Part shown: positions 1 through 64,000 of the stretch, piece after piece
How the letters are laid out: each line of letters starts with the position of its first letter
Position numbering within the stretch: position 1 is the first letter of the stretch
The notes under the pieces: model-generated
What the model was told of the DNA's origin: nothing
The model's database searches: none
The model's input: the letters and a program-made list of their open reading frames with translations, nothing else
Translations under genes and position numbers: made by a program
Origin: Takakia lepidozioides
Lineage: Eukaryota; Plantae; Bryophyta
DNA: 64,000 nucleotides
Direction: 5' to 3'
Assembly: GCA_030704615.1 (NCBI GenBank)
Contig: CM060734.1
Coordinates: forward strand, 54,932,001 to 54,996,000

Positions 1-81
1 AGTTCAAGGAGTTTGATCCCCAACCACCTCTTAGCGTACTTGTCATGTCCTGGGTTAATGCCTCCATATTTGTGTGGATCC

Positions 82-549
82 TATCACGGACATAGCCCCG
101 AGGAACTTATCAGGAGTAAATACTAGAAGTTACCAAGTTACCATGTTACCGGAAGTTACCATGATTTACCGTGATTTACCATGATCTACCATGATTAACC
201 ATTATTTACCATAGGGGAAGCTTCTTAGGGAAGCTTCTTAGTAGCCAGTATATATAGGAGGCGAGACTGGGCACTCTTCAGTCTCACCAACACCAGTTCA
301 AGCTACTCTTGTTTTCAGTTCCCAGTACCCTAGCCCAGTTTCCAGTATCTGGTACTCCAGTCCAGTTTCCAGCATTCCAGTATTCAAATCGTGTTCCAAT
401 ATATTGTACCCTTGTTCATTGTTATAAAGATCGCTTTGATTCCTATTTACTCATCGTGCATACAGCCATGCCGACCTTGACTTCTTGCCTAGTCTTGTAC
501 CTCTAGTATGATCTCTTGTTTGTGTTCAGTCATGTTCTCGTCCTTGACA
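82..549 (+). repeat. 5' LTR of copy A
   Basis: Homologous to 9555-10149 and to 12741-13374 (-); ends CTTGACA; start TATCAC (TG mutated to TA); TATA at 249-256; shorter U3 than the other LTRs. Confidence 0.93.
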
Positions 550-551
550 GT

Positions 552-562
552 TTGGCGAGACT
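552..562 (+). promoter_or_regulatory. Primer-binding site TTGGCGAGACT, self-priming type
   Basis: 2 nt after the LTR end; exact reverse complement of the LTR 11-mer AGTCTCGCCAA (9880-9890; one mismatch at 280-290). Confidence 0.85.
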
Positions 563-608
563 AAAGTTTGTTCCTTAGTTAGTTAAGATAGAAGACACAT
601 TTGCGGAA

Positions 609-1626
609 ATGGTCGCCACATTGCAGAGTCTTCAGCTCCAGATGCAAGAACTTCGTGCCTCTACTGCCCAACTACAAACTGATTTGTCTCAAGATCTTGG
701 CAACGCTCTAAACAATTTGTAACAACAAATTTCAGAGGTGAAGGAGTCGAACAATGGATCTTCAACCTTACGAGTCCCCACTACAACAAATCCTACTACA
801 ACGGTTCTTCCAAATCTTCAACAGATTACAAGGGCACCAAAGATCAGCATGCCCGAAAAATTTGATGGGACGAGATCAAGATTTCGCGGTTTTGTTCAAC
901 AAGTACGATTGTTCCTACGACTACATCCACAACACTACCCTGATGAAGGTATTCAAGTGGGATTTGTGGGCACCCTTCTATCCGGCACTGCCCTATCTTG
1001 GTTTGCACCGCTATTAGTGAAAATTCGCATTTACTATACAATTTTGAAGCGTTCATGTCCGAATTCACTGCAACGTTTGGAGAGAATGATAGAGAGAGAG
1101 TTACAGAGACCAAGATGCGAAATCTTCGACAAGGAGCACGTCCAGCTTCCGTTTATGCTGCCGAATTTCGACAACTTGCGTATGACCTCGACTGGAATGA
1201 GAAGAGTCTCATTAGTCAGTTTCGATGTGGCCTAAAAGATGATGTTAAAGATTTGTTGCTGACAATGTCAAATGTGAGTATACTGAGCGAATTCATCACC
1301 CAAGTCATTGCATGCGATAATTCGAAAGACGTCAAGAGAAGCGATCTGGATGGTCGACTACGCACCATGCCGCTGCTACTACGGCACCAAACACAACGAT
1401 CCATCAGACATCCGGTAATGATCCTATGCAGATTGATGCTGTCCGATTCAAGCCATTGATGCCACTAGAAAAACAAAGATGGCGCTCGAATGGATTATGC
1501 CTTTATTGCGGAGAAGATGATCACATAGCATTAAACTGCCCCAACAAGAGAAGATTCAAAGCTCGGGGAACAACTCAAGTATTTGATATGAGGAGGTCGG
1601 AAAACGAAGATGTCTAGTCACAGTAG
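609..1626 (+). pseudogene. gag: gag of copy A (PEG10/sushi-like capsid plus CCHC knuckle), disrupted
   Basis: ATGGTCGCC at 609; ORF pieces 738-1235, 998-1459 and 1426-1617. Confidence 0.88.
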
Positions 1627-4600
1627 GGACCATGCGGCTGGACACCCCAAATTCCTCACCAAAAAAAGGTCTATTTCTACCTCCAGACCATGTACCTTGT
1701 TTTACAGTTCCAGTAAAGATCAGGATGCAAAATCAAGATATCTCCATAGAATCACTTTAGGACTCGGGCGCTTCACCGGATTTTATTGACAAAGACTTTG
1801 CAAAGCAATACAATTTAACGCTCGTAAGAAAGAAATTCTCGGCCCCTGTTGAAGTCATCGATGGACGACCGTTAGCATCAGGAAATATTGACCATGAAAC
1901 TCAACCCCTTGAAGTGAAGCTTAAAAATCAAGCATCACATATTGTTTTCAATGTCATCCAGTCTCCAACAAATCCTGTGATCCTTGGACTTCCCTGGTTT
2001 GTACTTCATAATCCTGACATCGACTAGCGATCACGAAAAATTTCGGCAAGACAAAAATACAAAAGTACCAAATGTATTCAACCCCTGTTTCTTGGAGCTA
2101 GAGCCTTCATGAGAGCTAGGAAGAAAGACGTGACATTTGCACTTTATGCGACTCCGATCAAAACTACAACAGACCAAGATTTCAAGGATATCTTCGAGAA
2201 GAAAAATGCAAACATGTTGCCAGAACATCGACCTTATGATTATGCAATTGAGTTGCAAGAAGGAGCTCAAACACCATTCGGCCCAATCTACAATTTATCT
2301 CAGACAGAGCTGGCTGCTTTACGCGAATACATTGATGAAAATTTGTCAAAGAATTTCATTCGACATTCGAAATCACCCGCGGGAGCACCTATCTTATTTG
2401 TGAAGAAGAATGACGGATCGTTACGCATGTGTGTGGATTATCGTGGGCTCAACAATGTCACTATAAAAAATCGTTACCCATTACCGATGATTTCGGGACT
2501 CCTCGAACAACTTGGACGAGCAAATTTTTTCACAAAGATCGACTTGAGAGGAGCTTACAACCTTATACGAATAAAAGAAGAAGACGAATGGAAGACTGCT
2601 TTTCGCACAAGGTACGGACATTTCGAATATAGTGTTATGCCTTTCGGTCTTACAAATGCTCCAGCAATTTTTCAACATATGATGAATGACATCTTTCGAG
2701 AATTTTTAGATGACTTTGTAGTATCTATTTGGACGACATTTTGATATTTTCACATAATGCAAAAGAACATGGTCGCCATGTACGTCTTGTCCTTGATAAA
2801 TTGAGAGACAAAAGACCATATGCCAAGTTGGAAAAATATATTTTCCACCAATCTGAAGTCGAATTTTTGGGCTACATTATTTCCGACAAATGAGTCTTTA
2901 TGGATCAGAAGAAAATACAAACCATCATCGAGTGAATTAAACCAACTTCGATCCGATATGTACAATATTTTCTAGGATTTGCAAATTTCTAAAGAATCTT
3001 CATCAAAGACTACTCCAAAATTGTTGCACCATTGACACGACTCACAGGGAAGGACAAATTTGTATGGGACGAGAAGGCTAACCAAACATTTGAAAAGCTG
3101 AAGCATGCATTCACAACGGCTCTAATACTGGTACATGCAGACCCATCTAAACCATTTTTTTTTTGAAGCAGATGCATCGAACTTTGCACTTGGCGCGGTA
3201 CTCTCTTAATACGGTATAGATAGCCGACTTCCACCCTGTTGGTTTTCGTTCTCGCAAATTTTCCGCTGCGGAGATCAATTATGAAATCCATGACAAAGAA
3301 CTTCTAGCGATTATTGATGCTTTTGAGGAGTGACGCCATCTATTGGAAGGAGCTAAACATCATGTCATAATCTATATACCGATCACAAAAACCTCGAGTA
3401 TTTTATGAGTGCTCGTGTTTTGAATAGACGTCAAGCGAGATGGAGTGTGTCATTAGCAAGGTTTGATTTTGTTATTACTTACCGTCCCGGACATCTTCAA
3501 TAAAAACCATATGCTCTTTCTTGATGATCGTATCTTGCGCCAAAAGAAGGGGATGCAGCTTTTGACCAACAGAAATCCATCATTTTGAAACCAGCAAATC
3601 TCCAAGTGAATATGCTATCAATGTCCACCTATGACGATGTACAGATCATAAATGAGATCTAGGAAGCACTGAAGAGCGACCAATTTGCCACGACACTACG
3701 AAGTCAACTAAATCGACCTCGAAACAATCCACATGTTACAAATGACTTCGAATTCAAAGATGACTTATTTTATTTCAAGGGACTTCTCTATGTACCTCCA
3801 GGACCTATACGACTTCAAATTATTCAAACATGTCATGATATTCCAGTTGTAGGACATTTCGGCTTCAACAAAACCATAGAATTGATATCCATGGACTATT
3901 GGTGGCCATAGATGTGGAAACTCGTGACAGAATTTATAAAATCTTGCGACACGTGTGCTAGAGCGAAGAGACCACGACATCGACCTTACGGCCTTCTTCA
4001 ACCATTACCCATTCCCAATGGTCCAAGGTCGTCCGTGTCTATGGACTTTATTACGGACCTTCCAATTTCCAAGACCACCGATTCAATCCTTGTTATTGTA
4101 GATCGTTTTACGAAGATGACATATTTCATTCCATGTAATAAGACGGTTACCGGCGAGGAAACCGCAAGACTCTTCCTCAAATATATCTACCACATTCATG
4201 GACTCCCGAAGGACATCGTATTTGATCAAGGACCACAGTTCACATCAAATTTCTGGAGGGGATTATTTCACATATTGGATACTAAGATCAACTTCTCTAC
4301 AACTAATCATCCACAAACTGATGGTTAAACCGAACGTAGATTTTGGAACAGTATCTTCGCTGTACGATAAATTATCACCAAGATAATTAGACGGACCTTC
4401 TGTCATTGGTTGAGTTTGCCTACAACAACACTATACATTCTTCGACCAAACAAACTCCATTTTTCTCCAATTATAGTCATCATCCTCGAGCAAACCCTTT
4501 CCACATAAAGACTGTTGAAAACCCTGCTGCAGAAAACCTTGCTATTCATCTTGCTATGATTCACAAGGAGCTTATATTCCACCTCGCAGAAGCTCAAAAA

Positions 4601-5089
4601 TAATACAAAGACTATGCAGATCAACGTCGCCAACTCCAACCCCAATTCAAGGTCGGAGATCGTGTGTGGCTTCTTCGACGGGACATACAAACCTTGCGAC
4701 CATCAAGGAAGTTGTATTATCAACGCCTGGGACCATTCAAAATTATTCGACAAATAAATCCGGTCAGTTTTCGGCTTGAACTCCCACAAAGTATGCGCAT
4801 CCATCCAGTCTTTCATGTTTTATTATTGGAGTTGTATCATCCATCGAATATTCCAGGGAGAGTCTCCGTACCACCTCCACCAATCGAAGTCAATCAGGAA
4901 ATTGAGTATGAAGTCGACGAAGTCTTAGATTCTCGCATCAAGTATAAACGTCTTGAGTATTTCGTACATTGGAAAGGCTACGACATCAGTGAACGAACGT
5001 GGGAACCTTCATCCAACCTCGCCAATGCGTCTGACAAAGTCCAAGAGTTTCATCAACGATATCCAGCTAAGCCCCAAGTTGCATGTTAA
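1599..5089 (+). pseudogene. pol: pol of copy A (PR-RT-RH-IN-chromodomain), disrupted
   Basis: ORF pieces 2109-2744 (RT), 3912-4328 (IN), 4406-4603 and 4664-5089 (GPF plus chromodomain). Confidence 0.93.
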
Positions 5090-5612
5090 TAAGACGTTAT
5101 AATGATGATGTCAGCCAAGTTAGCTTCAAGGTGAAGACTTCACATTCAATGTAGTTGATACACGCTAAGGAGGGAGGAGCACCACACATCAGTATATATA
5201 GCTACACTTCCAGCACTCTTGCATTTTGTATTGACAGTATAGAGTCACAGGAACCAGATACATTGGAGTTGTCACTTACCCAGCTACCAGATCAGCCGTT
5301 CCGACTCTCACGACCTTCAACATCACGCCGACGCTCTCGAGACGATAGGCCACCAATGCAACGCGTACTTCCTTGTCTGGACCCCGTACGACAGCAAGTG
5401 GAGCCTACTTGAAGTTTGATAATTAATTCTGTTGGAGGTTGAGGTTTCGGACGCAGAGGGCAACGAAATCATGTTTGAAGGCAGCTTCGAGAATCAGAAT
5501 GCTCAAATCACTGCGTGGTCCCAGTTCACGGTGTTGGACACTATCGATGGTTATATGGACCTATAAATCATTTGAGTCAAGAACGAAGAGTCAAATACTT
5601 GGCAAGTACCAT

Positions 5613-6880
5613 CAGGGTTGCACACGTCAGTGACGTCACGTCACGTCGGACCTGACGCTGACGCGACCAACATCACGTCAGTTTTGCCGAAAAATCAGTA
5701 AAACATGAGTTAGGTGAAAAATATGTTATGTCATGGTTTTGTTTGTGATTAGTTAGAAATAGTTATTTCTAGCTAATTATGACATTATACATTTATATTT
5801 GTATTTTGTTGGCATTGGGACTTCATTTGGTTCCATGTGTCAAAGTGAGATGACGAACCTCATTTGGGACGTGAAGAGGTTATCTCCACGTGAGACGTAG
5901 GCAGACTCGTCTTCTTCTAGTCGAGCCTCCCGAGGCTTCTCTCGCTGCCATAACTCTAGTTCTTGAGATGGAAAGTGGGTGAGGTCTGTATGGTGGAGTC
6001 CTTTAGCAAATGTGCCATTGGCTTGACTTATATAACGTGATAGAGTGGTTTCTCCTCTTTTCACCATTTCCGTATCACTAGAAGAAGACCTGCTTACATC
6101 TATGAGTGTAAGGTGTTAGCATAGTTAGCACTTGTGTGTGGAAGAGAGCTTGGTAGATAGCTCTTAAGTTACAAGGTGTTGCAAGGTTTGCAAGAGGAAA
6201 GTCTTGTGGTGTTTATGTACAAGAGAAGGTCTTCAAGGAGAGCCCCATTGAAAAGTTTGAGAGCTTGTGAAGAAGCTCTTGTTGTGCAAGTGTTGCAAGA
6301 TTTGAGGAGTTCAAGAAGAGCTCGGGTGTTAAGGAAGCAAGCGGTGCATGTGTGGAGTATGGTTTCAGCTTGTGGGAGTCTTCAACTTCAAGCTTAGGAG
6401 AGCTATGAGTGGAGGTAGACATCTGATTTCTCTTTGGGGCAGAATAGTGTATTTGTAGAGCATGCTTTGAGTTGGAGTTTCAATCCCAAGCTTGGGAATA
6501 ACATGTCTATGGAAGTGGCAAGTGCAGGGCTGGATTATGAGCTCTAAGAGGAAGGAAGTACTATGAGTGCATGCAATGGCTAGAAGAGGGTATGCCATAG
6601 AAAGCTCAATAGCTTATTCTATGTTTATTTCAATAAGTTTAATAGAGAAAAAGAGCTTGTTGTGTGGCAAATAACTTGCTCAGGGGGTTAGAGGCACTCT
6701 TGGTGGTCTATTTGATGCTCAAGAAACCAAGAACAACACCTCTGGTTGCTCTATAGAAGCCATAGCTTGTTGCAGCAATCGTAGAGGCAAAGCGGCGCAA
6801 ACCCTAGCTTGGGAACGTGTGGGAACGCTTGGGAACTCCTGGGAACTCCTTGGGAACTCGTGGGAATAGATGGGAGCTAC
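5613..6880. mobile_element. Non-autonomous DNA transposon fragment, hAT-like end, one terminus only
   Basis: Homology to the retroelement stops abruptly at CAGGGTTGCACACG, followed by clustered (T)GACGTCA/ACGTC motifs; GGGAAC repeats at 6810-6876; no second TIR or TSD found. Confidence 0.5.
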
Positions 6881-7008
6881 ATGTCAATAAGACGTCACAA
6901 CGATGATGTTAGTCAAGTTAGCTTCAAGGTGAAGACTCCACATTCAATGTACCTGATACATGCTAATGAGGGAGGAGCACCACACATCAGTATATGTAGG
7001 TACACTTC

Positions 7009-9022
7009 TATTCGTCTCTTTCTTTTATTCGTACAAGGTTGTAAGCTCCTCTCAAGTCGATCTTTGTGAAAAAATTTGCTCGTCCAAGTTGTTCGAGGAG
7101 TCCGGAAATCAGCGGTAGTGGGTAACGATTTATTATAGTGACTTTGTTGAGCCCACGATAGTCCACACACATGCGTAACGATCCGTCCTTCTTCTTCACA
7201 AATAAAATAGGTGCTCCCGTGGGTGATTTCGAATGTTGAATGAAATTCTTTGACAAATTTTCATCAATGTATTCGCGTAAAGCAGCCAGCTCCGTCTGAG
7301 ATAAATTGTAGATCGGGCCGAATGGTGGTTGAGCTCTTTCTTGCAACTCAATTGCACAATCATAAGGTCGATGTTTTGACAACATGTCTGCATTTTTCTT
7401 CTCCAAGACATCCTTCAAATCTTGATATTGAGTGGGTAATGTCGAAGTACCTTGGTCTGTTGTGGTTTTGATCGGAGTCGCATAAAGTGCAAATGTCGCG
7501 TCTTTCTTTGTAGCTCTCATGAAGGCTCTAGCTCCAAGAAACAGGGGTTGAATACCATTGGTACTTTTGTATTTTTGTCTTGCCGAAATTTTTCGTGATC
7601 GCTAGTCGATGTCAGGATTATGAAGTACAAACCAGGGAAGTCTAAGGATCACATGAGTCCTTGGAGACTGGAGGACATTGAAAACAATCTGTGATGCTTG
7701 ATTTTTAAGCTTCACTTCAAGGGGTCGAGTTTCATGGTCAACATTTCCTAATGCTAACGGCCGTCCATCGATGACTTCAACAGGGGCCGAGAATTTCTTT
7801 CTTATGAGCGTTAAATTGTGTTGCTTCGCAAAGTCTTTGTCAATAAAACACGCTTAAGCGCCCGAGTCCAAAAGTGCTTCTACGGAGATATCTCGATTTT
7901 GCATCCTGATCTTTACTGGAACTGTGAAACAAGATACATGGTCTGGAGGTACAAAGAGACCTTTTTTTGGTGAGGAATTTGGGGTGTCCAGCCGCATGGT
8001 CCCTACTGTGACTGGACATCTTCGTTTTCCGACCTCCTCGTATCGAACACTTGAGTGGTGTCTCGAGCTTTGAATCTTCTCTTGTTGGGGCAGTTTAATG
8101 CCATGTTATCATTTTCTCCGCAATAAAGGCATAATCCATTTGAGCGTCGTCTTTGTTTTTCATGTGGCGTCAATGGCTTGAATCGGACAACATCAATCTG
8201 CATATGATCGTTACCGGATGTATGATGGATCGTTGTATTTGGTGCCGTAGTAGCAACGGCATGGTGCGTTGTCGACCATCCAGATCGCTTCTCTTGACGT
8301 CTTTCGAATTATCGCATGCAATGACTTGGGTGATGAATTTGCTCAGTGTACTCACGTTTGGCATTGTCAGCAACAAATCTTTAACATCATCTTTTAGGCC
8401 ACATCGAAACTGACTAATGAGACTCTTCTCATTCCAGTCAAGGTCACACGCAAGTTGTCGAAATTCGGCAGCATAAACGGAAGCTGGACGTGCTCCTTGT
8501 CGAAGATTTCGCATCTTTGTCTCTGCAACTCTCTCTCTATCATTCTCTCCAAACGTTGCAGTGAACTCGGACATGAATGTTTCAAAATTGTGTAGTAAAT
8601 GCGAATTTTTCTCTAATAGCGGTGTAAACCAAGATAGGGCAGTGCTTGATAGAAGGGTGCCCACGAATCTCACTTGAATACCTTCATCAGAATAGCGTTG
8701 TGGATGTAGTCGTAGGAACAATCGTACTTGTTGAACAAAACCGCGAAATCTGATCTCGTCCCATCAAATTTCTCGGGCATGCTGATATTTGGTTCCCTTG
8801 TAATTTATTGAAGATTTGGAGGAACCGTTGTAGTAGGATTTGTTGTAGTAGGGACTCATAAGGTTGAAGATCCATTGTTCGACTCCTTCAACTCTAAAAT
8901 TTGTTGTTGCAAATTGTTGAGAGCATTGCCAAGGTCTTGAGACTGATCAGGTTGTAGTTGGGCAGTAGGCACAAAGTTTTTATATCTAGAGCTGAAGACT
9001 CTGCAATGTGGCGACCATTTCC
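7009..9022 (-). pseudogene. Inverted gag-protease-partial RT segment
   Basis: Reverse-complement homolog of about 605-2590; ORFs 8170-8721, 8003-8203 and 7008-7520 (-). Confidence 0.93.
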
Positions 9023-9097
9023 GCTAAGAAGGGAGTAGCACCACACATTAGTATATATAGGTACACTTCCAGCACTCTTGCATCTTGTATTGGCAGT

Positions 9098-9499
9098 ATG
9101 GAGTCACAGGAACCAGATACATTGGAGTTGTCTTTTACCCAGCTACCAGATCAGCCGTTCCGACTCTCACGACTTTCAACATCACGCCGACATTCTCGAG
9201 ACGATGGGCCACCAATGCGACGTGTACTTCCTCGTCTGAACCCCGTACGACGGCAAGTGGATCCTACTCGAAGTCTGATAATTATGTTGGAGGTTGAGGC
9301 TTCGGACCCAGAGGGCAACGAAATCATGTTTGAAGGCAGCTTCGAAAATCAGAATGCTCAAATCACTGCATGGACCCAAGTTCAAGGTGTTGGACACTAT
9401 CGATGGTTGCACGGACCTATAAATCATTTGAGTCAAGAACGAAGAGCCGAATTTTTGGCAAGTACCATTCGCCGGATTTTGGATTTTCTCCAACTCTAA
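9098..9499 (+). CDS. Extra 133-aa ORF between pol and the 3' LTR, function unknown
   Basis: ATG 9098 to stop 9499 is open; preceded by AGTATATATAGG; degraded homolog at 5239-5612. Confidence 0.55.
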   Translation: MESQEPDTLELSFTQLPDQPFRLSRLSTSRRHSRDDGPPMRRVLPRLNPVRRQVDPTRSLIIMLEVEASDPEGNEIMFEGSFENQNAQITAWTQVQGVGHYRWLHGPINHLSQERRAEFLASTIRRILDFLQL

Positions 9500-9554
9500 G
9501 CAAGTCCAAGATTTTACCGCTCCTCGAGGAACTCGGCACTAGAGGAGGGGGTGA

Positions 9555-10149
9555 TGTCACGGACATAGCCCATAAGAACTTACCAGAAGTAAATACCAGA
9601 AGTTACCAAGTTACCATGTTACCATGACTTACCGAGATTTATCATGATCTACCACGATTTACCATTACTTACCAAGTTACCGGGCGTTTACCAAATTACC
9701 AAGAGTAACTTGGGAAACTACTTAGGAAGCTTCCTTTGGAGGAAACTTCTCCATCAAGATACCTCCCTTGTTTAAGGAAGCTTCTCCATCAAGAAACCTT
9801 TGTTTAATCTTGGAAACTTCTCCAGCAAGAAACCTTCTTAGTAGCCAGTATATATAGGAGGCGAGACTGGACACTCTTCAGTCTCGCCAACACCAGTTCA
9901 AGCTACTCTTGTTTCCAGTTCCCAGTACTCTAGCCCAGTTTCCAGTATCTGGTACTCCAGTCCAGTTTCCAGCATTTCAATATTCAAGTCGTGTTCCCAT
10001 ATCTTGTACTCTTGTTCATTGTTATAAAGATTGTCTTGATTCATATTTACTCATCGTGCATTCGGCCACGCCGACCTTGACTTCTTGTCTAGCCTTGTAC
10101 CTCTAGCCTTATCTCTTGTTTGTGTTCAGTCATGTTCTCGTCCTTGACA
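9555..10149 (+). repeat. 3' LTR of copy B
   Basis: TGTCAC...TTGACA termini, preceded by PPT; TTACC-rich U3; TATA at 9849-9856. Confidence 0.95.
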
Positions 10150-11434
10150 TGTGAGAGGAAGAAGACGTACGCACGTGGAAAAGTGCCGATGGAAACCACC
10201 GGACGGGTCTTGTTCCGCGGTGGTGCATGGAAAGGGGTTTGAGTGGATGAGACCCGTGGTCAAACCCATTTTTGGATGACGTCATGGAACGAGAACGGGT
10301 TTACATTGAAAGTAACTCTTAGGGCCTCGTGGGATGCCAGAATCGGCAGACCGCGGCCCGCTCTCTAGTACATAACAGAGCTTTTCAGCGATGTTCATCC
10401 ATGTTTTATAAAAAGTCGTCAATCCAAATTGTCAAAAGAAATTCATGCCATATGGATGGCTGGCTACTAGTTTACTCAGACGTATCAGGAGCTGACACGT
10501 AGACAAATGACGGCAAAAGCTCAGTTAGGAAGAGCATGCGAAGGCAAGGTTGTATAGAGACTAAATTTGGGAGCTGAATGGGAACCCATAGGAACTGCAT
10601 TGGAGTGGCGTGCGCGAGGGTAAGTGAGTTATATGTTTGAGTTATATGTTTTCAACATACATGAGTTCTATGTTTTCCAAATAGAATTAAACCATTGGCG
10701 GATATAGAGAAACGGTGCATTTACAGGGTTTTTGTGCCTTTCTGTCCCTAAACCCAAGACCCTAATGCGGAATAGGCACCCATAATGTATATCTACAAGC
10801 TCCAAGTTTCAAATATCTACAGTTTTGGTATCCTACAAAAAAAGAGCACATTAGGAAAAAACAAAGTCACAATAACCAACACCATCCAAAATACACAAAT
10901 ACCAAACAATAGTTAAACATTTTAATATAATGAGGCAAACAACTGGTTCCGTAAACGAAATAAATCAAGGTATCGAGTTTCGCTGGCGAAATAACAAATT
11001 TTGCTAGCAAAATATTGGATTTCGTCTGCGAAATTTCCCGGTATCGCTGCGTAGGTCATTATCTTATGGTTTTGTGGGCGAAACAAAATATGTTGTGTTT
11101 GGTTTTACATATAAAAGACAACATGAGATTGTTTTATTTCACTAATGAATTGTTATGTGCTTGTGCGTACAGAAAAATGAACAACGGAAATAGGGTTCCC
11201 GTCCATATTCATGACTCATTTTGTGCCTATTTCTCCCGTGTCTACTTCTCTTCGTGTGGTTTGTGCTCACGTAAGCACAAGTCTGCTCGTGAGCAGAAAT
11301 TGCATATTTTAGTTTTGCTATCGCATCTTTTCAAGAATATTCTAGGAATTTTTGGTATATCCTCTTCTGCTCACGTGAGCCTGCTCACATGCTATCCAAC
11401 CTCTAAATATGTTTGTATTTTTCCAATTTTTATC

Positions 11435-13374
11435 TTGGGAATGGGTAATGGTTGAAGAAGGCCGTAAGGTCAATGTCGTGGTCCCTTCGCTCTAGCACAC
11501 ATGTCGCAAGAGTTTATAAATTCTTTCACGAGTTTCCACATCTGCGACCACCAATAGTCCCTGGATATCAATCCCATTGTTTTGTTGAAGCTAAAATGTC
11601 TTGCAGTCGGAATATCATGACATGTTTGAAGAATTCGAAGTCGTGTAGGTCCTGGAGGTATATAGAGAAGTCATTTGAAATAAAGTAAGTCATCTTTGAA
11701 CTCGAAGTCGTTTGTAACATGTGGATTGTCTCGAGGTCGATTTAGTTGACTTCGTAGTATCGTAGCAAATTGGTCACTCTTCAGTGCTTCCTGAATCTCC
11801 TTTATGATCTCCGCATCGTCATAGGTGGACATGGATAGCATATTCAATTGGAGATTTGGTGGTTTCAAGATGATGGATTTCTGTTGGTCAAAAGCTGCAT
11901 CCCCTTCCTTTGGCGCAAGATACGATCGTCGAGAAAGAGCATCTGGTTTTCCTTGAAGATGTCCAGGACGGTAGGTAATAATAAAATCAAACCTTGCTAG
12001 TGACATACTTCATCTTGCTTGACGTCGATTCAAAACATGAGCACTCATAAAATACTCGAGGTTTTTGTGATCGGTATAGATAGTGACCTGATGTTGAGCT
12101 CCCTCCAATAGATGACGCCACTCTTCAAAAGCATCGATAATCGCTAGAAATTCTTTGTCATGGATTTCATAATTGATCTCCGTAGCGGAAAATTTGCGAG
12201 AACGAAAACCAACAGGGTGAAGTCGGCCATCTGTACCGTATTGAGATAGTACCGCGTCAAGTGCAAAGTCCGATGCATCTGCTTCCAAAAAGAATGGTTT
12301 AGATGGGTCTGCATGTACCAGTATTGGAGCCGTTGTAAATGCCTGCTGCAGCCTTTCAAATGTTTGGTCGGCCTTCTCGTCCCATACAAAGTTGTCCTTC
12401 CCTGTGAGTTGTGTCATTGGTGCAGCAATTTTGGAGTAGTCCTGGATGAAGATTCTATAGAAATTTGCAAATCCTAGAAAACATTGTACATCTCGGACCG
12501 AAGTTGGTTTAACCCACTCGATGATGGTTTGCATTTCCTTCTGATCCATAAAAACTCATTTGTCGGAAATAATGTAGCCCAAAAATTCGACTTCAGATTG
12601 GTGGAAAAGACATTTTTCCAACTTGGCATATAGTCATTTTTTCCCTCAATTTATCAAGGACAAGGCGTACATGGTGACCATTTCCGCAAATGTGTCTTCC
12701 ATCTTAACTAACTAAGGAACAAACTTTAGTCTCGCTAAACTGTCAAGGACGAGAACATGACTGAAGACAAACAAGATATAAGACTAGAGGTACAAGGCTA
12801 GACAAGAAGTCAAGGTCGGCGTGGCCGAATGCACGATGAGTAAATATGAATCAAGACGATCTTTATAACAATGAGTAAATATGAATCAAGACGATCTTTA
12901 TAACAATGAACAAGAGTACAAGATATTGGAACATGACTTGAATACTGGAATGCTGGAAACTGGACTGGAGTACCAGATACTGGAAACTGGGCTAGAACAC
13001 TGGGAACTGGAAACAAGAGTAGCTTGAACTGGTGTTGGCGAGACTGAAGAGTGTCCAGTCTCGCCTCCTATATATACTGGCTACTAAGAAGCTTCCCCTA
13101 TGGAGGTTTCTTGCTGGAGAAGTTTCCAAGATTAAACAAAGGTTTCTTGATGGAGAAGCTTCCTTAAACAAATGAGGTATCTTGATGGAGAAGCTTCCTC
13201 CAAATGAAGCTTCATGAGTAGTTTCCCAAGTTATTCTTGGTAATTTGGTAAACTCCCGGTAACTTGGTAAGTAATGGTAAATCGTGGTAGATCATGGTAA
13301 ATCTCGGTAAGTCATGGTAATTTCTGGTATGGTATTTACTCATGATAAGTTCTTTATGGGCTATGTCCGTGACA
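11435..13374 (-). mobile_element. Chromovirus copy C: internally deleted and truncated (5' LTR, PBS, RT 3' end, RNase H, IN zinc finger)
   Basis: LTR 12741-13374 (-); PBS 12728-12738; ORFs 12010-12549 (RNase H: [20 protein letters not shown]) and 11671-12006; 35-bp tandem duplication in the LTR at 12836-12905. Confidence 0.93.
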
Positions 13375-13767
13375 ACACCCTCGAGTTTTCTTATTTTTCC
13401 GCGCTTGATTGTATCTGTAGGCACAGCTTCATGTTGTGCAGAATGTGATCGTCCTCCTCCATACACAACCTAAATTTATGGATTTCAAATTTGAGATGTT
13501 GGCTTTCACTACAATGGTTTCCGCGACTTCTGCAGTGGCCACTAGCTTCAGCCACCACGTTTGATGATCGCATACGGCTACACACTCCAGTCGCAGCAAA
13601 AAAACGAGCCAGACAAATGGAATCACAAGCAATTGCAGTGTTTCAGGAACATGTTTTTATTTCAACAATCACTGTCAAAGTCAATTAGGTTCAAATTTTT
13701 GGGTCATTTTTTGGTCCGTGGTATATTAAACCCCGTTCTATTCATTGGTGGGATCAATTTGCACAGA

Positions 13768-14235
13768 CTGTAGCATATATCAGGGGACCTTGATTGTTTT
13801 GTTTGTTTCTACCTTGGTCATACCGTCTCAAAGTATTTGTGTGTTTCTCTTAATTAGAGCTTCTATGTTGTTGATAAGCCCCTCAGGTTTTACAGTGGCA
13901 GGCATCATATATCCAATCCTCAATCTTTACAAGACACTTTCTACAAACGTACTCATTAACATTCAAAGTCCGCCATAGTGCTGATGCCCAAATCCACCAT
14001 GCAGCCAAAATGCTCAATGGTAGGGGTGAGGCCATAAACAAGGCTCATGGAATCAGAGTAGTGGTGGTCTTCATCTACTCGACCCATATGACTAGTGCAT
14101 CCAAAATTTTGCATATATACAAGTGTGTTCCTGAGGAGGATATTTGGCACAATCTCAGCTATAATGACATGTTTGCCCTTTACAAGAGCTCCAACGTTGG
14201 CACGTGTACTGAGCCTGCAAATGAACGAGATGGAA
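13768..14235 (-). pseudogene. PLS-class PPR fragment within a ~300-bp block also present at about 32908-33203 and 38668-38970
   Basis: ORF 13956-14324 reads GALVKGKHV...NTLV...GRVDE...YGLTPTIEHFGCMVDLG; DNA identity among the three blocks. Confidence 0.75.
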
Positions 14236-14777
14236 TTCTTGGGTGATCGTAGTAATAACTCCCTCAAAGCTACATGTATAACTCTCAAAGACGACACATG
14301 AAATAATGAACCATCACAACCCAAAAATGGGCTTTCTTGCGATATTATGTAAATTTTGTGGTTTCTTAACCCCTAAGCGACGAAACCTGTTTTTTGGATT
14401 TTGGGACAAAACCAGGACCCACCCTCATACGTCAGCCTGTAGCTAGCTGCCTACCCCGGTTCGTCCACGTGGATAATCCATACAAAGTTATACCTACCTA
14501 CCAGATGCCCAAACACCCCAAATTTCGGGAGATTCCACCGTTTTGTTTGAGAGATTATAATAATTGAAAATAGTGTATTTTTTGGAAAATAATTTAAAAA
14601 AACCAAAACTTCATGTTTGACCAAGCAAAAAATCAATGTTGCAAAATTTTGCTGGGAGAAAAAATGCCATATTCTAGTGTAGTGCTGCATCCCAAACCCT
14701 CATACCAAATTTTAGGTGAGTCTGCCAAAAATTTTGGGAGGTGCTTTGTATGTGAAATCTCGGGGGTTAATTATCTG

Positions 14778-15207
14778 ACTTGTTGTTCAAGTTTCTGGAC
14801 GTTCAGGTACTCAAATGGGCATATGTTCTTGCCAATTGTGGTGTGCTATGGCTTGACATATTTCTAACAACTAGTGTGATCAAGTTCTGGTGGCCTACTG
14901 ATATCTGGGGTTGTGGTCTGGCCCCCAATAGATCAGCACTTATTGTTCAAGTTTCCGGACGTTCAACTACTTTGATGGGCCTATCTTCTTGCCAATTCCT
15001 CCATTTGTGGTGTGCTATGGCTTGGCACATTTCTAACAACTAGTGTGATAAATACATGGTGGCCTCCAGAGCTTTGGAGTTTTTTTTAAAGGGGTTGTGG
15101 TGTCCCCCAACAGATCTACACTTGTTGTTCAAGTTTTCGGACGTGTAGGTACTCAAATGAGTCTATCTTCTTGTCAACTGCTCCAGTTTGGGTGGGCTAT
15201 GGCTTGG
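14778..15207 (+). repeat. Tandem repeat of about 160-180 bp, ~2.5 copies
   Basis: ACTTGTTGTTCAAGTTT..GGACG unit starts at 14778, 14938 and 15120. Confidence 0.85.
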
Positions 15208-16140
15208 TTATTATTGATGGGAGCGATGCACTAATCGGGATGACTGATATGCACATCTTCAAGTTCTATGTGGATTGTGACTGTTGGCTTGTAATGAAGT
15301 ATAAGAAATGTGTAACCAACGCTGACTGGCTTCCGAAGTAGGGTGCTTTCAAAATGTGGAAGGTTGGTGAGGACGGAAGGTAGACTCCCCTGCTATCCCA
15401 GGGGTGCTGGAACTTGTTCCACTGCAGTCTATTTGGGGAATAAAGCCAGATGTCAGGGAGAAAAATGCCAGTATTGTAAATGACCTTTCGAAGTACCGCG
15501 AATTCTGGTGACTTGGAATGGATCTCAACATGAACTACGGAAATATCATGAAGAATTATGATGAGTATTGGAAGGATGTTCTACTTTGCTTGTGCCAAAT
15601 GACAAGCTAGATGAGGGGTATTGGCCTTCGACTCGCTGGAAAGATAACCATGACAAAAATGGGATTAGGGTTGAATATCAGAGTGAGGAAGAGTCAGAGG
15701 ATGAAGATTGCAACCAGCTGGATCCATATTGTGGGCCAAAGAGTCAGAGACCTAAAGAGCTGATGAACCCATTCAAAGATATTGAAATTGAAAACTTCGT
15801 ACTTGTTCAACAATCAGACACAGAGACATATTCAGTTTGGATGGGTGTGGCAATCTCAGATGTTGTTCATGACCGTTCAAATGAGAAATATCGGCAAATC
15901 CTTCTAGAGTGGTGGAGACCTAAATGTGATGCAGCGGAGGACGTAGAGGTATAGAAACTGTTGGGACAAAGTTTGGGAGTTCAATGAATCTGATCCACCA
16001 AAATGGATACATACGAACAGTATGGTGTTGACAATGCGTCCTCGGAAGAACACCTCTAAGTGGAGCTCTAGACGTATTGGAAAGGCGGAAGCAATTAAAG
16101 CGAAAGCAAATCTGTATGTTGCAAACGATCAAAGTGAATA
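15208..16140 (+). pseudogene. Decayed coding remnant, probably the C-terminal part of a transposase-like protein
   Basis: Protein-like frames LIGMTDMHIFKFYVD...MKYK...DWLP and NPFKDIEIENFVLV...VWMG...EWWRP / YRNCWDKVW broken by stops and frameshifts. Confidence 0.5.
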
Positions 16141-16402
16141 TGATTAAGCACAGTGTAGAAAGGTGCACGGGAGATCTCTCGTGCTAATTTGACAACAATA
16201 TGTGTTAATGTTGATTTGATTGGTGATTGCCAGGTTTTTTGGGAGCTCCTTTGATAATCAGAAGTTGACGTTGAATTCTCTATGTCGACCATTTCAACCT
16301 TTCAATTTCTTAACATCTATATCTCTAGCGATTTGAACCCTGACTGCCGGCATCTCAATTAAGTTTAGTTCTGGTTGATTGTATTTTCCTTTACGCATAT
16401 AG

Positions 16403-17376
16403 TACGGGAGATCTCCCGTGCTACAGAGACTTGACTATTGCAGACTGACATCATTAATATTCTCATTCACCATAGCGCTCATTGAAGGATATAGTTACAA
16501 GTCCCAATTTGGTTCATTTTCTTAAGATGATAAGGATTTGTCGGGGTCCAAAAATTGTATTTTCTTCCCTAGTGGAATGTCGGTTTAAATCTTGATTTCA
16601 ACGGTGGCTCCTTCTGAATCTGACGTTGTAAATTGTATCCTCGCGATGTTGTTATTGATTTCAAATGTAACACGGGAGGTCTCACGTGGTATGTCTCATT
16701 GTTTTTTAAATATTACTTACTGGATTCTTATTTGGTTTGCGGACAAATAACTTTTGTTCTAAACTATAAAAAAATTGAATTTTTGAATGACTAGTGGATG
16801 TGAATGGTTCTACATTTTACTTTGTTTCTGTTTGACGGATCCACGCATTTCGTATGTCGGACGGGATATCTCCCGTGGTGGTTGATGGTTTTCTCCCTTA
16901 CACATAGTGCTTGGGATATGTCCCATGCTACAGTGACTTGACTATTTCTGAGCATGATTATTATATTTTTCTTAGAGCTCATTGAAGAATATAATAAGGA
17001 TTCGCAAATGTTTTGTTTTCTGAAGATGATGAGGATTTTGTCGGGTCCAAAAACTTTATATCTTCCCTAGCGGAATGTTGTTCACTATTCCGATTTCAAC
17101 GGTGGCACCTTATGACGCCAACGTTCTAAATGAATTTTCACGATTGTGCTACTGATTTCAGTTGTAGCACAGGAGGTCTCCCCTATTATGTCTCAACGTC
17201 TGTTTGACATTTACTTACTGGATTTTTATTTGTATTTAGAGGGTGACAAATAACTGTTGTTTTATCGGACAGTTTTAATTTCTGAATAACTAGTTCATGT
17301 GAATGTTTCTAGATCTTACTTTCTTTTAATTTGACGGCTCGATGCTTTTTGTATGGAGCACAAGAGATCTCCCCTG
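16403..17376 (+). repeat. ~500-bp tandem duplication carrying CACGGGAGATCTCCCGTG-like palindromes
   Basis: Motif pairs 16403/16910, 16671/17168 and 16860/17359, with similar intervening sequence. Confidence 0.8.
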
Positions 17377-19503
17377 GTGGGGGGGGGGGGTCTGAGAGCA
17401 CCGGCAGCAAGCTGACATTGTACTTGAAATTGTATTTGACTTTGTATCTGATCTTGTATTTGACGGTTCAATGCATTTCGTATGTTATTTCATGTCCGAG
17501 AGAGAGAGAGAGAGAAGACTCCGGCCGAGGCTGGCGTAACTAAGAGCCACTTCGCCTTGTGGCTACCTCCCATTTCGGGGGTGGGCCCTATAAGTTCATG
17601 TCCTCAATGTAACAAAGATTTTTCTACCCGTAAGTTTCAATAATTCAAAAATATTATATCAATGTTTATACCAATAATTTCGAGGCACGACCCATTGTGG
17701 TTTTAAAGCTCTTACTTTGTTTCTTATATGATGTTGACATGCATTTGTTAGGTTTTCACGGGAAAGCTCCTCCCATCTTCTCTCCCCTAAACCATCATGT
17801 AGTAATCGAATGATTCGTTTCGCGTAAGTTGCGAGAAACTACCTATCAAGTGCACCGGAGATCTCCCCTCCGTGACTCATGAGTGATCTCCTCAAATTCA
17901 AGATAGGTGTCTTGCTATTGTCATTCATTTTGCAAAGGACGATGCTACTTTTCGGACCAATCCCGGAAAATCCAAAATTGTATTAACAATGCATAATATA
18001 CTATATAGTATGTTGATATTAAAATATACTATAGATTGTTAATACATGATATGAATATATTATTATTTCCATATTTATTAATTATTTAAAATTATTTATC
18101 AGATGTCCAGATTTCATCCTTTTGTCCACATTTACTTAAAATTGAGTTATGATTTGTTTTGTCATACAAATTTTGAGGACGACATGCACCATCAATTTCA
18201 GTATTGGCCCAAGATCAAACTTTATAATCTCATAGATCCAATGGTTAATTCTATTTTTTATTTTTGCACTAGATTAACAAGGAAGGTGGGCATCCAATCC
18301 TATGGTTGATAGGCATGATTCGTCCCAAATATGGAGAAATGGTTCCAAATGTGCAACCTTTGTACACAATTGGGATGGGGTAGGTGAGCCACATTTGCTA
18401 ATAGTAGAAAGCCATGCCCAACTATGGCACAACCGACCAAACTCTCATACTACCTCTCGATAAACTTTTCTAAATCAGAAATAGCCAAAATACAATTTTT
18501 TTGCTAAATCCCTCTATTCAGAATAGATAGCGAAGCCTGTCTGTGCGCCATGAAGCGCCCAACTTCTTTCCAACGGTCAGTGGAGTCCAACTTTGCTCAT
18601 ACACATGCACTATGGCGGGTCCATAAGCACATCAAGAGAGACATATTTGTGCATAACTTCAAGCTGCACACAACCTAATTTGTGGGGCCCAATTAGATCT
18701 AAGGATCCTAGAGCAAATTGAATGACATATGACATGTTGAGGCCCAAAATGGGTGGCGTGGTCCTTTAGGGGTTAAGCAGTGTGTCCTCTATTTGTTGAG
18801 TAGTATTCTATACATAAGGACATGTTTTTTCCAAGAATTAAAGTGGTAGTGATGCCAACTTTCATTTGGATGACTACTAGCATTGTCTGCAATTTTTTTC
18901 AAGGGTTTTAACTAGACTTCATCAAATGGAATGAACTAGCTTCCAACTGATCGCTACAAGCATTATTTGAAAACATTGGACCAACAGACAAAACAACAGA
19001 ATTAAGAGGTATTGGGGAATGTTTGCGCGCAAGCCTGTGAGCGCCTGAGCCCAGCTAGGCTCACGCCACGTCAACAAGGTTTACCACGTGCAGTACCTAA
19101 TTCTGCGGATGCCATCTATTTCCGCGGAATTGTCGGCGACTACCACACCCCAGATTTGCCAACTTTATTTTCCGAGAAGTCTCCTCCCTCATCCAAATCT
19201 TGGTAAATCACGGGTGGTTAGGGGATGGTTTTTGTCCACGAGCACCAGATATTTCAAAGAGTACAATGTCATGTTGCGTAATGAACATGAAGGAGAATGA
19301 GTTTGTTTTAACGAAGTTCCTTCCCCTCAATTCACATCCACTTTTCATTGATAGACGTTCTCCAAACAAACACCAGTAAATCCCTAAAGCGTCTTTGCGG
19401 TTTATGAAAAAACATGGTGCAGAACAGGTTGGCAAGACTTGTAGTACAAGACATGAAACGAAGAATAGGGCCAGTAACCATAGAAAATGCAAAAAACAGT
19501 CCT

Positions 19504-19783
19504 AAAAAAAGGATGCTTTCATTTCTCAAATCAAGGTTGCGTCAACGTAAGGTTGATTTGCATCACCCTACCCTAAGGGAAAAACAAAACAAAAAAAAAC
19601 AAAAAAAAAACAAATCTTCAAAAAATGATGCTTTTATTTCTCAAATCAATGTTGCGTCAACGCAAGGTTGATTTGCATCACCCCCGGGGGTTTTAAAAAT
19701 AAAAATAAAAAACCCTTAAAAAAAGGATGCTTTCATTTCTCAAATCAAGGTTGCGTCAACGCAAGGTTGATTTGCATCACCCC
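19504..19783. repeat. Three tandem hairpin units separated by A-rich linkers
   Basis: GATGCTTT..TTTCTCAAATCAAGGTTGCGTCAACGCAAGGTTGATTTGCATCACCC three times. Confidence 0.9.
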
Positions 19784-20427
19784 AAGAGAGAAAAAAATAA
19801 AATAAAATAAAATGAAAAAGACAGTCGTATGTCTGTCGGTGTATGTCACGTCATCAATCGTGTTGTGCGTGTGTCTACAATTTGTTGCATTCGTTCATCA
19901 AATTCATTGTCATTTCCGAACACACTCTAATGAACATTATCAGCAATCACCCTCGTGTTAATACAATGTTGATCTCTGCGGACGTCCTAAACCCTTAACC
20001 AATTTCACCTTCAGATGGTGAAATCCCACTCCACGGTTATAGGCCCTCCATCTTTGTGGTGGGGTGGCACGACCTTGGGTGGGCTCACGCCACATCAGCA
20101 TCTGCGCCACGTCAGCGCTGTGAGTGTAAGCTCACGCCACATCACCATTGTGTGAGCATACGCTCACACGCCATGCTCACGCGGTAGCGTCGTTGCACAA
20201 AGTATGTAGAACATAAAACTTCCAATTGCAACAACAAAACATCCAAAAAATGGCATGTGAATCATGATCCCACTAAAAATGGAACAAGGTGGAATACATC
20301 TACAACATGATGCTATCAATAGTGATGGAGCTCAACAGACTCAAGCTAGCAAACGTTGGCATCTAGATGACCGGCATGGTGATTGCCTTGCAAACTGAAT
20401 TACGTCCAATAGCGTTTATATTTTGAC

Positions 20428-21035
20428 AGAGTCAGATGCAGACAGCTTGTTGGCATATCAAGATCAGCTTTAAAAATATTTCTTTCTGTGCCGTATTTTC
20501 CTAGCATCACTTCCCCGAATTTCTTCTTTTGATCACTCACATATATCAGTCATGAATGCAGACGTCTGTGGTGCTCCTGGCTGTGAGGTTCTTGCTCTCA
20601 GTTGTTATGATCGGTACGTTCCTCATGGGCTTCACCAAACATTTGAAGTCAGATTGGGGGGGCTAATTCGCAAGCGCAAGACTTGTTCGGGAAGATGCAG
20701 AGCTTTCCGGGGGCCATGTGGCTTGGCTCGGTTGTTTTGTGACGCTCATCGTCGCAGAGCTTGCATGGCTACCCTTCAAGCCACGATAGGCGAGAGAGAC
20801 GACCCCATGGATGAAACTGGATGAATGAGAGGTACCCTGACGGACGCACTGATGGATGATATGTTTAGGAAATCAATTATTTCTGATTTAAAAGTTTCTC
20901 ACGGCCCCTAAGTGAATGAAATTGAATGAATAGAAAGGATGAATAGATAATATTCACGATATTCATCCTCCCACATCCACTAATCAGACCAGACGGTTGC
21001 TCAACTGTCATCCCTTTGTCCTCTTGGTCTTCCTC
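20428..21035 (+). repeat. ~600-bp inverted duplicate of 44100-44716, with a frameshifted copy of a 77-aa ORF
   Basis: Reverse-complement identity throughout; G7 versus G6 run at about 20656. Confidence 0.9.
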
Positions 21036-21862
21036 GTCTTCGTGACAAGCCTCGCAGGGAGGGCGCGCTTCCCTACCGCGTTCAATCCTGCCCCCATGCC
21101 CCGCAAGCTCTGCTTATGTCACATCAACATATGAGGCCTCACTGTAAGAAAGAATCGTGGAAATGGATTGGAGGATGGGGTTTTGCGCAACATGAATTCA
21201 GTGGGCTCTTCCTGGAACATTATCGACTCTGCGCATGATACTGATGGTACCCAATCTAACTCACCCCTTCGTCAGATGATTCGAAAATGAAGCCAGTGCA
21301 GTCTTCAACAGGTATTGGATCATCATCGCCACTGCACCATGTCAAAGCCCTCGAGTGTGTACAGTAATGCAGCAGCACATGTTGATGAAAGCGGGATGAG
21401 TGTACTACGTTTGTATTGTACCCACAACCCTGTGTCCAATATGGCAGATCCCAATCAGAGAATCACACTGTAGGGCACATCAGTACATCAGTACAATACA
21501 TGCCCTTCGTTTTGGGGAGCCCTTACACATTATTTGGGATGTTTCCACTTGTAGGATGCCCCTCGGCAGAAAATGGAGTTTGCTTTGTTATTTTTATCTG
21601 GCCATCAGGGATTCTTTTGCTCAAAGCAACAGCTGCTTCTTTTATTACTTGTTTCCATGTCCTTGAGATTTTGTTGGAACTTGGCACTTCTTTCTTGGAA
21701 GAGAAAGAAGCAATGAAACCATGTTCTTCACTTCTTTCTGGATCTGATGCATTCTCAACAGATCCCAAGTAGACTGTCACAAAAACCATGCGTGTCCATT
21801 GTCATATTAAATTATACTCCTTTAGAATAATCCCGCGACACAATAAACTGCACTTGGGTCAG

Positions 21863-24154
21863 TCACTGTCTGGAATGTTCAGCAAACTTGGCTAAAGACC
21901 GAAGTTCTTCTACAAAAGAAGCCAAGTTCTTGTTGGAAGAGCCGCCGGGCGCTACAGCATTTCGTGCTATAACACTCAGATCCTTCACATTTTTCCTCAA
22001 CATCTCTCCCCTCTCATCTCCCATCAGAAGCCTCGCGGCCCTCTCTACCTCCTCTTTGCCAACCACTCCATCAGATCCCTCGAGCACCCCAACAGCAACT
22101 TTTATTACATCGACCACAAGCATTTTGTTCATGTGTTGCTCAGCTTCGATCAGCCAAGCTATCATGGGCACGGCCATGCAAATGCTCTCCACTGTGGAAT
22201 TCCACCCACAGTGGGTCAGGAAACCTCCAACTGCGGGATGGGCAAGGATCTGCAACTGTGGTGCCCACACACAGAACACTATTCCCTGCTTCTTAGTCCT
22301 CTCCATGAAACTTTCAGGGAGGAAGGCAGAGATGTGGGGCACTGGGTCAACTTCACTACCTTGTGGAACTCTGAGTACCCAAAGGAAATTCTGCCCACTC
22401 ATCTCAAGCCCGAGAGCAAGTTCATGAATCTGTGTGGCAGAGAGAGAAGCTATGCTTCCAAAGGAGATATACAGAACGGATGAGGTTGGCTGTGTGTTCA
22501 ACCAGTCTATGCACTCATGCTTGTCTGAACTCACTTGCGGTTGGTTGTTCAACCTGTTTTCCTTGGTGCCACCAAGTACTGTGGGTCCCACAGTAAAGAC
22601 CCTAGGCACCTGCAAACAACAGTCCAATTTCATGTAAATAATATCCAGTATGTATAAAGCTTTCATAATCGCTGGAGCTGTAAGGATGCAACTAACATGT
22701 TGTCACGAATTGACATACCATTTTGCTTCCAGCTTCCATGATTCAACAAGGTCACAAAGATACCCTTCACTTCAGCTATTCAAATCGCTGGACCCAAGGT
22801 CTAAATAGCTGAGAGCTTGTCATCAAATCTTTACTGAACTAAGCTAAGATTTAGTATTCTAGTCAGTGGAGCAGATGCATAATTCTTCTTTGGCTTAATC
22901 CAAAGGTGACCGACGTGCTCTCTCACCTTGCAATATCTTCTCTCTCGCACATCTCTCTCTTGAGTCTGTCACATTGTTGGTCACTAACCCCTTGAATTTT
23001 TCTCTCCATGGTCGCTCTTCGCTTTGCAGAAGTCAAGTGTGAGGGTATCCTAGTCTAAGTCAGTTCCAACTCTGCCATGTAACATTCCTGTACAAAGTCG
23101 AAATACTGACCTTACTCATCTTCGAGCCACTACAAAGTACATCTCGAAGCCCTTCCATAACGGCAGATTCCAGTTCATAAACACCATCCACAAGCACCCC
23201 AGCAGCTACCCACAACCTGTTCGCAGCAACAATGCGTGTGACATTTTGTGAGCGCATGGGTCGAGGCATGTCGTGAGGTTTGATGGGAGGAAACCCCGGG
23301 ATGACATATGGAGCCTGGTCATCTGCCACAGGAATCTGACCTTGTGCAATGAAAGAGCGCAAGTGGTATAGCAGGGAAATAAAATGTGGTGAATTTTCCA
23401 GACAATATCTTGGAATTGAATACTTGGTAGCTGTAACCTGCCATTCAAGTTGCGTCACTCGTGAGGTGTAAGCTTATGGAAATAGTCAAATACTATCTAG
23501 CAGAAATTTTGTACATCTTTTTCAGGCTAGCTCACTAGATCACCAGCATGCTTTTGGTGAGTGAATGGAAGGCCTCAATGATCCCACTTTAATATGGTAA
23601 TCTTCGCAACTCAAGCTTAGTCATTATAATACAGAGTGGCATGTACAAGATTTCTAGATTGTTGTAACCAGTGTCAAACATAAATGGACAGGCGGAACTT
23701 ACAAATGAAACACTGAATCAAAGCTCTCTTGTACTGCAATGCAATCATACCTGAGTCCAATCCATGAACATGTCGGAGATGATGCATACAGGAGGACTCA
23801 CGAGGGTAGCGGGTTCATCAGTGAACTTAAGAGTTCTTCAAAGGATCCTTTTATGATGGGTGATGCAAATGCCCTCCTCAGGTCTTGAATGCTTGAACTG
23901 TTTACAGCTGCATATTCCGCGGACAGCTCAAGAGCTACCACATGCAAATTGTGGCTGAATCCAAATCCCTTGTCATCAGTCAGTGCTCGTTTCACGCTGG
24001 AGAGATGTGGGGTCGTGGTCACAAAGGTGACAGTGACGCCATAGCTAGCCAAGATCTTCGATAATTGCACGCATCGGTTCACGTGGCTCGCCGCTGGAAA
24101 GGGGAAGGTAACCACATGGGGTACTGGAAGGAGTTTAGATGCCTCAATCACCAT
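21863..24154 (-). pseudogene. Family-1 UDP-glycosyltransferase, 3 exons (24154-23751, 23437-23111, 22609-21863), with a 1-nt frameshift in exon 1
   Basis: PHVVTFPFPAASHVN N-terminus, PVCIISDMFMDWT, VLYISFGS, PSPG box WAPQLQILAHPAVGGFLTHCGWNS...EAEQ; GT-AG introns; exon 1 is 404 nt with TGA at 23798. Confidence 0.88.
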
Positions 24155-24797
24155 TTCGACAAGGAAGACGTAGTAGAACAGAACTCTGCAGAAACTGGAG
24201 AAATTGCCCATCAGTTTGACAAAGAGAACGATTACGCAGGTTGAGTGGGACAGATCAAAAACCCACGTACATGTGTCCGAATTCTCTAGTTTTCCATCCC
24301 ATACTGAACTCTGTTGGGCTTGTGTGTAGGCCGTCTGGCTAGGTCCATTGATGGTGACATAAGCACTTGAAGCAATATGCACAAGTGAAGATTTGGCTTT
24401 CGGAAGCATTTAATAGCATATTCAGTCCGTTTGGTCCTTCCTTCTATACAGACAGCCTTAACTTCAATTGCAACTTTACCAGGGATGATCGGTCTGAGAG
24501 TGACATGTTAGCCATTGTCGCCATGATGCATTACTGAAGAAAACAGGCCCTGGAAGAAAATTATCGTTTTGCGGTAGCAACGTAGAGTATGGAGGGTAAA
24601 GTGTGCAGGCTAAAACAAATAGACTCGAGTAAGGGGCTACCCCGGGGAAACATTGTCCTACCTCAAACCAAGCAGACTGCGTAAGCACAGCAGATGCCGG
24701 GTGCCGACCTACAGCAGGAGCACGCTTCAAGAGGATCGCCGCGCGATGTCCACTGCCACCAGCTGCCTGCAGACCTGAAAGTACTCTATGATGAACC

Positions 24798-24974
24798 ACT
24801 CGTGGAGCTATAGAAGCAAAGACTTGTTAAAGGGGATACCACTATGATGCTTGGATCAATTCAACAAAACACGAAAACACCAAGCTTCGAGTAGATAGAT
24901 TAGTTCCAGCTGCATTGCTCTCACCTTACACGAGACACATGGTGCTGTGCAGATCACAGTACTGGAGGCCTCTC
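24798..24974. repeat. Left arm of a diverged inverted repeat; right arm at 30820-31035
   Basis: TCACCTTACACGAGACACATGG...GTGCAGATCACAGTACTGGAGGCCTCTC matches the reverse complement of 30820-30877 and extends outward. Confidence 0.8.
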
Positions 24975-25783
24975 AAGAATGTCGGCCGAGTAACTCCCTG
25001 CTGCTCCTGTATCTGCACACTCTTCACGACAGACCAAAGCTTGCACAGATGCACGATAGCGCCGGGACAGACTCGATAGTAGGAATGCATCGCGAACAAG
25101 CAGCTCGAATCCACGTTCGATTATGTAGTACGATGGAGAAATGCATCTATTGCGCTCCTCTGTCAAAGCTGCCTCGCCCAGGTCCTGGAACCAGCAGCCT
25201 TCCGTGAACAATGGTCTGCGGACATATGATTGAAGGCGCCTTCAATGGCGTTATTGATTTTGCCCGGAGAACAAGAAGAATACCGTACTTGCCTATGCTA
25301 TTCGTCAGGACCCAGCTGGACTAATTAATTTTTCATAGAAGGGTATGGGCAGGTTTTTTTTTTAATTTTTATATTTACGGAAAGTTCTAGCGATGACTGA
25401 AGGTCGGAAGCTAGTTTAGCGTAGAGCAGGAATAGGGTGCCAAGTGCCACGTTTTTGTCGCCATGTCATCACCTCCACGTTACGTCGTCAAATTCTTTGG
25501 AATCTGCCCGGGCTGCCCTCCTGAAATAAGCCAATAGAAATTGCCGCGCCAACTTTTTTGGAATTGCCCGAAATGCCCGGATCTTGATCTTCTTGATCTG
25601 CGTTTTCCGCCATCGTTCACCTTGCAAGCTGCAAGCTCTCAACGAATTGAGGAAATCCATGCTGAGCTGAAGATATTGTCTTGGCAGATGAAGGATCAAG
25701 CAAATGATGGGGGAAGGGTGTGGTTTTTTCTTAATGTACGATCTGAAGAAGTTTGTCCATCCTACAAAGGTGGGCTCTTGTCA

Positions 25784-26199
25784 GTACCATGATTTGGTAT
25801 TCTTCCTGATGTTTGCAAGGTTCTTGGAAGAGTCAGCTTGGTCTTAGCAGGCCGTGTTCAATCTCTACCTGCTCAGATGCACCGTGATGGTTCTCACAGA
25901 TCAATCCGACATTACTTGACTACAGACACAAACAGCATACACAAGAGGTCCTTTTGGGTTGATGGTCGGTCAAATCCTCCATGGTCATGACACAAGGTCA
26001 AGGACAGTATGGTGAGGACGCCTTTTTCTTCGACCTATTTCAGCCTGTTTTGCCCTCTCATCAAACTCGGCCTTGAGATGCATTTGTTAGTACCATATTT
26101 GGTGTTCTTCCTTATGTTTAGTGCAAGGTTCTTGGGAGAGTCAGCTTGGGTGTTTCAATCTCTGCCTGCCTGCTAGATGCACCGTGGTGGTTTTCACAG
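25784..26199 (+). repeat. ~115-bp direct repeat pair (about 25784-25899 and 26090-26199)
   Basis: GTACCAT..TTTGGT..TTCTTCC...GAGTCAGCTTGG...AGATGCACCGTG..GGTT.TCACAG occurs twice. Confidence 0.75.
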
Positions 26200-29100
26200 T
26201 GGCTATGGCATCTACAACAGGTTATGGGCCCACGGGTTGACACAGAAGTTGTACCGTAGGAACTTGTTTGTCTGATTCTGGTAAAGCCATTCTTAGACTG
26301 TTTAGCAAGAAAGTGTCAGATGCTTAACAAGAAGTTAAGCTATAGTTGTCAGATGCTTAACAGGAAGTTAAGCTATAGTTGTCCAATTTTAGTTTAGAAT
26401 TGAGATAGTTTTTCAAGAATAGGTTGATAACTAACTCAATATCTAGATTGGAAGAGATTGTACATCTATTGCAAAGATGAGTTCTAAAGAGGACGTAGGC
26501 AAAGAGTTTGAGACAGTTAACAAGTTTGTCGGTGAGAACTTCTATTTGTGGAAATTCCACATGAAATTTGTATTAGAATCAAGAGATCAATTCACCATTG
26601 TTTCTGGTGAAGAGAAGTTGAATGATACTGCTACTGAAGCGGTGTGGAAAATATGGGCATTGGGCTAAAGAGTGCAGCTCTAGTTCTTCTAAGAAGACTG
26701 ATATGGAGGTATCCACGAGTGAGGTGAACGTGACCGAGACAGATGTTTTTGTTACAATTGCAGAGATTCTAGAGCATCTAGTGTTTGAGAGTCAAGATTT
26801 GAGAGAACCAGGTGCTGAAAAAAAACCAACTGTAACTACCGAGGAGACTGAAAATGAGGCAAATTATGTTCATCTTACAAGTCAGGATGAGGCTTGGTTT
26901 GCTGATACCGGAGCATCCCAGCACATGACGGATAAGAGGTGTTGATTTAAGTCCTACCGAGTAGTTCGACCTAGAAGCTGGAGCGTCAGAGTAGCAAATG
27001 ACAACCTAGTCTGGGCGGCAGGAGTAGGGGACATAGAGATTGTGTCTCTCCTTAATGGTACCTGGCATAAAGGCATCATTAAAAATGTTCTTCATGTTCC
27101 TAAACTGAGAAAGAATCTACTATCAGTTGGTCAGATAACCGACAGAGGAATTGTAGCTGTGTACCACAAGAGCACTTGCTCTATGTTTTCTCCTACCAGA
27201 AGATTAGTCATGATAGGAGTTGAAGATGGTCAGTTGTGGCGCATGCAGTTCAAAGTAGTTCTCCCTACACAGACAGCAAATCTAGTAGTTCTAGAGTACA
27301 AAGCCGAACCCGAACACGATGAACTTGTGAAAAAAAGAAAAACGCCAGGACCTCCTGGTGAGAGTCTTAGTGTATGGCATGTTAGGCTTGGGCATGTTCA
27401 CTATGATATGGTGAGAAAGATGAATCTCAAAAATTTGGTCACGGGCTTGCATCTCAAAGAGACAAACACAGAGAAAGTTTTTTGTGAGAGTTGTGCTAGA
27501 GGTAAGAGTTGTAGAACACCATTTCCCGTGAAAGAACAGAGAGAAAAAACACCATTGCCTGGTGAATTTTATCATGCAGACGTTTGTGGTCCAATGAGCA
27601 CTACATCTCAAGGAGAAGCTCATTACTTTGTATCTTTTTAAGATGATTGCAGTAGTTACTGGTTGCTGTACTGCATCAAGAAAAAATACGACGTTATGGA
27701 ATGTTTCAAGAAGATGCAGCAAGAGTCCTTCAGGTCGACTGGGAATTGAGTCATCAAATTACGGAGTGACAGAGGTGGAGAATTCATAAGCAAAGCTTTT
27801 AAAGAGTATCTTGAGACTGAGGGAATTCGTCAAGAACTCACCACACCCTATTCTCCAGAGCATAATGGGGTGGCAGAAAGGGACAATCGTACCCTTATGG
27901 AAAGTGTGCGCTGCATGCTTCTGGAGAAAGATATTTCTCTTTGTTTTTGGGGGGAAGCTGTACAGACAGCGGCATACCTAATGAATCGTGTTGAAACTAG
28001 AACACTGAATGGGATGACACCACTACAAGCATGGTGTAACAAGAAGCCTGATGTCACACATCTCAAAGTGTTTGGCTGCGATACATTTATTCACGTGCCT
28101 AAACAGCTTAGAGAGAAGCTTGATCCAAAGAGCACCAAGTGCATTTTTCTTGGATATTGCACTGAAAGCAAGGGTTATAGACATAGAATTGTGATTAGCA
28201 GAGATGTACTGTTCAACGAAGGTTTGATGGGCTCTGAATTTGAAGCAGCTCCTACAGTATTGCCCAATGCATCGGAAACAGTGACATTCTGGCATAATTA
28301 TGACAAAGCTGTGGAGAAGTCACAACATTCAGTTGGAGTTTACAATGAAGCTGAAAGAGTCCCTGTCAACACCATTCCAGTGAATGACTTGGTGGTGGAG
28401 ATGCCACTTGAAGCTGTTGGTTCTGAAAGCGTCACTATCAACACCATTCCAATGAATGACTTGGTGGTGGAGTTGCCACTTGAAGCTGTTGGTTCACTAG
28501 TGAAAGTAGTAATATTGAGACTAGCTCTAACACATAAAGCAATGTTTCATTGATGCAGTCAAACAGTGGGAGTACGATTGCAAAGCCAGAAATGTTCTCA
28601 AGAAAAAAACGTTCATGGAATCCTCCGGAGACGTATGGGGATTGGATTTCTCTGCCAGGAACTTTTACCTATTTTGCTGGAGCAGTGGGAGTTATTCTTG
28701 AAGAGCCCGCGCGCCGCGTCTGGAAGGTGTAGCAGAATCGGAGAAGCGATTTGGGATAATGCCAAAAACATATGAAGAAGCAATTTTTTCTTATCACCGA
28801 GAGCAGTGGGAGCAGGCAATGATAGAAGAATACAAATCGCTCTTGGCAAATGAGACCTGGAAGCTTTGTGAACTACCTGTTGGCAGACAAGCAGTCAAAA
28901 GTAAATGGGTTTATAGAACCAAACTCAAAGCAGATGGGACCATTGATCGTTATAAGGCCAGAGTTGTAGCTAAAGGCTTTTCGCAAACTCGTGGAGTTGA
29001 TTACGATCAAACCTTTGCTCCAGTAGCAAAATTTGACTCAATTCGTTCAATCTTATCCATTGCTGCAGTGGAAGATATGGAGCTTGTTCAATTTGATGTC

Positions 29101-30766
29101 AAGAGTGCATTCCTTCATGGAAATCTTGAGGAAGAAATATACATGGAGTAGCCTTTGGGTTTCATAAAGGAAGAGGAGTCGAAATTGGTTTGTAAACTGC
29201 AAAAAAACATCTACGGCCTTAAGCAGGCATCTAAGGCTTGGAATGCAGAGTTTAACAAAATTCTCACTACTCATGAGCTTGTATCCACGACAGCAAACCC
29301 CTGTGTATACGTGAGTCACAAGGAGCCAGTTCTGATCATATCGATTTACGTGGATGATGGTCTTGGTGCTTGCAATATCAAAACCAAACTGGATATGTCA
29401 TCAGTGAGTTGGATAAATTGTTTGGGGCAACGAGTGGACCACCTGATGTGTATATTGGTTTGCACATCACCAGGGATCGGTCTCGCGGAGTAATCTACAT
29501 CAACCAAGTTCAGTATATTTTGCGAGTTCTGGCTAAGTTTGGATTTCAGAACGCCAATCCTGTGTGTACGCCAATGGACGCAAATGTGCATCTGCAGATG
29601 GGGACATCTGATGACAATACTGAAAAGGATTTTCCCTATCTTGAGATCGTGGGGAGCTTAATGTTTGCTATGCTGGGATCTAGACCAGATCTAGCATATG
29701 CGGTGTGCACAGTGGCAAAATTTGCAAATACACCAAAGACCGCTCACTGCAATGCAGTTTGTCGAATTCTTAAGTATCTGAAGGGAACTGCTCACTACAG
29801 ATTGTGTTATGTGGCTCATGACAAGCACATGTTTTGCAAGCTTTTGCTGATGCTGATCATGCAAGGGATCATGACGATAGACAATCTCGAAGTGGATGTT
29901 TAATTATGCTCAATGGTGGACCTGTCACTTGGATCAGCAGGAAGCAACAATGTGTTGCTAGGTCAACAACTGAAGCAAAATATGTTGCAGCATCGTTGAC
30001 CAGCACTGAGGTAGTATGGCTTCGTCGATTGCTTGAAAATTTGGGTCTTTCTCAACCCGGACCTACAAATATATTTGGAGACAATCAAAGCGCTATCAGG
30101 CTAGCGTTCAATCAAGAATTTCACAGACGGAAGCGGAAGCTGATTCATATGCGCTACATTGGCACCAATGACCAGACGGCAGATATTTTGACTAAGGCCT
30201 TGACTCCAGAAAAGTTTTAGCATTTTCGGAGCATGATGGGCATGATTGGATGATCAATGAGTGGGAGTATGAAAACTAAATGTTACCATTGACTCATCAA
30301 GGTTATTTTTGTGGTCTGAGGTCTGACGTTTCTGCAGAAGTTCCATGATGCAGAGGAGGCCAAAAGCTCAGCAGGAGATGTGTTATACTGCAAGCATCAA
30401 TTACTTGTTTGTGGTATTATGCGAGGAGGTTTTTGCGGAATATTTTGACACCAGACTGTCAGAATGAGTGGGAGTGTTGTTAGTACATTGTGGTAGTAGA
30501 TTCAATGTTAACACGGGCCATGTTAATGCCACGTAGATACATTACTTGTGGACATATAGATGCCACGTAGGTTTTCTTTTAAGTTTCCCGCCTATGGACC
30601 TCCTGGTTACTTACCCGCGTTGTTCTTTTCTGGTGTACTCTTTCTTGCTGATTGTTTTCTGCTATATCTACTTTGGAAGCTGTATAGCATATGTATACAC
30701 TATCTGAATTAAGCACTCTTTCGTCATAGTGTATTTGGTCTTCTTTTGGCTATGGCATCTACAACA
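26200..30766 (+). mobile_element. Ty1/copia LTR retrotransposon, decayed; only 20 bp of the 5' LTR remain
   Basis: PBS GGTTATGGGCCCA at 26220-26232; gag start 26477; CGKYGHWAKEC; WFADTGAS protease; WHVRLGH/HADVCGP integrase; [13 protein letters not shown] and YVDDG RT; DADHA/STTEA/ADILTK RNase H; PPT; 3' LTR 30475-30766 (TG...CA). Confidence 0.95.
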
Positions 30767-31415
30767 GGCTTTGGGCGGCACAATATTTTCATTGGATGAA
30801 ACTCTCGAATAACCGGGCAGAGAGGCCTCCCGTACTGTGATCTGCACGGTACCACCGTGTGTCTCTTGTAAGGTGAAACTGACATGCAGCTGGATTTAAC
30901 CTACCTACTCGAAGCTTGTCGTTTTTGTGTTTTGCTTGAGCATTGGATGGTTGAACTAATCCAAGCAGAATCCCATCGCGTTCTCAGGCTGATCACTTCC
31001 TCCTTTCCTCTCTTTCCTTCCATAGCTCCACGAGTAGTCCATCCTAAAGTCCTTCCAGTTCTGACCGTCATGTGAATGTTATTATTTCTCGTTTGCTCGC
31101 TGTGAGCTGCAGGCAGCTGGTGGCAGTGGACAGGGCCAACCTCTCGCGTACTCCTACTATTGGCCAACAGTTCCCATTCAAAGTTCCTCTGATATTCATA
31201 GGTCGGTGTGAGCTATGCACTTCCAACTGAAGTTCGTGAATTCCTGGTCTAGCTTCTCCTGGCTCGTGATCGCCGGCATTGACATGACTGACGGTCTGAA
31301 CAATCATTTCTTACTCTTTGACTCTGGTTTCCTGTCTAGCTTGCACCTAGCTCACTGAGTCCACAAACTTTCGAGGACTGGAGCGATAGTCCCGGTGAAG
31401 TCGACGTTATTTAAA

Positions 31416-32769
31416 ATGGAAGTGGCAGTGACTGTCCTATCAAAAACCATGGTGGTCCCCACGCCACGTCCTCACGAGAGCCGGGAGTTGCAGCGGCTCC
31501 CACTTACCAGCTTCGATCTTCTCAAGCTAAATATTCCCCCCATCCTTCAGTAGCACCGACGCCATGGTGACTATATGTTTATCGAGGCTTCAGCTCCCAT
31601 CACTGCGCGGGAGCTACGTAATTACAACATGTTTGACATTTATCAACACTTTGCCCAAGCAATACCCTTCAATCGGTGAGCTTCTATTTCAGGTGTGAAG
31701 GTGATGATCACGTGCAGTAGTATAGCTTAGCACTTTGTTTAGTGCAGATGCGACCCCAAGTCGAGTTGCGGAGTGATATTGATTCTCTTTGAAATACGCA
31801 GATCACTCATCCGTGTGGCGGCTATGCACTTGGTCATGCCTACTTTCATGGAATGGCAATGGAATGATGCTGTGGGCATTTATCAAGTCATGGACAGAGG
31901 TCGCCCGTGGGGACCGTATCTCCCTTCTTCCCAATTTTAGTTCGCAAGTGAATGTAATCAAATTGGCATCAGAGTTAGGCGACTCAGATTGGACAGAAAT
32001 TGCCCTTCCAGAGGCTTTTGTGAAGAGAGTACCGAGGGCGGAATATATTCGTAATCGTTGCGTCCAGGATTCAAAGCGTCCTCATCCGACTGCCGTGGAC
32101 TCAACAACTTTGCACATTTCTTTTGATCTGCCAATGCAAAAGAAGCTCAAAGACAAAGCATTGGAGGATTCAGATGGGCCTACGTTCAGTGCTTCTGTAG
32201 TGATCAGTGCACATGTCTGGAGGGCCATTATCCGTGCTCGATTGCTTGCAGATACGGAGGAAACTCGATACTTCAATAACGTCGATTGCCGGAAAAGGTG
32301 GCCAGAGCTCCCTGAGAATTATTTTGGAAATGCAGTTTTTGACGCAGTGGCAGTCACCACCGTGAGAGAGCTTCTGGGTAAGAGGATCTCATATGCTGCA
32401 AACCTGCTGCGCAAGACGATTGCAGATCTCACCGCTCAGAACATCAAGTCTGTTTTTACCATGATGGAGAAAGTGAAAAAGGAATGGGTCTTTATCCGTG
32501 ATTTCCGACCTTCAACTGATGTGAGGACAGCTGCTTCGGTTCGCTTCCCAGGTCCTGAACAGCTTGACTTCGGATGGGGATCCGCTTTTGCCAACATTAT
32601 TGTATTCTCCAAGAGGGCCCCTCGAAATATTGTCAGTTTCACACCAAAGCACACCGATGGCACAATAGAAATAAACTTCAGACTGCCTGAGGATGCTGCA
32701 AAGAGACTGCAGGAAGATTCAGACTTCATGTCTTGTGTCTCATCTGTCACCGCTGTCACACTTGGATAG
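31416..32769 (+). pseudogene. BAHD acyltransferase, disrupted
   Basis: N-terminus MEVAVTVLSKTMVVP...LPLTSFDL followed by a stop; intron ~31693-31801; Q-ITHPCGG...FHGMA(D)G with a 1-nt deletion; YFGNAV and DFGWG motifs in ORF 31789-32769. Confidence 0.88.
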
Positions 32770-33519
32770 GGATACCACAAATTCCAACTGCTCTACACGA
32801 AGAAACAAACCAACAAACGCATGGAATGCATTCGGCCCTGCCCTGGCTTCTTAGATTTGTGTCTTTGAAATAGAACAATAACAGATTGGAATCAATTGCG
32901 ATGGTAGGTTTGTAGCACATATATCAAGGGACCTTGTTTGTTTCTACCCTGGTCGTACCGTCTCACAGTCTGTGTGTTTCTTTTAATTGGACCTTCTAAG
33001 TTGTCGATATGCCCCTCAGGTTTTACAGTGGCAGGCATCATGTATCCAGTCCTCAATCTTTACAAGACGCTTTCTACAAACATACTCATTAACATTCAGA
33101 GTCCGCCACAGTGCTGATGCCTAAATCCACCATGCAGCCAAAATGCTCAATGGCAGGGGTGAGGCCATAAGCAAGGCTCATGGAATCAAAGTGGTGGTGG
33201 TCTTAATATTATGCAAACTTTCTGGTTTCTTGATTGGGAGACTACCTAATTGGATTACTATGGCCCTTCTTAAGCGAAGTTGGCATTGCCTATGGTTCGC
33301 AACCACACAGACATGCAAGTGTGATCCCTCAAACGCTCCACATTACATAGGAGTGGCAACCCCAAAATCCGTGGTTTTACAGTATCCTGTGATGACAATG
33401 CCCTCAAGGGTATCGGAGCCAAAGGAGGAGCAATAAAAGTAGATATTCCTCTCTTTATTCACATATACCATAGTTTGGTCTAATTGTGTTGATCCCCTGT
33501 ATTCACTGTTTGTACAGTT

Positions 33520-34730
33520 TCACCAGTAATCATCACAAGAACAAACCCCATCTTCAAAGTGGTGAAAGTGGTTAGCTTCCCGTACAACAAGTTCTCACTA
33601 TGGTGGCAAAGAGAAACTCCTTTTTGCTCCTCCCCCACATCATGCAATACAAAGCGCATATCAGGCCCTCCTTCATCTCCCCATCTCAATTCAGCATGGA
33701 TTTCCTCAATTTTTGGATGCAATTTGTCATCTACAACAAAGGTGTGCACCCTGTTGCCAACCTCAATGCAGCAGCGACCTGGCTCCTTTCTAACCCCTCT
33801 GACCTTCATCATTTTCTCACCTTTGCAGTATCGTCCCACCTGCCAGCTGTGGCATAGATGTTTGATAGCAACACATAAGTTGCGGCGTCCTGTTCATCAC
33901 ACTTGAGGATAGATGTTGCTGCACGTTCAGCCATCTCCACATTGCGATGAATTCTACAGGCACCAAGCAAGGCCCTCCACACCACAACATTTGGTTTCAT
34001 TGGCATTTTGTTAATGAAGCCCTCTGCCTCATCCCATTGCCCCGCACGGCCAAGAAGGTCCACCATGCAGCCAAGTGCTACACTGCTGGAGTGATGCCAT
34101 GATCTTGACTCGGGGAGTTGAAGTAGTATCTGCCTTCATCCACTACGCCAGCATGCCTACATGCAGAGGGAATACCTATAAAAGTGATGATGTCCAGCTT
34201 CAAGCCTGCCACGCTTTTCTTCCACCAGTTGCAGGGCCTCCATATCACAACCATGTTGGGCATATCATGTGATCATTGCATTCCACAACCACAGATCTCG
34301 TTCAGCCATATTCTCGAGCACTCCCTTTGCATCTTCGATGATCCCGCCTTTGGCATACATGTCTACAAGGGTGTTATCCAAAATGATATCTGGGACAATT
34401 CCAGATTTGATGATGTCGCCATGGACTTCTTTGCCCTTTTCTAGGGCTGCCAGGCTTGCACATGCATTGCAAACACCAATGAACGTGACCCGGTCTAGTT
34501 TCACCCCTTCCCACATCATTTTGCTCATAGGTCTCCAAGCTTCCATCTCGCACCCATGCTAGGCATATCCAATGATCATTGTACTCCAGGACCCACATCT
34601 CATTCAACCATATTGTCGAACACTCCCTTTGCATCCTCAACACTCCCGCATACATGTTCATCAGGGCATTGTACAGTAAGTGTTAAGATTCATGACAAGC
34701 ATCTGGGCATAGGCCATTAGCAGCTGGGCT
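33520..34730 (-). pseudogene. PLS-class PPR-E/E+/DYW RNA-editing factor pseudogene, copy 1
   Basis: NTLVDMYAKGG, MVDLLGRAG, VVWRALLGACRIH, YVLLSNIYA, KEPGRCCIE, HHSE, ...CDDYW; frameshifts; deletion inside the DYW domain. Confidence 0.92.
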
Positions 34731-36389
34731 AAGAGCACCCCCAACGCAGGTACGCCATGCCATTTCCAACGCCATGTTGGCATGGCATTTCCTGGATCAT
34801 GCCCCAGCGTACCCCGCCAACTATGTTTGGCGCGGAGGGACCTACACCAAAGGGCAGGGGTACGCCATATTTTCCATCTTTGGCATACCTTGCCAAGCGC
34901 GCATGTGCACGCGCACAGGGAGCAAATATGGTGCGTGCACGTCCCGCAAGAGTTATGAGAAACAATCGCTCCTGCTTTTGGGGATATGAAGAGCATGTGT
35001 GGCGCAGCTTGGAGCCACCACATGACCAAATTTCATCCAAAACCACAATTTCTCATTCGCAGGTCCGATAGTTCATCTGCTGCGATAGTTCATCTGCTGA
35101 CGAGATTTCATCCGCTGGCGCAGTTTCATCCATTGCCGCAATTTTTCATCCAATAGCGCGATAGTTCATCCGCTGGCGCAGTTTCATCCACTGCAACCGA
35201 TTCTCGTCCAGGAGCGCCGATTTTCATCCACTGGCTCAATAGTTCATCAATGGTGGCACTCCCACGATGAAACAGAACAATATATATATATATAGATCAT
35301 TTCATAGTTTTCAAAGAACTATTGAGAACTGAGATGTGGTACCCAGCAATCCATAAGCTCAACTAACCGGGATATTGATAACCGACACAAATCATAAAAT
35401 GGCTCTTGTTTGATAACCTGTACCCGGGCAAATTCTCAAATCCTTGCATTATGCATATCCGGCTTTCAAACATAGAGAAGTAGGGAATTATTTCGTAGGA
35501 TATAGCATTCTTTATCTAATTCACACCACTGAAGAGGAAATTCTCCGTAATGTTGATATATGTCTTCACTCTAGCATTTGATCTAGACCAAATTTGTGCA
35601 TGTACGAAGAAACATTTTCATGTACCGGGATTTCAACAATTCAACACTTTGCACCTTAGAGCACTTCAACGGTGAACGCCATCGGCCCGCCAAGCTGCTC
35701 ATGGCGTAGAGCTTTGGCGTGGGGTTTGGCTCATGGCATGGAGTTTGGCAAAGGGATGTCCACCGGGGCTCACGTTAAATCCAACGCCAAGGTGGGCTGG
35801 CCATCCTGCCGAAGCCACGTGGTGGCTCCAAGCTGCGCCACACATGCTCTTCATATCCCCAAAAGCATGAGCGCTTGCTCCTCATAACTCCTGCGGGACG
35901 TGCACGCACCAGATTTGCTCCCTGTGCTTGGGCGTGCACATGCGCACTTGGTGGAGGCTTGGTGAGGTACGCCAAAGATGGACAATATGGCGTACCCCCT
36001 GCCCCTTGGCGTAGGTCCCTCCGCGCCAAACATAGTGTTGGCGGGGTACGTTGGGGCACGATCCAGGAAACGCCATGCCAACATGGCATTGGAAATGGCA
36101 TGGCGTACGTGCATTGGGGGTGCTCTTAGCCCAGCTGCTAATGGGACCCCTATGCCCAGATGCTTGTCAACTTAACACTTACTGTACAATGCCCTGATGA
36201 ACATATATGCCAATGGTGGGAGTGTTGAGGATGCAAAAGGAGTGTTCGACAATATGGCTGAACGAGATGTGGTGTCATGGAGTACAATGTTCACAGGATA
36301 TGCCCAGCATGGGTGCGAGATGGAAGTTTTGGAGACCTATGAACAAAATGATGTGGGAAGGGGTGAAACCAGACCCGGTCACGTTCATT
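34478..36389. repeat. Long inverted repeat: arms 34478-35021 and 35819-36389, ~800-bp spacer
   Basis: Arms are reverse complements; each carries ~260 bp of PPR sequence and a GC-rich block. Confidence 0.92.
35028..35294 (+). repeat. TTCATCC-core minisatellite (~20-bp period, about 10 units) followed by (TA)n
   Basis: ATAGTTCATC/TTTCATCC units at 35028-35250; TA run at 35281-35294. Confidence 0.8.
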
Positions 36390-36689
36390 TGTGCAATCCA
36401 TTGATGATGCCGCATCTTGACCGTCTGTTCATAAATGCCATCTGAGCCCTCCATTTTTAGGGCATGAATTCAAACCTTATCCCTGCCGCCTGCCATTTGC
36501 CAGCAGCCGCGAACGTGTGCACTAATGCTCCTTGCACGTTGTCCATCATGTCCACTGTACTGTGGCGCGTTTCTTGCAGGTTCTGAAGCGTGTCCTCTGT
36601 ACTGTACATGGCATGGACGTGGAAGCAGAAGGCGACGATATACTGAAAACGGGAAGCTGGATATACGGCCTCTTCAACAAAGTTTGCAA

Positions 36690-37727
36690 ACACTCAAACC
36701 AGGACCCTTCAACACGAAGGACCTCCATTGGAAGAGAGACACGCAATATGGTTATATGGGTGCGCGAATGAATGTTTAGAAGGCCTGCATACCGTAAGAT
36801 AGAGTTGATGACTTTCTCATTGGAGAGGAGAGTTTGGTGGACTACCCCACTCAGTTTTGGGTAAATGTCCATACTAAAGTGTAACTCGGCATGCTAAAAG
36901 AGCCGAGAGCCAACAGTATCATGTGTGCACCATCCTCATCGTCCTTTTGTAGTCTAATTGCATGTCTATTGCCATTTTTCGTACCCACGTACTGTGATTT
37001 CATGCTTCCAGAAGTCGATGGATATCGATTGTGATTTTTATGTCCAGGTATCAATGCTGCTACGATCCACATGACAAGCGCACCAACAATGCGATAGTGG
37101 AGGATCCCAAACTAAAACGTGAAGGACCTCTTGTAGGTGCTGGAACATCTCACCCTCCCAATGAGAAAGAAGTCGGAATATGGAGAGTCTTACAAGCGTG
37201 GTTGTCAATGCTGTTTCAAGGTCCATCAATGCTATCTCGCCTCCGACATTTGTGTCCTCACGTACTACAACAACATGGAGCATACAGACGCGAAAGGGAA
37301 TGCCTGTCATGGGAAGTCCGCTGAGTTCAGGAACACTCGCCACGCATATGCACCACACATTAGCGAGGAATTAAAAGCATGGGTCATTGAGTGTTTGTGC
37401 CGAGGCCTGTCAGTCGCCCAAATCATGATAGAACATAAAGAGCACGTCATGAACAACACCGGGTTGGGGGATGCATGGACACGAGACGATTTTTTGTTGG
37501 AGCGGGATGTGCGCAACCTGGCCAAGAAACGGGCGTGGCAAACGTTCAAAAAACATCCCAACTATGCGGAGAGTGTCCGCATGTGAAAAGACCAGAACCC
37601 AAAATCGGTCTTCTTCTATCAAGAAGAGAAATTGGTGCCAACATTCAACACTACGATGGCGACCTAACATTCACAATCGGCATACAAACTGAGTGGCAGA
37701 AGAAGCGAATGCTTCAATTAGGCCATG
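36690..37727 (+). pseudogene. Mutator-like (SWIM-type) transposase N-terminal fragment
   Basis: IP*DRVDDFLIGEE, KRGCQCCF...HTD...CHG...APHISEEL...RDDFL...VFFY...FTIGIQTEWQ motifs recognised from plant MULE-related SWIM proteins; truncated before the DDE core. Confidence 0.75.
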
Positions 37728-37729
37728 CC

Positions 37730-38560
37730 CAGATGTCGCCCGTGGGGACCGTATCTCCCTTCTTCCCAATTTTAGTTCGCAAGTGAATGTAATCAAATTG
37801 GCATCAGAGTTAGGCGACTTAGATTGGACAGAAATTGCCCTTCCAGAGGCTTTTGTGAAGAGAGTACCAAGGGCGGAATATATTCGTAATCGTTGCGTCC
37901 AGATTCAAAGCGCCCTCATCCGACTGCCGTGGACTCAACAACTTTGCACATTTCTTTTGATCTGCCAATGCAAAAGAAGCTCAAAGACAAAGCATTGGAG
38001 GATTCAGATGGGCCTACGTTCAGTGCTTATGTAGTGATCAGTGCACATGTCTGGAGGGCCATTTTTCGTGCTCGATTGCTTGCAGATACGGAGGAAACTC
38101 GGAAAACATGAAGTCTGAATCTTCCTGCAGTCACTTTGCAGCATCCTCAGGCATTCTGAAGTTTATTTCTATTGTGCCATCGGTGTGCTTTGGTGTGAAA
38201 CTGACAATATTTCGAGGGGCCCTCTTGGAGAATACAATAATGTTGGCAAAAGCAGATCCCCATCCGAAGTCAAGCTGTTCAGGACCTGGGAAGCGAACCG
38301 AAGCAGCTGTCCTCACATCAGTCGTTGAAGGTCGGAAATCACAGATAAAGACCCATTCATTTTTCTCTTTCTCCATCATGGTTAAAACAGACTTGATGTT
38401 CTGAGCGGTGAGATCTGCAATCGTCCTGTTACCCAGAAGCTCTCTCACGGTGGTGACTGCCACTGCGTCAAAAAACTGCATTTCCAAAATAATTCTCAAG
38501 GAGCTCTAGCCACCTTTTCCGTCAATCGACGTTATTTCCGTGTCTCATCTGTCACCGTTG
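37730..38560. pseudogene. Partial BAHD copy 2, with the DFGWG-containing segment 38106-38535 inverted
   Basis: ORFs 37693-38034 and 37893-38111 (+); 38131-38499 (-). Confidence 0.9.
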
Positions 38561-39286
38561 TCCACCGCTCTACACGAAGAAACAAACCAACAAACGCATA
38601 AAATGCATTCGGCCCTACCCTAGCTTCTTAGATTTGTGTCTTTGAAATAGAACAACATTGCGTTGGTAGGTTTGTAGCACATATATCAGGGGACCTTGTT
38701 TGTTTCTACCCTGGTGTACCGTCTCACAGTCTCTGTGTGTTTCTTTTAATTAGACCTTCTAAGTTGTCGATATGCCCCTCTCAGGTTTTACAGGGGTAGG
38801 CATCATGTATCCAGTCCTCAATCGTTATAAGACACTTTCTACAAACATACTCATTAACATGCAGAGTCCGCCACAGTGCTGATGCCTAAATCCACCATGC
38901 AGCCAAAATGCTCAATGGCAGGGGTGAGGCCATAAGCAAGGCTCATGGAATCAAAGTGGTGGTGGTCTTCATATTATGCAAACTTTCTGGTTTCTTGATT
39001 GGGAGACTACCTAATTGGATTACTATGGCCCATCTTAAGCGAAGTTGGCATTGCCTATGGTTCACAACCACGCAGACATGCGAGTGTGATCCCTCAAAGG
39101 CTTGCACATTACATAGGAGTGGCAACCCCAAAATCCGTGGTTTTACAGTATCTTGTGATGACAATGCCCTCAAGGGTATCAGAGCCAAAGGAGGAGCAAT
39201 AAAGAAGTAGATTTTCTCTCTTTATTCACATATACCATAGTTTGGTCTAATTGTGTTGATCCACTGTATTCACTGTTTGTACTGTT

Positions 39287-40376
39287 TCACCAATAATCAC
39301 CACAAGAACAAACCCCATCTTCAAAGTGGTGAAAGTGGTTAGCTTCCCGTACAACAATTGTTTGGCCAACAATCTTTGAGATGAACTTGGTGGCGGTGTG
39401 GTATTCGCCACACATCCGAACATTTTTTATGACACGGAGAGATGACGGAGAGGCATCCCAGGGGCTGTGTTGATCAGCATAAAACCGATGGCCAGCTTCT
39501 CACTATGGTGGCAAAGAGAAAATCTTTTTTGCTCCTCCCCCACATCATGCAATACAAAGCGCGTGTCAAGTACATACCCTGCCTCCTTCATCTCCCCAAA
39601 CAATCTTCTTAACTCAGCATGGATTTCCTCAATTTTTGGATGCAATTTGTCATCTACGACAAAGGTGTGCACCATGTTGCCAACCTCAATGCAGCAGCGA
39701 CCTGGGTCCTTTCTAACCCCTCTGACCTTCATCATTTTCTCACCTTTGCAGTATCGTCCCACCTGCCAGTTGTGGCATAGATGTTTGATAGCACCTGTAC
39801 ATAAGTTGCGGCGTCCTATTCATCACACTTGAGAAGAGATGTTGTTGCACGTTCAACCGTCTCCACATTGCGATGAATTCTATAGGCACCAAGCATTGCC
39901 CTCCACACCACAACATTTGGTTTCATTGGCATTTTGTTAATGAAGCCCTCTGCCTCATCCCATTGCCCCGCACGGCCAAGAAGGTCCACCATGCATCCAA
40001 GTGCTACACTGCTGGAGTGATGCCATGATCTTGACTCAGGAGTTGAAGTAGTATCTGCCTTCATCCACTACGCCAGCATGCCTTCATGCAGAAGGAATAC
40101 CTATAAAAGTGATGATGTCCAACTTCAAGCCTGCCACGCATTTCTTCCACCAGTTGTAGGGCCTCCATATCACAACCATGTTGGGCATATCCTGTGATCA
40201 TTACATTCCATGACCACAGATCTCGTTCAACCATATTTTCGAGCACTCCCTTTGCATCTTCGATGCTCCCGCCTTTGGCATACATGTCCACAAGGGTGTT
40301 ATCCAAAATGATATCTTGGACAATTCGAGCTTTGATGATGTCGCCATGGACTTCTTTGCCCTTTTCCAAGGCTGCC
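39287..40376 (-). pseudogene. PPR-DYW pseudogene copy 2
   Basis: KDPGRCCIE...GYVLDTRFVLHDV...[10 protein letters not shown]...[19 protein letters not shown]...[17 protein letters not shown]; frameshifts. Confidence 0.92.
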
Positions 40377-41027
40377 GCGGGTACTGCGCCCGTGGGAGCA
40401 GCGGACGCAGTTGGGCGACCGCGCCCGGGGGGGGGGTCGGGTGGGGGGGAGCCGGATGTCCGTGCGCGGGGCCCATCGGCCAGCTCGCGCGTGCGCCATA
40501 ACGTCCCAATTACTGTAAAATGAAAGGCGTGTTATGTTGCAAAATTCAGACTTTGCATTACATAATAACAACTTTGCAAATTTTAGTATCCAAATTGAAG
40601 CAAGCTTAGTTAAAAGAAGATTGATTGCAATCCTCATCGTCAAATAAACCAGCATCTGCAATGAGGTCCTCATATTCATCAATCAAATTGTCTTCCGACA
40701 AAAAAAAAATCCTTGATCCCGCACGAAACCACCTTGTAATCCGTCCGCACATCATCCAGCCAATTCTTTAAAATAAAGAATAGGGTCAGGCCACCCTATG
40801 TGTGGTAAGAAATAGTGGCGGCCCTTGGGGTTGGACATACCCTCCCTGACATGTGCACCCTCTTACCATGACCCCTCACATAACGTGCACCTAGCCAATT
40901 TCCTATTCATACCATGGTATAGTCCATGTTTTTGCCCATAATACGGGTATGCACCTGGGTATTGCCAGCCGGTCCGGTTATCAACCATAGTATTGGAATC
41001 GCCAATACCAGCAGGGTCGGTTATTAA

Positions 41028-43907
41028 CCCCTAATGGACGAGGCGACCCGTTTCGGGTCACATCAGGGTGGCTACAGAATTCATCCAGGATGTAACTTCG
41101 TCGGATGACCTCGGATGAAAAAAATTTCTGAACAAAAGTTGTGCGCCTTGATGTCATGCACCTTCCTGTCTTTATGGCACCCTAAAATAATAAATTCCCT
41201 GCCGTCAGTGATTTTCTTAGTGTGCAGGGGTACCCAAAATTGGGTGGTTCAGGGCCCTCCGGCACCTTTGACCTGGTGACGTGGCAGGCTAAAGGGGTGA
41301 GGGGGCGATCAAAAGTCGGCGATGGGTTTACGCATGGGGCTGCATGTCCGCCCGTGCGGACACACCCAGGCACCCGAAATAATGATGATGACGGGCCCGG
41401 CAGGTGGCGGGAGCGGCGGGGTATCTTCCCGCGCACAGTCTCCAGCCTTCCTTGCACCTTGCTTACGGGCATTTCTCTCGATTGTCGCTGCTCTGTGTTT
41501 TAGCTGCGCTTGTTTTTGCTATTTGTTGCATGCAAGTGATTCGCAGGGGGGGCTTCTATGTGTGCTCATTATGAGCGCAGCTCGAGCTGCACAGCCACAC
41601 ATTTTCCATGCAGGAAACCGGCTGGAGCTGTTCCATTTTGCGAAATATGGCCTTCGAACTTGATCTTCCTGCTTTTTGTGCATTGACGATGCTGTTAGGG
41701 TTCAATTTGGAGGCGTTGCTGCTTTACTGTCTGCCGTCACAGATGCTAATGCGCGCTGTTTTTGTATGTGTGCTGCATTTCTGTATCTTCATCTCGCTTG
41801 TTTTCTACATAGGCTTCCATTCATTGGGGTGATCAGTTGGGGTGATCTGTGTGGGTTAGGGAATGGATGGTGATGAGGTTGAAGTGGTGGGGCTTCGCAC
41901 GGTAATCTGTTTGCCAACTCTAATTCTGAAAACTCCTTGTAAAATATTTTAGATTCAACTAATCTTCCATTATCTGCTAATGTGATTAACTTCTTCAGTG
42001 CTTTGATCACAGGGACCCGATTTGAAAACAACGGTCACTGACGTGGAGATGTTCAAGAAGCAACTATATCAGGGTCAGGTATGTGCTTTTCACGTTGTTT
42101 GCAGCTATGAATACTTACAACTGCTGTTCTCACATAGGTCTTGAAGGCTGAATCAGCCTCAATTTGACAGGAGCCTGATGAATCTGCTTCTGATGTTTGA
42201 TCTGTAGGTGCCACAGTCTGTGCAGACGATAATATTTATGTCCAATTTCTATGGATATCCCTGGAGATGCAAGCATTCAATAAGCTACTGGTGCCACAGA
42301 ACCCTAACTTGATGGAAATATTCCTTGTACAGAGGGTGCCAGAGGGCTTTTCCAAGAAAGGCAGACATCTAGCAAGACGTCATTTTTGTATTAAATGAAA
42401 TCATGCATTTGTGTGTTTATTCACTCACTTGATTATATGGCACCCTTGTTTCAACAGTCTCATCTTGTGTGATCCTGTAGTCAGCCGCTTACTCTGTTGA
42501 TGGGTAGGTGAAGTGGCATCATACTCTATGCCTGCTTTGGCAGGAGTCAACTTTTCTTTTTGCTTGAGGTTTGAGTGTGGTACTAAAAGCAACAACTGTC
42601 CATTTTCATGTTACTTTGATTGCTTTTCCAAATCAGGTTCATTATGTGTTATATATGTTTCTATACAGGGCAACGATTTGCACTCTGGGAGGGAGGTTGA
42701 ACAGTGGGTGCTGGGGTGGTTTCCAAGCTTCTGGGCTGATGTCACTTCAGCCATATGCTTCCAGTAATAGCCCTTTGATCACAGTAGTAACTATCAAATT
42801 AGTGACAATATCCAGCAGAGGCACCACTTGTCCTGCATGGTCATGCAGGTAAATCATAAACCAGCTATTTGCAGTGAATTTCAGGCCAGCACCGTTTCTT
42901 CATTTACGAGAGAGAGCTAGGGTTTTCAGTATCTTTTGTCATTTGTCTTGGACCTCCACATACAAATAAACGGGGGTGAGATCAACAACTAGCTTCACCC
43001 CGGAGTGTTCCTTTTGTGAGAGAGACATCTGTCCCTGTAGACAACAGAAGAGACAATTGAGAACAAGCTTTGAAGCGATAGGGATATGCATATAACGTGT
43101 ACAAATTCATGCATATCGCAGGCAGTCGTGACATTGGAAGAGAGCTCAGACGGTTGGCAGTTGGGCAGTTGGTTACTTATAGGTTCGCACGATGAAAAGA
43201 AGGGCATGCCTTCGCGTTCGTCGGGTGCTTTGTTTCGGGTGCCCGTCAATTCCCCATAAATCGATGACGTAGCCCGATTTTTTGGGCCGGGATCCTCTGC
43301 CGGCTCAGGCATGAGTTCCCCGGAATTTGGATTCAAGTAGAAATTGGCCCAAATGGAAATCTATGCATGTAGATTGGTTAGAATGCTTCCAAATTTTTTA
43401 TGGTAGTGAGTTTCCAAGCAAGGAACAATATGACCAGAGGAATTGACATTGTGATAAAAATTTGGACACATTTGAGGCAGATTTGGGGTCAATTGTAATG
43501 GAGACCGTTTTTGACCCACCAATTTTCCCATACAAAGCAACCCTCATGTGGTTTTGGAATTTGGTTCTGGAATTTTGGCCCAAGGTGCTCTACATGCCAC
43601 GCAATTAGAATTTGGGTATGCTGTATCAATGAAAAATCATTTTGCCAGGCCAATTGCTTGGTCAAGCCATTTTTTCACTCCAAAACTAGAGCACAATAAA
43701 TATTTACAGCTTGCATTTTTGTTGTAATTTTTGTAATGACACGGTGAAATCACTTGAAATTCTTACAGCGGGTTCCTGAAGTAGGTAGGATTACTTTCAT
43801 TCGGTTCATCCCCCTGGACGTTTGTCAAATGTGAGATATGCCCTCAAACATGAGGGCATGTTCCGTTTTGGAATGGGCCCACCAAAAACAAGCTGGTCCA
43901 TTAGGGG
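41028..43907. mobile_element. TIR DNA transposon with perfect 12-bp TIRs (CCCCTAATGGAC), related to 14370-18772
   Basis: TTAA|CCCCTAATGGAC at 41024-41039; GTCCATTAGGGG at 43896-43907; right flank is CATA rather than TTAA; flanks are AATACC/GGTATT-rich MITE-like sequence. Confidence 0.65.
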
Positions 43908-44360
43908 CATAGTATTACAAAAGCCAATACCAATAGGGTCCCTTATTCAATACCCTGGTTGATACCCTGCCAGACCCTATATTGAGGCCAACACTGGTAC
44001 AAACTACAAACTTAGTGCGCTCATCCCCGCTTTCTCAACATGTGCTGCTGTATGGTAATCTATGATGTAAGCAAAGGGAGCGAAGGATCGCACGCGGTAG
44101 AGGCGACGAAGAGGACAAAGGGGATGACAGTTGAGCAACCGTCTAGGTCTGATTAGGGGATGTGGGAGGATGAATATCGTGAATATCATTTATTCATCCT
44201 TTCTATTCATTCACTTTCATTTATTTTGGGAAGGGGCCGTGAGAAACTTTTAAGTCAGAAATAAATAGAAATTTTGATTTGTTAAACATATCATCCATGA
44301 GTGCGTCCGTCAGGGTGCCTCTCATTCATCCAAATTCATCCATGGGGTCGTCTCTCTCGC

Positions 44361-44594
44361 CTATCGTCGCTTGAAGGGTAGCCATGCAAGCTGTGCGACG
44401 ATAAGCGTCACAAAACAACCGAGCCAAGCCACATGGCCCCCCGAAAGCTCTTGCATCTTCCCGAACAAGTCTTGCGCTTGCGAATTAGCCCCCCAATCTG
44501 ACTTCAAATTTTTGGTGAAGCCCATGAGGAACATACCGATCACAGCAACTGAGAGCAGGAACCTCACAGCCAGGAGCACCACAGACGTCTGCAT
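44361..44594 (-). CDS. Putative 77-aa protein with two hydrophobic segments
   Basis: Open ORF MQTSVVLLAVRFLLSVAVIGMFLMGF...VAWLGCFVTLIVAQLAWLPFKRR; frameshifted paralog starting at about 20556. Confidence 0.3.
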   Translation of the reverse strand: MQTSVVLLAVRFLLSVAVIGMFLMGFTKNLKSDWGANSQAQDLFGKMQELSGGHVAWLGCFVTLIVAQLAWLPFKRR

Positions 44595-44984
44595 TCATGA
44601 TCATATATGTGAGTGATCAAAAGAAGCAATTCGGGGAAGTGATGCTGGGAGAATGCGGCGCAGAAAGAAATATTTAAGGCTGATCTTAATATGCCAACAA
44701 GCTGTCATCCTGACTCACGACTGTAGCTCGAGTCTAGAATATAAGGCGGCGCCTGCTCTTGAAAGGGAAAATCTTCTGAACATCTCTTCCATATATAAAA
44801 ATGTTCTAGCCTTTTGCAATGCTCCTCTTCAGGGTGTCCCCAACTTCCTAAGATCCCGGTGGATGTGGGCGAACTTAGGTTCTCACTTCTCACCTGGGGG
44901 ACAAAAACTAGAATGGGAGGGATAGCCTGCTACAGCTTATACACAAAGGTTTTGAATCGCCCAAAAGGTCAGATGATGGACTGC

Positions 44985-46133
44985 TCATACCTGTCTGCTG
45001 TTCACTTGGTCGTTCTGTTTGAGGGTCTTCACGAAATCGGACAATGCTTGAGATTGCTCCAACATTACTCTGTCTATCATAGCCATTTGGCTTTTTTCGA
45101 GTTGTTGGACCATAGCTCCGAATGCAATTAAGGCACTAACGATGTTGGGCTCCTCGGGAAATCGCCTACTTGAACACTCACCCTTACGTTTCCTTAAAGT
45201 GGGATTTCCTGCAACTCTTAGTATAGCAGCAATGACAGACTTGGTGCTTCGGTTGTCTAGAACTTGTTTCTCAGTCTCTTTATCAGATGGAGCAGTCGGT
45301 CTTCGCTTTTGTTTTAAGCAAAAATTGGATTCACTGCGAGGGGTTATAGCGGGTGAGGGTCTCTCTTTTGGGAACAATTTCGTTGTTCTTGTTCTTAGTC
45401 CCCCCTTTTGATTGTGGAATAAGGCTTCCTCTTCCTCTTTTGGCAAGGTCACGTGGAAATGAGCTCTGACTCCTTCCATGCTTGGCCGCTCTTCCTCGAG
45501 ATCTCCACTACGATTTGATTCATGCCCGCTGGTAGTCGATTCTATTTGCTCATCATCGATAGCAGGCCTGTCCAAACCTGCAACATTATTCTTCGGGGTG
45601 TCTCCAAGATTTGCGTCCAGTAAGTCGTACCACTCCCAACTACTGCGAGGGAAATCTTTATTCCCCACCTTTTCTCTGTAATACCGCTTTTTCAAAGACT
45701 TCACCTTCTGTCTGCATTGCAAGGCACCCTTGGCCTGCTTTGTACCACCACATCTGGCACTCACTTCTGCCGAAACTTGACACCAATGCTTCGTAGTCAA
45801 TTTGCGCTTGTCAACAGCATTGTACTTTTCGTCCCATGAAGTTAACAGTGACGAGACTGCACATGGGCTCCAATCCTCATTCTGTAACTCCATCTCGTTC
45901 TCACCTTGTATACAGTATCTTCCGGGCCCAGCACCGGCCTCATTCCATTCATCGTAATTCTCCATAATCTCTCCACATTTTTGTGTCAAGCAGCTGGATA
46001 TGGGCCCAAAATCTGACTCGTTCCATTCTGCTTCTTTCTCGTCTTCTTCTTTAATCCCTTTTTGAGATAACTTGGTACTAATTATGTGCCCATACTCGAT
46101 ATGATCCGTCGCTGTACTGCTACCTCCATCCAT
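44985..46133 (-). CDS. Trihelix transcription factor (Myb/SANT-like, SIP1/ASIL-like), intronless
   Basis: WS...LL..W...HW..VS..V...K...QCRQKVKSLKKRY..EK...W.WYDLLD; C-terminal helical domain; first ATG at 46133. Confidence 0.88.
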   Translation of the reverse strand: MDGGSSTATDHIEYGHIISTKLSQKGIKEEDEKEAEWNESDFGPISSCLTQKCGEIMENYDEWNEAGAGPGRYCIQGENEMELQNEDWSPCAVSSLLTSWDEKYNAVDKRKLTTKHWCQVSAEVSARCGGTKQAKGALQCRQKVKSLKKRYYREKVGNKDFPRSSWEWYDLLDANLGDTPKNNVAGLDRPAIDDEQIESTTSGHESNRSGDLEEERPSMEGVRAHFHVTLPKEEEEALFHNQKGGLRTRTTKLFPKERPSPAITPRSESNFCLKQKRRPTAPSDKETEKQVLDNRSTKSVIAAILRVAGNPTLRKRKGECSSRRFPEEPNIVSALIAFGAMVQQLEKSQMAMIDRVMLEQSQALSDFVKTLKQNDQVNSRQV

Positions 46134-47048
46134 CGAAACAATCACCGCGTCTTCTAAGTTCTTAACTAGTAAGTTCTCTCTAAATTCACCAGGGTCTCAG
46201 TGTTTTCATGAATGTAATTCACAGCTCATTGTTGGTAGCTGTACTCTGTGTGTGTGATGATCAGTACCAACCGCTTACAGGGTTTCTTTACGCTTAGATC
46301 TTTGGTAGTCCAATGTAAAGCTACATCTCAGCAAATCGCACTACTGGGGCATCCCCCCACCCTCTCACTGTTTCCATGAATGGGATTCAACCTTAGCTTT
46401 CAGGAGAACCACTCATGACTGCGTCTTCAGAATGTGTGCGTGGTGGCTACCACCTTGTTCTCGATCTATACACTAGAAAAGGTCTTAACTTCAAGCACTG
46501 GAGAGTTGCTTTCTGGAGAGCACCTTGCAGTGGAGACGATTGAGGAAGAGGAGATCTAACCTTTGAGAAGTCCCCCCTATATCTCGCCAGGCCTTTTCAA
46601 ATCTTCGACCCCTTCACCAGATCTGCAGACATGCTCCCTCTCCGCAAGGTCGGCAGGTGGAGTGACAGACCAGTCAGGAGAGGGAGAAGGTACGAGCGGC
46701 AATTTTTATTGGCAAACGATATGGGATATATCATAATTAGTATTCGTTGATGGTAGCACGGTTCCCTGAACGGAATAAGGTCGGCATTCGCCTCAAAATC
46801 CACTCTTATATCGACACATGGCGACAGCTTATAATGGTAAGTCCTGCCTCAGGAGCTGAGGTGGCAGCACGAGAACTCTGTTCGGAACACGTTGACTGCT
46901 CCATGTGTAACCTTCCTTACTAGTGTCTCTTTTCCTCTTCGTGTCCTCCGGACAGTTCTCGCTGCAGGACACTCTTCACGCGTTCTTTCCGCTCCAAGTT
47001 TGCTGTGATCGAACACTCCCTAGCTGTTTTCCTGTTTGTTTCTTGATT

Positions 47049-47810
47049 CATGTTGTGACCACTATCGGAGTTCTTGCAATTTTCGCGGGTGTTTTTTCGT
47101 CCACCTCATGTTGTCTACAATTCTTCTCTCTTGAGGATGTCCAATCGTTTTCTTTCTTAATCGCTGCATGTCGTTTTCATGTTGTGACCTCTACTGGAGT
47201 TCTTGCATTTTTCCAGGTTGTTTTTTCGTGTCTGTTTTCCACTTCGTATTGTCTACAAGTCTTCTCTCTTGAGGGATCTCATTTTCTTTCTTTGAGTGTC
47301 ATGTTAGTTGATCATATTCCCGAGCTGATTTGCTTCTTTACTTGATTTCTCGATACTGTTCTCATCCTGAGACCTCAGTAGTAGTTCGTGCATTTTGTGT
47401 GCTGTCGTTGAAGTGATCGCTTGTTACTGTGCCGGTTTGACGTGCGGATTCTCTCAACAATCTGTATTTCCGGGCGATTTTGTGTCTCTTTTCCTCTTCG
47501 TTTTGTCTGCAATTCTCTCTTCGGTATAGCATTTTCAGCTGTCGCTGCATTGTTTAAGCTCCATGTCAGTGTGATCAAATACTCCCGAGCTGGTTTTCAC
47601 GTGAGATCCTTCATTTCCCGATATCGTTTCATCGTGTGACTCCTATCGAAGTTCTGGCATTTTGTGTCTCTCTGCTAGTACGATAAAGTACTCCCTTGTA
47701 ACTGAACTGGTTTGATGTGTGCTTTCTCTTGTTTTGAGAGTACTAATCTTCATTTTATTTACCGGATGCTTTTTCCAACCTGTGAGCTCTACCAAAGCTT
47801 TGGCATTTTG
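47049..47810 (+). repeat. Degenerate repeats upstream of AGPase (~130-bp tandem pair plus dispersed TGTGA...AGTTCT.GCATTT units)
   Basis: 47049-47150 resembles 47178-47280; related motifs near 47634 and 47781. Confidence 0.55.
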
Positions 47811-47989
47811 TGAGGCCTGTGCGTGTGCGCTCTAATCTTTTATAAGTGCTGACATCGTGGCTTGATGAGCCTTTTGTCTTGTTTCGTTCTACAATCCTGG
47901 TCTCTGGATACCTTCTCTTTATTCTCCCTCTGAACATAGCATTATATTATCTGTGAGTGTGGTCAACTACTAGACTCTGTTAAGCAGGC

Positions 47990-50900
47990 ATGGCGGTTGG
48001 CTCGACAGCAGTGGCGTCCCGGGCAATTATCTCTGGGGTGATTAATCCGGATCTACGACTTGCTTCCACTACGGAGGACTCATCTGTGACATTTCGAGTT
48101 TCGCACATAGGATCATGGTCTTCGTCTTTGAGAGGAACAAAAGTAGGAAATGACTTCGGCCAATGCAAAATCACCAGAAGAACTGCTTCTATCAACGTGG
48201 TTTCTCCCAGGGCTGTGTCTGATTCGCAAGTTTTTGGAGAGAGCTGCTTGGATCCAGATGCTAGCAGTGTAATCTCCTTTATAGTGGCCCCTCAGATTTC
48301 CAAGTCAACACTTGCGAGTTTCTTTGTGAAATCCGTTGCATCGTATTTTACAAAATAGATTATGATCGCTACTCCCTCAATGTAACCTGCAGAGGAAATT
48401 GGCAATGTAAGAATCGAAAGGATTGTTGTCCCCTTTAAACAGTACTTCAGGGCAGATGTATATACACGGGGAGAAATAGTTGATCTTTTGAGAGGAGCGC
48501 CTAATGCTCCATGGCAGCTGGGAAGAACGTTGGGTGGGTAGCTGGTAGCTCACTGTGCTCACAAACTCTTCCATGTTAGATGAGCCAGGTTGATTCCTCG
48601 CAGCTCGCTAGGAATGCAGGCGAGTGGAAGTTTTATTGTTTGAATATGTTCGTAGTTGATGCTGAAGGTGGTGCTTAAGTCTGATGGTCTAACAAAGGAA
48701 TGCCTTTCCCACTGGCAGAGCGTGTTGGGTATCATATTGGGAGATGGAAGGGAGTCTCGATTGTACCCCTTGACTAAGAAACGTGCCAAGCCCGCTGTGC
48801 CTTTGGGTGCCAACTATAGGCTGATCGACATCCCTGTCAGTAATTGCATCAACAGTAATCTCACCAGAATTTATGTCCTCACCCAGTTTAACTCTACATC
48901 ATTAAATCGTCATTTGTCACATGCCTATGCAAACAATGTGGGGAGCTACAAGAATGAGTGCTTTGTAGAGGTCTTGGCTGCGCAGCAGAGTCCTGAGAAC
49001 TCAAAGTGGTCTCAGGTAAGAAACCTCCCTTTGCATGCAGGGTTGATGAAATTGGCAAATTCTTTTGCTTCATAGTCTGGCACAGAGTGGCTAGAGTTGC
49101 ACTCAAATTCTGACTTGCGTTAGTTTGATTTACCAGAGGGAGGACCAAATGCAGCTTAGAAGAGAGTTCGTCACTATCCACAGGAAGCTCAAAGAGCTTA
49201 GAAATTTATTGCTGTAGTGACTCTCATCTTGTTATGTCACGGTCTCGTGAGCTCAGGTCTCTAATATCCGTTTTGTAAACCAATAAAAGTCCTTGAGGAA
49301 GAGGGAGACTGATAGTTGGGTTTGCAATTGTCCTCAATCCTCAAAGTGTCTCAGTCTTGTAGCATGCTTGATGGCCTGTGAGCATAAGGGGAGAGAGGGA
49401 GCCGTGATTGGAAGAAATGAAGGGAGGTGACTCTTTTAAGGAATCCTGGATTGATTTCCTGGGACTCAAAGCTTACCACTCATTTGAGTTATGGGGGTCT
49501 TTGGGCTCTGCATTGCTTCATTGCAGGGGACAGCTGATGCAGTTAGGCAATATCTGTGGCTATTTGAGGAGGTGAAGTTGCAGGAATATGTGGTGTTGGC
49601 TGGGGACCACTTGTACCGCATGAACTACCAGAAAATTGTCCAAGTTCACCGAGACACAAACGCTGATATCACTGTGTCAGCTTTACCCGTGTGTGAAACA
49701 CGTGCCACTGACTTTGGATTGATGAAGATCAATGACGACGGGCGTATTGTGGAGTTTGCTGAGAAACCACGAGGAGATGCTCTCAAAGCAATGCAGGTGA
49801 GCTCTTGAGGGAGAAGAAATGGTTTTCTTTTCTTCTACATCACCAAGGAGACCAGTATATTCATTCTTATTCCATCAGGCTGTAAGTAGTTAGCTGCAAG
49901 ATCAGTCCAAATAATAATCAACATGTTAAACCAGGGCCTCCTGAAGATAAGCAAGGAAGAACCTATTATAGCATGCATGTGTTGCAAATATCTCTGAAAA
50001 CAGAAGTGTGCTGGCCTCATCTATTTGAGTCTGTAACAGAGAGATGCCCTGACTGGGCATCAGCACGCTGTGAATGTGCTATGCACCTCTAACGCAATAG
50101 TCTTCTGAGGGTAATTAATTCCAACATAGTAAGTTATAACTAAGCCTGATGTTCAAACAAGCTGGTCATAGGAAGTTTGGCTGTTGTTGATTTAACTGGT
50201 CTTGACAGCAGCATTGTCATGTCAATCTCGGTAGCACTGCTACTGAAGCCCTTACCACAACAGAGATGTGACACATAGTAGCTGTTGAAACAGTAATGCT
50301 GGTCATCTTGTTCTGCAGAATGTAGCTTTCTGGTCCGCAGGGACACACAAGACAGAAGCAATTTCTAAAGCAATGTTAGGGATCAAAGGGATTTTCAGGA
50401 GCAAGGATATTATGACCGTTTTTGGGAGAGGAGAAGTACAAAGGTTCATATGTCCACAGGATTGACACAGAACATGTACTCACAAGACTTTATTTGCCGT
50501 AGCCTTGTGGCCATAGACCCCACTCTCAGATTGAGACAGAAGAGAGGGAGAGTTGAGATTGAGATTTTTGCCATATGTTGCTGGGCTGCCCTGCAGAAAT
50601 TGCCACTTTAGGAGTTTTGGACTTGGTCACAAATCGCCAGAGGATTTATGCATGTGCTAACTAAGCACTGTTTATGTGATGTCTGGGAGAAGGTGAAATA
50701 AACTCTTGTGCTCCGCTGCCTGGTTCATAGTGAGTGGTCCTGTAGCAAGTCTGGTGGTTGCTGACGCTGTCCAGGACCTTGGTGACACTAGTTCTTGCTT
50801 GGGTCACAAGAACAAGTAGCTCAACACTTCAGTGCTAATGAACTAGAGTTTGTTGTAATACTCTATTATATCTGCAGTGGATAGGTGAGGATTCAGGAAT

Positions 50901-53813
50901 GCATGGAGATCAATTTTAAGCTTGCAACTACTTCAAGTAGTTCAACATGCCAATAGAAAAATATTAGCTCTGAGGATGGAGAAGGAAGAGCCAGGAAACT
51001 ACCGGGTGTAGGAGGAGCTTCCAATTGCATCAATTTACCAAGAAGATGATTTGTTGCTGTAGTATCAGCAAGCCTTACCTGTCTACATTTGTCTAAGTCA
51101 GTGATTTCTTTGTGATTCCATATAAGAGAACTTGAGATGTACTTGCTGATGTCCTGTCAAACAGGTTGACACGACAGTGCTGGGGTTAGATGCAGACAGG
51201 GCCAAGGAGATGCCTTATATTGCCAGCATGGGTATCTATGTGGTCAACAAGGATGTCATGATCTCATTGCTGCGAGATCAGTTCCCTGAAGCTAATGATT
51301 TTGGAAGTGAAGTCATCCCTGGGGCCACAAAGATTGGGATGAAGGTCGCTTTCTATCTTGAATATCTGTCTATCTGGTGGGATTTCTATGCTTTTCGATC
51401 CAAATGATTATGGCTCCCTAGCACCCAGCTCAATCAGGACTTCTGACTTTGACACAAGAATGGGTATAAGTAATTTTCCGACATTACCTGGGCAGAAATT
51501 GAGATGCAGAGAATCGGGTGGATTTTCTGGTTCTGCATACAACCCTCTGGAATTGCTTTCCTTTCTCTGATCATAAGGTCAGGATTCTTGCCTAGAACAC
51601 AAAGAATATGAAAAGGGTGGGAGAACCTTTCTGACATTTCCTTAGCAGCAAATTGATAGGGATGCTGAGAGAGTGTCTTGGGGTCAAGGAGGTCTTCAGT
51701 ATGATAGCCAGCCATTTCATTGACTGAAGAGATGGCACGAGAGTGACTCATTACATTCATTTTAACCCTCTGAAACCATGCTAACCCACTACTTGACCAA
51801 GTCAAGGATCAGGACTGTGATGGCTGAAAGTGTAGTCAATGCAGTTCATATCCTGGGCAAACTCATTTGCTTAAACAGTACACTGAAGAGCGGGGAAAGG
51901 TTTCCAGTTTATCTAACCTGATGGGATTCAGGTGCAAGCATATCTGTATGACGGATACTGGGAGGACATTGGAACCATTGAGGCTTTCTACAACGCCAAT
52001 TTGGGCATCACAAAGAAGCCTATCCCTGATTTCAGGTGAGCAATTTAACACAGGTGGAGAGGGTGTGGCGAATGGTCCCAAAGCCTTCATCCAAGAGTGG
52101 ATTGTATGTTCATTTTCTGATGTAATGATTGGTGTAAGATATCAACCACTCATCCATCCCAAGAGTTGTGATCCAATGTCATCTTTGCTTTTCAGATTCA
52201 CCAAAGGTTTGTCGTATTTACTGATTGATCACACCAAAGGTGTGGTGATTATGACCGCAGTTTCTATGACAGGTCTGCTCCAATTTACACACAACCTCGT
52301 TTCCTGCCACCATCCACGATTTTGGATGCTGAAGTAACAGACAGCGTTATTGGTGAAGGTTGTATTATGAAGGTACAACCGTCTCTAGGATATTCTAGCC
52401 TTGGGCTGTACTCCAGTTGAGAGCAATGCATTGTCAGCAACTTCTTGGAAAATTTTAATTCCGCATAGTAAGCAGTAAGTGACTGTATCTATAACACTCC
52501 TCTAGGAGCTGCCTGGGCTGTTCTGTCTATTCTCAGAAATTCAGCAAGAGTGGCAGAGTTGATAAGTGATCAATGAGACATATAGAGAGAGGTTTAGTGA
52601 ATGATTTCATTTTTGTAATGTTGGAACTGGATGGCTTGTAGAACTGCAAAATCCGTCAGTCGGTGATAGGGATAAGGTCATGGATTGCTGAAGATGTTGT
52701 GATCGAAGAAACACTGCTTATGGGTGCAGATTATTATGAGGTCTGTTAACTCCCCTTGATGCTGTTTCCACAGTAAAGTAAGAACAGCAATCCACCTCTA
52801 ATTTAGCTGAGCTAGCTGGCCCAATATTCTTGATTTCAGTAGCTGGGACTTGTAGTCTTGACGCTATTCTTTCCTTGAAGAATTAGTAAGACTATTACAG
52901 GTTCGATGATGGAGTGCCCAACACTCCACTTTTCACGGAATCTAGCAACCTTCAATGCTTGTATCTTGCTTTCCTGCTTCTTTGAACTTCCAGTGGACGT
53001 TTATAGAGGTTTTATTTCTTGCTTTGTCCATAAGCTCTTTGAGCTTTCCGGCGGACGTTATAAAGTACGATTTCATTTCATTTCATTTCAGACACTGTTT
53101 CTTTCGTTTTGAATGCCCCTTTCACTATAGACCTGTCTCTGTTGGATGGTAGACGGACGATCAACGAAGAAAATTGTGGGCATCTGGTGGTATACCCATG
53201 GGCATCGGCAAAGGTTCAGTGGTGAGGAGAGCCATTGTTGACAAGAATGCACGAATAGGTGACAATGTGAAGGTATGTTTGTTCCAAGGAAAGTTCATGT
53301 AGCCTTAACTTGTACACACAACTCCATTTTTGTGGATAAGTTGCTAAAGGACAAACATAGTCATTATGGGGCACCGCGATGAATTCACTAGACTCTCCTT
53401 GCTTATGCTATATGCATTGAATAATGCATCCAGTCAGCACAAAGGGGTGAAGGAGATGGGGGGGGGGAGGGGCACTAGGCCCTACGATGCTACTAATCCC
53501 TGGCAGCTTGAGCTCAATCCTATAATGGGTAATGCATTTGGAAAAAGCTTGGCATATTGGGGAACAGGGAGAGGTTTGAAAGAGTCTCAATATTGTGTGC
53601 CGTGTGTGTGCGAGAAAAGCGGAGGGACGAAGAAAGCAGAAAAGACAGGAGAGAGAGCCTGTTCATCCATGCAAACTAACACCCTCCTCTGTTTAGATTG
53701 TGAACAAGGACAACGTGCAGGAGGTAGCGAGGGAAATTGACGGGTATTTCATCAAGAGTGGCATTGTCACTGTAATGAAGGATGCTCTGATTCCAAACGG
53801 AACAATCATCTAA
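47990..53813 (+). CDS. APS1: ADP-glucose pyrophosphorylase small subunit (plastid), 9 exons: 47990-48268, 48719-49015, 49527-49796, 51165-51344, 51932-52035, 52261-52372, 52642-52740, 53153-53272, 53697-53813; 525 aa
   Basis: Transit peptide, [92 protein letters not shown]; all introns GT-AG, frame intact. Confidence 0.96.
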
Positions 53814-54696
53814 CGCAGATATTCCCAACAGCTAGTGGGGACAGTGCAATAACAGGAGACATTCCTATTGTAAATGTTCTAGAATAGATTGCTTCTGCTA
53901 GACCCCTCTTCTTGTACCGGACACTCTCTATCAAAGTGGCATATTTTTCTCATTCACGAGTCCCATGTTTTGCGTGAGGGGTCTTTCATGAGCTGTCAGC
54001 CTCATCATGTCATAATAGAGATTCCACTGGGGCAAGCTGTTCAGACTATTGTCACCCTACTGGAGTGAGCCCCTCACAAAGATAGTGTGTGTTCCCTCCT
54101 GGGGTCTATGGCAACAACGCTATGGCATACGTCTTATGAGTATATTCTATCCACCAGCCACAGGGTCTGGCACCAAAGGTACAGCATGCAAACTATGATG
54201 AGTATCCTGTTGGATTCAAAGTTGATATCCTCAGGACATGGAGGTTCTTTCAATCTCTACTTCTCTTTCATTTTTGTCACCGATCATACAGTGCAATGCA
54301 AGTGATTTCTAACATTGGCCAATCATGGCTTTCTATGGCTAATCCGGCTTGTCCATTCTCAGATGCAGGCTGACATTGCACTGGCTCCATCTGCCACGCA
54401 GTTGTGGCCACATTGTGCATCAAGAATTATGCACAGCCCCTATACTAGCTTGGTGAAATCGAGTGCGAAAGACAGACTTGGTCATCAATTGCAATAATCT
54501 CGTGGCTGTTGGCTACAAAGGAGGCTTGTGTGGGCTAGCTGGGTAACTGACAAGAGCTGGAAGACTTCAATTGAATTTTCCCCGGTGCCACTCAACACAA
54601 GAATGGCTACCCTAGTAGCAATACCAGACTCCTGACCTACCTGGCCCTGCCACTGAATTCATAAATCCAATTCCTAGCAACTGAGACAGCAATTGG

Positions 54697-57600
54697 CTAG
54701 CGCTTGAGAAGTTTCAAAAGATCTCCAACCAGATAGAGTGAGCCAGTAACCAGGACCTGTACACACACCCACCAAGCATGATCTCCTTGTCACTTCCTCT
54801 GACTGTAATATTGTGAGTCAAACAAGGGGCAAGCTGCAGTATAAGCTACCTGAATACGGAGCTGTGGGTGTTGTGTGGAGCAGCTGCGGAACCAGTCCAA
54901 TGCAGCAGGCAGTGAGCGCAAGACTGCACTGGATGGGCCTAGCATTTCCTGCTGAAAGATACCCTCTGGCTCATCCTTCAACCCAGACAACAGCTCGCTG
55001 CAAAGCTCCTTCCTCTCATGTGAAAGAGCAACACCACCTGACCATACTGCATTCATTACGAACAGTTCCCACCATGTGCGGAAAAAGAAATTGCAGCTTA
55101 AACGGCACTAATCTATCATTACGTAGCCCCCACAGAAATTGGCACCTACTGGAGATTTGAAGAGAGCAGTATTAGAGGCTGTTGTCTGGGCAGGTGAGAG
55201 AAAAAGTAGCATGTGGATACTGCAAGATACCACTTTGATACGACTTCAGAAAATTCCAGGAAAGCTTCTACTGCGAGAACTCACATGAGGATTTGCAATC
55301 AGCAATCCAACCAACACTGGCTCCAAGCCTTGCGACTCACTAAATACCCATTGGTTACCCATACGATTTAATGTTGGAAACGCATAATCTGGGGATAGCA
55401 ATTGATCGGGTTTTGCATTGAATGTACATGGTGCTGGCACCCAGATAAATAGAAGCAGAAAGGAGTGGTGTCTTCTGACGCAGGAGACTACAGTTCCATC
55501 TCCTGCCGAGTCATCTTGATTTGACCCACCTGTGCACAAATTTTAATCTGCCATTCATTGTTCAAGAACAAAAGATGACCGTGGGCGAACCTCAGCCGAC
55601 AACTTGAGTGAGAGAGTAGACCTGAAAGCCTTGATTGGCGTAGTGACTCCCAATGTCGCTGCATCACTTGCTGCCATGACACATCAGAATGTGGCGAGGT
55701 GCCAGGTGCTGGCCCATCCATTGACGTATAGCTGGAATGGGGTGGCACAAAAAAGGCCATATGCAGCGGCATCCCTGCATCATAAGCTCACCAGCACTTC
55801 TATTCACCCCAAAACCTGATTTGACTTTGGAGGAGACCCCTGAACTGAACTAACCTCTGTCACAGATATGTTCCAACCAGAGAGAAGGGTATCAGAGACA
55901 GGCATAAGGAAAGCAACCAGCCAGGGTACCTTTGCGCACACAGGTATTGATGACAGGGGGCAGCAGAGACAGCGGATCACGCTTAGGCATGCAGTTGAAC
56001 AGTAGCACCTGCCAACCAAGGTGGACCCTCTCAAGGTGAATCTAGGTGTTTCTGGAGTATGCGGAGTTGTCCCAGAAGGATAGCCAGAGGTAAAGACAGG
56101 TCAAAATGTCTTATTCCAAAGAGAGACAACGGAGTTTGGCTATGCAATGCAACCTCTCTAGCTCGGAAGTAAATGAGACTGGCACCCTCAAGTAGATGAT
56201 GGACCGCTGCACTGCAATTTTGAGCATGATACTTGATGAGTGACACAATCAGATGGAGTATCTTGGCAAGGATGTGTCCTCCAGTACAATGGCAAAGCAT
56301 AAGAGACTGACCCTCCTGACCAAAGAGTCCTTGCCACTCCACTTGTTGCCATCCAAGCTAGTACTTGATGACTGCAAATTGTGGCAGCCATTTGATTTGT
56401 GTTTCCATGTGTCATCCTCTGCTTTCAGAGTGGCACAGAACCAGTTGGCACAAGCCTCCATGCTTTCAGGACTGTGGGCTCCATCCAAATAGAATGATAG
56501 ATGGCCAGACTGGTCATGGATAATGTCTCCACGGCCTGGCCACCTTGTTGTCCTGAGGCCCCTCAAGTACGCCTCTGGAAGTCTGCCCTGTTCTACTGCC
56601 TGCCAGACAACTGCTCACATTAGTACCGCAAGAGTAAGACCTAACAAGTGACCTTATGTATCTGCTGAAGACTTTTGTATGCCTGATCTCAAGAAGCATG
56701 GAATGGATGTCCTGATCTGGGCTGTGCAAAGGATGGGAAGGCTCACCTGTTGGAGCTGGTGGGCATGCTCAGATTGTCCACTCCGCTGAGCCCAGCGCAT
56801 GCACAGGGCAACAGCCACCGCGGCATTGATGCGCTGATGCTCCCCTCCCAGCCCGAGTTGCAGTTCCTCAAGCCCATATGTGTCCAGCGATGGGGCAGTC
56901 TCCAGCGATATCTTTGCGAACAATCACAACCAAGCATAAAATTTACTTCTCTATACATCCTTCAATTGGAAGACTTCAATTTATAGACAAATGTGGCACG
57001 TACAATACCAAACAAAGAAATTGAGAGATGCAGTATAGAAACTTACTGCCAGTTCCTTGGCCCTCTTCTGAAGGGCAGCCATTGCTTCTGCAGGCTGCGG
57101 AGATGTGATCGCTGGAACACCTGCCTTCACACATACACCTCACAATGCCACTAAGACTTCCCCTCAGAAACATCACACAAAAATTTTGCTCATCAAGAAC
57201 ACATCATCACCGTCGTGCTGTCTGTGCAAAGCTCAAATACTAGAACTTCTGTGCCACTGGAAGCCAAATGCTGGGGCAAAGATGGTGCTATTACCTTGAA
57301 GATGCCTGCTTTCTCGCCAGCAATCTCTGCCAGGGTGTCCCCTGTTGTTCATGCATACACCCTCAGACCTTCGAACACTAGTCTCACTATCACTGGACAA
57401 AGGAGCTCTTGCCCAGAGCTTATGAAGACTTTGTGCAGCCCTTTTACTCATGAATTTGTTCTCAAAATCACTTCATGTTATGCACAGCACACAGAAGATT
57501 CTTTGAGACATCAGCGCTAGTCTGATGTTAAGGGAAAAAAAAGTCTTCTGCAGTGCCTGTAGAGGCAGAATCCCACCACATACACTAAAACAAGGGTAGA

Positions 57601-60178
57601 ATGATGGAAAAAACTTAGTTGCTGACAAGAAGTGGGTGTACCGAGCAGTTCCATGTGATCATATCCAAGTGAGGTGATGCCGCAGACCACTGGTGACCTC
57701 ACCTGCACCCACAAGTACAAGTGCCATGCAGCAGCCAAGGACAAGTAGGTACAGTGCCTTCATCACCTGCTAAATCAAAACCTCTATGGACTAGGGAGGC
57801 TGAAACTGAAACAAAAGAACCAGCGGAAACAAGGGGAAAACAAGAGATGCAGTGGGCTGATGGCATTGACGACTAGTCACAAAAACTTTCAGCTATAAGA
57901 GTCATAAGAAGAGGTAAGGGGCTTACAATATTGGTGGCGTCAAGGCGGCCACCAAGGCCAACCTCAAGGATGGCAACATCCACCTACAGTCATAGCAACA
58001 TCTCTTCAGACATGTCTCACGTGCCACATGCCACTAATACGAAACCAACTTTTCATGCTTCCCTAATAAAACCAGATGCAAGCATCCTCCTGTCCTACAA
58101 ATAGGGAACTAGCATATACAAAGCCTTCTACTCTTTGCTTTATTTTGCTTCCATTTTCTACTCCGTCTTAGAGCATCTTGTTTGCTAGTTGGACAAGAGC
58201 TGTTGAACCAGTGGGTTAAGACGCACATGGTTGGCAGTAAACATCCTTAGAGCCATAAGCGTAAGGAAGCGGAAGAAGCCTGGCATCTCTCCTCCTGCTG
58301 CTGCATTGACCTATCCACCCTCAGGTAGCATAAATCACCAATCAGATGATCTGGATCTTCGCTACAAACATAGCACTTATCCAGCTTTACCGTGAGATCA
58401 ACCCACAGATATGAATCTATAAGTTAAACATCCTCACACGAAATAACCGTCCTAATTAGCAATCAAATGCATTGCAATATCAACCACACAAGGGAAAGCA
58501 TGCAATGGCAAACCTGAAGACGATCCCAGCACCACCAAAAATGTTCTGTGAAAAAGTCCTCTGAGACCTCCACACTATTTGAAAAGCACAACCAAGGAAT
58601 CAATCAGATTCTCACTTGCCTATGCTGCAACTGCTTCACCCAGAACTGGAATCATCAACCTTTCAAGAGAGCATATAGTTCCAGTAGAAGAAGGCAGGTG
58701 CAGATGCTGTAGGTGCACAACTCAAATGCCCTTCAACCTCCACAATGAGGTAGATTGGAGGGGTAGACCACTGAGATTGGAATTCTTGCAATTCGTGCTT
58801 GGTAGACAGTGAAACGCACTTCACCAAAAAGTTGACATTATGGTTCAAACTAACTGACCCATCAAAACGGAAGCGTTCACGAACATGAAAGAGGTGTGGG
58901 GATGTAAACAGTCCTGTCCGAAAGCCTGATGCCCTCAGCATGCTCTCCGTGAAAGCACATGTAGAACCCTGCTTCCCTCCACGAACCCTTGCCTTAGCTC
59001 CCCATTGCAGATATCATACCACCTATTCTCACTCTGAACAAGAGAAGGTGGACAGCAGCAAAAATCCAAACTAACTAACAGTGGCAAGGGGACAGGACAT
59101 TGCATACGTTGGAAAACAATAACTAATTAAAAAACCTTGAACAACCAAAGAACCTGAAAAGAAAATGGGAGTGTGTGCATCCATAAGTCATCACCTTTCC
59201 CTTCGTTCCAGCTACATGGATGACACTGAGTCTCGACAATGGCTCCTCCAGCTCCAATACCTAGCATTTAGCTTTTCGTCAAAAGGTATTACAAAGTGAA
59301 ATTCCAGCCTTTGCTTAGGCCTGGGCTTCCTCTTCCCAAATACCATTCAGTCTATCCCTCAATTGTATCATATTTCATGGATCAGGAGTTAGATATACAT
59401 TGCACCAAATAAACTGTGTCGTTTACCCATCACTGGTAGACATTCCTTACTTAATGCCCATAATCAGAAAGCATACACAACATTCATTGCTGTGGGGTTC
59501 AACAGGCATAAAACAGGCCTGCAAAAATTGCTGCTTGGGAACAAGTGAGGCGACTTTATATGCTGAACACACTCTGTTAAGGAAGGACCCTGACAGCGAT
59601 AACTGGCCATTCGCCCTAAGGCTCACACCATGCCATGGTCCTGTCAGCCAGGCACACCCACCTCCGTACCCAGAAAAAATCTCTGCGAGAGAAGATAGCA
59701 ATGAAAGCAGAGAACGAATACATCAGGGAAAGTTTTCAAATCCTCCTCTCTAGTACCCCCTTCCATTTCCGTCCTTTCTCAACAGCTGCCACCAACAAAA
59801 CTATTTTTCCGCACTCCACCATAACAAACACTCTTGCCAGCTATCTATCAACTAATCTGGATGGCCAATCCCAGCTGTGTGAAAGAAAGTTAACAGCTTC
59901 ATGGTTAAAATACCCCGGACATTCTGTACCACACCGCATGAATTATGCCTACCGTCTATGTTCCTGTAGCTCAGACTTGACAGTGGCTCGAATTCACGAG
60001 AGGCTAACGAGACTGAAAATGTGTAACCCACAACCTTAAGATGGTAGAATGTCGACTCGAAGTGGGCTGCCCAATTAATAGCTCCGGTGCTTGGATCCAC
60101 GTCTGGCCTGCGATTGATGAGTCCATTCAAGGCCACAAGAGCTTCATCATACGTCCGGTGGTGCATCTGTTGCGCCAT
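54697..60178 (-). CDS. FPGS: Folylpolyglutamate synthase, multi-exon
   Basis: Exons give IHVAGTKGK/GSTCAFTESMLR..GFRTGLFTSPHL..VRERFR, VDVAILEVGLGGRLDATN, GITSLGYDHMELLG, EIAGEKAGIFK, WPGR, FYLDGAHSPESM, VLVTGSLYLVGDLLKLLKR*; some 3' exon boundaries not resolved. Confidence 0.93.
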
Positions 60179-61422
60179 GGCCTCCCGGAGGTGATCTCGC
60201 AGTGCAGTTAGAATCTCTCTTGCACTCTGTAGACCGTACAGGCCCCAGGTGCGAGAAACACGGACTACCTCGCCCTCAGTTGCACATGCTTGATTGTAAT
60301 CGAGCTACAACGCTTTCAGATCACTTCCTCCATGATTCTAGCCTTGGTGGGTGGTCGACGAACTTCAAAAAGGTCACGGGCTGGGTCTGGAAGATGTATC
60401 CGACTTCTCATTCATTCCAATTACGTAGAGATAAAAGCGCGGGATAATACATAATACCTACTTACCATAGAAATAGAGGTAGGAACCAGGAACTAGGAGC
60501 TTGGAACTTGGAACCAATCTTTTCTGATTAGTATGGTAACCCACTTGTTTTGAATTGTTATTCCTGTTTTAGTTGCAAGGAAGAGGTTTGAAGGGAGTCT
60601 CTAGTTGTGAGCCATGGTTACTCCCCATTGTTTGTACAACAATAATGGCAGACAGAATTTCCCACGTCCTGTCTCATGGTGATATTTTTGAACCTGCACG
60701 ACTGCAGAAGACAATGGTGCCCCTGTAATGCCTCGTGACAATTTCAGATGGCTGTGGGGCCTTTGCATCTCCTACTGGCCTGTCTGCTTGTGTTCCTCCT
60801 TGGTGGGTATTGGGCTGTTCTCCCTCTGTTGGTCCAATTTGAACAAGTGTCTTCATGAGATATGGACTTCTCCTGGGGTATAATTGTTAAGTCACTCACT
60901 GGTTTTCAGTCCGACTGCACACTATGTAGGTCCCCTCTTAAGTATAGTGGAAGCTGCCGATCACAGACCTTCAAAGAAGTTAATGGCCGCCCCAGCTTCC
61001 GTAGTAAAGAGAGAGGGCAAGATAGTAAAGCTTACCAGAGCCTGCTTCGTTCTTCTGGAGAAGACAAACCCGATTAATGGTCCATAGAGTTCACTCTGGG
61101 CAATTGAATGTTATGTTGGATGTGCATTTCAATGGCATTGCTGCAACGTTCAAGTCTGTTTCTCTTGAAGAGATCGAGCTTCCCGACTTTATTGCAAAGC
61201 AGGGCTCGTACCAGGAATTAGCCAGTATGTTGCGGCACTTACATTACCTTATTGTATACGTAGCGCGATGTCAGAGTTGCACGGCAGGTAATGTGTACTC
61301 TGTGTCCACCTTTATGCCTGTCACAGATGTTAAGAAGGACACAGAATTGCCGCCAACTCGAGTTCATGTGGGATACTGATTCGGAGATTCTGTGCACGGG
61401 TGTGAAGGTTTCGCATCGTTGC

Positions 61423-63732
61423 AGCTGCAAGCATGGCCATATCTGAAAATTCAACATGGAAAGATGTCACGGCCTGCGCCTCAGCATTCCTCAAAGACTT
61501 GGGTGCGTTTGAAGCACAACCATCTCGTACTGGGAGCTGCAGCAGGCCAGGGCATGGTTGGTCGTGTTCAGTGCAGAGGTCGGTCTCTTTGTGACCTTAT
61601 ATCAAACGAGTTTAGCTACAAATTAGAAAGGGAACTAGTGCGCGCTTATGGTGGGTCTCATTTCATTGTGTTCTGACTGATGTGCTAACCTTGCCATGGC
61701 TCTCCATTCAGGTAATGGTAGTATTGCCGGGGTGGAGGCGATCACTAAAACACAGCTTTCAACGAAGTTATGCTTGCATAATGACAAAGAGAAGGCCACC
61801 TTTGCAACTGTTTTCGTGATTCGGAATACTAAGGTCAGCGACCGTGAATACGTCTTCCGAGACTATGACGGCAATGCGAGGACACCAGCCATGACCAGTG
61901 TAGACAAGCAGTATCTCATCGTCAACATACTGTTGGATTCTATTAAGGTACTCTTATTAAGATTAAATTGCAGATAAATTTGAGCAGCTCTTCTTAACAC
62001 TGGCTTCGGCCGGAATCTTCTCTCTGTGTACATTACATAAGTTGTGATGTCTTTTTTTGACCCTGCAAGATGGTCTAAAGTGTGGCCTTGATTCATCGTG
62101 TGGTAATCGCATGTAAGCAGGTGTCCATGCCAGGCACTCCAGCTTTGATAATCAGTGATCCAAGCATGGAGATTGCCAAGGGCATGCTACCTCCAGACAT
62201 ACTTGTAAAGCCAATACCAGGAAACTACACAAGCGGCAACCTGATGCTTCAAAGACTGCAGTCCTATATTGTATGGTACGGTAGTGCGTGCTTGCCATGC
62301 TATTTATGTTCTAGCCACCCTGACTCTGTTCTTGTAAGCTGTCCTTCATTGTAGAACTGGGTGCATATGTTGTTTGAGTAATACTTACTGAGGCCACGAG
62401 GTAAGTTTTGTCATGAGGAAAGCCAGTGAGATGATGTATGACTTGTTGAGGCATGATTTCATTTTCTTGGCAATGCATCTCTTTACGATAGTTTTTTCAA
62501 AGGCTTGGAAGTATAGTAAGTTGAAGCTTTCCAGTGTTTGTTTGTAGACTAAAGGTGGGTGACTGACAACACTGGTGTTGGTGCAGGCATTGCTGGACAG
62601 TATGGTGATGAATTTGAACATAGGCAGCAAGAGAGTCATAACACATGTCATATTCATAGATGCAGATACAATCATGGTAGACAATGTAGGGTGTGCCCTC
62701 ACAGAGCACCCTCATTTTGATATGGCTTTGACTTTCCGCAATAACCTTAAGCAGCCTATCAACACCGGGGTGATTATGATTCGAGGCACTCTTGAAGGCC
62801 TTTCCAGGTTAGCACTTGTGTTGTATGGGCAGTGAGAAAGTTTAAAGATAAATGGCTGTGTTAGAGCCATGTGACACTGACATTGGGGGGGTTTTCATAG
62901 GCCTATCATCGTCATAAATATGATTGCAGATTGGGCTTTATGTGAGATTTTTCTAGTTCTAGTTTACCCAATCCTTTTGGTTGCCCTGATAGTACTATTT
63001 TCTTCCACTTCATAGACCACAAGGCTGGAGTATACTCCCACACCTGTTCTCCCTGCTATCTTTTGACAGTTTCTGGGAATGCCAACATCATCATGGTTCA
63101 CCTACTGAGCTACTGATTCATGATGCACATGCCATCTTTCTTCTTTTGTTGGGGTGTGACAGGGGCAAAGCATTGCTGGAGGAAGTGGTCAAGGTATACC
63201 TGGGCAAGTACAGGGCCGCCTCTGGCATGATGGGTGATCAGCAAGCTTTCGCGGATGTAGTCGGAGCTGCTGTGGAGGCCCACAGGTTCCGCCGTGGCCT
63301 CCATTTTGAAGCTCAGGTTCTTGGAGCAAGAGTGCTCTTCTTGCCCTGTGCTCTCTACAACTGGACACCTTCTGAAGGAGCTGGGCAGTTTCATGGAATG
63401 CCAGAGGAAGTGAAAGTATGTGGCTTGGCTAATCCCACTCAGGCATTTGATGTTAAGAAAACCAAGTGCTGGAAGCATATTTCTACTGTCTAGTGGAAGC
63501 AAGGCTCTTCTACTTCAGGCTTATTAATAGCTTTTCTCTACTGATCACGGGCTTCCAACACCAGTTAACCAGTTGGAATGTTGTGTCTGATTTGAAGGTG
63601 CTGCACTTTAAAGGTTCAAGAAAGCGACTGATGATAGAAGCATGGGGCTTCTATAAGCGGCGGGGCTCTTTGGACTTCTCTGATATGAAGTGCCTTGTTT
63701 TACAAAGTGGGCGGTACAAGTATGATTTCTAA
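61423..63732 (+). CDS. Uncharacterised conserved plant protein, nucleotide-diphospho-sugar transferase (GT-A)-like; 5' end not resolved
   Basis: Exons about 61423-61578, 61712-61947, 62121-62270, 62587-62807, 63163-63415 and 63598-63732; HLVLGAAAGQG, MLQRLQSYI, FIDAD (DxD), LTFRNN.KQPINTG, GDQ, YNWTP, VLHFKGSRKRLM. Confidence 0.8.
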
Positions 63733-64000
63733 TGACATGACTGAAGGAATATTTTTGCAGTAGGAGAGGGAACATTATGACATGACCTTGTGTTTGCTGT
63801 GTGAAATGGCTATGTACAGACCGACAATAGGGAGGCCATTCTCACCAGAGTGAGCAATTTTATCTTTGACTGAGGATTGAAAATTATCACCATAGATAAT
63901 CTTGACAACAAAGGCCTCTCATTTTAAGATAATAGGGTCTTCAATGGGCACGTGCGATGTGGCTGGTGGGCCCCGCGCATGGACGCCAGCGCCTCGCCCG

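Follow-up and report, generated by a model that had tools for sequence, protein, structure and literature searches.

A U3 inverted repeat that may mask the self-primer in Tf1/sushi-type LTR retrotransposons

The Takakia element and its LTRs

The stretch of DNA analysed here, referred to as the window, consists of 64,000 nucleotides from Takakia lepidozioides (assembly GCA_030704615.1, contig CM060734.1, positions 54,932,001 to 54,996,000 of the forward strand). It contains the remains of an LTR retrotransposon, with three LTRs (A, B, and C) and broken gag and pol genes (Table 1). Pfam domains are found in the broken frames (gag, RVT_1, RT_RNaseH, rve, SH3_Tf2-1, and Chromo), and the gag and pol frames overlap near positions 1593–1617. 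The domains follow the Ty3/gypsy order RT-RH-IN and end in a C-terminal chromodomain, an arrangement expected of Tf1/sushi chromoviruses. The Chromo match has an E value of 4.9e-16, and Y, W, and Y are seen in its translation in a pattern that was compared by eye with that of PpatensLTR2. We take these three residues to be the aromatic-cage positions of a Group I chromodomain. The named gag matches are from the fern Ceratopteris (55–63%). This is a chromovirus of the Tf1/sushi type, probably of the Tcn1 clade, and its primer-binding site (PBS) is self-complementary over 11 nt.

Table 1. Positions of the element's parts within the window
Feature	Position	Strand	Remarks or basis
LTR A, 5' LTR	82..549	+	first TG altered; U3 ~130 nt shorter; mismatch at 286
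Hairpin in LTR A	260..288	+	one mismatch
PBS, 2 nt past LTR A	552..562	+	complements the LTR's own 11-mer
Broken gag and pol (gag, RT, integrase, SH3, chromodomain)	723..5089	+	Pfam; tblastn with a relative
Polypurine tract preceding LTR B	9541..9554	+	sequence
LTR B, 3' LTR (TG...CA)	9555..10149	+	after polypurine tract; no longer matches LTRs A and C past ...TGACA
TATA box (predicted)	9849..9856	+	31 nt before primer; TATATATA
U3 arm of hairpin	9860..9871	+	10 Watson-Crick pairs, then G-U, A-U
3' arm of hairpin	9877..9888	+	U3 −3 to −1 plus primer +1 to +9
Self-primer copy, 11 nt (predicted R start, +1 = 9880)	9880..9890	+	exact complement of PBS 552–562
R segment predicted to pair with U5 end beside PBS (U5-IR-like duplex)	9892..9902	+	co-fold with 530–570
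PBS of LTR C	12728..12738	-	private change at 12736
LTR C, 5' LTR	12741..13374	-	
Hairpin in LTR C	13037..13065	-	perfect

The pieces of the element are rearranged (7005–9027 and 11435–12681, both minus strand). An inverted gag-RT segment lies within a plus-oriented 3' region, and RNase H-integrase begins almost immediately beyond LTR C and its PBS. Comparison of the LTR flanks yielded no matching target-site duplication. LTR C carries a 35-nt tandem duplication in R/U5 (12835–12905). Elsewhere in the window are an inverted 600-bp repeat (20429–21029 and 44105–44716, 91%), each copy of which has a 10-bp internal inverted repeat, and a Myb/SANT-like ORF (44985–46196). Part of a UDP-glycosyltransferase lies at 21863–22702. 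The remnant of a copia-like pol, with integrase ahead of RT-side SH3, is at 26946–28553, and a duplicated block contains a BAHD-type transferase (31783–32769).

Self-primer and predicted transcription start

The PBS is located 2 nt beyond both LTR A and LTR C and is complementary to an 11-mer within the LTR itself. No single copy in the window has both primer and PBS unmutated: LTR A is altered in the primer and LTR C in the PBS, at position 12736, where the other letter accounts for 99% of the depth in run X1. The same layout, an LTR-adjacent PBS complementary to an LTR 11-mer, occurs in 22 related loci. The distance from TATA to +1 is 31–32 nt in 13 of 13 relatives having the canonical hairpin described below. 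In Tf1, the RNA's initial 11 bases pair with the PBS and are removed by RNase H (PMC7175516). The TATA spacing and the analogy with Tf1 lead us to infer that transcription starts at 9880.

The self-priming leader of Tf1 is described as a three-duplex 'pretzel', also predicted for Tj1, Tosmo1-3, and Tcry1 (PMC10085805). Co-folding of the Takakia leader predicts the central and U5-side duplexes; a third duplex is not predicted consistently. The element likely self-primes reverse transcription from the first 11 bases of its RNA.

A hairpin between TATA and the primer

In LTR B, the U3 sequence GGCGAGACTG (9860–9869) is complementary to CAGTCTCGCC (9879–9888) across a 9-nt loop, exactly where an earlier note on this DNA had placed both arms. 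The U3 arm is found in each of the three LTRs, at 260–269 (+), 9860–9869 (+), and 13065–13056 (-). The same note had assigned a 10-bp stem to all three; this stem is perfect in LTRs B and C only, as a G>A change at 286 in the R arm of LTR A introduces a C-A mismatch. As RNA, the stem of LTR B is 12 bp in length and closes a loop of 5 nt, with a folding energy of −23.1 kcal/mol (z −3.55) that is equalled by 1 of 200 shuffles. The arm spans primer positions +1 to +9 and U3 positions −1 to −3, and so covers the 11-mer only in part.

The arm had also been described as a mimic of the PBS. It does match the PBS, over 9 nt only; its tenth base pairs with U3 −1, and the base that follows the PBS is different. 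Because pairing with −1 holds in 8 of 8 arm/primer types, whatever base follows the PBS, the arm is a local complement of −3 to +9 and not a displaced PBS. We considered a transposed copy of the PBS as its source and ruled it out on these grounds.

Perfect 10-bp inverted repeats with loops of ≤15 nt number five in the window, as compared with ~0.8 per shuffled 64 kb. Stem length is therefore weak evidence when taken alone, and the argument against chance comes from position and from relatives. Of 80 positions in and near the hairpin, just 3 show variation of ≥1% (run X1, 313 contigs; run X5, 30 contigs), but the whole promoter stretch is invariant in these runs and the low variation is therefore not specific to the arm.

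Related elements

A gag alignment search provided 80 loci, comprising the best 78 of 364 metagenome matches and 2 loci from a genome collection; two scans of viral contigs found no relatives. L079 and L080 are gag-bearing retrotransposon contigs in two bacterial assemblies and are likely eukaryotic contamination. Primers were called from complementarity to the PBS, blind to U3, and 22 of 34 calls were kept. In 11 loci a 5'-UTR inverted repeat was a candidate primer, which was ruled out by a motif linked to the TATA box. This TATA-linked motif was used for 18 loci of a large group (12 with a visible PBS) and for 2 further LTRs. The 5' UTRs of L012, L025, L028, L045, and their relatives have a 12-bp inverted repeat, its halves 225 nt apart, which closes a long predicted leader hairpin upstream of gag.

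A scorable LTR was present in 42 of the 80 loci, and neither primer nor motif was callable in the other 38. L012, L018, and L045, whose primer was not recovered, were left out, and L044 was dropped for having neither a TATA box nor a primer match at its likely PBS. With the window included, the LTRs form 16 types (14 clusters at 75% identity, L062, and L074). In L008, L009, and L063, a second copy of the LTR continues across the PBS, which suggests a collapsed assembly; these copies do not confirm the LTR ends.

Covariation of the U3 arm with the primer

The earlier note had named covariation of the U3 motif with primer and PBS in related families as a check on its proposal, and we were able to follow such covariation across five primers and two gag clades. 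When anchored at +1, 14 canonical sequences represent 8 arm/primer types and 5 primers, which differ at up to 7 of 9 positions. Pairing is retained in 77 of 80 arm/primer cells (75 Watson-Crick and 2 G-U). Differences between primers, compared pairwise, are matched on both sides in 44 of 45 instances, although these comparisons are not independent. Single three-way changes, affecting arm, primer, and PBS together, distinguish close pairs (the window from L001, and L008/L009 from L048). A count in a single register gives 69.9% paired positions (0 of 500 shuffles), an understated value that mixes two clades lying 2 nt apart.

The outer end of the stem is fixed at +9, with a loop of 8 nt in one clade and 9–10 nt in the other. 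In the second clade, identity is 85% in the arm versus 28% in the spacer and 57% in the loop; in the first clade, the entire stretch from TATA to R is conserved, and the arm is consequently not distinct. As judged from these sequences, the U3 inverted repeat is a conserved but optional cis-element.

Matched changes can also arise without selection, through quasi-palindrome correction, and the repeat could have arisen neutrally, when reverse transcriptase switched template by fold-back, and be kept matched in this way. Such an origin would suit the patchy distribution of the repeat and its position at a site where reverse transcriptase resumes synthesis. It is at odds with the constant stem length and outer boundary, and with the retention of the same G-U pair by all 5 loci of one LTR type, among which gag proteins differ by up to ~0.9 changes per site, since correction should erase such pairs. 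We consider a neutral origin improbable.

Wobbles within the 12-bp stem, read on the plus strand, comprise four G-U and no A-C pairs, and there are three purine-purine mismatches as well. This polarity is suggestive of pairing in the plus sense. It also bears on a promoter-level function, in which the repeat would act as a DNA hairpin or cruciform between TATA and initiator, or as a check that disables transcripts begun upstream of +1. The hairpin is placed exactly in the interval from TATA to +1, each of the DNA strands folds, and choice of start site controls Tf2 activity (PMC5341516). However, a cruciform predicts no strand bias, and the wobbles favour the plus strand by 4 to 0; there are also LTR types with the same TATA spacing but no hairpin. 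A role in the promoter appears rather improbable.

Distribution among LTR types

Masking was scored as the energy required to open the primer; a count of paired primer bases saturates. By this measure, a U3 hairpin over the primer is significant in 9 of 16 LTR types (p 0.002–0.028 versus 500 shuffles). Six types (13 loci and the window) have the canonical hairpin. The other three (4 loci) have a variant geometry, with the arm directly before +1 and paired to the 3' half of the primer (+6 onward). The variant falls in a third gag clade and has the same masking outcome as the canonical form.

Masking is not significant in the remaining 7 of 16 types (L026/L034, L060, L063, L072, L062, L074, and the large group). 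In this last group, the most numerous with 18 loci, 2 of 18 reach p<0.05 and 16 do not. The absence of the hairpin from seven types means that it is not essential for self-priming, and the idea of it as a general requirement is not supported. On a gag tree of 18 rows, loci with the canonical form make up two groups and those with the variant another; the data do not reject one common origin for the canonical form (p-AU 0.074). The LTR types thus cannot be counted as independent, and a fair count is three clades.

Several loci show other structures near the primer. One LTR of the mostly unmasked group (L047:5901–5960) has a 7-bp arm over primer positions +3 to +9, and changes in one strand of this stem are matched in the other (10.6 kcal/mol, p 0.01). 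In L026 (2168–2190), L060, L072, and the 18-locus group, the 3' half of the primer can fold onto a conserved R motif just downstream. This fold involves no U3 arm, has a 4–6-bp stem and an ACCA loop (~3 kcal/mol), and might be a weaker, U3-independent mask. L026/L034 have a strong hairpin wholly in U3, between TATA and +1, that ends at −1 and leaves the primer uncovered (L026:2137–2167). This U3-only hairpin suggests that a hairpin at the border may have a role regardless of masking.

The L026/L034 hairpin is also what would be expected if the structure were mainly a landmark or pause site for minus-strand transfer, with masking incidental. Strong-stop cDNA would end at +12 and land just past the base of the stem. 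The two canonical clades have the outer end of the stem at +9 alike, although their loop registers are shifted by 2 nt. The stem of the variant geometry, on the other hand, passes +12 into the landing zone, and several types are without a strong border hairpin. A landmark function is quite unlikely as the main explanation.

Predicted masking of the 3' primer copy

With 30 nt of U3 included, the predicted cost of opening the primer rises from 0.4–4.1 to 7.7–16.3 kcal/mol (all 13 canonical loci, the 4 variant loci, and LTR B). For one representative of each of the nine positive types, the cost with U3 is 7.7–15.2 kcal/mol, versus shuffle means of 2.8–5.2 kcal/mol. When U3 arms are exchanged among unrelated families, mostly no masking is predicted. 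Addition of U3 also changes the predicted binding of the LTR B copy to the U5/PBS leader, from −14.1 to −4.3 kcal/mol. The corresponding weakening is 6–12 kcal/mol in 9 of 9 relatives with the hairpin and about −0.4 to 3 kcal/mol in four without it.

One arm lies in U3, and hence the stem is possible only where U3 is transcribed. An RNA begun at 9880 would have no U3 arm at its 5' end and would carry the arm only at its 3' end. The 11-mer at the 5' end would pair with the PBS and be cut after base 11, as in Tf1. The R copy at the 3' end also includes, further downstream, the stretch predicted to pair with the end of U5, and if unmasked it could replace the 5' copy; cutting it would destroy the acceptor for minus-strand transfer. 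The U3 hairpin would hide this copy and leave only the U3-less 5' copy for the PBS, serving as an aid to fidelity rather than as an essential part. We give a probability of somewhat under one half (about 0.47) to this model, in which the genomic RNA forms the hairpin at its 3' end and thereby conceals the second copy of the primer.

The proposal that the 3' copy is masked agrees with the folding predictions, which show masking only with U3. That this copy 'cannot compete', as the earlier note put it, is itself a prediction, with an estimated residual binding of −6 to +1 kcal/mol among canonical loci; at some loci the masked copy would, on balance, still bind favourably (−6.4 kcal/mol for LTR B). 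Primer positions +10 and +11 and the downstream arm remain free. Folding during transcription should also put the 5' copy on the PBS long before the 3' copy exists, and seven types, including the most numerous group, manage without the hairpin.

The stem would equally block a snap-back in plus-strand DNA, so the 3' end of the RNA is not its sole possible site of action. In single-stranded plus-strand strong-stop DNA, the terminal copy of the PBS could snap back onto the R primer and self-prime a dead-end product, which the arm would block. Calculated with DNA parameters, the predicted snap-back in 10 of 10 hairpin loci falls from 0.24–0.97 to 0.0–0.39 once 35 nt of U3 are included; in 4 of 4 loci without the hairpin it does not change. 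The plus-strand bias in G-U/G-T pairs fits DNA equally well. For Tf1, ~50% of the cDNA is reported to retain a single-stranded PBS at the 3' end (PMC11042837). Points against are the lower stability of G-T pairs in DNA and the usual pairing of the strong-stop strand with the minus strand; R would be free only upon strand displacement, as occurs in Ty elements. We consider it unlikely that the hairpin acts mainly in DNA.

Masking of the primer in one nucleic acid or the other, as modeled here, has a somewhat better than even chance of being correct. A broader proposal is that a switch discriminating between ends has arisen repeatedly among self-priming LTR retrotransposons, in which a U3 arm, possible only where U3 is transcribed or copied, locks all primer copies except the true 5' one. 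Such a switch would protect the 3' acceptor and plus-strand DNA and disable read-through transcripts; a single clade would contain two or more geometries and as many as three origins. We put this forward tentatively, and think it rather more doubtful than masking itself.

Comparison with known self-priming elements and retroviral R structures

As in the Tf1/Tf2 elements of S. pombe, the 11 nt at the predicted start of R complement a PBS just past the 5' LTR; the end of U5 is predicted to form a neighbouring duplex. The Tf1/Tf2 structure, in contrast, is described as lying wholly within the 5' UTR, and the available portions of those descriptions mention neither a U3 arm nor masking of a 3' copy. 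The element resembles Tcn1 plant chromoviruses in having relatives in non-seed plants, a chromodomain, a gag/pol overlap, and predicted self-priming (PMC2864245, PMC6317226). Self-priming has been predicted for 83% of 1500 Tcn1 elements (Neumann 2019, PMC6317226). In the parts available, the Tcn1 descriptions include the self-primer only, and no U3 hairpin (Novikova 2010, PMC2864245; Neumann 2019, PMC6317226). The earlier note knew of no description of such a switch, and we likewise found no mention of a U3 arm that covers the self-primer in the available text of the literature on self-priming retrotransposons (PMC2864245, PMC6317226, PMC10085805, PMC3601003, PMC11042837, PMC5341516, PMC7175516, PMC4600332). 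The U3 hairpin over the self-primer is thus apparently an undescribed cis-element in a known kind of self-priming retrotransposon.

Self-priming poses a problem that is absent in tRNA-primed elements, as the primer sequence occurs at each RNA end and again within the cDNA. How the wrong copy of the primer is kept unused is not stated in what was available of the self-priming literature, and a covarying U3 arm provides a concrete answer. Related families with and without the arm are natural contrasts. The hairpin also marks the border between U3 and R in these LTRs.

The TAR and poly(A) hairpins of HIV-1 are R-region structures that lie within R and are present at both RNA ends. The U3 hairpin is similar to these in being a structure of the repeat region that would behave differently at the two ends of the RNA. 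It is unlike them in having one arm in U3 and, as the partner of that arm, the primer itself.
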